Part shown: one piece after another, positions 1-64,000 of the stretch
How positions within the stretch are numbered: position 1 is the stretch's first letter
Layout of the letters: every line of letters starts with the position of its first letter
NCBI RefSeq assembly: GCF_964213995.1
Contig: NC_135805.1
Span: 41,726,001 to 41,790,000, forward strand
Origin: Mustelus asterias
Lineage: Eukaryota
Length of the DNA: 64,000 nt
Direction: 5' to 3'
The notes under the pieces: model-generated
Databases searched by the model: none
Told to the model about the DNA's origin: nothing
What the model saw: the letters and a program-made list of their open reading frames with translations, nothing else
Program-made: the position numbers and the translations under genes

Positions 1-1346
1 GAAAAATAACACAATTCCAAGCCAGTTAGATATGATCCAGTGGGATCAAAGAACTATATAATTTTAAAATTGCACAAGGGATTGCAACTTAGCAGCTCGA
101 GGAGTGTAGGTTAAATGCTGCGAAGAAACAAACACTTTCTGTGTGGCCTTCCTTCACCATTCGAAAGTGAGTAATAATTAATTTATCTTTAATGTGATTA
201 TTCCCTTGCTAGCTGTAGTTTTTCTACACTTTCCATCAAGTGGCCCCAAGGTCCACATGTTGAGTGTGATCTACGACTACTGGCAGGAAATTAAAACACT
301 GTTTTGCAGAGGGATGCTGATTAGGTAGTATGTTTCTTCAGGCCTCCAGGCTGACCCGCAAGCCCATGGGCACAGCACTCTCCACCAGGGACCTGAGTGT
401 TGAATGATGGCACATTTGTACACAGCGTCACCTACTGTGGTGAATTGTGTTTTTTTTTAATGAACCTATGTGGGGATGGAGGAGAGGGGGGGAGGAGTGA
501 AGGGATATCAATGGATTTACTTTAGGTTAAAAAGCAAACAAATTTTGAGCCTAATAGGAATCCAAATGCTGCCATCTGCCCTCACTCTGACAGATATCAA
601 AACCTCTCTTTATCCCGCTCGCCTGTCAGATAGGAGCGCTGAACAAGCAGTAAATTCACAGCGTGTGGCACAGAGCCTCATATCCTGCAGAAGTCAAAGG
701 TTGCCAACAGAACTACTTATACTTCTGCGCTATATCACGCAACTTTAATAACAACCTCGCTTTTTTTTTGAAAAAGAGCAGCAAATTAAGCTTCAAACTG
801 TTGTTGACAACACACTTCAGTAACAACTCCATAACGGAGAGTGCTTTGTGTTTACAGTCTGGTTTGTTCTCGTTCCTCCTCACAAATCGGAGACATTTTG
901 ACACGGACACTGTGACTTGTTTTTCTACCCCCGGAGTGAAACACTAAATGCAATTGGTTAAGGGACCCCCATATGTGAGAAATAGTTTTCGCTGACATTA
1001 ATCAGCAGGTAACATTCTATAGTTATACTGTCATTGCTGGTCCTGTAGCATCAGTGATTGAGCAGCAGTGAATACAGCGAGCTGTAATTATACTGCTCAC
1101 TTAGCCACACACTCAAACGTTCTCAACCAATGCTACTTGATGTTTTTGTATGACTAGTGAGTTTGCTATTGACTGAAAAGTCAATGGAAATCATATCCAA
1201 TCGCCCTTTCCTCTCCACAGCTGTTGAACATGTTACCCCAAGATCTGTCTCCATCATTCCTGAACCTCTTATGTTTGAATTCTTCCACAGTAAGAAGTTT
1301 AACAACACCAGGTTAAAGTCCAACAGTTTTATTTGGTAGCAAAAGC

Positions 1347-1383
1347 CACAAGCTTTTGGAGCCTTAAGCTCCTTCTTCAGGTG
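1347..1383 (-). ncRNA. Minimal type-I hammerhead ribozyme motif (decayed) in the Penelope pLTR
   Basis: Minus strand reads CAC-CTGAAGA-A-GGAGC-TTAAG-GCTCC-AAAA-GC-TT-GTG: stem I, core, stem II and palindromic AGCT stem III. GAAA is mutated to AAAA at a CpG. Confidence 0.75.
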
Positions 1384-1592
1384 AGTGGGAATTCTGTTCA
1401 CAATCAGGGCATATAGAGACACAAACTCAATTTACAGAATAATGGTTGGAATGCGAATACTTACAACTAATCAAGTCTTAAAGGTACAAAACAATGTGAG
1501 TGGAGAGAGCATTAAGACAGGTTAAAGAGATGTGTATTGTCTCCAGACAAGACAACCAGTGAGACTCTGCAAGTCCAGGCAAGCTGTGGGGA

Positions 1593-1996
1593 TTACAGAT
1601 AGTGTGACATGAACCCAATATCCCAGTTGAGACTGTCCTCATGTGTGCGGAACTTGGCTATCAGTTTCTGCTCAGCGACTCTGCGCCGTCGTGTGTCGTG
1701 AAGGCCGCCTTGGAGAACGCTTACCCAAATATCAGAGGCCGAATGCCCGTGACCGCTGAAGTGCTCCCCAGCAGGAAGAGAACAGTCTTGCCTGGTGATT
1801 GTCGAGCGGTGTTCATTCATCTGTTGTCGCAGCGTCTGCATGGTTTCCCCAATGTACCATGCCTCGGGACATCCTTTTCTGCAGCATATCAGGTAGACAA
1901 CGTTGGCCGAGTTGCAAGTGTATGTACCGTGTACCTGGTGGATGGTGTTCTCACGTGAGATGATGGCATCTGTGTCGATGATCCGGCACGTCTTGC
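1593..1996 (-). pseudogene. GIY-YIG endonuclease domain (C-terminus of the Penelope ORF)
   Basis: Translation NVVYLICCRKGCPEAWYIGETMQTLRQQMNEHR...VAEQKLIAKFRTHEDSLN gives the VVY..YIG, R..EH, E and N motifs of Penelope GIY-YIG. Confidence 0.88.
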
Positions 1997-3119
1997 CCAT
2001 GGTATTCGAGGCAAGGTACTGACATGGATTGACGATTGGCTGTCAGACAGAAGGCAGAGAGTTGGGATAAAAGGTTCTTTCTCAGAATGGCAACCGGTGA
2101 CAAGTGGTGTCCCGCAGGGTTCAGTGTTGGGGCCACAGCTGTTCTCTTTATATATTAACGATCTAGATGACGGGACTGGGAGCATTCTGGCCAAGTTTGC
2201 CGATGATACAAAGATAGGTGGAGGGGCAGGTAGTATTGAGGAGGTGGGGAGGCTGCAGAAAGATTTAGACAGTTTAGGAGAGTGGTCCAAGAAGTGGCTG
2301 ATGAAATTCAACGTGGGCAAGTGCGAGGTCGTACACTTTGGAAAAAAGAATAGAGGCATGGACTATTTTCTAAACGGTGACAAAATTCATAATGCTAAAG
2401 TGCAAAGGGACTTGGGAGTCCTAGTCCAGGATTCTCTAAAGGTAAACTTGCAGGTTGAGTCCGTAATTAGGAAAGCAAATGTAATGTTGTCATTTATCTC
2501 AAGAGGCTTGGAATACAAAAGCAGGGATGTACTTCTGAGGCTTTATAAAGCACTGGTTAGGCCCCATTTGGAGTACTGTGAGCAATTTTGGGCCCCACAC
2601 CTCAGGAAGGACATACTGGCACTGGAGCGGGTCCAGCGGAGATTCACACGGATGATCCCAGGAATGGTAGGCCTGACATACGATGAACGTCTGAGGATCG
2701 TGGGATTATATTCATTGGAGTTTAGGAGGTTGAGGGGAGATCTGATAGAAACTTACAAGATAATGAACGGCTTAGATAGGATGGACGTAGGGAAGTTGTT
2801 TCCATTAACAGGGGAGACTAGGACGCGGGGGCACAGCCTTAGAATAAAAGGGAGTCACTTTAGAACAGAGATGAGGAGAAATTTCTTCAGCCAGAGAGTG
2901 GTGGGTCTGTGGAATTCATTGCCACAGAGGGCTGTGGAGGCCGAGACGTTGAGCGTCTTCAAGACAGAAATTGATAAATTCTTGATTTCTCGAGGAATTA
3001 AGGGCTATGGGGAGAGAGCGGGTAAATGGAGTTGAAATCAACCATGATTGAATGGTGGAGTGGACTCGATGGGCCGAATGGCCTTACTTCCGCTCCTATG
3101 TCTTATGGTCTTATGGTCT
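1997..3119 (+). mobile_element. 5'-truncated young CR1 LINE (RT C-terminal half plus 3' UTR)
   Basis: Open 312-aa frame with [11 protein letters not shown] and FADD, and a 3' octamer tail (tcttatgg)n. Confidence 0.95.
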
Positions 3120-3332
3120 AGGTTGCTGTGGCAGGGTTGTGTGGTGTCGTGGTCACTGTTCTCCTCAAGGCTGGGTAGTTTGCTGCGGACAATGGTATGT
3201 TTGAGTTTGTGCGGTTGTTTGAAGGCAAGAAGTGGGGGTGTGGGGATGGCCTTGGCGAGATGTTCATCTACATCAATGACATGTTGAAGGAGATGTTGGA
3301 GGAGATGTCGTGCGGCTGATGAATTTGGTCAA

Positions 3333-4016
3333 CATACTCTTGCAACTCGGCCAACATTGTCTACCTGATACGCTGCAGGAAAGGATGTCCCAAGACATGG
3401 TACATTGGGGAAACCATGCAGACGCTACGACAACGGATGAATGAACACCGCTCGACAATCACCAGGCAAGACTGTTCTCTTCCTGTTGGGGAGCACTTCA
3501 GCGGTCACAGGCATTCGGCCTCTGATATTCGGGTAAGCATTCTCCAAGACGGCCTTCACAACACACAACCGCGCAGAGTCGCTGAGCAGAGACTGATAGC
3601 CAAGTTCCACACACATGGGGACGGCCTCAACTGAGATTTTGTGTTCATGTCACACTATCTGTAACTCCCACAACTTGCCTGGACTTTCAAAGTCTCACTG
3701 GCTGTCCTGTCTGGAGACAATACACATCTCTTTAACCTGTGTTTAACCCTCTCTCCACTCACATTGTCTGTACCTTTAAGACTTGATTAGCTGTAAAGAC
3801 TCGCATTCCAATCATTATTCATTATTCTGTAAATTGAGTTTGTGTCCTTATATGCCCTGTTTGCCGTTTATGAGCAGATCTCCCACTCACCTGACGAAGG
3901 AGCAGCGCTCTAAAAGCTAGTGGCGTTTGCTACCAAATAAATCTGTTGGACTTTAACCTGGTGTTGTTAGACTCCTTACTGTGTTTACCCCAGTCCAACG
4001 CTGGCATCTCCACTTC
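3333..4016 (+). mobile_element. Penelope-like element 3' end (GIY-YIG fragment plus pLTR), inverted relative to 1286-3310
   Basis: ORF MQTLRQRMNEHRSTITRQDCSLPVGEHFS is homologous to the 1593-1996 frame. It contains an HHR motif and ends ccccagtccaacgctggcatctccac. Confidence 0.9.
3888..3922 (+). ncRNA. Minimal type-I hammerhead ribozyme motif (decayed)
   Basis: CAC-CTGACGA-A-GGAGC-AGC-GCTCT-AAAA-GC-TA-GTG; the canonical CGAAA is eroded to TAAAA. Confidence 0.75.
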
Positions 4017-4350
4017 TTGAATTACGGCAGTCCATGTGGTGTAGGTAGGGAGGGAGTCCCAGGATTTTGACCCAGCAACAATGAAGGAATGGTGATATCG
4101 TTCAAGTCAGGATGGTGAGTGGTTTAGAGGGGCAATTCCAGGTGGTGGTGTTCCCAGGCATCTGCTGCCCTTGTCCTTCTAGATAGTAGTGGTCATTGGT
4201 TTGGAAGGTGCTGTGTAAGGAGGTTTGGTGAGTTCCTACCGTGCAAATTACAGATGGGGTATGCATTGCTTCTACTGTGCATTAGTGGTGGAGGGAGTGA
4301 ATGCTGTGGATTGGATGCCAATCAAGCGGCCTGCTTTGTCCTGGAATGCA
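4017..4350 (-). mobile_element. 3' fragment of a second CR1/L2-type LINE family (LINE-B)
   Basis: Reverse complement of the segment also seen at 27400-27660 and 48630-48850 (..cagcaccttcca..gggtcaaaatcctgg..ctgcag). Confidence 0.75.
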
Positions 4351-5109
4351 ACCAATTAAGCCAAACTGACATTATGGTACTGCTCCCGCTGTAAAGCAAT
4401 ATCTTCCTTTGGAGACAGTTAGATCAACTTTCTGTGTGCATGCAAACTCAATCAGAAGCCAGGTAACACAGGAAGACAGCTCCCCAGATTGCCAAATGAA
4501 TTGCTTCTTATTAGAGTCAAGAGGCTCATTTCCTGCCTATTAAGATGCTAAATTGTGATTGCCGTGGCTGGACTCTGACAAATGCTCAAATAGTGCCGCT
4601 GTGTTCCTGCATGCTTTCAGATACAACAACATGAACAAATACATTCCAACCTTTGTGGTTGTCACTATGAAACTCTCACTTCACTCCTCCTCATGTCTTT
4701 ATACAGCTGTATTAGAAAATGCTGAGAACAGAAAAATCCCCTTCACAGTGGTAGGATGCTTTACATTTAGACAATCAATAATAAAACTATTTCACGTGCT
4801 TATTATCTCATTTTGGAAAAGATATATTAAAATAGTACGACAATATTTTTTCAGTCCCAACATGCTGTGAGCTTTAAGCTCACAAAAGTTGACCCTGTTG
4901 CTGCCCAACCACCCTCAGCCCTGCGTCCCCCAACCCCACATCTCCCAAGATCTGGCCGAATTCAAAATTCAAGGAAAGATCCCAACTATAAGATTGTACA
5001 AACAGGTAAGAAGTGTGAGAAGGGGAGGGGGAGAAGCAAGAGACAAGGCATGGGAATATTGAGCCTTTCAACAGGTTTTTAAAGATGTGGCTACTCAAAC
5101 ATATTTGAT

Positions 5110-6119
5110 TGTATGACGATACAACAGTTGTTGGCCACATTTCTAGAGGTTTATAATGTTGCAAAGAATAGTACTAAGTCTGAGGATTGGAAGTGTTTTA
5201 GAAACCAGCAGAGGGCTACCAAAAAGTCGATTAAAAGAGAAAAACAGAGTATGAGCATTAACCAGCCAGGAATATCAAAACAAGTCGATAGAGTTTTTTT
5301 TTACAAATGTATAAAAAGGAATAGAGTAGCTAAAGTAAACATTGGTCCCTTAAAAGCAGAGAAAGGAGAAATTATTATGTAGAATGAGGAAATGGCACAG
5401 ACTTTGAACAATTATTTTGTGTCTGTCAGTAGAGGACATAAGTTACTTATCAGAAGTAGAGGGTAATCTAGGGGCTAATGAGATTGAGGAAATTAAGGTA
5501 ATTAATATTATCATAGAAAAAGTAGATTCTAGAACAATCACAGCAGATTGGGAAAGAGATATAGGCGGGTTAAGTGAGTGGACAACAAGAAAGCAGATAT
5601 AGTATAATGTTGCAAAGTGTGAGGTTAATCACTTTGGTTGGAAGAACGGGAAAGCAGAATGCTTTTTTAAAAGGAGTGAAGCTTGCAAAAGCTGATGTTC
5701 AGAGAGACCTGTTTCCACTCATAATGAACACAAAAAATTAACATGCAGATACAACAAACAATTAGAAAAGCAAATGGTAACTTGGTCTTTATTGCAAGAG
5801 GACTGATTACAAGAATATAGTAGGACTGCCACAATTGTGTGTAATTTTGCTCCTGATATTTAAGAAAGGACATACGTGAATTGAAGCCCGCACAGCTAAG
5901 GGTCATTAGATTGCTTTCTGAGATGAGGGGGTTGTTCTATGATGACAGGCTGAGCAAATGGGGGTCAATTCTCTGGAATTTGGAAGAATGAGAGGCAATC
6001 TCATGAAACCTTCTGTCGGGACTTGGCAGGGTAGGCATTTTGAGGTTGTTTCCCTTTGCTGGGGAATCTAGAACAAGGTGCACAGTTTCAATATAAAGAA
6101 TCAATCATTTACAGCTGAG
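5110..6119 (+). mobile_element. Old, internally deleted CR1 ORF2 fragment
   Basis: Peptides AKNSTKSEDWKCFRNQQRATKK and NRVAKVNIGPL match the young CR1 at 17400-17640; many stops. Confidence 0.85.
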
Positions 6120-6448
6120 ATAGAATCATAGAATCTATAGTGCAGAAGGAGGCCATTTGGCCCATCGAGCCTGCACCGACAACAATCCCACCCAGGTCCT
6201 GTCCTATCCCCATAACCCCACATATTTACCCTTCTAATCCCCTGATATTAAGGGGCAATTTATCATGGCCAATGCACCTAACCTGCACATCTTTGGACTG
6301 TGGAAGGAAACCGGAGTACCCGAAGGAAACCCTCGCAAACATGAGGGGGATGTGCAACTCCACACAGACAGTCACCTGAGGTCGGAATTGAACACGGGTC
6401 CTTGTGCTGTGAGGCAGCAGTGCTAAGCACTGTGCCACCAAGCCACCC
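6120..6448 (-). mobile_element. HE1-type V-SINE (tRNA head, V-domain, CR1-derived tail)
   Basis: A/B-box head, V-domain (tgtgtggagttgcac...tttccttccacagtccaaag) and tail gatgggccaaatggcctccttctgcact...(attctatg)n. Confidence 0.9.
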
Positions 6449-6449
6449 T

Positions 6450-6978
6450 CATTCTTTTATGGGATATGGGTATTGTTAGCAATGCAAGCATTTCTTGCCT
6501 ATCCCAAATTGCCCATGAACCAAATGGTGTTCTAGGCTATTTAAGAGGGGACTTAAGTATCAACCCACATTGCTATGGGTCTGGAGTCATGTGTAGGCCA
6601 GACCAGGTAAGGACGGCAGATTTTCTTTTCAAAAGAACATTAGTTTAACATTTAAGAAAAACTTGGACGGGTTCATGGATGAGAGGGGTGTGGAGGGATA
6701 TGGTCCAAGTGCAGGTCAGTGGGACTAGGCATAAAATGGTTCGGCACAGACAAGAAGGGCCAAAAGGCCTGTTTCTGAGCTGTAATTTTCTATGGTTCTA
6801 TAGTGAACCAGATGGGTTTTTCCGACAATCGATGTTAATTGTCGTGGTCACTATCACTGAAGCTAGCTTTTATACTAGCTTTGGCACCACGTGTCATAGG
6901 ATTTGGACTCTAGACCCAGAGTATTACCCTGGGGCCTCTGGATTACTTGTCCAGTGACATTAACATCATTATACCTCC
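6450..6978 (-). mobile_element. tRNA-headed SINE with LINE-B tail (SINE-C), interrupted by a CR1 3' end at ~6646-6799
   Basis: Homologous to 26940-27268 and 57150-57420. The CR1 tail insert is flanked by a TAGT duplication. Confidence 0.75.
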
Positions 6979-7055
6979 ATGTTATTTGACTGGCAAGCTA
7001 TGAACATTGCTGATCCCACAATTGTTGTCTGAAACCTTAGCATTCTGCATTACAA

Positions 7056-7360
7056 GGGCGGCAGAGTGGCATAGTGGTTAGCATTGCTGCCTCATAGTAC
7101 CAGGGACCCAGGTTCGATTCCTAGCTTGGGTCATTGTCTGTGCGGAGTCTGCACGTTCTCCCCGTGTCTGTGTGGGTTACTTCCGGATGCTCCAGTTTCT
7201 TCCCATAGTCCGAAAGACATGCTGGTTAGATGCATTGGCCATGCTAAATTCTCCCTCAATGTACCCGAACAGGCGCCAGAGTGTGACGATTAGGGGATTT
7301 TCACAGTAACTTCATTGCAGTGTTAATGTAAGCCTACTTGTGACACAAATAAATAAACTA
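7056..7360 (+). mobile_element. V-SINE with alternative 3' tail (type B)
   Basis: Same head and V-domain as HE1, but the tail is ...ggggattttcacagtaacttcattgcagtgttaatgtaagcctacttgtgacac(aaat)n. Confidence 0.9.
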
Positions 7361-7369
7361 AAATTTTAA

Positions 7370-7740
7370 TTCAATGAAAGAACAGAGAGGTAAATATCCA
7401 ATTTTGCAGCTGATATTAGTTGTGAGTCGTAGCATGATTTTTGGATGGGAAAGGAAAACTAAGAAGGGATATAAGCAGACAATTTGATTGGGAAGAACTA
7501 TAGCAAATGGGAGAGTGTGACATTATCTACTTTTGATCCAAGAAAGATAAATTGGATTTTTTTTTATTGGCGAGAGACTAGGGGATGTGGAAGAACAAAA
7601 CTATTTAAATGCCAATGTACAAAAATTACTAAAAATAAGTGAACGGGTATAAAAAATAATCAAAAAGTGTCATGAAATATTGACTTTTAAATCAAGGGCT
7701 TAGAATACAAGTGTGAGGAAGTGATGCTTCAACTATGTTT
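7370..7740 (+). mobile_element. Highly decayed CR1 RT fragment
   Basis: Residual similarity to CR1 (atatccaattttgcagctgata; tcaagggcttagaatacaag..gaggaagtgatgcttcaact). Confidence 0.65.
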
Positions 7741-7799
7741 ATGAGCATCTCAAAAGACAATAACAGTGTTATTATTGGAGTCAAGAGTTCTATGCATAG

Positions 7800-8131
7800 T
7801 GGATTCAGGGTGAGTGGGCATGAGGGGTACTTTGGGGGGAAGTAGCATTGGGGTATGGGGTGGTATGGGGGTGAGAGGGTGTGAGGGGGGTGGAGGGATG
7901 AATGTTTGGGGGCCTCATTTTAATCTGGGTCAATGTCCCAACAAATGGAGGCAGGCCTTCTAACCTCAGTTTCCACCTGCCTCCATCTCTGCCTGTTTGT
8001 TGGCCTGACTCCAGTTTGTCCCCTACTCCACACTATCAACATTGCGTTGACGGGCACTGTTGATCAGGAGGTGGGAATCGGAAGATGGGAGATTTCCCGA
8101 CGTTGCAATCTCCAAGATGAAAATCCGGCCC
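7800..8131. mobile_element. Partial non-autonomous PIF/Harbinger-like DNA element
   Basis: G-rich interior ending in AAAATCCGGCCC, the terminal motif shared by the MITEs in this window. Confidence 0.5.
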
Positions 8132-8221
8132 AAGTAGTTTTACAGAGATGTTAATCCATTCAAAGAAACAGAAATACCAATTACTAGAGTGTTACAATTC
8201 TCCATTGCGAAAGTTTAGTGC

Positions 8222-8470
8222 AGTTTATTTATTAGTGTCACAAGTAGGCTTACATTAACACTGCAATGAAGTTACAGTGAAAACCCCCTCATTGCCACAT
8301 TCAGGTACACTGAGGGAGAATTTAGCATGGCCAATGCACCTAACCAGCATGTCTTTTGTACTGTGGGAGGAAACCGGAGCACCCGGAGGAATCCCAAGCA
8401 GACACAGGGAGAACATGCAGTGACCCAAGCTGGGAATTGAACCTGGATCCCTGTCGCTATGAGGAACCCA
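8222..8470 (-). mobile_element. V-SINE type B
   Basis: Reverse complement of 7056-7360 with internal deletions. Confidence 0.88.
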
Positions 8471-9000
8471 TGCATCTGGCATCAGAATCAGGTGGATAAA
8501 GTGAGTCTAAAAACAGGTGACCATACAGAATTGGGAAGTGGGGAAGGCAGAAGCGATTACACCAAATAACAAGGAAGACAACACTTGAATTTATATGCAG
8601 TCCCCACCATTAACAGCACCTCTGCTTATATCAAGCAGCTGCCTGGTTAGATAAGTAGTGCTGACCAGTTTCCATTACCATAGTCGTCAATTATAAGAGC
8701 GCCATTTAAGCTGTATTAATTGGGCCAGCTAACACTGTCAATTCAATCAGTGTTCTAGGTGCGATTATATTTCATTAAGCCCTCTCATCTCTGTCCTCTC
8801 CAACCCTCTTTATTTCTCTCTTTCTTGCTTTGTTTTACCCTCTTCAGTCAAAGTTGTGCACATCTGTTTGCCGATCATCATTGCTATTGGATGTAGATGA
8901 CAGGAATAAATACATCGGGCAGTAAATTCATCAGCGGCACCAAAATTAAACTGGGCTACTTTTCTGAGAATTTCTAAGTAACGTTGAACCAAGAAAACTA

Positions 9001-9048
9001 TTGCTGGAGTTAATTGGTCATTGCTGGAGTTAGTTAGTCACTGTTGGA
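9001..9048. repeat. 20-bp tandem duplication (about 2.4 units)
   Basis: ttgctggagttaattggtca / ttgctggagttagttagtca / ctgttgga. Confidence 0.8.
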
Positions 9049-9244
9049 TATTGAAAGGATTAGTTGGAAGATTCTCGGGTCTTGGTGTTCACGGGGAGGG
9101 TATAGGTGAGGCTGACAACATCTGAAGAAGGCCTTGGGAAGTTGCAGCCCTGCTGTAATTGTTCAATGGTGTAACCGGTCATCACGTGTAGTGATAAATC
9201 ATGTTCACACAAGTTTGCTCACGGTAACCGATGGGGAATATATT

Positions 9245-9638
9245 GCCTTTCATTGCCTAAGGGCATCCCACAGTGATTTGCGGCAAATAAATTCTTTTGA
9301 TGTGTAGTCACTGTTGTAATGCAGGCAAGTGCAGCGACCAATTGGCACGTACAGCAGTGAGATAAATATCCAACGTGTTTTTGGCTGAGGGATAAATGCT
9401 GGTTTTGATACTGAGATAACTCGCCTGCCCTGCTGTTGTTTATACAATACCGTGGGATCTTTTACATCCACCTGAGAGGAAAGTCAGCCTCTCGAGTGTA
9501 GTTTCTCAGCCAAAGGATCAACAGGGCAACACTGAAAAGTCAGGCTAAATTATTAGCTTGAGTCTCTTGACTGGTTCTAGAATCCTACAAGCTCCTGACT
9601 CAGAGATGAGAATGATACCACTCAGCCAAGACTAACAC
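9245..9638 (-). mobile_element. DeuSINE (SacSINE1/AmnSINE1-like), old
   Basis: The minus strand has the Deu-domain core ctctcaggtggatgtaaaagatcccacgg...tttatccctcagcc...acaacagtgactacac and a tRNA-like head. Confidence 0.8.
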
Positions 9639-10619
9639 AAGTGTTTGCAATGAGAACGAACCTAAGGGAAATGAATGGAAATGCTTCATTTTCTTTGCAC
9701 ACACACTTTCACTCAGCTGAAGAGAGAGAAGAGAAAAATAATACACATTGTAAATTCTCCCATTCCAACCTGTTCCGGTCTCGTTCTTCAGAATATTAGA
9801 AATTCTCACGACTATGGAGCAGGAGCAGTAAAATGTTACAAAAAACACAGCTTAAGTTCATGCTGAGTTGTCCCACAAATAGTTAATATTCTCTTGGCAA
9901 CCTCCACACCATCAAGGCCAAAAGTATCAGTTTACTGGCTGGAGAATCATACTTACTCACTGTCCTTTGCAACATCAGAATCTCATATCACTTGAGCCAT
10001 CATCTTATCCTACATAGGCTGTGTTTCAAAGCAGTTGGGAAGAATTCCATGCATTAATTCCCCTGATGAAGCACAGCTTCCCAAGTTCTGAGGTCATTTT
10101 TCAAAGTCCTCGGGAGAAAAGGTGACAGGTGGACATTAGTGCTGTCATCAGTTTCAGGGGTCACGTTTACAAAGGTTCCCTGGAATTTGGAGGAAAATTG
10201 AGATTTAGGAGGAAATATATTTAATTTTTCATCATTTTCTAGACTTTAAAGCAGCCTCAAATAAATCGTGACTCTCCTCGATATCATTTACATGACATCA
10301 AACATTTTTCTGCAAGTTATATTGATCCCACTACCATAAGAATTTTACATTTGAATTGCCAAATTAGCGATAATTTTATAAATGTCTTTCAAAATGGACA
10401 GAAACTCCGCAGGGACAGAACATTCCTGCCCAAATTTGTATCCATGCGTTCCCAGTGGATTAAATTCCATGCTGGGAACATAAATTTCTAAAATTAACCC
10501 CACAGGCTTTTTAATCGATAATCAGCAATCTGTGTAAATGCAGGGTAGGCGCATTGAGCAAGTAGGCCTCAGAGCCTTAATTCAGATTGCAATGTACCAG
10601 CCAGTCACACTTTGTACAT

Positions 10620-11130
10620 TATACAAGCATATGAATTAGGAGTAGGAGAAGGCCACTCGGCCCCTCGAGCCTGCCCCACCATTCAATAAAATTGTGGCTG
10701 ATCTGTTTGTGGCCTCAACTCCACATTGATAGAATTATAGAATCCCTACAGTACAGAAGGAGGTCATTTGGCCCATCGAGTCTGTACCAACCACAATCCC
10801 ACCCAAGCCCTATTCCCGTAACCCCACGCTTTTACTCTGCTAATCCCCCTGACACTAGGGTCAATTTAGCATGGCCAATCAACCTAACCTGCACACCTTT
10901 GGACTGTGGGAGGAAACTGGAGCACCCGGAGGAGACCTACATAAACACGGGAAGAACATGCAAACTCCACACAGACAGTGACCCGAGGCCGAAATTGAAC
11001 CTGGGTCCCTGGTACTGTGAGGCAGCAGTGCTAACCACCCACATTGGGAAGCGAGTTCCAAAGATCCTTGACACTCCGACGAAAAAATATTTCTTCTCAA
11101 CTCTATTTTTAAACCGTATCCCATAGTTCT
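10620..11130 (-). mobile_element. CR1 3' end fragment interrupted by an HE1 SINE
   Basis: gaattaggagtaggagaaggccactcggcccctcgagcctg is the CR1 3' UTR hairpin; the element resumes after 11046. Confidence 0.7.
10729..11038 (-). mobile_element. HE1-type V-SINE with 8-bp TSD CCACATTG
   Basis: V-domain and CR1 tail; CCACATTG at 10721-10728 and 11039-11046. Confidence 0.9.
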
Positions 11131-11361
11131 AGTTAATCAATCACGTTAGTGATTACTGCAGAGAATCTTCTGGACTGTCACTCTCCCCAGGGTGTTTTGT
11201 ATATCATGAGAAACATCTGGCTAAAAGCTGCTAAAGGAAGCCATTGATATTAGCAACACAACACTATACATCACAGCAATACATCAATTTTTGAATCTTT
11301 AGTCATTGAATTTATGGACTTAGCAACTCATGCACTCAGGTTCTGTTTTTATGACACCATT

Positions 11362-12012
11362 GGGCTGGATTTTATATGCCCCCGCCAGGCGTGTTTTTGG
11401 TAGGGGGTGTGCAGTCCTTCTATTACATTTAAATAAATAACCAAGTGTTAATTGAGCTGGTTAACAATCCAATTGATCCCAATTATACACTGCCCTTATC
11501 ATAATAAAAAACATTTTAAAACGGCAGGAAGGAAGGCTGGGGATGCCCTTTCTGCATCAAGGGGGAACCCCCCCTAAGATAGTACCCCTTTTCCTACCCA
11601 CCTGCTCACCAAAACCCACCACCATTGGCCTAGCCCTTCCTGTCCAATTTCCTGGACGTAGCTTGTTCTGGGATCCATTGGGCCCTCCTTTTCTGCTTGG
11701 AGTCCCGGCAGTGTCCACTAATGCACTGGTTTTTTTTGTATTTTTATTCCAATTCAATCATATCAAGTCCAATTCAGAGTCTCAACAAGTTGAGACATTC
11801 TTGATCTTAGCCAAAAGGCAATGCTGGGACTACTGGAGCTTCCAGGCCAATCAGATTGACTGGCAGCTCCTGAGGGCGAGACTTCTTCCCCAGTGAGGGG
11901 CACAAGGCCCACTGGCAGCCAGTTTAGCCTGCCCTCAGCACGTTGTGGCTGCAGGGCGAGTAGCATACATCATGTTGGCTTCATGCCAACATTGCTTCTA
12001 GAATCCCCTCCC
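11362..12012. mobile_element. Non-autonomous PIF/Harbinger-like element
   Basis: Starts GGGCTGGATTTT (terminal motif). The interior resembles 45259-45890 and 59766-60440. The right end is approximate. Confidence 0.55.
11730..11819 (-). mobile_element. Short U2-snRNA-headed retroposon with AATAAA and poly(A) tail
   Basis: Minus strand: GCCTTTTGGCTAAGATCAAG (U2 5' region) + aatgtctcaacttgttgagac...ggAATAAAaatacAAAAAAAA. Imperfect TSD aatgcactgg/aatgctgg. Confidence 0.75.
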
Positions 12013-12588
12013 CGTCCAGCGCTCACCAACATTTGTGGAGATTTTGATGAGAAATGCGTTTTTGATTGAACAAGCCCTAACCTCCTTACCCATGCACATT
12101 TCCAATACATCGATGCTACATTCACAATCTTTGAATCTATAACTGTGTGCAAGGATTTCTTTACACAGCTCAATGCTCTCCATCCCATGCTCAAATTCAC
12201 TATTGAGATAGAGCAGACTGATGCACTCCTTTTCCTTAATGTAACAGTTGAGAAACATGCTTGAGAATTGTTCTTATCTAGCCACGCACACGGGTATCGT
12301 GAATTGAAGCTGAATGCTAACCCCAGCACTTATTTAGGCATATGTTATTCTATCTCTGGTGCCAAGAATCTCACAGAGAATAATGGGACACCTGGATAAT
12401 TTTACATAAACTGTAATTTAATTGGGGGTTATAAGTGATTGGCATCCTTCCATCTAGGAGAGATATTGGGAATGGAGCGTCGGAGATTTTCTGAAGTCAG
12501 ATGAGATCATCTGCTATATTTCTTCTGATGGCTGAACCAGCCGATTCTGGAAAGGCAAAATCTGTCACAAGCACATGAATCTGTCCCC

Positions 12589-12689
12589 AACCAAAAGAGA
12601 AAATGCTGGAAGATCTCAGCAGGTCTGGCAGCATCTGTAAGGAGAGAAAAGAGCTGGCGTTTTGAGTCCAGATGACCCTTTGTCAAAGC
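12589..12689 (-). mobile_element. Single arm of the short HHR-bearing Penelope-derived element
   Basis: Homologous to the left arm of 31838-32031; flanked by CATGAAT(C/T)TGTC at 12574-12585 and 12689-12700. Confidence 0.8.
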
Positions 12690-13052
12690 ATGAATTTGTC
12701 ACTTGCCGGTGGTGAAGGATGATCTCTGCTGACACTTTTCTTGTTTGCAGGGCTGGCATTTGGTTTGGAGCTTCTGAAACCACATGTTGTGGTGGCAAAT
12801 TCCTGCCCACAGCTGTTGGCACTATTTGCATCAGTCATCAGCTAGAGTTTCCCACTTGTCATGGTTATACCGAACGCTTTCATATCTAATTTGACAAGAT
12901 TCTTGAACCAGAACTTTGGGCTTTGTGCTGATGCCTTGGCACGGACTACCTCCACTTATAACTTTCCCATGGAGATATGCCCATCTTCCATCCTATGCAC
13001 GTGCCTGAGCTAATGAAGTCTCCTTTGCTTAGTTAGCAGACTTGACGGAGAA

Positions 13053-13351
13053 GCTTATTTATTAGTGTCACAAGTAGGCTTACATTAACACTGCAATGAA
13101 ATTACTGTAAAAATCCCCTGGACACTACACTTCCTTGCCTGTTGGGGTATACTGAGGAAGAATTCAGCATGGCCAATGCACCTAATCAACACGTCTTTCA
13201 GACTGTGGAAGGAAATCGGACCACCCGGAGGAAACCCACGCAGACACGGGGAGAACGTGCAGACTCCGCACAGACAGTGACCCGAGCCACGAATCGAACC
13301 CAGGTCCCTGGGGCTGTGAGGCAGCCATGCAAACCACTGTGCCACCATGCC
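13053..13351 (-). mobile_element. V-SINE type B
   Basis: Full head, V-domain and type-B tail. Confidence 0.9.
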
Positions 13352-14058
13352 TTAAAAAGGATTGCTTCAATGGTGGCGTTGTCTTCCTTTTTGATGTCAA
13401 GGATGCACCGTAGACACTAGAGATGATAGTTATTGAATATTTTTTCTTGGTATGTTTAGATTGTCCAAACATCTCTGCCCATATAGTTACATGTTGAGGG
13501 TACAGGATTTATGGATAAGCATCTTGATCCACCAGGTCAGTTTGTTCTTCCATGTCCGTTTATAGTTGGCCAGTTGGCTGCCCTTCCAATGTGTCTGCTG
13601 AGCTCTGAGAGCATGACAAACCACTGACACACAACTGAGAGTTATAAAACGACTAGGATCCAGGTGATTGAATTGTAGACTTACAATTGTCATCATAGAC
13701 CCTGAAATTAGATTACAGCCTTGAAATTCTTCCCGTCTATCTGTTATTTCACTTTGCTTCAAATTGAATTTGGGCAATTTTATTGCAATTCTTGTCTATT
13801 GTTATATCAGGAATGAATTTAATATGTTCTATATCCTTCAGAGATGATGCAAACATAAGAGGATTAATAGTCAAGGCAACTACCATAGGTTTAATGATAC
13901 ATAGTATATTGTTATTTATGGGGAAAATTCTGACTACATTTATGTGCCCCATGGCTTCAAGAAATTTAATGAAAAGGATAATTCAGTTGATGAGATCCTA
14001 AACATTGATCAAAGTGCAAAAGACATTTTATCATTCCTGAGTAAATACTGAAGATGTT

Positions 14059-14680
14059 GGGGGTGATTCTCTGAGCTCACTAAGCTGCAGCGGGAATATT
14101 GTTGGCCTGGAGAAGGTTTGACATTTTGAGTTTCCCATCCCGCTGCACCGGCCCCAGTCAGGTTCCTGCCCAAGCAGGAAGTCCATTGGGTGCCAATCTC
14201 TCCTGGTCTTGAGAAGCATGGACCTAGAGCATTTGAATCCGGGTGTGGGGGGGGGGGGGGGCGGAGGGTGGGGGGGGGGGGGGTTGCAGGAGTAATTGCT
14301 GTACCCAATTGCCCCTCTGACACTGCCAGACTGCAGAGGGAGGGACCTGGGGGTTGGGTGGGCTCAGTCTGGGAATAAGGAGTTGACCTCAGGACTCTTC
14401 CCCGGGATGGGGGTCTCATGGCTGGACTGCCCTTTGTGGCCCTGGGAAACCTGAACATCACTCATGGCATGGTGATTTCAGACATCCCTCTGATCAATAT
14501 CTTCATTCTTGTCTGTGTACTATGAAAACTTTGAAGTGGCCTGGTCAATTTTATCTCCACTCTCCCTGGACACCTACAAGGCTTTTCCATTCTGCAGAGG
14601 GATTTCCCTTTCTCTCTTTCAGAGCTGCAGATGTGAGAAGACCTCTTTGAATTCTGCTGACTGACAGGAGAAGTCAATTT
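14059..14680. mobile_element. PIF/Harbinger-like non-autonomous element, cut by the long CR1
   Basis: Begins GGGGTGATTCTC. It shares ctgacactgccagactgcagag in inverted orientation with 20087-20108. Confidence 0.45.
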
Positions 14681-14702
14681 CAAGAGCGGGGGAGGGGATT
14701 CC

Positions 14703-15006
14703 CTTCTGACTGTAATTAATTATTTATTTTTTCAGTTAATTTTGGGTTTAAAATCGGAGGTTTTTTTCAAAACCGGAAGTCAGGCCAGGAGTGGCCAGGG
14801 GAAGTTTTTGGAGGGTTTAAAAAGGGCTTACCTTGGAGGTTCAGCTTCATTGTTCCCAGGAGCAGGCTGAGGGTAAGAGAGTGGGTCTTCTGACTGTAAT
14901 TAATTATTTATTTTTTCAGTTAATTTTGGGTTTAAAATCGGAGGTTTTTTTCAAAACCGGAAGTCAGGCCAGGAGTGGCCAGGGGAAGTTTTTGGAGGGT
15001 TTAAAA
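14703..15006 (+). repeat. Perfect 120-bp direct repeat in the CR1 5' UTR (14703-14822 and 14887-15006)
   Basis: The two copies are identical by eye, 184 bp apart, and each contains CCGGAAGT (ETS-type site). Confidence 0.92.
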
Positions 15007-15176
15007 GTGCACCAAAGTATACAGCGGGCAGCATCGTAGCTGGCAGCATCGTGAGTGGGAAGTTGAGTGAGCTGTCAGGGCTTTGGCTCACAGGGCTTGG
15101 ACGAGCAGGGGTGAGTTTTTGTTTCCTTACACTCTTATTAACTTTTCACTGTCTTACTTGACATAAAGTGTCCAGT

Positions 15177-16293
15177 ATGAGTGTGAAACCAATGTGTTGT
15201 TCCCAGTGTAGGATGTGGGAGGTCCTGGAGGCATCTGGCCTCCCGGACATCCACATCTGTGAGGGGTGTGTCAAGCTGCGGTTCCTGAGAGACCGTGTTA
15301 GGGAGCTGGAACTACAGCTCGAGGATCTTAGGCTGATGAGGGAGAATGAGGAGGTGATAGACAAGAGCTATCATCAGGTGGTCACACCAGGGCCACGGGA
15401 AGAGTCCAAAGATGTGCGGGTTAGGTTAATTGGCCAGGTTAAAAAAATTGCCCCTTAGAGTCCTGGGATGCGTAGGTTAGAGGGATTAGTGGGTAAAATA
15501 TGTGGGGGTAGGGACTGGGTGGGATTGTGGTCGGTGCAGACTCGATGGGCCGAATGGCCTCCTTCTGCACTGTAGGGTTTCTATGATTTCTATGAAGTGG
15601 GTGACGGCCAGGAAGGGTAAGGCTAGGGTGGTTGAGAGCACCCCGGTGGATTTGCCCCTGCACAACAAGTACTCCTGCTTGAGTACTGCTGGGGGGGACA
15701 GCCCGCCTGGGGGAAGCAGCAGTGGCCGTGTCTCCGCAGTGGAGTCCAGCCCTGTAACTCAGAGGGCTAAGGAAAAGCGGAGGAAGGCGGTATTAATCGG
15801 GGACTCGATGGTGAAGGGGACAGACAGGCGTTTCTGCGGAGTTAGGCGGGATTCTCGCATGGTGGTCTGCCTCCCTGGGGCCGGCATCCAGGATGTCGCT
15901 AGTCGCGTCCCGGAAATCCTGAGGTGTGAGGGAGAGGAGCCTGAGGTAGCGGTACATATTGGTACCGCTGATGTGGGTAGGAAGGGAGAAGGGGTCATGA
16001 AAAGGGAGTACAGGGAATTAGGGAGACAGCTGAGAAAGAGGAAAGCAAAGGTAGTAATCTCAGGATTACTGCCTGTGCCACGGGAAGGTGAGGGCAGGAA
16101 TGGAGTGAGGTGGAGGATGAATGTGTGGCTGAGGGACTGGTGCAGGGGGCAGGGATTCAGGTTCCTGGACCATTGGGACCTCTTTAGGGGCAGGGGTGAT
16201 CTGTATACAAAAAACGGGTGGAACTTGAATCACACGGGGACCAATATCCTGGCCGGTAGGTTGGCTAAGGCTACTGGGGAGAATTTAAACTAG
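15177..16293 (+). pseudogene. CR1 ORF1: zinc finger/leucine zipper plus SGNH-esterase domain, disrupted by a SINE at 15403-15593
   Basis: CSQC...CEGC followed by heptad LRDRVRELELQLEDL; after the SINE, IGDSMV, CLPGA and HIGTAD. Confidence 0.9.
15403..15593 (+). mobile_element. Headless HE1-type V-SINE inserted in CR1 ORF1
   Basis: Starts agtccaaagatgtgcgggttagg and ends ctgtagggtttctatgatttctat. Confidence 0.9.
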
Positions 16294-16388
16294 ATAGGTT
16301 GGGGGGAGGGGAGCTAGAAGAGTTGACTAGGATCAAGGAGCTAATTGATGGGGGGGAGGATGCAGGGGTAAGGGGAATTACAAAATTA

Positions 16389-19303
16389 ATGGTAGAGGAG
16401 AGGGTGCAAGTGAATGAAGGCGGTAATTTAGATAAGGGAGTAGAGGGAGACGGTGTTCGCGACTCATCAAAGCGGGTCCAGATAAAAGCTGGAATAAGGA
16501 CACTTTGCCTGAATGCACGAAGCATTCGGAACAAGGTGAATGAGTTGATGGTGCAAATCAGCACAAGTGGGTACGATCTAGTGGCCATTACAGAAACGTG
16601 GCTGAAAGGTGACCAGGACTGGGAGATGAATATCCAGGGGTGTCAGGCGTTTAGGAAGAATAGACAGGAAGGAAAAGGTGGTGGGGTCGCGCTATTAATA
16701 AGAGATAATATCAGGGTAGTACTGAGGGATGACATAGGCTCTGAGGAACAAAACGTGGAATCATTATGGGTAGAGATGAGGAATAGTAGAGGGAGAAAGA
16801 CACTAGTAGGTGTGGTATATAGGCCCCCAAATAATAATGTTGAGGTAGGGAGGGCTGTAAACAAGCAGATAAGGGATGCGTGTAAAAACGGAACGGCAAT
16901 AATCATGGGGGACTTCAACATGCACATTGACTGGCAGACTCAAGTCGGTAAGGGTGGAATGGAGGAAGAGTTCTTAGAATGCTGTCGGGATAGTTTCCTT
17001 GAACAGCATGTTACGGAACCGACGAGGGAACGAGCTATTTTGGATCTGGTATTGTGTAATGAGGTAGGTAGAATTAAGGATCTTATTGTGAAGGACCCTC
17101 TTGGGTCTAGTGACCACAATATGGTCGAATTTCTGATTCAGATGGAAGAGGAGAAAGTTTGGTCTCAAACCAGTGTCCTCTGTTTGAACAGAGGGAAATA
17201 TGATAGGATGAGGGATGAATTGGCTAAGGTAGACTGGGAGAGCAGGCTGGCAGGTAGGATAGCTGAGGAACAGTGGAGGATTTTTAAGGAGATCCTTTTC
17301 AGTTCTCAGCAAAAATATATTCCAGCAAAAAACAAGGATTGTAAGAAAAGGGAGAACCAGCCGTGGATAACGAAGGAAATAAAGGAGAGTATTAAAATAA
17401 AAACAGCTGCGTACAGAGTGGCCAAAAATAGTGGAGAAACAAGTGATTGGGAAAAATTTAAGAAACAACAAAGAGAGACTAAGAAAGCGATAAAGAAAGG
17501 AAGGATAGACTATGAAGCTAGGCTAGCAATTAATATAAAAAATGATAGTAAAAGTTTTTATAAATATATAAAAAGGAATAGAGTGGCTAGAGTGAATGTT
17601 GGACCCTTGGAGGACGAGAGGGGGGAGTTAATAGTGGGAAATGAGGATATGGCTTAGTCTTTAAATACGTTTTTTGTGTCGGTCTTCACGGTGGAGGACA
17701 CAAATAGTTTGCCAAATATTAACGATAGAGGGTTGGCAGCAGGAGAAATACTTAATACAATTAATGTTACCAGAGAGGCAGTGCTGGGTAGACTAATGGG
17801 ACTGAAGGTGGACAAGTCCCCGGGTCCGGATGGAATGCATCCCAGGGTATTGAAAGAAATGTCAGAGGTAATAGTGGATGCGTTAGTGATTATTTATCAA
17901 AACTCGTTGCATTCTGGGGTAGTGCCGGTTGATTGGAAAACGGCTAATGTTACGCCGCTGTTTAAAAAAGGAAGGAGACAAAAGGCGGGTAACTATAGGC
18001 CGGTCAGCTTAACGTCTGTAGTAGGGAAAATGCTGGAATCCATTATTAAAGAGGAGATAGCAGGGCATCTGGATAGAAATGGTTCGATCAATCAGACGCA
18101 GCATGGATTCATGAGGGGAAAGTCGTGCTTGACGAACATGTTGGATTTTAATGAAGATGTGACGAGGGCGGTTGATGGAGGAGAACCGGTGGATGCGGTG
18201 TTTTTGGATTTCCAAAAGGCGTTTGATAAGGTGCCCCATAAAAGGCTGCTGAAGAAGATTAGGGCACACGGAGTTGGGGGTAGTGTGTTAAAGTGGATTG
18301 GGGACTGGCTATCCGACAGGAAGCAAAGAGTCGGAATAAATGGGTGTTTTTCCGGTTGGAGGAAGGTAACTAGTGGCGTGCCGCAGGGATCGGTACTCGG
18401 GCCGCAACTGTTTACAATTTATATAGATGATCTGGAGGAGGGGACGGAGTGTAGGGTAACGAAGTTTGCAGACGACACAAAGATAAGTGGAAAAGTGAAT
18501 CGTGTGGAGGACGGAGAAGATCTGCAGAGAGATTTGGACAGGCTGAGTGAGTGGGCGAGGATATGGCAAATGGAGTATAACGTTGATAAATGCGAGGTTA
18601 TACACTTTGGAGGAAATAATAACAAATGGGATTACTATCTCAATGGAAACAAATTAAAACATGCTACCGTGCATAGGGACCTGGGGGTCCTTGTGCATGA
18701 GACGCAAAAGCCCAGTCTGCAGGTACAACAGGTAATCAAGAAGGCAAATGGGATGTTGGCCTATATTGCGAGGGGATAGAATATTAAAGCAGGGATGTCT
18801 TGATGCACCTGTACAGGGCATTGGTGAGGCCGCAGCTGGAATAGTGTGTGCAGTATTGGTCCCCTTATATGAGGAAGGATATATTGGCATTGGAGGGAGT
18901 GCAGAGAAGGTTCACCAGGTTGATACCGGAGATGAGGGGTTTGGATTATGAGGAGAGGCTGAGGAGATTGGGTTTGTACTCGTTGGAGTTTAGAAGGATG
19001 AGGGGGGATCTTATGGAGACTTATAAGATAATGCGGGGGCTGGATAGGGTGGAGGCGGAGAGATTCTTTCCACTTAGTAAGGAAGTTAAAACTAGAGGAC
19101 ACAGCCTCAAAATAAAGGGGGGTCGGTTTAAGACAGAGTTGAGGAGGAACTTCTTCTCCCAGAGGGTGGTGAATCTCTGGAATTCTCTGCCCACTGAGGT
19201 GGTGGAGGCTACCTCGCTGAATATGTTTAAAGCGCGGATGGATGGATTCCTGATCGGTAAGGGAATTAAGGGTTATGGGGATCAGGCGGGTAAGTGGTAC
19301 TGA
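16389..19303 (+). pseudogene. CR1 ORF2 (APE endonuclease plus reverse transcriptase); one nonsense codon (17655-17657) and one frameshift (~18772)
   Basis: CLNARSI, ITETWL, GDFN and SDH in the EN domain; KSPGPDG, YRPVSL, QHGF, DFQKAFD, PQGSVLGP and FADD in the RT domain. Confidence 0.95.
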
Positions 19304-19536
19304 TCCACGTCAGATCAGCCATGATCTTATTGAATGGCGGGGCAGGCTCGAGGGGCTAGATGGCCTACTCCTGCTCCTATTTCTTATGTTCTTATGTTCT
19401 TATGTTCACAGCTACTCACTCAGCCCCATTCTTTTAACACTGCAGTTTTCCAAGTCTCTGAGCCTTCTTCGAAAGCTCAAAACATTTGAAAACCTTTAAA
19501 TCTCTTGTAATCTTTTGACAACCTTTGAAATCCCCT

Positions 19537-19588
19537 GATACACTTTTGACTGTATCCCAATACATGTGACAATGATAAATCAAATCAT
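19537..19588 (+). mobile_element. Rex1/Babar 3' tail remnant
   Basis: cttttgactgtatcccaatacatgtgacaatgataaatcaaatca matches the 3' ends at 46008 and 58087. Confidence 0.7.
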
Positions 19589-19590
19589 TT

Positions 19591-19789
19591 TCATAGAATC
19601 ATAGAATCATAGAAACCCTACAGTGCAGAAGGAGGCCATTCGGCCCATCGAGTCTACACCGACCACAATCCCACCCAGGCCCTACCCCCACATATTTTTA
19701 CCCACTAATCCCTCTAACCTACGCATCTCAGGACTCTAAGGGACAATTTTTAACCTGGTCAATCAACCTAACCCGCACATCTTTGGACT
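19591..19789 (-). mobile_element. Headless HE1-type V-SINE, same subfamily as 15403-15593
   Basis: Shares the diagnostic cttagagtcctg.gatgcgtagg and gggtttctatg, and the same 5' start agtccaaag. Confidence 0.9.
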
Positions 19790-19919
19790 TTTTTTTTCTT
19801 TTTTTTCTTTTTTTCATCCAATTTCACAGTCCAATACCTTTAACTTACATTGACAGCTTAATGGTTTTTACACAGCATGCTTGAGTTTTGTTTAATTATA
19901 TTTTCCTTCATGGTTGAAA

Positions 19920-20838
19920 GCATCTGAAGTACCCGCCCCCCGCCCCCCCCCCACCCCCCATTATCGTTCCTAACCACAATGTTTATGAACATCCCTGTTC
20001 TGATTGACAGCTGCAGACAATTGAAAACAGCTAAGTGCTTTCAGTTCTTCTTTTCTATCAACCCCAGATCCCTTGGGGGACCCTTACTCTGCAGCCTGGC
20101 AGTGACAGACAGGCACCTGGGCAGACCACTTCCCTCATTGCATCGCGTACCCCCCCCACCCCCGAGTCCAATACACCAGATCAGGATGTCACTGCCGGGG
20201 GGGGGGGGGGGGGGGCGGTTGTCAGTGCCAGGAGCCAGTGCAGGTTTGGCACTGCCAAGAGGTGGGGCATGGAGGGGGGAGGGACCTGGACAGATGCTGA
20301 GGGAGCACTGGGAGGGGACCCTGAGAGGGGCCTGAGGGAACTCTATGTTGGACTCTTTGTTTGGTGAGGGTGGGTTCAGGTCACCTTCATGCCAATGTGG
20401 TGTGGGGAAGGGTGACCCATTCCCTTGGTTTTGGGAGTAGGGTGTCCCTCTGTGCTTAGGGGCTGGGGTGCACCCCTGGTGTTGGGGAGGGGGGGGGCGG
20501 GGATGTGAAGATCAGGCAGGAAGGAGGGGTCACCTTTTCCAATGTGGGAGGGAAGGGGCCTGCCTCTGAATGATGAGATTGGGGCGCCTTTTACAAATAG
20601 CGCCCTGATCTCTGAAAAGCCAGGCTGGTGGCATGTTTTCCACAATAACTTTGCATCGATCAGCTGGGTAAGTGTCACCTGGCAGGCATTGCTAACCCCA
20701 ATGGAAAATATTCGGGTTTTCCCGCTGGCTGGGGAACTTGGAGTGCGATCGGGAGAATCATGCCCATTATGTGTCCAGCCTGACTTTTGCAATGCAACAT
20801 CAAAATTGGCTCTGAAGGGTTGGGGTAAACTAGCCCCA
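19920..20838. mobile_element. PIF/Harbinger-like non-autonomous element (GC-rich)
   Basis: Ends GTAAACTAGCCCC (terminal-motif variant); internal homology to 14300-14350. Confidence 0.45.
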
Positions 20839-20955
20839 CAGATCACAAGAAATTTGACCATGACCCTCATCTTCAATACCACAGAGAGACCAAAGTCAAT
20901 ATTGGAACATAATGCGAAAGCCACTGGGAATCCCAAGTTTATCAGTAATTGAGTC

Positions 20956-21278
20956 AATCATAGAATCCCTACAGTGCAGAAGGAGGCCATTCGGCTGTTC
21001 AAGTCTGCACCGATCACTATCCTACCCAGGCCCTATCCCCATAACTCCATGCATTTACCCTAACCAATCCTCCTGACACGAAGGGGCAATTTAGCACCGC
21101 CAATCCACCTAACCCACGCATCTTTGGACTGTGGGAGGAAACCGGACCACCCGAAGGAAACCCACACAGACATGGGAAGAACGTGCAAACTCCACACAGA
21201 TGGTGACCGAAAGGAATTGAACCCGAGTCCCTGGCGTTGTAAGGCAGCAGTGCTAATCATTGTGCCACTGTGCCGCCC
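20956..21278 (-). mobile_element. HE1-type V-SINE, full length
   Basis: Head gggcggcacagtggcacaatg, V-domain and CR1 tail. Confidence 0.9.
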
Positions 21279-21708
21279 TTTTGTAAAATGTTAACAATAG
21301 TATTTAATAAAATGCTACTTCTAGATCTCATCGAGTGGTGGTTGTAATTTCGTGATGCCAAGGTCGGGCATTGCCAAGAATGAATATGTAATGGAGTGAT
21401 TGTTCCCACCCTCTTTGCTGTTTGTCTGAATGAATATGGAGAGGAGAATATGTAACAAGGAACAGAACAGTTTAATTAGCCTGTACTAACTCTTCCAATC
21501 TCCATTCTCATCCCTAACCAGATATTTATAATTATTTCATGGATGGAAAATCATAGAACACACAAACTAAATTCCTGTTATACATTTACAGTACAGCAAA
21601 ACCTTGAACAGCTCTGCAGCAAGTGGAATACTTAACTCGGATTACTCTCCATCACAGGTAGACTTATTGCACATCATGAAGTTGTGGGGGAAGAACTATT
21701 TCCCATGC

Positions 21709-21850
21709 TATTCCATTCAGCCCTGGCTAATGACACCTTAGATATCAATGAACAGCAGAAAAGCACTGATGCAATGAGACACTTTCAGTCACCAGGATCA
21801 TAGTCAGAAAGAGTATAGGTTCTTAGCAGCAACATTGCAGATACCTGGAC
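21709..21850 (+). pseudogene. PIF/Harbinger (HARBI1-like DDE) transposase relic
   Basis: YSIQPWLMTP, then frameshifted CNETLSVTRIIVRKSIG and RYLD, matching YPLxPWLMTP...YNxxHxxTRxxVExxIG...RCLD. Confidence 0.65.
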
Positions 21851-21852
21851 TG

Positions 21853-22361
21853 AAAGGACATTATTAAACTAGAAAGAGTGCAGAAAAGATTTACTAGGAT
21901 GCTACCAAGACTTGATGGATTGAGTTATAAGGAGATAGACTGGGACTTTTTTCTCTGGAGTGTAGGAGGCTGAGGGGTGATCTTATAGAGGTCTATAAAA
22001 TAATGAGGGGCATAGACAAGGTAGATAGTCAATATCTTTACCCAAAGGTAGGGCAGTCTAAAACTAGAGGGCATAGGTTTAAGGTGAGAGGGGAGAGATA
22101 CAAAAGGGTGCAGAGGGGAAATCTTTTCACACAGAGGGTGGTGAGTGTCTGGAACAAGCTGCCAGAGGTAGTAGTAGAGGCGGGTACAATTTTGTCTTTT
22201 TAAAAGCGTTCAGACAGTTACATGGGTAAGATGGGTATAGAGGGATATGGGCCAAACGTGGGCTATTGGGACTAGCTTAGTGGTTTAAAAAAAGGGACGT
22301 CATGGACAAGTTGGGCCAAAGGCCCTGTTTCCATGCTGTAAACCTCTATGACTCTGTGACT
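21853..22361 (+). mobile_element. CR1 3' fragment (same subfamily as 34147-36175)
   Basis: RGHRFKV and FTQRVVSVWNKLP; tail (ctctatga)n. Confidence 0.92.
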
Positions 22362-24099
22362 AATTGGCGAATGGTGGGTTGGTGAGAATGCTTTGATGCA
22401 GTCTACAAAGATCATCATTGGAGTTGGACAAATTTGCTAATTATAAAGGTACATGGATGGTATTAGTGGAAGAGGAAGGCATCCATCCACAGCTAAGAGC
22501 TGAGCAAGATGAAGACAAACTAAGAGCCTAAAGTGGCTACTGCTGAGCCATCTCTACGGACATTCAAAGAAGAAACAATTGCCTCGTGTATTGGCAGTCC
22601 TCTTCACATCTGCACAAAGCAGTGACCAAAAGCACTTGTTGCTGATGTTAGCCTCTGTACTAATCCAACTTGTTAATTCTTCATTCTGCAACAGCCAAAC
22701 AAAGCTCACTGGAAACACCTAGAACAAAATGTAACCAACTCCCTTCACCAGAAATAATACATATGATAGTTTTTTTTACACTAGTGCTTCACATTGGTGA
22801 CAGTGTACGATCTGTTTGGACCAGATTCCTGGTTCGTCTCGAGAGGCTGGAATAAGTACAATGGCTGGCCGTTGGATTTCAGGACCTGAGTGTGGCCCCC
22901 TAACTCCTTGTGTTTCTTCAGATGGCTCTGCAACTGCTCATGCCACATCTGCTACTCGTGATGGCTTCCCGGTTTATCGGCACGCCTCCCACCATTTTGG
23001 AATGGGGTCTGGAAAGGTGTGGTGCTAAACCGGCTTCAGAAGCAATGGCATCATCAGCTCTGTCCAGCCAGGCCTCTGCTCCTTCAGTTGGGCCTGGAAA
23101 CAGATCTCAGCAGCAATGAGGGCAGAGAGGCCTTGTATAAATTCTCATGTCTCAGCATGTTGAACTCAAAGTTTGGAACTGGAGACCTCCACAGTGGCTG
23201 TCTGAACATTCAAGAAAGATTATTCTTTTTTTAATCACTAAAGGCTTCAGTGAAGATATATTCCTGGCATTTTCATGATGAATTGCAGCACTGAAAAGCT
23301 CTGAAATAGCTTTGGAGATGCAATTAAAGGATTTCCCCCACATTGCCAAATCTTGCAAGATTCCTTCCACATTATTCACTGGCTACAGACCGAGTTGATG
23401 TCAATGAGCATTCGTTCATTTAAGTGTAGTTTCAGTTTCAGAGCACTACGCTGTAGGTGGACGGGAACTGGTTTTGCAGGGAGAAGATTCTTGCTCTCCT
23501 TACCTGTCTCTAGTAGCTGCCTGTGCTTATTGATGCTCTGTGCTTTTTTGGTGAACCCAACTCTGTCTATCGGGGTTGGTGCTTGACGAATGTTTGACTG
23601 AGTGCCTGTTAGTGCCGGAAAATAATGGGTTCAGACCTGCCACTCAATGCTGTAGATTCTACTTTAGGTGCACCTAAAGCAACAGAGAAAGAGTTCGCTG
23701 TCATGATGCCTGAAACCAAGTCCCAAAGCAGAACTTATACAACAAATTGCATGTTACGGTATTTTCCTGGCATCGCTGCGTGTGAGCGAGTGAGCACTAA
23801 CTATAAAAGGCTAGTACTAGACTTTCTCGGGTGAGGCTTATCGGTTAATCTCTAAGCATTATCTTTTGGCAGTGCCCATGTCAAGCTGGGGCTGTGCACA
23901 CTGAATGTGGGTCTAAAATTGGTGAGCCCTCATTCAGTTCAGAGCTCCTGTTATGAATTGCTTTGCTCAGCAAAGAGGAAGAAATAGTGTGGAAGAACAC
24001 AAGAACAAGTAACAACCCACTGGCTACTTTGCAGCCTCACTTCAGCCTGAGTAACTGAATACACATGTTACATGTTCCAAAATCCAAGGATTTTTGGAA

Positions 24100-25250
24100 A
24101 TATATTAATGATTTGGAGGAAAGAACAGAGTACTGTAGCCAAATTTGCAGACGATACGAAGGTGGGAGGGAAGGCAGGTGGTAAGGTTTGCAGAGAGACA
24201 TTGACAGGTTCAGTGAGTGGGCAGAAAATTGACAAATGGAATTCAACGTGGGAAAATGTGAGATTGTTCATTTTGGAAGAGAGAATGCGAAGGCGGATTA
24301 TTATTTAAATGGAGAGGGGCTGCAGAAAGCTGTAGCACAAAGGGACTTGGGGCCCTTGTTCATGAAACTCAGAAAGCTAGTATACAGTTGCAGAAGATAA
24401 TAGGGAAGACAAATGGGATGCTGGGTTTTTTTTCAAGCGGGCTGGAGTATAAAAGTAAAAAGGTGTTACTGCAACAATACAATGTGCGAGTGAGGAGTTT
24501 GCATGTTTCCCCCGTGTCTGCGTGGGTTTCCTCCGGGTGCTCCTGTTTCCTCCCACAGTCTGAAAGACAAGCTGGTTGGGTGCATTGACCCGAACAGGCG
24601 CCAGAGTGTGGCGACTAGGGGAACTTCACAGTAACTTCATTGCCGTGTTAATGTAAGCCTTACTTGTGACTAATAAATAAACTTTTATTTTATTTAGAAT
24701 ACCGTGTGCAGTTTTGGTTCCCTTATTTAAGGAAAGGTATGTTATCATTGGAGGCAGCACAGAGGAGGTTTACTGGGATGATCCCGGGTATGGAGGGACT
24801 GCCAGATGAGGAAAGATTAAACAGGTGGAGTCTGAACTCTTTGGAGTTCAGTAGGATGAGAGGTGGTATGACTGAAACATATAAATTTCTTAGGGGGTTA
24901 GATTGGGTAAAAGTTAAGAGGATGTTTCCACTCATGAGCGAGTGTAGGACCAGGGGGTATAGTCTCAGAATAAGAAGGTATTCATTTAAGACAGATTTGA
25001 GGACGAATTTCTTCTCTCAAAGAGTGGTGAATCTTTGGAATTTTTTACCCCAGGAAGCTGTGGAAGTTGAGTCCTCGTGCATTTTCAAGGCTGAGATCAA
25101 TAGGTTTGTAATCAGTAGGGGAATTAAGGGCTACGGAGATAAGACAGGAAAGTGGATTGAATGTTGGATCACCTTATTAAATGAGGCGATCCAAACGCTC
25201 GAAGGGCTGAATGGCCGATTCCAATTTCTATTTCTATTTCTTATGGTCTT
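24100..25250 (+). mobile_element. CR1 3' fragment with a V-SINE type B piece inserted at ~24485-24695
   Basis: VAKFADDTKVGG, QFWFPYLRK and NFFSQRVVNLWN; tail ttcttatggtctta. Confidence 0.9.
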
Positions 25251-25309
25251 AAATGTTAGTTATGTGTTAACAATAGCAATCAGAGTTTATATAACATCTT
25301 TAAAAGACT

Positions 25310-25730
25310 AATACATTCAAAGAGCTTCACACGAGCATTATCATACAAAATCTGACTGCAAGCCACAGAAGAAATATTACCAGCTCTGAAATTCCCTTCC
25401 TACACCTCTCGGCCTCTCCCTCCTCTTTTAATATGCTCCTCAAAATCTATCTCTTTGACCAATCTTTACATCCCCTGCCCTAATACTTCCTGCGCTTAGA
25501 GTCCAAACAACTGAAAGCACAGTTGCCAATGGTGGAGCAATGTGGCTGTATAAGGGGAGAGAACTGGGGGAACACAGACATCTTCAGAGGGCTGGGAGAA
25601 AATTCAGAAATAGATGGGGCCAGGCTGTCGAGGGATTTGAAAACTGAGGCACGACTGAACCCAGAATCAATTTTGGCTGAAAGTTTCATTGGATCAGCAT
25701 TATGAATATTATAGTGACAAGAGCAGGTCA
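25310..25730 (-). mobile_element. L2 LINE 3' fragment with an internal inversion at 25382-25491
   Basis: IGNCAFSCL on the minus strand; the inverted block reads as plus-strand L2 end (aattcccttcct...ctcaaaatctatctctttgacc). Confidence 0.7.
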
Positions 25731-25870
25731 GAGGTGGGAATTCTGCAGTGAGTAACTCACTGCTTGACTCCCCAGAACCTGTCCACCATTTACAAGGCAC
25801 AAGTCAGAAGTGTGATGGAATATCCTCCACTTTAGGGGTTTAAAGTTTATTTATTAGTGTTGCAAGTAGG

Positions 25871-26660
25871 GACCTTTGACAAGGTCCCTCATGGCAGACT
25901 GGTGCAGAAGGTGAAGTCACATGGGATCAGAGGTGAGCTGGCAAGGTGGATACAAAACTGGCTCCGTCAAAGAAGACAAAGGGTAGCAGTGGAAGGGTGC
26001 GTTTCTGAATGGAGGGCTGTGACAAGTGGCGTTCATCAGGGATCAGTGCTGGGACCTTTGCTGTTTGTAATATATATAAATGATTTGGAGGAAAATGTAA
26101 CTGGTTTGATTAGTAAGTTTGTGGATGACACAAAGGTTGGTGGATTTACGGATCGCGATGAGGACCATCAGAAGATACAGCAGGATATAGATCAGTTGGA
26201 GACTTGGGCAGAGAGTTGGCAGATGGAGTTTAATCCAGACAAATGTGAGGTAATGCATTTTAGAAGGTCTAATAAAGATAGGAAATATACAGTAAATGGC
26301 AGAACCCTTAAGAGTATTGATAAACAAAGGGATCTGGGTGTACAGGTACACAGGTCACTGAAAGTGGCAATGCAGGTGGAGAAGGTAGTCAAGAAGGCAT
26401 ACGGCATGTTTGCCTTTATTGGCTGGGGCATTGAGTTTAAAAATTGGCAAGTCATGTTGCAGCTTTATAGAACCTTAGTGAGGCTGCACTTGGAATATAG
26501 TGTTCAATTCTGGTCGCCACACTACCAGAAGGATGTGGAGGCTTTGGAGAAGGTACAGAAAACATTTATCAGGATGTTGCCTGGTATGGAGGGCTTTAGT
26601 TATGAGGAGAGGTTGGAGAAACTTGGTTTGTTCTCACTGGAGCGACAGTGGTTGAGGGGC
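25871..26660 (+). mobile_element. Internal CR1 RT segment lacking the 3' tail
   Basis: Open frame FDKVPHGRL...FVDD...LFSLERQ; same subfamily as 63178-64000. Confidence 0.92.
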
Positions 26661-26669
26661 CTTTGTTTT

Positions 26670-26943
26670 TAGGCTTACATTAACACTGCAATGAAGTTAC
26701 TGTGAAAATCCCCTAGTCGCCACACTCCGGCGCCTGTTTGGGTACACTGAGGGAGAATTTAGCATGGCCAATTCACCTAACCTGCACATCTTTCAGCCTG
26801 TGGGAGGAAACCAGAGCACCCGGAGGAAACCCACGCAAACACGGAGAGAATGTGCAAACTCCATGCAGACAGTGACCCAAGCCGGGAATTGAACCCGTGT
26901 CCCTGGCGCGGTGAGGCAGCAGTGCTAACCTCCATGCCACCAT
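26670..26943 (-). mobile_element. V-SINE type B (extreme tail displaced to 25840-25870 by the CR1 insert)
   Basis: tttattagtgttgcaagTAGG | CR1 | TAGGcttacattaacactgc. Confidence 0.88.
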
Positions 26944-27268
26944 AGTGACATTGTCACTGAACTAGTATTCCAGGGACCCAGGGTAATGCTCTGGGGGCAC
27001 AGATTCAAATCTCACCATGGCAGATGGCAAAATTTGAATTGAATAAAAAAGTCTGGAATTAAAAGATGAACATTAAACTATTGTTGTAAAAAAAACTATC
27101 TGGTTTACTGATGTCCTTTAGGGGAAGGAAATCTGGCCTACATGTGACTCCAGAGCCACAGCAGTGTGGTTGATGTTTTTAAAAAATGTCCCTTCAAGGA
27201 CAATTAGAGATGAGCAATAAATGCTGGCCAGCCAGCAACTCCCACATCCCATGAAAGAATTAAAAAAA
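26940..27268 (+). mobile_element. SINE-C (tRNA head, LINE-B tail)
   Basis: B-box-like gattcaaatctc; the tail caattagagatgagcaataaatgctggcc..cccacatcccatgaa is shared with LINE-B ends. Confidence 0.8.
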
Positions 27269-28754
27269 CCTTCTCTTGGTGAAAGTTCAGCTCCAACATC
27301 ACTCAAGAAATTCAACAACATCCAGGACAAAGCAGCTGACTTGATTGCACCCAATCCACCACCTTTAACATCCACTCCCTCCCTCCATCACTGACACACA
27401 GTGGCAGCAGTGAGCGCCATCTACAAGATGCAATGCAGCAACTCACCAAGGCTCCATTGGCAGCACCTTCCAGACCCACAACCTGTACCATTTAAAAGCA
27501 CAGACATGTGGGAGAACTCCAATCTACAAGTCCCCCTCCAAGCCGCACACCATTCTGACTTGGAAAAATATCGCTATTCCTTCACTGTGACTGGGTAAAA
27601 AAACCTGGACCTCCCTTCCTAAAAGCATTGTGGGTATACCTACACCAGTCAGACTGCAGCAGTTCAGGAAGGCAGCTCACCAACAGCTTCTGAAAGGGGT
27701 GGACAAACAAATGTTGGCCTAGCGAGTAACGCTCACATATCGCAAAAGACAAGAAGATTGAAAATTACTGTGTGTACTCTCCTGCTGAATGACATGCCCT
27801 GATGCTGAAGGAAACTGTTTTCTCTGTCGACTAGGTGAAGTAAGGAGAGGAAATGGTTAGTGTCCTACAAACCGTGGTCATTTACTTAATACAGTGAAAC
27901 ACAGGAGCTTTTCCTTGGCCTATTCAACTTCCCCAAACCGGCCGCAGGTTCTCTGTATGTTATATAGTATTCACTCTGCCTGCCACCTCTGTGAATCAAT
28001 CTACGGATTTAACAGAGACAAGGCTTCTGGCAGGCATGAGAGAACACTGCACCAGAGGACACATGTACAGTTTAGCACTCACAAGGTATTCTGTACATTA
28101 AGCAGTCAAGCTGAGCTAGTTTCCCACGTGGAGGTGAACCTTCAGATCAGCTGTTGTGCTTTTTTGAGAAAGAAAAGCAACATACCCACTGGATGGGTTC
28201 CAAAAGGCATACATTTCCAAATCGCATTTGTTAACAGTTCAAGTTACTAGTCAAAACAATACTACTACTTTTAGTAAATGTTTTCATTTCCTGTCACGGA
28301 TTGAGGTGGCACAAAGTGGTGTTGACAACTCAATTTCTTACATACCGTGAATCTTATCACGAATTATCTGCTTATGTTACACGGGCTGCCCCAGGGCTCT
28401 GAACAAAGAGAAAGATGCAGTGCCTGAGATAAGAGGTGAAACAATTTTTCTTTGTAAAAGCATTGTAAGTAAACCTGCGCCTGAATAGCAGGGACGATGA
28501 AATGTGTTGCACTCCACTTGCCAGCTGCTGCGGTTCAGTAAGAGTACCATTTCACCCTTGCCTCTGCACACATGACTGAGTGGGTGTTGGCCAAGGGGGC
28601 TCCCCCCCGCACCATGGAGTCACTGCAGACCAAAGGTAGGGGCAAGAGTTTAAAAAAATGTCAAGTGTATGACGGTCTGTGTTTATCCTGTCTTGAAGTT
28701 AAACAAAGATGCTTACTGTTAGGACCTGTCACTTTCCCCCTCTTCATGTTCCGC

Positions 28755-28794
28755 TTAATGTGCCACAGCCGGTCGGTGGGTCACACTGGCAATC
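28755..28794 (-). other. Candidate exon start (strong 3' splice site) of an unidentified minus-strand gene
   Basis: Minus strand atactaaatcttcattttatctcctttttcag|GATTGCC, in a TE-free island. All three frames stop within 17 codons, which fits a terminal or UTR exon. Confidence 0.35.
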
Positions 28795-29243
28795 CTGAAA
28801 AAGGAGATAAAATGAAGATTTAGTATTCTGAGGGTAACTTGATTAATTAGTGATTAGGGGCAGACATACGCTGTTTATTAAAGAGGCATCTACCATAGGA
28901 CCAAGTGCCTTGACTGAAATATATCTATCACTCAATTGGGACTTCTATTTTTAATTGTTTCTTTAAATATTATTCTTTACAACCTCCTCCAATTCAGATT
29001 TGAAAGTGTGAATGGGATGGCAGATTCCAAGGGGCGGCTTGTGGGAAGATTGTTACCACTTTGGTTCGCTAGTTTCCAAATCTGCCCTGAGTCTTTCATT
29101 TATATATTTTTTTACTGTGTCCACCAATTATTTGTTTAAAGCGAACACAAAGGAAAGACACGGCGCAATCACATTGACAGCAATGTTCAGAGAGGGAATA
29201 TGTTTGAGAGATTCTCCGTCTCCCAGCACATTTCACAGCCGCC

Positions 29244-29338
29244 ATGGTTGAATACACAAAGGATGTCTGCAAATTGGACTATTTAAAAGACAAATTGATC
29301 ACCCCTCGGAAAACAAATTACCCAAAACTTATCTCGAG
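29244..29338 (+). CDS. Candidate first coding exon of an unidentified gene (MVEYTKDVCKLDYLKDKLITPRKTNYPKLIS)
   Basis: Perfect Kozak GCCGCCATGG, an open frame up to the consensus donor GAG|GTAAGT (phase 2), and TE-free context. The peptide is not recognised. Confidence 0.4.
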
Positions 29339-29993
29339 GTAAGTACTTATCATCCCCAGTGCTTACTCCCACACCAAAGTTCTCCTTTAATACAGTTCTC
29401 GCAATCTACTTAGCACTCAATCATTCAGTCAGAAATGCCTTCATGCCATCTGAGAATACTTATTCACTGCCTGGATTCCATCCCCTTTTCTTCAATCTGC
29501 TTTCAACATCACCTCTGATGTATTGGGCATCCGCACAGACTGAAGAGTCAGTGTCAAAATATGTAGTTTACGTTCTTTGCCCTTTTATCAGCAATGTATT
29601 TACGTGCGTGAATTTAGTTACCTGTTTATTAATATGAAAACAAATAAAACATTACATCTACAGAATGTATCATTGTGCTTGCTTGCTAAGATACCACTGC
29701 TGATGTTATCCAGACCGCAGTCATTCTAATCTCAACGCCATGGCATTTTTGATCATTATTTTTTTCACTGAGCAAATTCTAGGTCTTCTATCACGAATAA
29801 AACTCCTCTGGGTTACATCAATTACATGCTTACTGCCTTCCCAGTACTTCTGGGTTTTTCATCAGAGGAAAACAGCCGTAAATGCACGAATAAATACATT
29901 TTTGCACATGATCTGGATATGTATTTGAAAAGGGAATGTTTGTAGGACCAGGACACAAAAGAGCAGGGAAGAGCCACGAACTGAACACCTCTT

Positions 29994-30290
29994 TAGAATC
30001 ATAGAATCCCCACAGTGCAGAAGGAGGCCATTTGGCCCATCGAGTCTGCACCGACCACAATCCCATCCAGGCCCTATTCCCATAACCTCACATATTTACC
30101 CTGCTAATCCCCCAGACACTAAGGGTCAATTTAGCATGGCCAATCAACCTAACCCGCACATCTTTGGAGTGTGGGAGGAAACCGGAGCACCCGGGGGAAA
30201 CCCACGCAGACACGGGGAGACCGTACAAATTCCACATAGACAGTGACCCGAGGCCGGAATTGAACCAGGTCCCTGGCAGCAGTGCCACCT
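29994..30290 (-). mobile_element. HE1-type V-SINE with small deletions in the head
   Basis: V-domain and CR1 tail. Confidence 0.9.
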
Positions 30291-30483
30291 TGCAAAGGGC
30301 CAGCCAGTACGGACATGATGGGTCGAATGTCTCCTCCGGCTACCTGAAAACTGGACATTGTGAATTGGTGTACTCGAGTTCCAGAGTCTGCTTTAGCTTC
30401 CGGGTCTGTTTTATTGATTATATTTCTGCTTAGATCCCTCACCTCCACCTCTCTTCTTCCTTCTCTTCTACTGTGTCCACATT

Positions 30484-30955
30484 GGGTGGAATTTTATGAC
30501 CTCATTGCGCCTGTTTTGCAGTGGGAAAATATCGTAAAATTGGATGTGATGCGACTCGTGGGATGGCACCTGTTTTTGTGCCCATTCCCATTTTACCAAG
30601 AAAAAAAGAATTGGCATGATCAGGACCCTGCTCAAAATGGGCAAAGCATTAATTTGCATTCTTTTGCATCCATCACAATGTCATTAGTGAGCTTCACTCC
30701 CAATCATCCCAGCTCACCTGGCTGAACCACCTCCTTCGCTGCGGCTGATCAGTCAGGAAAACACCTCATGTATAAAAGTCGCATTCGGACGTTTGTGTAG
30801 AGAGGATGAGCGAGGAGGTAAGTTTCTGCTTTCAAACTGCTCTGTGCTGCTCGGGGCTTGGCGGGGGGGGGAACAGGGGGCTTGTTTTGTTGCAGCCATG
30901 GTGTGTTTTGGGTCGGGAGGGGGCCTGTGAGTGTGTGGGGGCTGGGGGCTCTGTT
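30484..30955. mobile_element. Truncated PIF/Harbinger-like element, followed by an isolated V-SINE head at 30961-31015
   Basis: Starts GGGTGGAATTTTA, identical to the TIR of the MITE at 36757. Confidence 0.55.
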
Positions 30956-31797
30956 GTTCACAGGTCCCTGGTGCTGTCAGGCAGCAGTGCTAACCACTTT
31001 ACCACCATGCCGCCCATAAGATGGCAGCATCCTGTTAATAAAAATGCCACTTGTGTTGCTTTTGCATTGCAGCTGCTGCTCAGATTTTTGAGATACTTTT
31101 GAGATACTTTACACTTCCAGGGTAATTTGAGAGACGAGGCACTTTTCACATCTGAAGGTGATAACTTTAGGCTCATTTGTGAGAATGTGTGATACACATC
31201 TCGTAGTTATCTGATCAGGGTAGTTATTATCCAGCAGGATAGCTTTGGCGCACACTATTTCACCTTTTCCATGCAGTATAAATTGTTGCTCCCTTTGAAA
31301 TTTGGCATTCTTGTGTCAATTCTGATGGGTGCTAAATGAAAAGATTCAATAGTATGCCTTTTTTTTTCATTAATACTCAAGTTTGGACAAAAAAAGGACT
31401 TGTTGGTCCATCAAGCCAGTCCCCTATTGTTGAGGTGTGTTATATCCTTAAGAAATAGATACCCCCTACCCAGTGGGGAGCAGAGACAATCTCCTGGGAG
31501 AAGAGAAAAATCAGGTGAGTGAATCTGCTTGACTGAAAGATGTTGAACCTTTAATAACTGCATTGGTTGAGCTATCATTTTGGTCACCAAAAATCAACTA
31601 TATAAGGCACTTGTAATAAAATAAAGCCTGCAACTTTATTGAGTGCACCTGTTTACTCTGCAATGATCTTCTTTCTTAGCCTCCCCGAACAAGCTTAAAC
31701 AAATGTTTATGCTCTATAACAGGCAGCTCCAATTAAAATGGTGGTGGGGGAGGGGTTGTTAACTATTGGCTGCCATTTTGAATACAATAATCTGCAC

Positions 31798-32035
31798 AAA
31801 ATAAAAGCAAATGACTGCGGATGCTGGAATCTGGAACCAAAAGAGAAAATGCTGGAAAATCTCAGCAGGTCAGGCAGCATCTGTAAGGAGAGAAAAGAGC
31901 TGATGTTTGGAGTCCAGACGACCCTTTGTCAAAGCTCTGACAAAGGGTCATCCAGACTCAAAACGTCAGCTCTTTTCTCCCCCTACAGATGCTGCCAGAT
32001 CTGCTGAGATTTTCCAGCATTTTCTCTTTTGATGG
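31798..32035. mobile_element. Palindromic short Penelope-derived element with two back-to-back HHR motifs and a 13-bp TSD
   Basis: Inverted repeat 31838-32031 centred on AGCT (31933-31936); CAATAATCTGCAC at 31785-31797 and 32036-32048. Confidence 0.85.
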
Positions 32036-32178
32036 CAATAATCTGCACCATCCACTTATGGGAATGATCTTATTTCCAGGGAGATGCAGCTTCCTTGGAG
32101 ACAGTTTATAATCATAATCTTTCTGCAAGTGCACATGTCTGAGGTAAACCACTGTTAAGCTTATTGCCTGAGTATGTG

Positions 32179-32387
32179 TGTGTGAGACATGCCTGGGCAT
32201 GCCCCTGCCGGCCCTGCCTGAGACTCCTCCCCCCTCCCTGGTCCAGGTATAAAGGTGACTGCTCCCCACCCCCCTGCCTCAGTCTCTGGACCAGTTCATC
32301 AGCATGGGTGTGCTCCAAGTCTTTTGCGAATAAAAGCCTATTTGTTTTTGCATACAAACTAGTCTTTGCTTGATTGATAGTGCATCA
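32179..32387 (+). mobile_element. Solo LTR (Gypsy-like)
   Basis: TG...CA termini, TATAAA at 32248, AATAAA at 32329, flanks ATGTG/ATGTC. Confidence 0.7.
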
Positions 32388-33014
32388 ATGTCTTCATCCC
32401 TTCTACTGACTACCACATGTGCCTGGAAGAACTTTATAAAAATTGACTTTTTGATAGCCCAGCGAGCTTTTAATACAGAAGCAGAGACCAGATCTGATTC
32501 TGAGATGGCTGCTGAAAACAGGCATTAGGCCTTCTGTGTACCTTGACACTGTCCTTTCTTTTAAGATCCCTCTGCCAAATTAAGGTGACCTGAGTGAGGT
32601 AAATCAAAGTATTACAGATTAAACTTTTGAAATGTCTCAGCTGCAGTTTTCATTTCTCAAGTATTGACCACGCTAAGGAATTCATCAGTCACTTTTTCAA
32701 TGCATGGTACCTGGCGTTATAAAGACAATAAACTTAACAATTGAGAGCAGTGCTGATTTCCAACCATTGATAGTGCCGACCACAAGTTTCCAGTTTACTG
32801 TCAGTATATATCCAAGCTGCAGGTGTAAATGCTTAACCCTCCTTGCCCAGTGCAAACGGAGGCATTTGACCTGTGCAAAAAATAACTTGTATTAGTTTGT
32901 TATGTATGTTGGGGCATGCCCCTTTAAGAGAAAGGCTCAGATGACATGGGCTTCAAGCTCCACCCTGGGTGGAGCTTGCCTAGCCAGTCTTGTGCTGACT
33001 GTGCTAGGATTATT

Positions 33015-33065
33015 GGCGGCATGGTAGAACAGTGGTTAGCACTTCTGCACTGTAGGATTCTATGA
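33015..33065 (+). mobile_element. Micro-SINE: HE1 5' end fused directly to its 3' tail
   Basis: ggcggcatggtagaacagtggttagcact + tctgcactgtaggattctatga. Confidence 0.7.
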
Positions 33066-33095
33066 TAAGGACATGTTAATAAAAGTTAAGAAATA

Positions 33096-33393
33096 GCACG
33101 GTGGCACAGTGGTGATGTCCGCTGCCTCACAACACCAGGGACCCGGGTTCAATTTCCGGCTTGGGTCACTATCTGTGAGGAGTCTGCACATTCTCCCTGT
33201 GTCTGTGTGGGTGCTCCGGTTTCCTCCCACAGTCCAAAAGATGTGCTGGTTAGGTGCATTGGCCATGCTAGATTCTCCCTCAGTGTACCTGAATAGGTGC
33301 CAGAGTGTGGTGACTAGGGGATTTTCACAGTAATTCCACTGCTGTGTGAATGTAAGCCGACTTGTGACTAATAAATACATTTTACTTTACTTT
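33096..33393 (+). mobile_element. V-SINE type B
   Basis: Head, V-domain and type-B tail. Confidence 0.9.
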
Positions 33394-33509
33394 AGTCCCA
33401 GTAACTTTACTACCACTGATCTCTCTCTCTCTCCCCCCCATGAGGAACAAATTTGGGAAAACATAAAAACATTGCTATTCAGTGAGAAGTGGACCAACAG
33501 ACCAGACCA

Positions 33510-33772
33510 GTAGAGGGGAAAGAATTAATGGGAACCTGAGGAGCAACGTTTTTTACACAGAGTGTGGTACATATGTGGAATGAGCTGCCAGAGGAAGTGA
33601 TCGAGGCAGGGATATTGACAACATTTAAAATGCATTTGGACAGGTACATGGATAGGAAAGGTTTAGAGGGATATGGACCAAATGCAGGCAAATGGGGTTG
33701 GCTTAGATGAGCTTTTTGATCGGCATGGGCCAGTTTGGGCCAAAGGGCCTTCTCCGTGCCGTAGATTCTATG
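33510..33772 (+). mobile_element. CR1 extreme 3' fragment
   Basis: ttttacacagagtgtgg..tggaatgagctgccagagg; tail gattctatga. Confidence 0.85.
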
Positions 33773-34146
33773 AACCAGTGGAATGGACATCTCATTAAGT
33801 TAACGGGCACAGTCTTCATGAGATGGTGTTCTGCAGACTTGCTTGTTTGTAAACCAGTCATAACATAAATCACCACCATCAGTACAATGTCATTGTGAAA
33901 ATGGTACTTCTCCCAGCCCAGTCAAATTAAAACTATTTGCCAAAACTGTCCTCAAGTACACAATTTATTTAGCAATTTATACACCAGTGCTAAATCTCAT
34001 TCCTCTAATAATGATAAATCTATTCCAGTCTGAGAATTATACAGCAGTCCATCCATTATTAAGTTCCATTTACTCCAGTGGAATAGTCAACAGAGGCAGT
34101 AATGAGATCATTTGATTCAAAATTCGAATGAATCTTGGGGATAATT

Positions 34147-36175
34147 GTCATAGAGGTTTACAGCATGGAAACAGGCCCTTCGTCCCAACTTGTCCATGCT
34201 GCCCTTTTTTTTAAAACCCCTAAACTAATCCCAATTGCCCGCATTTGGCCCATATCCCTCTGTCCCCATCATACCCATATAACTATCTAAATGCTTTTTA
34301 GAAGACATAATTGTACCCACCTCTACTACTACCTCTGGCAGCTTGTTCCAGACACTCACCACCCTGTGTGTAAAAAAATTGCCCCTCTGGACACTTTTGT
34401 ATCTCTTCCCTCTCACCTTAAACCTATGCTCTCTAGTTTTGGACTCCCCCACCTTTGGGAAAAGATATTGACTATCTAGTTGATCTGTGCCCCTCATTAT
34501 TTTATAGACCTCTATAAGATCACCCCTCAGCCTCCTACGCTCCAGAGAAAAAAGTCCCAGTCTATCCAGCCTCTCCTTATAACTCAATCCATCAAGTCCC
34601 AGTAGCATCCTAGTAAATCTTTTCTGCACTCTTTCTAGTTAAATAATATCCTTTCTATAATAGGGTGACTAGAATTGCACACAGTATACCAAGTGTGGCC
34701 TTACCAATGTCTTGTACAACTTCAACAAGACGTCCCAACTCCTGTATTCAATGTTCTGACCGATGAAACAAAGCATGCCGAATGCCTTCTTCACCACTCT
34801 GTCAACCTGTGACTCCATTTTCAAGGAGCTATGAACATGTACCCCTAGATCTCTTTATTCTGTAACTCTCCCCAACACCCTACCATTAACTGAGTAAGTC
34901 CTGTCCTGGTTCAATCTACCAAAATGCAACACTTCGCATTTGTCTAAATTAAACTCCATCTGCCATTCGTCAGCCCACTGGCCCTATTGATCAAGATCCC
35001 GTTGCAATTGGAGATAACTTTCTTCACTGTCCACTATGCCACCAATCTTAGTGTCATCTGCAAACTTACTAACCATGCCTCCTATATTCTCATCCAAATC
35101 TTTAATATAAATGACAAATAACAATGGGTCCAGCACTGATCCCTGAGGCACACCGCTGGTCACAGGCCTCCAGTTTGAAAAACAACTCTCTACAACCACC
35201 CTCTGACTTCTGTCAAGAAGCCAATTTTGTATCCATTTAGATACCTCACACTGGATCCCATGAGATTTAACCTTATGCAACAACCTACCATGTGGTACCT
35301 TGTCAAAGGCCTTGCTAAAGTCCATGTAGACAAACATCAACTGCACTGCCCTCATCCACCTTCTTGGTTACCCCTTCAAAAAACTTGTGAGACATGATTT
35401 TCCACTCACAAAGCCATGCTGACTGTCCCTCATCAGTCCTTACGTCTCTAAATGCCTGTAGATCCTGTCTCTCAAAATACCTTCCAACAATTTAGCTACC
35501 ACAGATGTGAGGCTCACTGGCCTGTAGTTCCCAGGCTAAATTCCAAATAATTTGTTGTGATTTTCAACTTGCGGTGTATCACTTTCTCGAAACTAATTTA
35601 TTTATACATTAACAATTGCCAACATATTAAACTCGTTGTAAGCCCTTTTTAAACAAAGGCACAACATTTGCCACTCTCCAATCTTCAGGCACCTCACCCG
35701 TGACTATCGATGATTCAAATATCTTGGCTAGGGGACCCGCAATTTCCTCCCTAGCCTCCCACAATGTCCTGGGATACACTTCATCAGGTTCTCTGTAATA
35801 TGTACACTCCTCGAGACATCACTATTTATTTCCCCAAGTTCCTTAACATCCATGCTTTTCTCAACAGTAAATACTGATGAGAAATATTCATTTCGGATCT
35901 CACCCATCTCTTGTGGGTCTGCACATAGATGACCTTTTTGATCCTTAAGAGTTCCTACTCTCTCCCTTGTTACCCTTTTGCCCTTTATGTATTTGTAGAA
36001 GCTCTTTGGATTCTCCTTTGCCTTATCTGCCAAAACAATCTCGTGTCCCCTTTTTGCCCTCCTGACTTCTCTCTTAACTCTACTCCTACACCCCCTATAC
36101 TCTTCCAGAGATTCACTTGATCCCAGCTGCTTATGCATGTCATGTGCCTCTTTCTTCTTCTTGACCAGGGCCTCA
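34147..36175 (-). mobile_element. 5'-truncated CR1 with internal deletions and a foreign insert at ~35533-35641
   Basis: [25 protein letters not shown] and RRLRGDLIEVYK. Confidence 0.93.
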
Positions 36176-36756
36176 GTGGAAGGATGGTTTTCCTATTTTA
36201 GTTTGCAGTTGAAGTTCACTTTACAGCGAGTTTAATATGTTGGCAATTGTTAATGTGTAAATAAATTAGTTTCAGGAAAGTGATACACCACAAGTTGCAA
36301 ACACAACAAATTATTTGGAATTTAGCCTCACAAAAGCAAGTGCTCACCCTCAGGCTTCCCATGAGAGCCAAGACTTTGCTGCACTTACACCCCTAGAAGG
36401 AAAGAGAAACAGTAAAAACTGGGAAATAACTGGTCTGAACAGTTTTTCCCTATTGCGTTGCTAACGTGAATTAACCTCACTCGCTGCAAAAAGTTCAGTC
36501 TGGTACTTCACGATGCAAGGACCATTTTACTGATGAGGTGTGTGTCCAGCGATGCCACCCAACTTTCCCCAAACAGAAAGGGAACAGTTGAAACTGATTT
36601 CTGCAAGTAATGAAAATTTTTAAAATGTTAACGTTTTTCTTACCTTTCCTTTCTGTTTCTTTTTTTTCTCTCTCTTAGTCCAATTTTTCTTTACCTCTCT
36701 TTATTTGCCTTCCTGCATTAAATTGGATTCTAATTTCCTTCTTTGTTATTCCTTTT

Positions 36757-36875
36757 GGGTGGAATTTTACAGCCTCTGCAGCCGGTGGGATTTTCCAGTC
36801 CTGCCGAAGCCAACAGACTTTTCACTGCATTTTAAGGCCCTCCCCCCAGCACGACAAGGCTGCAAAATTCCACCC
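36757..36875. mobile_element. PIF/Harbinger-type MITE
   Basis: TIRs GGGTGGAATTTTACAGCC / GGCTGCAAAATTCCACCC with a 3-bp TSD TTT. Confidence 0.85.
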
Positions 36876-37177
36876 TTTGTTCCTTTCCCTCTTTACTCTG
36901 TTTCTTTCCCATCTTCAAATTAAATTGGTTAATGTCTGTTGATCCAGTCATTCACCCAAGTCCCAGATGCCTCGTTACCCTTGCTTCACTGTTATCTGTG
37001 AGCAATGAGGGCTGGATAATAAATGCTGCCCAGCCAGCGACGCCCATGTCCCACAAATGAATAAATCTGCTCACACTTTCAGCAATGTGAGGTGCAAAAG
37101 ATTATTGAGTTGAAGAATGAGGAAAGATTGGCTGACAAGAGAGGTAGGCAGCTCCAGAGCATTCTGGTTGAAATGAT

Positions 37178-37311
37178 GGGCCAATCCTCACCTCATTCCG
37201 CCGCTGGGATTCTCCAGTCCCTCTGCAGTGAACGGAGATTTGACCGAGCTCCAAATTCTCCATTCCCTCTGGCAGCAGCAGCGGGGCGTGAACGGCTGGA
37301 GAATTCGGACC
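37178..37311. mobile_element. PIF/Harbinger-type MITE (degenerate TIRs)
   Basis: gggccaatcctc...gagaattcggacc; the interior tgggattctccagtcc is shared with 36757. Confidence 0.65.
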
Positions 37312-37809
37312 AATACCTTCTTATTCCTTGATGTGAAAATCTTAACAGGGATGTTAGTTTGATAAATGAAAGACACTTTCATTTCATATTCTTTGAAAAC
37401 TTCATTTGTAAAATATGAACTTGGCTCTTGATTGAACATGTTACAGATTAAATTGTTAAATGGCCTTATCTTACACACGATACACCCTGGAAAACAAACT
37501 TAAAATCTGACTCCTGACGCTATTGAAGACTATAGAGTTGGACGCCTGAGTTCAAAGTGAAATCTGTAAGATGCTACATTTAATGCTACAAGTAAACTTC
37601 AAGATCTAACTAATGGAGGGTTTGGGTGAGGGTAGATCACTTGTGATCGAACTTTCATTAGCCAGTTGATAGAATACCACAATATATACTTGCTAGTAAA
37701 TCGAAGTCCATGGAATTAAAGGAACAGTGGCAGAGTAGATGCAAAGGACAGAGTCGACTGGATTGAAGTAGGCGATATTGTACCCTAGGGGGCAGTGTTG
37801 AGATGACTA

Positions 37810-37963
37810 TCGTGGGTCAAAATCCTGGAACTCCTTCCTAACAGCATCATGGATGTACCTACATCACATGGACTGCAGCGGTTCAAGATGGCTGTTCACC
37901 ACCACTTTCTCAAGGACAATTAGCCATGGGCAATAAATGCTGGCCTAGCAAGCGAAGCCCACA
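37810..37963 (+). mobile_element. LINE-B 3' end
   Basis: gggtcaaaatcctggaactcc...ctgcagcggttcaag...caataaatgctggcctagc. Confidence 0.8.
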
Positions 37964-37964
37964 T

Positions 37965-38280
37965 GAATCCCTACAGTGCAGAAAGAGGCCATTCAGCTCA
38001 TTGAGTCTGCACCGATCACAATCCCACCCAGGCCCTATCTCCTCAACCCCATATATTTACCCTACTAGTCCCCCTGACACTATGGGGCAATTTACCAAGG
38101 CCAATTAACCTAACCCGCACATCTTTAGACAGTGGGAGGAAACCGGAGCACCCAGAGGAAACCCACGCAGGCACGGGGAGAACGTGCAAACTCCACATAG
38201 ACAATCACCCGAGGCCGGAATTGAACTGGGGTCTCTGGCACTGTGAGGCAGCAGTGCTAACCACTGTGCCACCATGCTGC
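37965..38280 (-). mobile_element. HE1-type V-SINE
   Basis: Head, V-domain and CR1 tail. Confidence 0.9.
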
Positions 38281-38919
38281 ACAACAAATAATAAACAAAG
38301 AAAGAGCTATGAGTTTGTGTGAGGGTACAAGTATGAAACCTGACAACACTTTATAACATATATACAAGGGCCCTTTTGTGTATCCAGGACGAGGTCATTA
38401 ATAGATACAGGGCCTGGTTAAAGGGTATTATCTATAAAGGGCATCTCCACATCATAAAGGGTATTATAGCAGCTTCCTACAAATCCTCTGCGTCTGTTCC
38501 TGGTACATGCAGGCATTACACATTCAACTTCTGCTTTGCTGCAAAGCTGCCTCTAGCAAGGGCAATTCAGAGTGTTCAACCACATACAGTTAACTTATGC
38601 AGAAGGACTTTCACTTTGCCAGTAATTAAACAAGGTTTGAGTGATTGTGCCACTTCACCACTTACCCCTCAATCAAAGTCTAATGCGTGCAGATTTATTT
38701 CTCTAGGCATTCTCTTTGATAGTTGCTTCTTTGATAGTTGCCTCCTCTTTTGCGGGAGGTAATCTGTGGAACGGCTGAAGCCTATGTGTCAAATTATTTG
38801 CCACCTTCATTGAGTTTGCGAAAAGATTTTACTTTCCTTTGTAGCCTTTTGACAAGTTTCCAAAGCCAAGCACAACCTGGGCTGAGGAACATGCCATGAA
38901 CAATTACTTGGTGTATCGA

Positions 38920-41890
38920 CAATCCTTTGTATCGAGGATGATCCTTACTTGCAGGTGGCTGGATGGAAGTGAGATGGCGGTGTTAGCTGTGAGTTCATAG
39001 AGGGCTTATGAGCTCTACCTTAGCCTCGGAGGTTTACCCACAGTGAGGATATTGGTTGTTGGCTGGTAGCACTGGTGGCAGACTACTGGCTTGGGTAGTT
39101 GCCCTCTCTTTTGTCTCTCTCGCTGTTCTCTCAGTGGCTGCTCTTGTCGATTGGAAGACCTTGATGATGAATTGCATCTTGGTTGTGGAACATCTATTTC
39201 CCATGCATTGCTGAAGGCTCTGAGATGGTCCCTCTGAGAACAGGCTCCCTGGCATAGTTCTGAGTAGAGCAGTTGTTCAAGCAGTCTTCAGTCAGGCATT
39301 CTGATATCATTTCCCATCCATCTCAGCTGATGTGAGATTATCACAACCTCTATACCATGTCAGTATCCCGGAGGATGCTTATGATTGCTCCTTTTCCTCT
39401 CACTTGATTTGAAAGATTCTTCTAAAACAGCATTATAATATTGCTCTAGGGTCTTGATTTGATATTGATAAGTTGTCCAAACTTTAGCAGCATACAGAAG
39501 TGTGGGGAGAATCATCGCCTGATAGATTGAGTTTAGTATCAGGTCTGATACCTCAATCCCTGAAAACTTGAGTTCTCAATTTACCATAGGCAGCAGTAAC
39601 ACATTGGATTCGATGATATACCTCTGCATCAGTGTCAGCATTTTGAGATAGAGGCTTCAAAGTAATGAAGGAACGAAAAACCACACAGTTACGTCTGGAA
39701 ATTTTGGACTTTAAATAAGACCCGAGTTTTTAAAAAATGGACACAGAGGCCATTGGCTGAATTGCTGCAGGGTAATTCTCTCAGAGACAATGGGACCCCA
39801 CCCAGTTACCAGGCAAGGTTCTTCACAAAGCATCCAGGGACTGATTGCCATCTCCAGGACAGGCAATGGTACCTAATGCCCATCTCATCAAAGACTTCCC
39901 GTGTAATGCTCAGGTGGAATTTTGTGGATTTGCCTTCCCACTTGGGGAAAAGACAAAGAATGGATTAAAAGCCAGCAGAAAAGCTGCCCCAGTGGTCTAT
40001 CAGTGTGTTCTGTCAGAACAGATGGTGGAAGTTTTGACACAGAAATAAAAGCCAGCAAGCAAACTCAGAGTGCCCCGGCAAATAGCCATTTTACCTCTCT
40101 CTCTGACTGTGGAAATCAGCAAGGACCATAATTGAAAAGAAAACTGGGAAGCTTCTCCAATAGACTATTGAACACTGGAATCACAATTCACCTGCTGAAG
40201 TCACTCTACTGGAATCCCAAATTGTAATGGCTGCAATGCTCAATCATCCACTTCTCACAAGCCATGGACTGTTCTATATACCTTTTATCTTTATTATTAA
40301 CTTACTTTGAACTCAATTCTCTCTTCTGATTCGTATGAATGTATATGCGTGCGTTTTATCTTTTTTTTTGCCTTTAATAATTAACAAACTCAGAATATTT
40401 TTAATACAAGAAAGCCGGGTTAAATTGACTCCTTTTAAAACATAACTATTGGGTCTGGGAAAAAAAGGTATCCCACAAAAAGGGATCCTTTCTTAGGTTA
40501 AATTTTGCTGCGACCAACAGAGGATGTTCAATAAAGACAGGAAGAGGCTTCATCCCACCTCACCCGGAACTGTAACAATTTGAGGGTATCCCAGCTGGAT
40601 GGTGACAAATTGAGGGGTCTCATTGGATCAACACCTTTGGGGAACCTCACCTGGGGTAGGTCATATCACAAGATATTTGACTCCAAAGGCATTGGCTTCA
40701 TTTTGTATGGGTTGGTAGAAGACTTTGGTTTACCAGTGTTCAGGGGAAGTGTTATTCTCTTGTAGATTTTGGTGAAAACATCAACTATCTGTGTAGTTTT
40801 TCTTTGGAGTGAACATTAATTGCGCATTATCAGCATATTGTCATCCTGTTACAGAAATAGTCAATGTCTTGCTTTTGTCCTTTAGCTTGTCAAGGTTGTA
40901 GAGATTGTTAATACTGTAAGAAGTTATTGCCACAGCTGTCAATAGTAAGCTGCAGTGTGGCTGTAAGGAAGATTGAGAATAGTATTAGTGCAGTACACAC
41001 ACTTGTTTGATGCCTGTTTTGACAGAGATGGGGTCTGTGGTGAAGCTATTGCATAGCACTGTTATTTGCATGTTGTCCTTTGGGAAAGAGATGATGCTTG
41101 TGAACCTAGCCGGCCATCCATATTGCTTTATCACCTTCCAAAGGGCAGTTCAATTCACTGAGTCAAAAGCTTTTGTGACACTAAAGAATGCCATGTACAA
41201 AGAGATGTTCAGCTCTCTGCACTTTTCCTGAAGTTGGCACATTATGAAGATCATGTGGGTTGTTACTCTGGCAGATGAAGCCATGCTTGGACTCCAGAAG
41301 AATCTTTTCTGCAATTGGCCAGAGGTGATTAAGAAGTAACCTAGAAAGGATTTTGCCAGGTGTTGAGAGCAATGCAATGTCCCTGCAGTTTTAGTTGTTC
41401 ACCATGTCACCTTTCTCGAAGATTGTGCTCATCATTGTGTCTCCAAGGGCACTTAAAATTTCATCATTCTTCCAGAGCTTCACAAATCGGGCAAGTATCA
41501 GAGAGATCTGTATCTCTCCTCCGTGTCTCAGTCTTTCTGTAGGGATATTGTCAGGACAGGAGCTTTGTTGCTTTTCAAAAGCTATCACTTCGTCAAACAT
41601 CGGATCATTATCCAACTCACTTCTGATTGTACACAGTGGGTGTGAGTTCTGACTAAGTAGTGCTCTTTCCAAGAGGTGTCGACATTGTCCCTGTCTTTGC
41701 GGAGAGTTTTGCCTTCTTTGGAACTTGCCAGTGTTGTACTGTGTGTTAGGGGTCCATAGATTTCTTTGGTTGCCTTGGAAAAGGAATGTGTGTTGTGCAT
41801 GTCCACGAGGAGTTGAATTTCCTCCACTCAGCCCTTCAGTGCCAGATCTGTAGTTCAATTGGATGGCCAACCTGTTTCTTAATTCCATTT
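38920..41890 (-). mobile_element. Old RTE-clade LINE, split by an LTR-like insertion (~39665-40780)
   Basis: LSTPGKILSRLLLNHL...ILLESKHGF and QLQEKCRE..LYMAFFSVTKAFDSVN are RTE RT motifs; the 3' end gtatcgaggatga resembles 47660. Confidence 0.75.
39665..40577 (+). mobile_element. LTR-like segment followed by a degenerate tRNA-Pro-like primer-binding site
   Basis: Ends TGTAACA with AATAAA at ~40529. The downstream ttgaggggtctcattggat loosely resembles TGGGGGCTCGTCCGGGAT. It interrupts the RTE. Confidence 0.45.
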
Positions 41891-42208
41891 AACCTCCATG
41901 GTTCTGTGATTCTTAATGCCCTTGCCTGACAAAAATCCAATCATCTCAGCTTTGAGGTTTTCAATTGGCCTGGCCTTTTTGGGGGAGGGAAGGGGGGAAA
42001 GGGGATGGGGGGGCTTGAGTTCCAAATTCGCTCAACCCTTTGTTTCTTGTCGCCAGTGTGGCAGCCTCTCAAGCTACAGTACCATTCGCCAACAAGGAAA
42101 CACTGGAAACTGCTCTCATGATAAAACATTCCATAATACCCTGATTCCTCCTCAAACAGACGGGGATGGAACATTTAAGTTATAAAGAAAGATGGATAGG
42201 CTTGGGTT

Positions 42209-42891
42209 AGAAACATAGAAACATAGAAACCTACAGCACAAAACAGGCCCTTCGGCCCCACAAGTTGTGCCGAACATATCCCTACCTTTTAGGCCTACCT
42301 ATATCCCTCCATCCTATTAAGTCCCATGTACTCATCCAGGAGTCTCTTAAAAGACCCTATTGAGTTTGCCTCCACCACCACTGACGGCAGCCGATTCCAC
42401 ACGCCCACCACCCTCTGTGTGAAAAACTTCCCCCTAACATTTCCCCTGTACCTACACCCCAGCACCTTAAACCTGTGTCCTCTCATAGCAGCCATTTTCA
42501 CCCTGGGAAAAAGCATCTGAGAGTCCACCCGATCTATGCCTCTCAACATCTTATATACCTCTATTAGGTCTTCTCTCATCCTACGTCTCTCCAAGGAGAA
42601 AAGACCAAGCTCCCTCAGCCTATCCTCATAAGGCATGCCACTCAATCCAGGCAACATCCTTGTAAATCGCTTTCAATCTTTTCCACATCCTTCCTGCAAT
42701 GAGGCAACCAGAACTGAGCACAGTACTCCAAGTGGGGTCTGACGAGGGTCTTATATAGCTGCATCATTATCCCCGGACTCCTAAACTCAATCCCTCGATT
42801 GATAAAGGCCAGCACACCATACACCTTCTTAACCACCTCCTCCACCTGCGGGGCTGATTTTAGAGTCCTATGGACCCGGACCCCAAGGTCC
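42209..42891 (-). mobile_element. CR1 3' fragment with TSD GGGTT
   Basis: (agaaacat)n tail on the plus strand; LVRPHLEYCAQFW; GGGTT at 42204-42208 and 42892-42896. Confidence 0.92.
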
Positions 42892-43183
42892 GGGTTGTTT
42901 TCTCTGGAGAAGAGAAGACTGAGAGGTAACCTGATTGAGGTGTTCAAGATTATGAGGGGCATGGATAACATGGATAGGGAGCAGCTGTTCCCCGGAGTTA
43001 AAGGGTCAGTTACGAGGGGACACAAGTTAAAAGTGAGGGATGGGAGGTTTAGGGGGATTTGAGCAAAAACTCTTTTACCCAGAGAGTGGTATTGGTCTGG
43101 AATGCACTGCCTGGGAGGGTGGTGGAGGTGGGATGCCTCACATCCCTTAAAAAGTGCCTGAATGAGTACTTGGCACACCATAA

Positions 43184-43678
43184 GGGAAAGGGTCCAGAGG
43201 AGGTTCACAAGAATGATCCCTGGAATGAAGAGCTTGTCGTATGAGGAACGGTTGAGGACTCTGGGTCTGCGCTCGTTGGAGTTTAGAAGGATGAGGGGGA
43301 ATCTTATTGAAACTTACAGGATACTGTGAAGCCTGGATAGAGTGGACATGGAGAGGATGTTTCCATTAGTAGGGAAAACTAGAACCAGAGGGCACAATGT
43401 CAGACTAAAGAGATGATCCTTTAAAATAGAGATAAAGAGGAATTTCTTCAGCCAGAAAGTGGTGAATCTGTGGAACTCTTTGCCGCAGAAGGCTGTGGAG
43501 GCCAGGTCATTGAGTATCTTTAAGACAGAGATAAATAGGTTCTTGGTTATTAAAGGGATCAGGAGTTATGGGGAAAAGGCAGGAGAATGGGGATGAGAAA
43601 AATATTAGCCATGATTGAATGGAGGAGCAGACTCGATGGGCCGAGTGGCCTAATTCTGCTCCTATGTCTTATGGTCTT
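43184..43678 (+). mobile_element. CR1 3' fragment with TSD ATAA
   Basis: gtccagaggaggttcacaagaatg...(tcttatgg)n. Confidence 0.9.
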
Positions 43679-44422
43679 ATAAAATTCAAGGCTATGGGTC
43701 AAGTGCTGGCACGTGGTATTAGGTGAGCAGATCAGGACCCTTCATGTCAGTGCAGACTCGATGGGCCAAAGGGCCTCTTCTGCACTGTAGTATTCTGTAG
43801 TATTCAAAATCATCGCCAGTCACCATTAACCTCACTCTAGGTTGCAGCATTCTCAAGCGTCAGGGTTGTTCAGTTGCTCTGAAGTGCACCCCTTTGTGTG
43901 TCATCACTCCTGAACAGCCTTGCTCTAATTAACTCATCAAGCCCAGTCTCTTCCAGAGGTCACCATCCTCACCATGACCTTCAAATCCTTCTTTAGTCAA
44001 TAAACATTTTAATGCCCTCTGAACCCATTTACACTGTTGACAAGACAGACATTTTCCTGACAACTTACTCCACAAGACTATTACTTCGTGGGCCAAAAGT
44101 TGTGAAAGAATCAAGGCATATGATAGACTAAGTGCTTCACGTTGATAATACTAGATTCAGTACTGCTCGTATTTAAATCTATTCACATAGATCTGATTCA
44201 CTGTATCTGTTCATAAACAAGTTGTTTTCTGTGAATCGATTAGTTGTAGCTTGTTACCAAATCCTTTTCCTCCAAGTATATCAACTTCTCTGTAAATCCA
44301 AGTGAGTGCTGCAGTTTCGATTCAAGCATGAGTGTAACATATCTCTGTGTATCTAAGCATGAACGTAAGTGCATTTGAATGTTATTCTTGGTTTCATTCT
44401 GACATATTTCTCTTGCCTACAG

Positions 44423-44533
44423 ATCAGTTGTAGGAACGCTGCTTTTTTACTGGATAAACAGTACAACCAGTGCCCTTTCAACCCCTACGATATTCACAAA
44501 ACGGAAGCACTGGGCTACCTTCTCCTCAGCTGA
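44423..44533 (+). CDS. Candidate (terminal) exon of an unidentified plus-strand gene
   Basis: Branch point CTGAC, pyrimidine tract and CAG at 44399-44422. Phase 0 gives ISCRNAAFLLDKQYNQCPFNPYDIHKTEALGYLLLS*; phase 2 stays open to 44816. Confidence 0.4.
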   Translation: MSCRNAAFLLDKQYNQCPFNPYDIHKTEALGYLLLS

Positions 44534-44904
44534 TGTGAATGGGTGGTCCCCTCCAGTGACCTTGTGTGCCTTTTTGACTGCACAACTTCCTTGCTTTTTA
44601 ACTTTATTCAGATGCTTCCAACAATCATCTCTCCCCTTATTATTTGGGGCACTGAATTATTTAATTTGCAATGCCCCACTGTGTATTTTTACGCTCTGTG
44701 TGGTTTGCAGGCCATTACACTTTCTCTATCCAGCTTCTTCAACAAGACGTTATCCCGAAGATATTTTAGTTTTATCATTTTACCCTCATCATTTTTTTTT
44801 TCATCTCATCTTCTGAAGACACCGCTAGGTTGATTTTACATGATTGTATTTCTGGCAGCAGATATTGGAAATTCGGATCGCTAGATCCAATAACATTTAA
44901 AATT

Positions 44905-45070
44905 ATATTTGTTCATGAGATGCAGGTGTCACTGGCCACATGCCTGGTTGCCCTTGAGAAGGTGATGGTGTGCTGATTTCCTGAATTGCTGCAGTCCGTA
45001 TGTTGTAGGGAACACCCACAGTGCTGTTAGAAAAGGAATTCCAGGATTTTAACCTGGCAACAGCGAAAGA
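44905..45070 (-). mobile_element. LINE-B 3' end
   Basis: Reverse complement of 37810-37963. Confidence 0.75.
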
Positions 45071-45258
45071 AACAGAGAGTTGGGATAAATGGGTTATTTT
45101 CGGATTGGCGAAGTGTAACCAGTGGAGTACCACAGGGATTAGCACTGAGCCCTCAAATATTCACAATCCAACATAATGATTAGGATGAAAGGACCAAATG
45201 TATTGAAGCCAACTTTGTGGTGAATAGATGGGAAAGCAAGATATGAGGAGGACAAAAA

Positions 45259-45890
45259 GGGTAGAATTTCACCTGTCCCCAGATGACAGTTTGGGAGACA
45301 TGGAGTTGGTAAAAATGTGGGAAGCCATATTGGGAATTCTCCCAGTGGTGGGCTGCGAGGTGGATCAGATACTCACCCCATGGAAACTGGCTAGTGATTT
45401 GGATAATTAAAGGCCCTGCATTAAGGTGGCGCTGGTGGTGGGGTTGCTGCCATTGTGTGGCGAAGCTGCCAGTTTCACTGGCTTCACTGCAGCAGTCCCA
45501 GGGCCAACAGCACCAGAAGTGTCAGGACCCTAAAGAGGGGGCTGTGGGCAGGAAGGGCAGCTCTGAGGCCTAGACAATTCACCCCACCCACCCACGAAGG
45601 GTTTCCCTTCTGCCACTCGGCCGCTTGAATTTTTTATTTTTGTTTATTTACCCCAATGTGCTCTGCTTGCCTCAGCATCACTCACCTCTCCTGTTGGAGC
45701 TGCTGAGGCTTCAGAACGGCCAGTTCTGTGATTAGGTCAGCACCATCAGAGGTCTTCCCATCATCCTTGATTGGACGGTGGGCCTACAGGCAGCCAAATC
45801 GCCGAACCCGTCCAACTGTCAGTAACTGCAGGCTTGGAACCCAATTTTAACCAACATTAAGGCCTCAAAACCCATGCTAAAATTCTGCCC
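45259..45890. mobile_element. PIF/Harbinger-like non-autonomous element
   Basis: TIRs GGGTAGAATTT / AAATTCTGCCC with flanks AAA/ATA; cleanly interrupts the CR1. Confidence 0.75.
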
Positions 45891-46007
45891 ATAGCACCTG
45901 CAAAGAAAAATGGAAAGGTAAAATGAGTGGATAAAAATTTTGCAGATACAGAGTAATGTTCAAAAATGTGAAGTTGTCCACTTAGCAGGAAGAATAGGAA
46001 AGCAGAA

Positions 46008-46364
46008 TTTTGATTTGATTTGATTTATTATTGTCACATGTATTAACATACAGTGAAAAGTATTGTTTCTTGCGCGCTATACAGACAAAACATACCGTTC
46101 ATAGAGAAGGAAACTAGAGAGTGCAGAATGTAGTGTTACAGTCATAGCTAGTGTGTAGAGAAAGATCAACTTAATGCAAGGTAAGTCCATTCAAAAGTCT
46201 GACAGCAGCAGGGAAGAAGCTGTTCTTGAGTCGGTTGGTACGTGACCTCAGACCTTTCTATCTTTTTCCGGAAGGAAGAAGGTGGAAGAGAGAATGCCCG
46301 GGGTGCGTGGGGTCCTTAATTATGCTGGCCGCTTTGCCGAAGCAGCGGGAAGTGTAGACAGAGT
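46008..46364 (-). mobile_element. Rex1/Babar LINE 3' end
   Basis: (tttga)n tail; near-identical to 58087-58413. Confidence 0.88.
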
Positions 46365-47184
46365 ATTGTTTAGATGGAGAAAGATTACAGAATGCTGATG
46401 TGCAGGATCTGGGTGTCCATGTATATGAGTCACAAAAAGTTAGCTTGCAGGTACAGCATGTACTTAGGAAGGCAAATAGAATGTCAGTGTTTAATGCAAG
46501 AGGAATGGAGTAGATAAGTCAGGCTGTTTTGCTACAACTGTACAGGACATTGGTGAGACCACATTTAGGGCGCTGTGTACAGTTTTAGCCTCCTTATTTA
46601 AGAAGGGATATGCTTGCATTGGAGGCAATTCAGAGATGGTTCACTAGGTTGATTCCTGAGATGAAGGGGTTGTCTTCTGAGAAGACATCATTGAAGTTTA
46701 GAAGACTGAGAGATAACCTTGTTCACACAGATATGATTCTGAGGGGGCTTGATAGGGTAGGAATATTGAAATTAGGAGCAGAAGTAGGCAATTCAGCTCT
46801 TCGAGCCGGCTCTGCCATTCAATCAGATTATGGCTGATCTCTAGATGTTTCAGCTCATGGGGGAATCTAGAACTAGGGGCATCATTTCAAAATAACTAAT
46901 TGCCCATTTAAGACAAAAATGAGAAAGACTTTCTACTCTCAGATATTATTAATATTTGGAAGTCTCTACATAAAAGAACTGGGAAGGCTCAAGTCATTGA
47001 ATATGTTTAAGGCTGACTGAGATAGACAGATTCTGGAAATATTGGAGAGTTAAGAGTTTGCGGAAACAGGCAAGAATGGGAAGTTGAGGCAAAATCAGAT
47101 CAGCCATGACTTTATGGAATGGCGCAGCAGGCCCGAGGAGCCCTATGTCCTACTCTACTTCTTTGCTCTTTGTCTTAGGTTTCT

Positions 47185-48945
47185 CAGATGCTGAAGCCGC
47201 CCGTGCCCAAATCCAACAAGATCTAGGAATTCAGGCTTGGATTGATAAGTGGCAAGTAACATTCATGACACACAAGTGACTGGCAATGACCATCCCCAGG
47301 AAGAGACAATCTAAACATCTCCCATTGATGGTCAATGACATTACCATCACTAAATCACCCAGTATCGGCATCCTGGGAGTTACCACTGACCAGAAACTGA
47401 ATTTGACTGCCCATACAAATATTGTGGCTACAAGAGCAGGTCAGATGCTGGAAATTCTGCAGTGCGTCACTCACATCCTGACTCTCCAAAGCCAGTCCTC
47501 CATCAACAAGGCACAAGGTAGGAGTGTGATAGAATACTTTCCACTTGCCTGGATAAGTGTAGCTAAAAACGCACTCATGAAGCTTGGTATCATTGAGTGC
47601 AAAGCCATCTGCTTGATCAGCACTTCATCCATCACCTTAAACCTTCTTCTTAGACAGTCCCTTGGGTCGAGGGTGACTTGCTTCCACATTACAAGTGGGT
47701 TCTCAGGTGGTGGAGGAGTCCAATGTGCGACCCACAGTCTCTGAGACATGTGAGACAGTCGGTGGTTGGAGGAGTGGGTGGGTGGGATGTCCGGGTTGCC
47801 AGGCGATCCTTTCGCTGTCGACACTTGGCTTCAGCTTGCTCTTGATGATGAAATTCGAGGGGTTCAGCTGCTTCCTGCATGCTTTTCCTCCACTTCAAGC
47901 AGCCTTGGGCCAGGGATTCCCAATCATTGGTGGGGATGTTGCAGTTTTTCAATGAGATTTTGAGGGTATTCTTGAACTGTTTGCTCTGCCTCCCTGGACT
48001 CACTTGTCCTGGTGGAGATCCATGTAGAACGCTTGTTTCGGGTGCCTCGTGTCAGGTATGCAGATGATGTGGCCCACCCAGTGGAGTGGATTGAACATGA
48101 TCAATGTTTCGAAGCCGGAGATGTTTTCTTGAGTGAGAACACTAACATTGTGCACCTATCCTGCCGGTGAATTTGCAGGATCCTGTGGAGGCAGTGCTGG
48201 TGATACTTCTCCGGGGTTCTGTGGTGCCTGCTATAGATAGTCCACATCTCTGAGCCATATAGGAGGCTGGGTATCACTACTGCTCTGTGTTGGCACACTG
48301 AAGGCAGTGTTGAACCTCAATGTCGATGTCTGCCCTCATTGACAGTAGCTTCCCAAAGTATGGAAAGTGGTCCACATTGTCCAAGCTTCGCGATGTCTGC
48401 CCTTGTTGGCTATGAGCTCCGAAGTTATGGAAAATGCTCTACGCTGTCCATGGGCTGGATTTTGATAACCTGGGGTGGGCTATGCTGCATGTGGGGGCAG
48501 GTTGATAGAGGATCTTTGTTTTACGGAAGTTTAGTGTTAGGCCCATGCTCTTGTACACCATGGTGAAAGTGTTGGCAATGTCTTGGAGCTCAGGCTCAAT
48601 TTAACCTTCACTGCCCCCACAATTGGTGCATAGTGTAGCAGTGTGCACCATCTAAAGACAGAATGCAGCAACTTACCAAATCTCCTTCAATAGCATCTTC
48701 CAAGCCGCAGCCTCTACTGTCTGGAAGAACAGGGGTAGCTGATGCACAGGAACACCACCACCTGCAAGTTTCTCTCTAAGTCTCACGCCGTTCTGACTTG
48801 GATGCAAGTCATTCCTTCACTGTCACTGGGTGAAAACTCTGAAACTCCCTTTCTCACATGCACCACCACCTTCTTAAGTATAATTAGGGATGGACAATAA
48901 ATGTTGTCCTTGCCGGCCATGCTCACATTCCATGAACAAGTGAAA
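47185..48945 (+). mobile_element. LINE-B RT C-terminal and 3' fragment, split by an RTE
   Basis: ILGVTTDQKLN and KAQGRSVIEY; 3' tail taattagggatggacaataaatg. Confidence 0.8.
47647..48599 (-). mobile_element. RTE-clade LINE 3' fragment with a ~10-bp TSD
   Basis: AVVIPSLLYGSEMW, GRQSKQFKNTLK and C..C.RDCGSHIGL..HLRTH; (gaa)n tail; ttaaaccttc/tttaaccttc. Confidence 0.88.
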
Positions 48946-49821
48946 TAAAAGGGTTGAGAAGGGGTCAGGGGAGGTTTCCAACAGTTAAATTTTAAATCAT
49001 GACATTTGACCACAACACCTCGTAGACGCACCTATTTTTGCATTGACAGTTTACATGACGTGTCTGTGACCCCACCCTTAACAATTGCGATACTTCATTA
49101 TAACTCTTAAATCTCACAGTGTAGCTGGGAATCTAATTCAAGTGCAGTGGTTACACTTGGCACGAGAAACACACCAGCGAAATGGAAAGGAGCAGCCAGT
49201 TTAAGAAGGGGTTTTGTTAGTACTGATTGTGAGCTAGGATTCAGTTGAAGTGCTTCCTCCAACCCCTCAACCCATCTTCTGTCTGCTGCCAGGAATGGCT
49301 ACTTCCCGGCTGCTATTCTCACCCATACCATCCCAACCTTCCACCTCACAATCTGGAGTCCCCCACATCTCTCCCAGGATATTTCCCTCTCTCCTTCCCT
49401 CCTGATTGCTGGGGGATTAACCCCCCTCCCCTCCCACACTCCTAATCTGCCCCACAATCTTTCTCCATTAGTTGCGACAATCACCAACAGTCCCTGCCTC
49501 TGCTTTTCTGCCACTGGGCTTTCCTCATTCAATCAGCTGGCCAATCCACCCTGGCAGATAATGGAGTAAAATATTACAATGAGATGCTGAAGTTGGCAGG
49601 GCTTCCACGGTCTCTGAGATCTTCAGCATTCCTCACCACAACTGGGGTCACCATTCTCTCTCTGACTCCATGTTGGATATCAGTGACCCAAGTATGAGAG
49701 TGGGTGTTAGGGATGATCATATTAAACAGTACACTGCTAATGGACACTTGGGTGGAGAAGTGCACCATTGGCTATAGATTGAAAACTGATTTCACAATAT
49801 TGCAGTTGACCAATTTTGCCC

Positions 49822-49861
49822 ATTGCTTCTTGGCCTTTAGGCTAAGATCAAGTGTATATCT
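49822..49861 (+). pseudogene. RNU2: U2 snRNA 5' fragment
   Basis: ATTGCTTCTTGGCCTTTAGGCTAAGATCAAGTGTA-TATCT versus U2 ATCGCTTCTCGGCCTTTTGGCTAAGATCAAGTGTAGTATCT. Confidence 0.9.
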
Positions 49862-50141
49862 GGTCATGCATTTGGTTGAAGCCAATGAGGTTACACTGAG
49901 GCTTCACTTGAAGCAATTTTTTAAAAAGCCATCTCGGCCTTTTGGCTAAGATGAAGCTCAGGTCAAGCCCGGGAGGGGCTCTAATGCTTCATCCTATCAG
50001 CTTGGATCTGGTTTGATCGAGCCCAGGACAGGAGTATGGAGTGTCTTGTCAGCTTAGATCTGTAATGTCTCTCATGTAGGAAATCTTTTCGGGCCAAATT
50101 GGATTTCTGATTGGAAATAAAGTACCAAAAGGTACAAAAAA
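49822..50141 (+). mobile_element. U2-headed composite retroposon (long form)
   Basis: U2 head, a second U2 motif at 49932-49952, two U2-stem-II-like motifs, a tail homologous to 11730-11799, AATAAA at 50116 and an A-rich end. Confidence 0.7.
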
Positions 50142-50904
50142 TATATCTATTGTCCACAGCACCAGGGACATTGTCGGGGTCATCTACACTTCCATAGCGT
50201 GCTGTCTCTTCAGCCTATGATAAGCTTAACCATTGGTATTCACAGGACCCGCAGATCTGTGACCTTGCTGGGGTACAATGGCATGATAGCATTAGACAAT
50301 AGATGATTCTATCCCTCAGGTTAGCAGCACATATACAGTTTCCTATCAGCTCCTTTGGCTTAGCCTGTGCCAGTGGTAGAAAGTATGCTGGGCCAGGTTT
50401 TCAAAGTTGCACCACACAAAGTATATCTCAGAACTTAGCTGCACACCTCAGTTCCAAGAGGCTCCTTTTTGCAACATAGCAGTCAGCCATCTCATGCCCT
50501 CCTGCTACTGGCACCAGAGTTAAATACCATGGTAGGAACCATTAGCCACACACACAATATGGTTCCGCATTAAAATGATGGTTGAACTAAAGTTGTCGTA
50601 TCTGCAGCCTTCACCCTTGGAATGACATTCTGGCATAAATGGAATATTTGGGAGTTGTTGTACACAGAGGTGGATCCAAGGATGACAGTGGGTGAAGCCA
50701 AAAAGGTTTGAAATTTGTTTGTGATGAGCAACCATGTATATATATAAAGCGCAGAGCGGCAAAGTCACTGCAGCAGGAGGAGCCAGAAAATTATAGATCT
50801 GTCGTGAAATGAAATACAAATCTGTCGTGATCATTTCAGTTTAGAATTATTAAATCTCAAGTGGGTGGTAACAATGGTTTTCCCTTTATTTACCTCCTAT
50901 TCAT

Positions 50905-51860
50905 GTTAATGTTCACATTATATATTAATGATTTGGAAGAGGGAACTGAATGTATTACCTCCAAATTTGCAGATGATACAAAGTTGGGTGGGAGGGTGAG
51001 CTTTGAGGGGGATGCAGAGATGCTTCATGGTGATTTGGACAGGCTGAGTGTGTGGGCATCTGTATGGCAGATGCAGTATAATGTGGATAAATGTGAGATT
51101 ATCCACTTAGGTATCAATAATAGGAAGACAGATTATTACTTGAATGGGTGTAAATTGAGAGAGGTGGATACTCAGCGAGACCTTGATGTCCTCGTGCATC
51201 AGTTACTGAAAATAAGTGCACAGGTACAGCAGGCAGTAAAGAAGATAAATGGTATGTTGGCCTTCATAGGGATAAGGATGTTTTGCTGCAATTGTATAGG
51301 ACATTGGTGAGGCCACACCTGGAAAATTGTGTGCAGTTTTGGTGTCCTTATCTGAGGAAGGATGTCCTTGCTATAAAGGGAGTACAGCAAAGATTTACCA
51401 GGATGATTCCTGGGATGGCAGGTCTGTCATATGAGGAGAGATTAAATTGGTTAGGATTATATTCATTGGAGTTTAGAAGAGTGAGAGGGGATCTCATAGA
51501 AACTTATAAAATTCTAACAGGGTTAGACAGGGTAGATTCAGAAAGAATGTTCCCAATGGTGGGGGAGTCCAGAACTAGGGGTCATAGCTTGAGGATAAGG
51601 GATAAGCCTTTTAGAACAGAGGTGAGGAGAAATTTCTTCATCCAGAAGGTGGTGAATGTGTGGAATTCAGTACCACAGAAAGTAGTTGAGGCTGATTTCA
51701 AGAAGAAATTAGATACAGCTCTTGGGGCTAAAGGGATCAAGGGATATGGGGGAAGGGGGTTCAAAATATTGAATTCGATGATCAGTCATGATCAAAATGA
51801 ATGGCGAAGCAAGCTCAAAGGGCTGAATGGCCTGCTCCTGCTTCTAGTTTCTATGTTTCT
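50905..51860 (+). mobile_element. CR1 3' fragment
   Basis: [19 protein letters not shown] and LVRPHLE; tail (tttctatg). Confidence 0.93.
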
Positions 51861-53034
51861 ATTGCCATCAGGACTATGGACCAATGCATTACCAAATCAC
51901 CAAAGTGACCTCAGCATTTCAGTTAGTGCATGTAATACAGGATGAAGTCTATATTAACAACAGAACATTACCTTACTGGATTATGTACATGTGAAACAAA
52001 ACAAAGTATTTCAGTGACCAGAAAAAGTGTGGAATTGCATAATCGAAAACCCCAAATTCTGTCAAAAGATGGAATTTTATCATCCTTGAATGGGTTTATG
52101 AATCATAGCGTATGCCTGGAGGGGAGGCAGAAGATGGACCTCAGACTGCTGTTGAAGTGGTTAGCTGTAATAGTCAAGAGGAAGGTTCCTGTCTGATAAT
52201 TGCAAGGCTCCCCCTTGAAGTTGGCAATTCTGTGGTTTTGGAAGCAGGGGGTCGTTCATGGGGCTGTACCTGCATTGACAGTTTTACAGCAATCTTTGCT
52301 CAGATTATAGCTTGTAGAATTTTGGGGGCCATCTGTCTTCCACCTTCTCCTGCTGTGTAAGCCAAAGCTGAACAAGTGGGATCCTATGTTGCAGGGCCAG
52401 ATCAATCCAAGCACCTGAAGTGCTGCTTCAATGTGCCAGTGATACATTCAGTGCATGAATAGACCGAATGATAACAATGCTCACTTTGTGCCCTGAGACA
52501 CCGCACAGGAGTCAGCAGTTATGACTGTAGAGGGTGACCTTGATCTCCCAGAAGCCACCCAGAGAGTTCGCTTTCAGGGTCAGAGAGTGTTGGCATGGTA
52601 AATATTTTAAAGTGAAAGCACTGCGGCAGCTTCCAGCTAAGCAAGCATCCTCTCACATGCTGCGGTGCTACTAATTATAAATGATTCACATATGGAAGAA
52701 GTGGGAAGCCTCTCAGTCGATGCAGTTCATGGTGTGGTGCAGGAGAGCAGCTAGAACCCTGCAACTCTCTGAGAATCCAACCAGTGACACCTGTCCAAAT
52801 TTGCTAATGAGAGAAATACATTTGCACAGCTTTAATGTCACTCAACCATCAGAAACTGGCAAATAAATTGTGGGACCAATATGTGTCCAGTGGCAATTGT
52901 GACGGGAAGAATATTGGGTGGGACAGCAAGAGAGAACCCTTCTCTTGTTCAAATTTTCAATCTGCACAGGCCGATGATGCGTCATGTCAAAGACATTACC
53001 TACAGCAATGCTCTATTCCCCATTACACATTATC

Positions 53035-53102
53035 AACTAGAGGATTTTCACAGTAACTTCATTGCAGTGTTAATGTAAGCCTACTTGTGACACTAATAAA
53101 AC
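53035..53102 (+). mobile_element. Type-B SINE tail only
   Basis: gattttcacagtaacttcattgcagtgttaatgtaagcctacttgtgacactaataaa. Confidence 0.8.
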
Positions 53103-53153
53103 CTAGATCAAGTGCTTATGATGTCTGAGATTGTAACTACAACCCACGACTTA

Positions 53154-53472
53154 GGGTGGCATGGTGGCAGAGTGGTTAACACTGCTGCCTCACAGCACCA
53201 GGGACCCGGGTTCGATTCCCAGCTTGGGTCACTGTCTGTGTGGAGTTTGTACATTCTCCCCATGTCTGCATGGGTTTGCTCCGGGTGCTCTGGTTTCCTC
53301 CCACAGTCCAAAAATGTGCAGATGAGGTTGATTGGCCATGCTAAATTGCCCTTTGGTGTCAGGGGGACTAGCATGGGGTTATGGGGATGGGGCCTGGGTG
53401 GGATTGTGGTCGGTGCAGATTTGATGGGCCGAATGGCCTCCTTCTGCACTGTAGGACTCTATGATTCTATGA
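53154..53472 (+). mobile_element. HE1-type V-SINE, full length
   Basis: Head with B-box ggttcgattcc, V-domain and CR1 tail. Confidence 0.92.
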
Positions 53473-53484
53473 ATTACTGACTCA

Positions 53485-53595
53485 GAACTGGCGAAGGCCG
53501 ATGCCAAATGTCAACATTAAGTTGTCTTTCTTTACAGATGCTGCCTGAATTGCGAAGGGTTTTCAACAATACCTGTTCTGCGTCAGATTCCCATA
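53485..53595 (+). mobile_element. Very decayed relative of the short HHR/Penelope element
   Basis: ctggcgaagg...tacagatgctgcctga...cagattcc aligns loosely with the right arm at 31937-32030. Confidence 0.5.
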
Positions 53596-55624
53596 ATTTT
53601 TCTTTCTGTTTCATCAGAAATGTTCTTTTCTAGTTTCTCTGAATTGTCTAACTTTGCAATGGTGAATCGTGCTTGATTTGCCAACTAATCATATTTGATC
53701 TGTGTAGCTGAGATATTGCAGGTGCTTTCAGTCCCACTTAGAGAAATATCATTGATCAATAGATAGATAGATAGCCACTGTGGTGGTGAGGTGTGACTGT
53801 TTCAGAGGATTAATGGAGGCTGGTCCATGAGTAATGTTTCACACTTCTAATTTTGTGGTGTCTTTTGTAAAGTGTACAAAAACAATCAAACCCAGACTCT
53901 GGTTATTTTAAAGTGCGGTACCTGAGTAAAATAGCTCGTGCAAAATGGTATATTTTTTTCAGGAAACTGCAATATAACGTTTTATAAAGAAAATGCAACA
54001 CTTAATCTAGACATTATAACCATTAACAAGCTAATGGCATTTCCTTCACACTATGTATTGTTTTTTAAGACAGTCTGTTTTATGGTTAAAATATTACAGC
54101 CACGTACACTTGCTGCACCATTTCTGTAGTGATTTATTTGAAAGGGCAGAAGCAGGACAGCTCACCAGCTTTGTTCCTTCCTGTATCACTGTTTGGGGTC
54201 AAGAACTGAGAAAAGGGCTGGTCCCAAAGGCCTAACTTATTCCACCGGTGGAGGCTTTGGCTCCTCGCCTCTCTTTCTCTCCCCATCACTCTACGTTTAA
54301 AAAGGTCCAGATGTAGAAAAAGGTTTAGAAACGCAACTAATTGAATTTCGCAAAAACAATTTTGCCATTGTCCAAGGAAGTGTTCAAATCAACAGCACAT
54401 TTCTGAAAGGCAAAGGTTACCTAATTAGAACACCAAAAGTGTAACTAATTGCCCGCATTTATTTAAGACGGTCTAATACGGACTTCAATAATGTACAATT
54501 GTTGCACTCCTTAATGCAGCGGTTTGGCTGTATAGACAATATGGTTGGTTTAAATGAACTGAACCCAGCTTAATGAGGAGATCATTCACCTACTGCCAAA
54601 AGTCGACATGTGAAAGAGCTGGGGAACAAACTAAGTAGTTTATAGACTTATAGCATCTTGTGGATTAACAGATTTAAATCAGCTCATAATTCATGCTGTT
54701 TTACTTCTGTTTCCTGGACTCGGTTCAAGGTTTAGGCACCATCTACCCTCTTTTAACAGCGAACGTGGAATTTGATATGGGTTTCCTATATAGAAAATAT
54801 ACTACTAGCTTATAGGTGGAATGATTGGGGCCAGCTCCCTATAAGATCTGATGTAGGTCCAGTTCCGATGAAAGTGGGAAATAATCACCTCAGTTGACCA
54901 GGAAAACAAACCGGAATCTTTGGCGCACAACATATTTTATTCATTACCGCAATTGTTTTGTCGCTATCAATCCAAGTTGCAAAGTGGTCAGTATTAAAAA
55001 TCCAACGACTTATTGCCGGAGTGGGTTAGATATTGGACTTTATACCTGGGGTTTAGGTTCAAAATAAACTCCTCTGTCAGTTGCTTATGTTGTTCTGCCT
55101 GAAATGGGTTAGGACACTCCAAGTTGACTTTGATTCAACATGTACAATTGTCGATACTAAACTGGAAATCTGACTTGGAGGGACTGCAAGATGACTGCAG
55201 CATGAAGAGAAATAGGTTACACTGATGTAGTTATATGTGCTCTCCTGAGAATAAAAAGGAGCGTCGCTGTCTGCGTAACCATGTCATAGCTGCTCTGGGC
55301 ATAACGCGATGCACACTCTTACTGCCTGGAATTGCAAGTGTTGCTTTCCCCAGCCCTTACCTTGATCAGAACAAAGTTCAGAAAAAAAGACTACAGGCAC
55401 CTCAATGGCATAATTTGCCTTTGCCCATCAATTCAGCAAAGAGCAAGTTTATTTAAATCGCTTGTCATTTATAATAGAAACATTGAAAGGTTTCCAGCAT
55501 AGCAGGAGATCACTGAACTATTCAATCAAATAAGTACAAAGTCCCTCTTCCAATTTAAAAGTAAACATTCCAATTGTTCAATGTATTACCAAAGTATTAA
55601 ATACACTCATTCATTTCTACTAAG

Positions 55625-56075
55625 GTATCAGCCTTGGCTCAGTGGTAGCTCTCTCAGCCCCAGGTCAGAAGGTGATGTGCTCAAGCACCATTTTAAAGAC
55701 TTTAGCACATAATCTAGGCTGACACTTCATTACATACTGATGAAGTGCTGCACTTTTAGAGCTCCCGCCTTTTGGCTGAGTTGTTAATCCTCGGCTCTGT
55801 TCACCTCTCAGGTAGATCTCAGGTGCAAGATCCCATGCCAATATTCAAGAGCAGGGGGGTTCCCCTAGGTTCTTGACTAGTATTTAGCCCTCAGCCTCAA
55901 GTGAAGACAAATAAACTGGACATCAATCCCACTGCTCTTTGTGGAACCTTGTTATATGGAAATTAGCTATTGTGTTACCCTGCAGTGCAACAGTGTATAC
56001 ATTTCAAGAAGTATTTAATTGGCTGTGAACTTTGTGAAATATCCAAAAGTTGTCTGTATAAAAGCAAACTGTTTA
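55625..56075 (+). mobile_element. DeuSINE (SacSINE1-like), old
   Basis: tRNA-like head ttggctcagtggtag; Deu core ctctcaggt..aagatcccatg..agagcagggg..tttagccctcagcc; tail aacagtg..ttcaagaagtatttaattggctgt. Confidence 0.8.
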
Positions 56076-56294
56076 TATTTATTTCTCTGTGCTAATAGTA
56101 TTCATTCCACAAAATTGTCTTCCAAGGGAGGTACTTCAGCAGGAAACAAAAAGTATGCAGTTTGCCCTTTTGTCCTGCATGGATCCCTAATTGACGTGAG
56201 TTCTACCCATTGCTGACCTCGTGACTGAAATTTTCTTTGGGGGGGAAAATTTCCTTTTCAAAGCCTGTGGGGTGGATGGGAAATCCAGCACCTC

Positions 56295-57135
56295 ACATTA
56301 TTCAGCACAGATGGAGGACTTATGGCCCATCATATAATGCTGGCTCCCTGAAAGAGCAATTCGTCTAGTTCCATTCCCCACCCCAGGCCTGCAAATGTTT
56401 CCTTGTGAGATGATGGGTGGGATTTTACGGCCTTGCTCGGGCGAGACCGGAAATTCCCGCCCGAGGTCAATGGCGATTTCTGTTGTCGGACCCTCGCCCG
56501 CGCCGATTCCGTGGCAAGCGAGGTGGTAGAATTCCAGCCAATGATTCCATTCCCTTTTGAAAGCCATGATTGAAGTTGCCTCCACCATGCTCTCAGACAG
56601 TGCACTGCGGATCCGAGTCACCTTTTCCTCATGGTGTCGCTATTGCTTTTTTCACCAATTACCTTAAATTTGTTCCCTCTGGTTCTCGATACGTTGACCA
56701 ATGTGAACAGGTTCTTCCTATTCTGTCCAGGCCCCTCATGATTTTGCCAGAACTCCCTTGCTTTTATTCTATCAATAATGCCCAGAAACCAGCTTTATTA
56801 ACTGCTGGCTCCACCTTCCCTTCCACTTTCAACAGTTTGTGCACATTTACACCCAAGGTGTCTCCAGCATCTTCTTTAGAATTGTACCCTTTATTTTGTA
56901 TTGCCTCTCTTAATTTTTCCTACCAAAATGAATCATATCACACTTCTCTATATTCAAAATCCTCTCAACCTTCTCTTCCCAGGAAGAACAGTCCCAACTT
57001 CTCCAACCTTTCTACACAACTGAAGTTCCTCACCCCTGCATGGAACCATTCTTGTTAACCTTATTTGCAACTTCACTAATACCTTCACATCCTTCCTAAA
57101 GCATAGTGTCCTGAACTGCTACAATGCAGCAATTG
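56295..57135 (-). mobile_element. Old CR1 3' fragment
   Basis: MVEATSIMAFKREW and the CR1 3' UTR on the minus strand. Confidence 0.75.
56415..56540. mobile_element. PIF/Harbinger-type MITE inside the CR1
   Basis: GGGTGGGATTTTAC ... GTAGAATTCCAGCC; CpG-rich. Confidence 0.75.
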
Positions 57136-57149
57136 AGGCTTTTAAAAAA

Positions 57150-57420
57150 ATTTATTCATTCATCAGCGTGGGCGTTGCTGGCTGGACCAGCATTTATTGT
57201 CCATTCCTAATTGCCCTTGAACTGAGTGGCTTGTTGGGCCATTTCAGAGGGCATTTTAAGAGTTTGTGGATTGCTGTGGATCTGGAGTCACATGTAATCC
57301 AGACCAGGTAAGGACTTCCTTCCCTAAAGGACATTAGTGAACCAGATGCACAACAACCATTGCTGGTTTCATGGTTACTATCATGCAGACTAGCTCTAAT
57401 TCCAGCTTTTAAAAAATTAA
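57150..57420 (-). mobile_element. SINE-C 3' part
   Basis: Reverse complement of 27080-27268. Confidence 0.8.
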
Positions 57421-57922
57421 TTAATTGCTGCTGCACCCAATACTTCTAACTTCTTTAACACACTCGGATGGAAGAGTCCTAAAGGGCCAAAATAGAACAA
57501 AAAATGGAGAGTGTTAAACAAACTTCCAGATTGCTACAATACATATGTTATTGAGGCTTGCAACATTTGGTGTGTCTCTTCGGCTCCCCAGTTCTAACTC
57601 TCGGGTCGTTGTACACAGGTGAAACTCAGATTTTGCTTTTTGACCCGCAGCTCCAGATCAATCTATATCACTTCAGTAATCGCTGCAGAACAGCACTTTA
57701 ACTTATTCCAAACAAAGGTTGCAACCATGGTTTACCATTCAGCATTGTTCAAATAAACTGCAGAAAATACAAGTTATAAATCTGCAAAACTCTAAGAATA
57801 TGATTATGGAATAAATGGATCATTTTCACCTCGCTTTATCGCTGTGTATTCACAGTAACCCTCAGAACCATAGTCCAAAGATGAGCAGGTTCGGTGGATT
57901 GGCCACGCTAAATTGTCCCTTA

Positions 57923-58028
57923 GGGCGGAATTTTCCCATCCCGCCTGCCACGGGAAGCGTGCAAAAGCCCATTGACCTCGGGTGGGGTTTTCCGACCTTG
58001 GGGCGAGCATGGATGGAAAATCCTGCCC
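57923..58028. mobile_element. PIF/Harbinger-type MITE
   Basis: TIRs GGGCGGAATTTTCC / GGAAAATCCTGCCC with flanks TTA/ATA. Confidence 0.85.
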
Positions 58029-58086
58029 ATAGTGTCCCAAGATATATATAGATTAGGGGATTAGCAGGGTCAAATACGTGTGGTTA

Positions 58087-59222
58087 TTTTGATTTGATTT
58101 AGTATTGTCACATGTATTAACATACAGTGAAAAGTATTGAACATACCATTCATAGAGAAGGAAATGAGAAAGTGCAGAATGTAGTGTTACAGTCATAGCT
58201 AGGGTGTAGAGAAAGATCAACGTAATGCAAGGTAAGTCCATTCAAAAGTCTGACAGCAGCAGAGAAGAAGCTGTTCTTGAGTCGGTTGGTACACGACCTC
58301 AGACTTTTGTATCTTTTTCCCGAAGGAAGAAGGTGGAAGAGAGAATGTCCGGGGTGCGTGGGGTCCTCAATTATGCTGGCTGCTTTGTCAAGGCAGCGGG
58401 AAGTGTAGACAGAGTCAATGGATGGGAGGTTGGTTTGCATGATGGATTGGGCTACATTCACGACCTTTTGTAGTTCCTTGCAGTCTTAGGCAGAGCAGGA
58501 GCCATACCAAGCTGTGATACAACCAGAAAGAATGCTTTCTATGGTGCAGCTGTAAAAGTTGGTGAGAGTTGTAGCTGACATGCCAAACTTCCTTAGTCTT
58601 CTGAGAAAGTAGAGATGCTGGTGGGCTTTCTTAACTATAGCATTGGCATGGGGGGACCAGGACAGGTTGTTGGTAATCTGAACACCTAAAAACTTGAAAC
58701 TCTCGACCCTTTCTACTTCGTCCCCATTGATGTAGACAGGGGCATGTTCTCCTTTACACTTCCTGAAGTCGATGATAATCTCCTTCATTTTGTTGACATT
58801 GAGGGAGGGATTATTGTTGCCACACCAATTCACCAGATTCTCTATCTCATTCCTGTACTCTGTCTCGTCATTGTATGAGGTCCGACCCACTACTGTGGTG
58901 TTGTCAGCAAACTTGAAAATCGAATTGGAGGGGAATTTGGCCGCACAGTCATAGGTGTATAAGGAGTATAGTAGGGGGCTGAGATCACAGCCTTGTGGGA
59001 CACCGGTGTTGAGGATGATCATGGAGGAGGTGTTGTTGCCTATCCTTACTGATTGTGGTCTGTGAGTTAGGAAGTTCAGGATCCAGTCGCAGAGGGAGGT
59101 GTCGAGGCCCAGATCATGGAGTTTGGAGATGAGTTTCACGGGAATAATGGTATTGAAGGCTGAGCTGTAGTCAATAAATAGGAGTCTGACATAGGTGTCC
59201 TTGTTATCTAGGTGTTCCAGGT
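58087..59222 (-). mobile_element. Rex1/Babar LINE, 5'-truncated
   Basis: [48 protein letters not shown] and HPGHSLFHLLPSGKRY; (tttga)n tail. Confidence 0.92.
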
Positions 59223-59553
59223 GTTTATGAGGAAAGGGATACGGGGATAGGTCCTGGCTAAGAGTTGGTGTAAACTCAATGGGCTGAATGGCCTCCTTCT
59301 ACATGGTAGGGATTCTATGATTCTATGACAGTCATAACTTGTTGCCCATAGTCATTTCTAAACTTGAAAAAAAAATCAAACATGGAACTCATGACTTTAT
59401 CAGCACAGACAGTTTTCAATGACAGGACTATAGGTATCGAAGGAAAAAGCATCTGCATCAATGTGGCCGGTGACAATACTGATGCCTTCTGAACATGTAT
59501 GAGAAATATGTAATGAGACATAAATATGTCACACAGTGCGCCAAGTATCAAAC

Positions 59554-59580
59554 CTTGTCTTTCTCAAGAGAGCCGAGAAA
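59554..59580 (-). other. Candidate 27-nt microexon
   Basis: Minus strand: a ~95-nt AG-free, U-rich tract, then CCTAG|TTTCTCGGCTCTCTTGAGAAAGACAAG|GTTTGA. Confidence 0.35.
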
Positions 59581-59765
59581 CTAGGATGAAAACCAAAAAG
59601 AACGAGAAACACAAATAGTCAAACAAATAAAAATGAAAGAAAACATAAAGAATACAGGAATATTTTCCATATGGTTACTAATAAATTTTACACCTCCGTT
59701 TCCTCTCCTCTGTTGTGACAAGCTGTACATGGAAGTTTCTTTGAGATTCAGCTTCAAAAGCCAAA

Positions 59766-60440
59766 GGCTGGATTTTCCCCAGGATTTTGGGATCCCGACA
59801 TCAAGACCAACTGCGAGTCCAGACACTGCACTTCGGCTAACAAGACTGGCCACAAAATCTTCTGGGATGCTCCTACTTCCCAATTGGCCACTTCCTTGTT
59901 TGTCATTCTCTTAAGGATAGTAGGTGGACTCTCAATGCTGGAGGACCAACCAGAGGGTCAGCAGCTCTGGAGGTTTAGCAGCTCCACCAGGAGAGGTGTG
60001 CACTGCTGAGGCAGGTTGGCAACCACAAGGGCACTGCAACATTGAATTCCCCCACTGGCCTACACAGAAGGCAGAAAACAAAATCTCCCAAAGTGGGTCG
60101 GGTCATTGGGGTGGAGGGGAAAGCCGTCCAAAGTATCAGGCTCAGCAGACCAGATATTGCAGCCTTTCATTGTCTGGCCCCATCAGTGGGGTCTGGAACC
60201 TCTTTCTTTGATGATCCCAATGCCTGTAACAGGTAGACAAGTGGTCTCTGAAAGTGTGTCTGTGGGAAAGTAATAGCAAGGTCACCAAATCATCCTTAAC
60301 CAGCCTAATTAGACGCCTACAGTGTAGCCAGCCATTCCGATTCACAGCCTGCCCCTGGGACAATAATGGGAATGCATCAGCGAGCTATCTCCTATGACTT
60401 CCCCTGGTTCCAGACTCCCCTACCTCCAAGCCTTGCAACG
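59766..60440. mobile_element. PIF/Harbinger-like non-autonomous element
   Basis: Starts GGCTGGATTTTCC; the right end is uncertain. Confidence 0.45.
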
Positions 60441-60989
60441 CAGGGACAAGATACACCAACCTCAAAATGTCGAGGAATACAAATGAGCCATTTCCCTCCT
60501 ACCCGCTGAGACAGCCAGACGAATTTGTAATGAGCCAAAGACTATGTCATGTGCGTGAGCAGAATGATGGTTACTGGAATCAAATTTTGCAAACTTCTGT
60601 ACTGAACAAAAGAGCAATGAGTCACTTCATTTCAAATTTGGAATTTCAGGCAGTTCATCCTACTGTGTTGTCTCCATGTAAAATTATCTTTCTCATTATT
60701 TCTCATTGCTTGTCCCAGTGACTGTTATGTTCTCTTTAGTTTACTATTTGTAGGTCCCACTCCTCTTCATGTGCCTATAACTACGTCTCCTCCAGCTCCT
60801 CTCAAACTTAACCAATAGTCGTCAATACAAAACTGATCCCTGATATCATTGGACAGCTTGGTCAAGCATTAGCTTGTTGCATTCAACTGACCTTACACAG
60901 CAGATGATAACATCACCGCATCAGTCCAACTCAGTCCATTGATTTGTGGATAAGTGTTCTATCTCAATCCTAAACCATTTGAATACAAG

Positions 60990-61745
60990 TCTCCAGGTTG
61001 ATCCTGGGTATGGAGGGATTTTCTTATGGGCGGCACGGTGGCACAATAATTAGCACTGCTGCCTCATAGCGCCAGGGACCTGGGTCCAATTCCGGCCTTG
61101 AGTCACTGTCTGTGTGGAGTTTGCACATTCTCCCCGTGTCTGCGTGGATTTCCTCTGAGTGCTCTGGTTTCCTCCGACAGTCCAAAGGTGTGTGGGTTAG
61201 GTTGATTGGCCATGCTAAATTGCCCCTTAATGTCAGGGGGATTAGCTGGGTAAATATGTGGGGTTACTGGGTGGGACTGTTGTCGGTGCAGGTTTGATAG
61301 GCTGATTGGCCTCCTTCTGCACTGTAGGGATTCTATGATTGTATGAATTGGTTGGGCCTGTGTGAGAGGTGACCTTATTGAGACAGGGGAATTGACAGGA
61401 TAGATGCTGTGAGGTTGTTTCTCCTTGTGGGAGTGTCTAGGACCAGAGGACATCATTACAGAGTAACGGGTCATCCATTTAAGACAGAAATGAGGAGGAA
61501 TTTCTTCTCTCAGACAGCAGTGCGTCTGTGGAATTCTTTACCACAGAGGCTTGTAGAGGCTGGATCAGGGTATGTTTAAGGCTGAGATAGACAGATTTTT
61601 AATCAGTAAGGGAATAGTTGTTATGGGAATAAGGCAGAAAAGTGGAGCTAAGGATTATCACATCAGATCAGTCATGATCTCATTGAACGGTGGAGCAGAC
61701 TCGATGGGCCAAATGACCTACTTCCACTCCTCTGCCTTGTGCTGT
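60990..61745 (+). mobile_element. CR1 3' fragment interrupted by a full HE1 SINE at 61028-61346
   Basis: tttaagacagaaatgaggaggaatttcttctctcag; SINE head gggcggcacggtggcac. Confidence 0.88.
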
Positions 61746-62296
61746 CGTGATCTATATTGGTTTTCCAGATGTATGTTAGGAAGAATGAAATAGAATTGCA
61801 GATCATGTCCTTTCATAAGCAAGTAAAATAATTTTAATTAACTGTGCAAGTCAGGTCTGGCAGACAATTTTAAATGTAACAATAGCAAATATAATTTTCT
61901 TGCCTAGCCTTCAAAGGTTATTTATGATGCAGCTCGGGTGAAACCTATGACTGTAATTACCAGAACCTGACCACAATTAAACAATCTTTTACTATAATAC
62001 TACCTTTTATTAGTATGTACAACATGCAGTTGAGGATGAGAACTGCCATTGAAACAAGGAAATAAATGCATGTTATGAAACTGTTTAATGATTAACAGGC
62101 TCTGATAATCTTTTTACAGCCATTGGTTCAGCATAATGTGGCTTTATTTTGTTATACAGAGACCTTTAGTCAAGTCGGGAATAATACAAATTGCTTCTGT
62201 TATGTTTCAAGCTCTTTATATCAGACCTGACTTTCACTGTTAAGTAAACTATTTGACTTCTGTGTGAAAGGGATATTATTCATTACTTTACACCAT

Positions 62297-62417
62297 TGCC
62301 GGAACTTTACCACCTCATCCGCCCGCCTGAGGCTTGTAAGATCGCGCCTCAGGCCAACGGAGAATACCATTCTGTGAGCCTCACCTGCCCCAGAATCGGG
62401 GCGGTAAAATCTCGAGC
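62297..62417. mobile_element. PIF/Harbinger-type MITE (degenerate)
   Basis: gccggaactttacc ... ggtaaaatctcgagc. Confidence 0.55.
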
Positions 62418-62499
62418 TTCCATGCCCACATCTGTATGACAATGTTGAGATGCTCAAACTTTTTGTTGCCTTATTTGTTGCCTTCGTGGTAGGAGATAC

Positions 62500-62720
62500 A
62501 GGAAGGATCTTTACGCAGAGAGTGGTTGGGGTGTGGAATGAACTGCCTGCAGTGATAGTGGAGTCAGACACGTTAGGAACATTTAAGCGGTTATTGGATA
62601 GACACATGGAGCACACCAGGATGATAGGGAGTGGGATAGCTTGATCTTGGTTTCAGATAAAGCTCAGCACAACATCGTGGGCCAAAGGGCCTGTTCTGTG
62701 CTGTACTGTTCTATGTTCTT
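62500..62720 (+). mobile_element. CR1 extreme 3' fragment
   Basis: FTQRVVGVWNELP; tail (gttctat). Confidence 0.85.
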
Positions 62721-63177
62721 ATTTTCAAAAAGTGAAGGGTAAAACTTCCCAAGTTTCTCCCTTCACTTCCAGGAAGCCCAAGGGCATTCATTGTGCTAAC
62801 TTTTCCAGACACTAGGACCAGGAGGTTGGTGGGATTGGAGGGTTCATGTATTCCCAGGGGTGTTGCTCCAATGGATCTTCTCATTCCAGTAGCTGTGGGC
62901 AGACCTTTGACCCATACACCACAGCATCAGGGGCGGGCTTGTAGGATTCTGCAGGAAATTCTTTCCTTTCTGTCATTGGAAGCTTTCTGGGGAGTTCAGG
63001 AGATCTGCCATTAGGCCTTTTAAGTCTTCTGAAGTCCCAATTAAAGCTTGAATAAATATTCAAACCAGGAAGGGAATTGACTACCTTCTGGAGTTTGAGT
63101 AAATCTGGAGAGAGCTGAAGAGTTTTTTCTCAATGAATCTTAGGGAGTCTTTGTTTTAGATGACAGACTGTTTTACG

Positions 63178-64000
63178 TACAGAACAAAGAATAAAGAAAA
63201 TTGCAGCACAGGAACAGACCCTTCGGCTCTCCAAGCCTGCACCGACCATGCTGCCCGACTGAACTAAAACCCCCTACCCTTCCGGAGACCATATCCTTCT
63301 ATTCCCATCCTATTCATGTACTTGTCAAGACGTCCCTTAAAAGTCACTACCGTATCCGCTTCCACTACCTCCCCCAGCAACGAGTTCCAGGCACCCACCA
63401 CCCTCTGTGTAAAAAATTTGCCTCGTACATCTCCTTTAAACCTTGCCCCTCGCACCTTAAACCTGTGCCCCCTAGTAACTGACTCTTTCACCTTGGGAAA
63501 AAGCTTCTGACTATCCACTCTGTCCATGCCTCTCATAATCTTGTAGACTTCTTTCAGGTCGCCCCTCAACCTCCGTCATTCCAGTGAGAACAAACCAAGT
63601 TTCTCCAACCTCTCCTCATAACTAATGCCCTCCATACCAGGCAACATCCTGGTAAATTTTTTCTGTACCCTCTCCAAAGCCTCCACATCCTTCTGGTAGG
63701 GTGGCGACCAGAATAGAACACTATATTCCAAGTGCGGCCTCACTAAGGTTCTATAAGTCTGCAACATGACTTGCCAATTTTTTAACTCAATGCCCCGGCC
63801 GATGAAGGCAAGCATGCCGTATGCCTTCTTGACTACTTTCTCCACCTGCATTGCCACTTTCGGTGACCTGTGTACCTGTACATCCAGATCCCTTTGCCTA
63901 TCAATACTCTTCAGGGTTCTGCCATTTACTGCATATTTCCTATCTGTATTCGACCTTCCAAAATGCATTACCTCACATTTGTTTGGATTAAACTCCATCT
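63178..64000 (-). mobile_element. Young CR1 3' part (continues beyond the window)
   Basis: MEFNPNKCEVMHFG...LVRPHLEY...RGHRFKV; tail (agaacaa/agaataa). Confidence 0.95.

Follow-up and report, generated by a model that had tools for sequence, protein, structure and literature searches.

Inverted pseudo-LTRs (pLTRs) together with a one-sided tail are described as standard for Penelope elements, and the same source treats the origin of the inverted ends and of the tail as an open question (PMC8557442). In the accounts given of EN+ Penelope-like elements (PLEs) with inverted pLTRs (PMC3846280, PMC8557442) the insertions have head-to-head pLTRs, a tail of 30-40 bp at one end, a target-site duplication (TSD), a palindrome at the junction and a TATA motif in the pLTR, and these features were also recognized here, the TATA motif in the parent and the others in the insertion at positions 31785..32048 of the window (the whole stretch of 64,000 nucleotides that was analysed). 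Inverted pLTRs with a tail have already been published and this locus adds another example of such insertions; it differs from the described ones in that it has no ORF and both of its arms stop on one nucleotide.

Regarding the enzymatic process the closest system is PAc, the Poseidon element of Anolis (Frangieh et al. 2024, PMC11167929), where two internal RT start sites bound the tail, just downstream of the hammerhead at the pLTR/ORF junction, an arrangement that appears here as well. In vitro both target strands were cut and extended by PAc, the strands showed the same start-site use, ribozyme cleavage was not needed and the protein was predicted to be dimeric; in the main text of that paper inverted insertions are not connected with two-strand extension, nor is the pairing of start sites within one event addressed. 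The family described here belongs to a different clade than PAc, with a Neptune-type Cys linker.

In L1 twin priming both target strands prime on the element RNA and the inversion is joined by microhomology; one start lies at the poly(A) end, the other is internal and random, and the two parts do not overlap. Two-strand priming and a microhomology-joined inversion are shared with the route proposed below for Penelope, whereas in the window family both starts are fixed and internal, and the two cDNAs would copy the same stretch.

For metazoan PLEs, minimal type-I hammerheads have been described (Cervera and de la Pena 2014, PMC4209133) that share with the motifs in the window a short helix I, a bulged base ahead of stem II and a palindromic minimal helix III. 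For Schistosoma PLEs that work gives a U3-A8 core variant and opposite-strand motif pairs 100-700 bp apart, whereas the two motifs of the window overlap by 4 bp and both copies are mutated. Non-LTR retrozymes (bioRxiv 10.64898/2026.07.22.740005; PMC7229834) are likewise PLE-derived, hammerhead-bearing and non-coding as inserted, but they are reported in the bioRxiv text as head-to-tail tandems with two same-strand ribozymes, and in the window the arrangement is head-to-head with one ribozyme per strand. Neither a two-strand explanation nor a description of this family was found in the openly accessible literature, which was the range of the search.

Layout of the insertion and its hammerhead motifs

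The inverted repeat (31838-31934 and 31935-32031) has no spacer, is centred on AGCT at 31933-31936 and matches its reverse complement in 87 of 97 positions, and the 13-mer direct repeat around the insertion occurs exactly twice in the 64-kb window (31785-31797 and 32036-32048). On either strand the arm was numbered with +1 at the A of AGCT, and the features are collected in Table 1.

Table 1. Features of the palindromic insertion and of the second family member in the window
Feature	Position	Strand	Remarks
Target-site duplication, left copy	31785..31797	+	exact over 13 bp, extendable to 22 bp with 3 mismatches
3 additional bases between TSD and long arm	31798..31800	.	parent differs past +136
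Long arm, +1 to +136, pLTR end / ORF start of Neptune-type parent (assigned by Cys linker)	31801..31936	-	sense on minus strand
Penelope 'tail', 37 nt, +100 to +136	31801..31837	-	on left side only
Minimal type-I hammerhead, minus arm	31898..31936	-	U3-A8 kept, G12 lost (31909), stem III palindrome broken
Shared AGCT, +1 to +4 of both arms, helix I 5' strand	31933..31936	.	323 exact centred junctions in family
Short arm, +1 to +99	31933..32031	+	sense on plus strand
Minimal type-I hammerhead, plus arm	31933..31971	+	C3/A8 mismatch, G12 lost (31960)
4 bases separating short arm from exact TSD	32032..32035	.	sequence
Target-site duplication, right copy	32036..32048	+	13 bp exact
Second family member, lone short arm, about +101 to +2	12589..12689	-	without mirror arm

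The extension of the left TSD is partly microhomology with the arm end, and the three bases at 31798..31800 are likely to be untemplated or slipped. The long arm is 92.6-94.2% identical to both pLTR copies of the full-length element L316, and the short arm 90-91%. The 37-nt tail would correspond to the interval between two reverse-transcription start sites. The shared AGCT is the family-wide cDNA stop point and would also be the annealing site of the two cDNAs. The locus itself is an inert insertion.

On both strands a helix I, the core, a bulged A, a 5-bp stem II, the GAAA position, a minimal stem III and an NUH could be identified. Neither arm has GAAA any longer: at +28, which is a CpG in the family, the plus arm shows 31960 G>A and the minus arm 31909 G>C; additionally, the stem III palindrome of the minus arm is disrupted by +33 G>A. 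The core is not CUGANGA, since the family has a U3-A8 pair, of which the two arms retain different states (Table 1). An intact minimal type-I core is absent from the 31838-32031 copy with G12 gone from both arms, and both hammerheads are predicted from these changes to be inactive. The Rfam scan of 31000-33000 gave no hammerhead match up to E=10; the Rfam miRNA models that appeared below the gathering score are hairpin artefacts. As RNA the palindrome folds with -155.8 kcal/mol, a z of -19 relative to 200 shuffled sequences, and imposing the hammerhead fold within it costs 37.6 kcal/mol; according to this modeling the motif in a transcript across the palindrome would be buried in the hairpin.

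In the family as a whole the 3-8 pair, GAAA, NUH and helices I and II of a minimal type-I hammerhead are all present. Among 238 motifs of the fetched loci the 3-8 pair is U3-A8 in 164, C3-G8 in 42, C3-A8 in 29 and U3-G8 in 3 cases, and GAAA was found in 80 of the 109 family arms listed. The fetched loci also contain two or more further families of minimal hammerheads, in which stem III is of AGCU type and the ends of helix I differ, and which probably belong to other Penelope families; with their different helix I ends these offer a natural control for the annealing idea.

An earlier note on this DNA had described a spacerless palindrome with arms of about 97 bp centred on AGCT, an exact 13-bp TSD, a hammerhead layout on both strands and the loss of GAAA in both arms at a CpG, and all of these were reproduced; the family itself has GAAA, in 3752 exact matches to the arm. 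The U3-A8 core, the 37-nt tail on the left and the stem III change of the minus arm do not appear in that note. Its further claim, a unit that is ribozyme-competent on either strand, does not hold for the window copy, with G12 lost in both arms and the folding cost given above.

The parent element and its family

Upstream of the read-through arms a 3' UTR, a GIY-YIG C-terminus, a C-X4-C-X2-C linker (in L153, L170 and L174) and an RT with YRYIDD were recognized. The GIY-YIG domain was detected by Pfam with E=0.0026, which is below the curated cut-off, and the RT stretch had no match in Pfam. In natural copies the RT is followed by the C-terminal GIY-YIG, as in EN+ PLEs; pLTRs with a hammerhead in each flank the ORF of the parent, and its insertions have the one-end tail, the inverted 5' copy and the TSD of this group. 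Three of 30 RT-anchored loci (L315, L316, L317) are full-length, with the arm at the 5' end continuing into the ORF; L316 and L317 have the arm at both ends, 3250 nt apart in L316. In these three copies the reading frame of the arm is open across the hammerhead and the tail without an in-frame ATG, and translation of the parent likely needs a non-AUG start or splicing. A CX2-5CxxC linker between RT and EN is given as the mark of Neptune, and Nematis is reported to have the same linker (PMC8557442). On the basis of its Cys linker we assign the parent as a Neptune-type PLE of about 3.25 kb, and the arm, judged from its sequence context, as the pLTR/ORF junction of this autonomous element. In L170 a SINE-like stretch of 128 bp (633-760) has many copies that are 98-100% identical, which suggests a young repeat family.

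Of 167 upstream stretches considered, the majority being junctions that lack parent sequence, 22 of subfamily A and 2 of subfamily B have a TATA motif at -30, and in 2 it stands at -29. The promoter of the D. virilis Penelope is described as TATA-less (PMC2377424).

The genome searched comprises 3.68 Gb. The DNA search gave 3977 candidates, and all 40 scored matches were near-full palindromes, a biased view of the family. Exact counts gave 3752 arms in which stem II and GAAA are intact, about 8300 arms by the downstream anchor and 323 AGCT-centred junctions, next to 3539 junctions that read through into upstream parent sequence; the pattern for the latter was looser and of different length, and the ratio of the two is a rough one. 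A sister subfamily with the canonical CUGACGA core has its own AGCT palindromes (41 loci, 6 of which were read).

For a less biased picture of the arms 97 of the first 100 listed downstream-anchor sites (contig C1, first 16.4 Mb) were classified; the anchor is independent of the junction, and some insertions are counted twice in this sample. Ten arms belong to perfect palindromes, 44 to other adjacent inversions and 5 have a distant inverted partner; 16 are single arms stopping at -5 to +4, 15 read through and 7 are truncated inside. For 37 of the 97 arms no inverted partner was detected, namely for 16 that stop at -5 to +4, 14 that read through and 7 that are truncated inside, which means that two-strand priming is not obligatory or its product is not always retained.

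In 23 of 23 variable columns listed the majority base is the same for long as for short arms. Variants are shared between the two arms of an insertion more frequently than in permuted pairs (26 against 14.0, p=0.001, 72 pairs), many of them at CpG; such sharing is expected from one template, and gene conversion could add to it. A +5 T>C skew of the short arms was considered as the mark of a palindromic master and discarded: in 42 perfect palindromes it was 12 against 2, but 11 of these 12 cases came from the BLAST set, whose query carried C, and outside the BLAST-picked set it was 1 against 1. A +5 C on one arm occurs in 5 of 50 centred junctions listed and in 0 of 100 read-through junctions listed. 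Three separate insertions (L252, L253 and L254; contig C1, 7.68, 7.84 and 10.99 Mb) have one 18-nt junction filler in common; it occurs only in these three, the flanks are unrelated and the long and short sides are swapped among them. This sharing shows that some junctions were copied and not formed anew, and a recopied palindrome or junction conversion between neighbours is a possible source. A common spliced leader at the junction was also considered and rejected, as the shared filler has only three occurrences.

Arm ends and the origin of the head-to-head pairs

The 3' ends of the 97 arms are bimodal: 48 are at 94-109, 47 at 133-136 and 2 between, so that long and short ends are about 37 nt apart. 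Among 121 head-to-head pairs 20 were unclassifiable and 101 could be classified, 98 of them as long+short, 2 as long+long and 1 as short+short; leaving out the 30 BLAST-picked loci the rule held in 64 of 67 pairs. This pairing was counted for the present family, whereas the published accounts propose self-priming or EN resolution (PMC3846280, PMC8557442). TSDs with a median of 14 bp were found in 64 of the 98 long+short pairs, against 0-1 in five shuffles.

The 5' ends of the same 97 arms are concentrated at the first base of helix I: 29 are at +1 and 47 at +1 to +4 (p about 2e-39 against a uniform distribution), with 6 at +3. A further 24 ends are upstream of +1, 18 of these at -14 or further. 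Only 1 of the 97 is at +36, the end of the ribozyme cleavage product, and ribozyme cleavage was rejected on this count as the source of the junction. This single end belongs to L237 (contig C1, 13.03 Mb), in which the shared AGCT joins +36 of one arm and +1 of its partner. Contigs from three other organisms have loose ends at the three places where the arms of this family end, and +1 recurs among contigs as a joint; these contigs are guessed to be RNA and show junctions, not transcript starts.

Taken together, the insertion at 31785..32048 is a 5'-truncated inverted Neptune-type Penelope insertion, one of hundreds of this sort in the genome, and was probably made on site by two RT events, one for each cut strand. 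Priming from both strands, in the manner of PAc, appears likely, and +1 may well be the start of the parent RNA, as the peak of the 5' ends and the TATA spacing, the two observations that bear on it, suggest. The parent RNA would start 30 nt downstream of the TATA box, on the base with which helix I of the hammerhead begins. The RT-GIY-YIG protein would cut both target strands about 14 nt apart, one target 3' end would prime inside the RNA at about +136 and the other at about +99, and both cDNAs would run off the 5' end of the RNA after about 100-140 nt, so that both would end in AGCT. Annealing of these self-complementary ends and fill-in would give the spacerless palindrome, the one-sided tail and the TSD. 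Less complete cDNA runs would result in asymmetric junctions with fillers, and RNAs primed in the downstream pLTR in read-through copies. The ribozyme would be a passenger, its cleavage at +35/+36 not setting the junction, and the palindromic stump would be a dead end in most cases. A more extended version can be put forward tentatively: a dimer might prime the far site on one strand and the near site on the other, the thousands of strong-stop cDNA stumps might map the 5' end of a TATA-driven RNA, and an occasional recopied palindrome might seed a non-autonomous lineage. If this is true, two-polymerase integration accounts in a single step for the TSD, the one-sided tail and the inverted pLTR.

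The +1 site is also a candidate splice acceptor (YAG at +1/+2), and two-strand priming could be combined with a +1 that is a processing or stalling point, either a 3' splice site between AG and CT or an unusual cleavage. A pyrimidine tract and YAG precede +3 in both subfamilies, the open arm frame lacks an in-frame ATG, and in D. virilis the Penelope intron is described as ending at helix I (PMC4209133). However, the peak is at +1 (29 ends) and not at +3 (6), the arms that start at +1 show no common upstream exon, no recurring exon joint is found among the contig joints listed, and the 30-nt TATA spacing is kept in both subfamilies despite the diverged sequence between, which makes a processed +1 unlikely.

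Fold-back or self-priming of one cDNA or antisense RNA, with the mirror arm copied from the first and one end trimmed by an endonuclease to leave the tail, has been proposed for rotifer Penelopes: the palindromes at head-to-head junctions were read as self-priming (PMC3846280) and the tail was attributed to EN-mediated resolution (PMC8557442); it is also in agreement with the variants shared by the arms of one insertion. Nevertheless, 17 of 50 pairs consist of arms that both contain sequence missing from their partner: the long arm lacks at least ten 5' bases present in the short arm, and the short arm lacks the tail. In 13 of these 17 the short arm begins at +1 to +3, and a later deletion is an unlikely source since it would not respect this start. 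Furthermore, a 4-nt AGCT needs a loop to fold back and the parent has no longer palindrome there, and short 3' ends are found on single arms too, so that fold-back is regarded as more doubtful still than a processed +1.

Least probable is a fixed palindromic non-autonomous family of SINE or retrozyme type, its 235-nt unit copied by the Penelope protein, for which the 323 exact centred junctions, the near-full palindromes among all 40 scored BLAST matches and the filler common to three insertions of one contig could be cited, but the perfect palindromes (10 of 97 arms) lie within a continuum of junctions, 42 perfect palindromes show no fixed difference between long and short arms, the read-through parent junctions number 3539 by their looser pattern, the second subfamily produces the same shape, retrozyme-like tandem repeats are missing and the hairpin buries the ribozyme. 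The palindrome is very probably not a SINE or retrozyme family: it does not consist of head-to-tail tandem units with same-strand hammerheads, and a fixed unit with its own consensus and lineage was not recognized, the three copies that share one junction being the exception.

From the origin that the earlier note had suggested for the palindrome, the connection to Penelope was strengthened, as the arm corresponds to the 5' end of the pLTR/ORF of an autonomous 3.25-kb element, and a single insertion event with a TSD and AGCT as the joining point are supported. The non-coding SINE/retrozyme-like family of about 240 bp that it proposed was given up, with an arm that comes from an autonomous element, junctions that vary widely and long and short arms that agree in their majority bases, and so was fold-back priming, which cannot produce two arms both containing sequence missing from their partner. 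Of the AGCT-centred palindromes with TSDs that it proposed to count, the centred junctions and the TSDs of the pairs are there, but perfect palindromes are a minority of the arms.

The family supplies thousands of natural products with two sharp rules, namely the long+short ends and the stop at the first base of helix I, and these rules make the question of Penelope ends testable in a simple in vitro system. It should be emphasized that in annotation such stumps would pass for MITEs, miRNA hairpins or retrozymes.

Neighbouring repeats in the window

The second family member in the window (12589..12689) is flanked by a 12-bp TSD-like repeat with 1 mismatch. The question whether the short arm of the insertion is a chimera with the sister subfamily was approached through its 16 genome matches, which by eye are mostly sister-subfamily copies; judged from the bases of the loop, CpG decay from the L315 state would explain it as simply as a chimera.

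Copies of a tRNA-SINE-like repeat (30954-31019 and 33010-33152) lie inverted about 2 kb apart and flank the palindrome. The stretch at 32140-32389 contains TATA and AATAAA motifs and resembles a solo LTR; its 250 bp are 92% identical to a segment of L031 that adjoins a gag-like frame. An old fragment related to the downstream part of the arm (73% identical) is located at 53522-53591.

Follow-up and report, generated by a model that had tools for sequence, protein, structure and literature searches.

In a 64,000-nucleotide stretch of Mustelus asterias DNA (contig NC_135805.1; hereafter the window), the segment at 49822..50141 begins like U2 snRNA and ends in an A-tail, raising the question of what kind of element it represents, which machinery copied it and which promoter supplied its RNA. 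We consider it likely that the locus holds an old, non-coding, A-tailed copy of a thousands-strong family composed of U2 and U4 sequence (and of U1 sequence in relatives). A Keno-like Tx1 LINE likely did the copying, and the RNA likely came from source copies that reside in U2 genes and use the U2 promoter. The features are listed below.

49822..50141, plus strand: whole SINEU-like composite retroposon of the old subfamily; its longest frame free of stops spans 52 codons
49822..49865, plus strand: head, U2 snRNA nt 1 to ~45, leaving U2 near the Keno target position
49866..49887, plus strand: head-complementary segment, predicted long hairpin, kept across all subfamilies
49880..49902, plus strand: U4 snRNA nt 25-47 (5' stem-loop), 19/23 in the window copy, p=0.001
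49901..49924, plus strand: short hairpin, then an A-A-U-tract that resembles the Sm site in the U4 gene of this genome (putative Sm site)
49932..49956, plus strand: second U2 5' motif, U2 7-31 (stem I), 24/25; head of an older U2-derived core
49957..50010, plus strand: diverged repeat of U2 nt ~23-65 (first of two) that contains an insert and is predicted to form a hairpin
50011..50109, plus strand: second U2 repeat, continuing as decayed U2 sequence (nt 44-105; stems IIa/IIb, Sm-site region)
50116..50141, plus strand: 3' terminus with AATAAAGTA, a small hairpin and the A-tail; the Keno-like Tx1 LINE has AATAAAGTA at its 3' end too
11730..11819, minus strand: another member of the family, in which U2 12-31 is fused to the final ~70 nt of a younger subfamily, with an A-tail

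U2, U4 and U1 ancestry of the family

Using the U2, U4 and U1 genes of the same genome as alignment references, we found that the head matches the genome's own U2 gene in 40 of 45 alignment columns (shuffle p=0.001), and an Rfam scan called U2 at 49822 with 44.6 bits (E 1.2e-5). The matches of 49822-49865, 49932-49956 and 50044-50109 to U2, the last of these aligning to U2 44-105, each exceeded 1,000 dinucleotide shuffles. The second U2 repeat was significant in the window copy as well as in the consensus (p=0.001 for both); for the first, p was 0.009 in the consensus and 0.23 in the window copy. The U2 5' end, the second U2 motif, the two U2 look-alike motifs (49993-50010 and 50045-50062), the AATAAA (50116) and the A-rich stretch that reaches 50141 all lie where the original prediction had placed them. 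Two of its descriptions hold in part: the segment of ~70 bp regarded as non-U2 is present but contains the U4 piece and folds back on the head, and the tail does carry AATAAA and an A-rich end, but most of it is decayed U2 nt 44-105. The suggestion that the U2-like motifs mimic the target is not supported, since they descend from U2 itself via a monomeric U2-derived family. The homology of the tail to 11730-11819, from which a family had been deduced, is real though distant (direct p=0.011; p=0.001 when the family consensus is used), the latter element being a 5'-cut copy of a younger subfamily with 96% identity over 53 nt to a young copy. The Rfam scan of the element found no match to tRNA, 5S or 7SL, and an internal T-run such as 49917-49922 would stop Pol III. 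Elsewhere in the window, 31848-32021 and 12589-12689 hold a long hairpin repeat that scored weakly against miRNA models and is probably a small inverted-repeat element.

The piece at 49880..49902 derives from the U4 5' stem-loop, which presumably acts as a kink-turn in U4. Its match in the Rfam scan was weak (E=0.25 only), and in direct alignment the old consensus resembled U4 nt 21-47 at 22 of 27 positions (p=0.0002), with no significant likeness in the young subfamilies. Because the U4 likeness fades toward the young subfamilies, it points to ancestry and not to a constant need, and a maintained kink-turn function was rejected on this ground. Likewise rejected was the reading of this segment as a mere inverted U2 head, since it is U4, not antisense U2, that the earliest forms resemble. 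Of 30 old-3'-end loci, 23 were read by eye; eight of them carry a U1-like 5' part, each aligning to the genome's U1 with p=0.002. The consensus of these relatives, which share the old 3' end, matches U1 5-95 at 76 of 80 positions with an 11-base deletion and continues into U4 23-47 (23/25, p=0.0002), with no antisense-U2 signal, so that the U4 origin is real. In the U1-headed loci, Rfam scored U1 at no better than E=0.85, where direct alignment to the genome's U1 was significant. Individual U1-headed members (L300, L308, L314, L317 and L318, ~1150-1530 on the element strand) combine U1 5-95, U4 23-47 and U2 parts.

The bases before the U4 piece turned complementary to the head later, in U2-headed forms: the complementary segment is missing from the earliest U2-headed relatives, and the head-complement duplex is retained in every subfamily while the U4 likeness declines. 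The short hairpin that occupies 49901..49924 in the window copy is palindromically longer in young subfamilies. A monomeric U2-derived family (L015:1286-1495 on the minus strand, L029, L086, L188 and L206) comprises ~U2 1-155, carries an insert, has a new 3' end, is alignable to ~U2 nt 155 and, judged by its sequence, was likely the source of the element's 3' two-thirds.

Copy number, age and RNA fold

The element is shorter than 500 bp, non-coding and multi-copy. A search with the head-less body gave 3,036 candidates, 40 of which were scored, yielding 46 matches; among these matches, the best 39 other loci are 82-90% identical to the window copy. The idea of a single-copy body is thereby dismissed. 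Exact-pattern counts, all of them lower bounds, amounted to at least 5,949 copies of a non-U2 internal 19-mer, at least 3,719 of a 24-base head and at least 85 of the old 3' end, with zero for each reversed control. Among the 99 heads that come first on contig C1, 92 show the composite layout, the remaining seven being monomers, broken copies or LINE/U2 heads. No copy continues into an ORF among the 30 best old-subfamily loci and the 30 loci read of the 85 with the old 3' end, so the copies do not run into an ORF-bearing element, as had been considered at the outset. The 3' end, followed by a poly-A tail, is fixed, and target duplications measure 10-28 bp, occurring in 53 of 142 clusters as compared to 2 of 150 swapped controls. 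For the best old copies, after removal of five segmental duplicates, the figures are 6 of 25 versus 0 of 175 controls. The window copy itself has no convincing target duplication (best 7 bp, one mismatch, score 4).

A tree of 141 near-full copies is ladder-shaped: old subfamilies come first, then intermediate and finally young ones, and their terminal branches have medians of 0.058, 0.027 and 0.016, respectively. The window copy belongs to the old subfamily and is 94% identical to its consensus. In contigs from four sequencing runs with four labelled organisms, the depth of the family greatly exceeds that of the flank; three of the four runs contain a contig that joins the tail of the window copy to its flank by more than 31 bases, indicating that the window insertion predates the split of these three organisms. 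No empty site for the window locus was present in the contigs of the four runs.

The window copy folds with a z of -4.0, and the head-complement duplex (-35 to -43 kcal/mol) was, in all 10 tests, more stable than every one of 300 shuffles. We compared the substitutions between nine successive subfamily consensuses with the same substitutions placed at random, giving 16 tests, that is, eight steps in both directions, with the oldest step weak. With the head and the second U2 motif excluded, the subfamily substitutions preserved the fold (mean z -2.8; 13 of 16 tests at or below -1.64); with the head included, z was ~-3.2, and the head was left out since random changes could fall in a refreshed head. 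Private mutations of single copies (18 pooled sets) did not preserve the fold, with a mean z of -0.01. According to these models, the RNA fold is under selection. Against this stands the scarcity of two-sided compensatory pairs, 3 of 47, a value reached in 199 of 500 shuffles; most changes of paired bases run from G-C to G-U. Such selection would act on the source copies and keep the chain of hairpins, one of which would bury the stretch of U2 that reads the branch point; the fold may also aid RNA stability or recruitment of the reverse transcriptase.

The probable LINE partner and its target sites

The original prediction offered, as its first alternative, a U2-derived SINE mobilised by an L1/Tx1 machinery and suggested a search for an autonomous Tx1 or L1 element sharing one end. 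This alternative is supported, and such an element exists: a U2-headed Keno-like Tx1 LINE with the same last bases and the same tandem stacking, which is well supported as the partner of the SINE. In the U2 array on C24, this 5.3-kb LINE carries a U2 5-35 head and ends directly before U2 38; it inserts 37 nt into U2, at the Keno target. Pfam assigns its ORF1 to a ZCCHC3-like/zinc-knuckle protein and its ORF2 to an APE-RT-zf arrangement, the endonuclease domain being APE and not RLE. Copies with an intact 1135-aa ORF2 are present, and the LINE is dispersed and young, with 150 scored of 5,787 candidates at 94-100%. A homologue with 47% identity is named 'transposon TX1 uncharacterized 149 kDa protein', and the protein atlas search returned no clade name. 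The 3' motif of the LINE has at least 1,264 exact copies across Tx1-like families, and a U2-type head follows within 70 nt of a LINE 3' end in 7 of 45 cases. The terminal motif that would connect the SINE to Keno is short. The partner, together with the U4 and U1 parts and the insertions in U2 genes described below, goes beyond what had been predicted.

Several further loci concern this LINE group. At G000:C24:44.815-44.935 Mb (L089), an 8,035-bp unit containing an intact U2 and a LINE in a U2 gene is amplified ~15-fold, and the ORF2 of the amplified LINE has a stop and a frameshift. Each unit of the U1 gene array on C8 (L345-L356) holds a Keno-like fragment, and a SINE pair lies inside the ORF2 of an older Tx1-like copy (L030:509-1487).

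A consensus of 53 target sites revealed nothing past AA|T, and 41 dispersed targets exhibited no U2 likeness or register. Directly upstream of 14 of the 99 heads lies a SINE or LINE tail (SINE 12, LINE 2), and the target duplication is repeated between the stacked copies. In 11 of 11 pairs of different subfamily class the younger copy is the upstream one, 10 further pairs being of the same class; no signal emerged when the tandems were ordered by the length of their terminal branches (6 versus 7). Upstream stacking at the same nick also occurs before headless copies (L002, L017, L104, L138, L142, L203 and others), and some copies (L093, L121, L203) are inserted within an older head at ~U2 +30. 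New SINE and LINE copies re-insert at the same nick despite a target of AA|T only.

Copies in U2 genes, proposed transcription and rival explanations

Young and intermediate SINE copies are found at the exact target of the LINE, U2 +38. At 29 sites an A-run abuts U2 38-58 exactly; of these, 21 have a LINE tail (15 of them from one amplified array), one has neither tail and seven have a SINE tail, of which six are clear and one is a short tail-like piece. By rough estimate, chance would give far below one such junction, assuming a 3.7-Gb genome with ~10^4 copies and a few hundred U2 genes. One of the SINEs (L254) sits at U2 +38 in the C24 array. In the C21 array, a unit consists of spacer, a full SINE from U2 +1, the A-tail and U2 38-185, so that the first 37 U2 bases are replaced; this unit adjoins an intact U2 gene (175 bits), and full-length LINE copies in the same array share the arrangement of spacer, element from +1 and U2 38. 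The array (G000:C21:28.05-28.08 Mb) represents a second, divergent U2 type, 89% identical to the C24 type, with a 449-bp repeat and heavy LINE occupancy. The U2-array SINE copies are located at G000:C21 ~28,064,206-28,064,532 on the minus strand and at C24 ~43,063,900-43,064,200. Exact junctions of spacer and U2 +1 number 14: seven with SINE (two of which look like duplicates), three with LINE and four with U2. Furthermore, in the dispersed insertions L282, L285, L287 and L296/L297 the target duplications enclose array spacer plus SINE, so copies residing in the array acted as RNA templates. Inspection of 30 U1-gene loci revealed no SINE, and a comparison of two U2 upstream regions for a promoter element gave only short shared similarity near -60. 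The motif ATGCAAAT, which we take to be the octamer of snRNA enhancers, is present in 8 of 8 intermediate and young consensuses (~nt 115-140) and absent from both old ones; it lies ~200 bp before a downstream tandem head and may be there by chance.

Judged from these junctions, the family would be fed by U2-promoter transcripts. The U2 promoter would drive most transcripts, keeping the head near-identical to U2 as the inner U2 parts decay; the ORF2 protein of the LINE would then prime at the common terminal motif and A-tail, and insertion would occur mostly at loose AA|T sites. By descent, the old subfamily of the window copy may have worked likewise. We give about even chances to the more specific proposal of a SINE that lives in U2 genes, lands at U2 +38 by means of the LINE, has its head swapped for the first 37 bases of the gene, uses the snRNA promoter and maintains a selected U1/U2/U4 mosaic fold that hides splicing-active stretches.

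The same SINE and Tx1 partner might instead rely on read-through from assorted host promoters, with the head renewed by template switching onto U2 RNA, as is proposed for SINEU in the accessible text of Kojima 2015 (PMC4494074), and with the U2-gene copies as minor or dead ends. We regard this as possible, albeit unlikely. The added U2 pieces join variably (U2 6-48 in L287, 8-43 in L296, 12-47 in L285 and 12-31 in the second window element), array-resident SINE copies are 95-98% identical to their consensus and thus not demonstrated masters, the spacer-carrying retrocopies reflect read-through begun upstream of +1, and the U1-headed relatives need a route other than the U2 promoter; switching onto free U2 RNA would yield 5' ends at U2 +1 as well. 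However, within any one subfamily the point where head meets body is constant, and the ladder-shaped tree is as expected from few sources. Moreover, on contig C1, 35 of 99 heads, sampled for intact U2 nt 12-35, begin at U2 nt 1, a number that rises to 43 when nt 2 is allowed as the start, yet only one of these 43 has shared upstream sequence, namely the array spacer.

Alternatively, the old subfamily of the window copy could have been moved by another L1/Tx1-type LINE lacking U2 specificity, the Keno link then applying to the younger subfamilies only. No old-subfamily copy lies before U2 +38 or after array spacer (30 best loci and 30 read of 85), and several Tx1-like families carry the same terminal motif. 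We nevertheless consider this improbable, given that old copies end in the same AATAAAGTA terminus, have comparable target duplications and are likewise stacked upstream, and that old and young copies fall on one ladder. That the element is a fragment or an internally deleted form of a Keno or Utopia LINE is very improbable: a U2 1-35 head and the terminal motif are common to both, but beyond this head and ~10-15 terminal bases the SINE has no similarity to the 5.3-kb LINE, neither to ORF1/ORF2 coding sequence nor to UTRs, while its body aligns to U2 and U4 and lacks an ORF. The SINE itself is, by sequence, not Keno, and the non-autonomous Keno/Utopia derivative offered as second alternative by the original prediction is not supported by this result. 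Independent chimeric U2 pseudogenes, conceivable since snRNA retrocopies are common and weaker U4 retrocopies occur in this genome, can be practically discounted because junctions and diagnostic subfamily changes are shared across 141 copies.

By its features the family is a SINEU variant, likened to SINEU by description and not by SINEU sequence. According to the accessible text of Kojima 2015 (PMC4494074), SINEU-1, -2 and -3 are known from crocodilians, with none detected outside them; they target Mariner-N4 with Tx1-Mar as partner. As described there, SINEU shares with the present family U1/U2 heads that were repeatedly added, partial duplications, a poly-A tail, the lack of a known internal promoter, tandem copies sandwiching a target duplication and a Tx1 partner with a U2 head, and the monomeric U2 family resembles SINEU-3. 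The short non-coding poly-A form and the multi-copy shared structure agree as well, and a target preference shared with a Tx1 LINE is found in the young and intermediate subfamilies. In contrast to the SINEU so described, U2 genes at +38 are among the targets here, the partner itself is U2-targeting, and a U4 piece, a 3' half traceable to U2, last bases matching the LINE and a conserved fold are present. Keno is described, in the portions of PMC4494074, PMC4640811 and PMC6136364 available, as a U2-specific member of the Tx1 clade with an APE endonuclease, and its 3' target, 37 nt into U2, is printed in PMC6136364 and also described in PMC4640811. Like Keno as given there, the partner LINE has an APE domain and inserts before the printed target, whereas it is widely dispersed, has a U2 head of its own and seems to mobilise a SINE. 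Utopia, of the NeSL clade, uses the same U2 site and tandem insertion, with some lineages less specific (PMC4640811, available portion); the partner LINE resembles it in site and tandem insertion and differs in having APE where Utopia has RLE. As with R2 in 28S rDNA, in the available discussion in PMC4494074, the promoter would be taken from the target gene and the 5' target sequence is replaced by a homologous element head; unlike R2, which is autonomous and Pol I-driven, the present element is non-autonomous and sits in a Pol II snRNA gene. The literature search gave no shark or U4-bearing SINEU and none outside crocodilians; subscription papers, Repbase Reports or Repbase/Dfam entries may hold one. 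The accessible parts of PMC5499810, PMC7245038, PMC5786205, PMC5381603 and bioRxiv 10.1101/2025.02.02.635956 contain no such element.

How snRNA-headed SINEs without a promoter are transcribed is left open in the accessible text of Kojima 2015 (PMC4494074). A promoter borrowed from U2, if true, would explain the expression of promoter-less SINEU elements, and a SINE living in U2 genes, if true, would constitute an externally promoted, site-specific SINE/LINE pair. Named loci with the SINE at U2 +1, derived retrocopies and a young intact LINE make the question of SINEU transcription directly testable. Mustelus asterias also provides a second vertebrate genome that makes SINEs from spliceosomal RNAs, with U4 now included and with an RNA structure that, by our fold models, is under selection.
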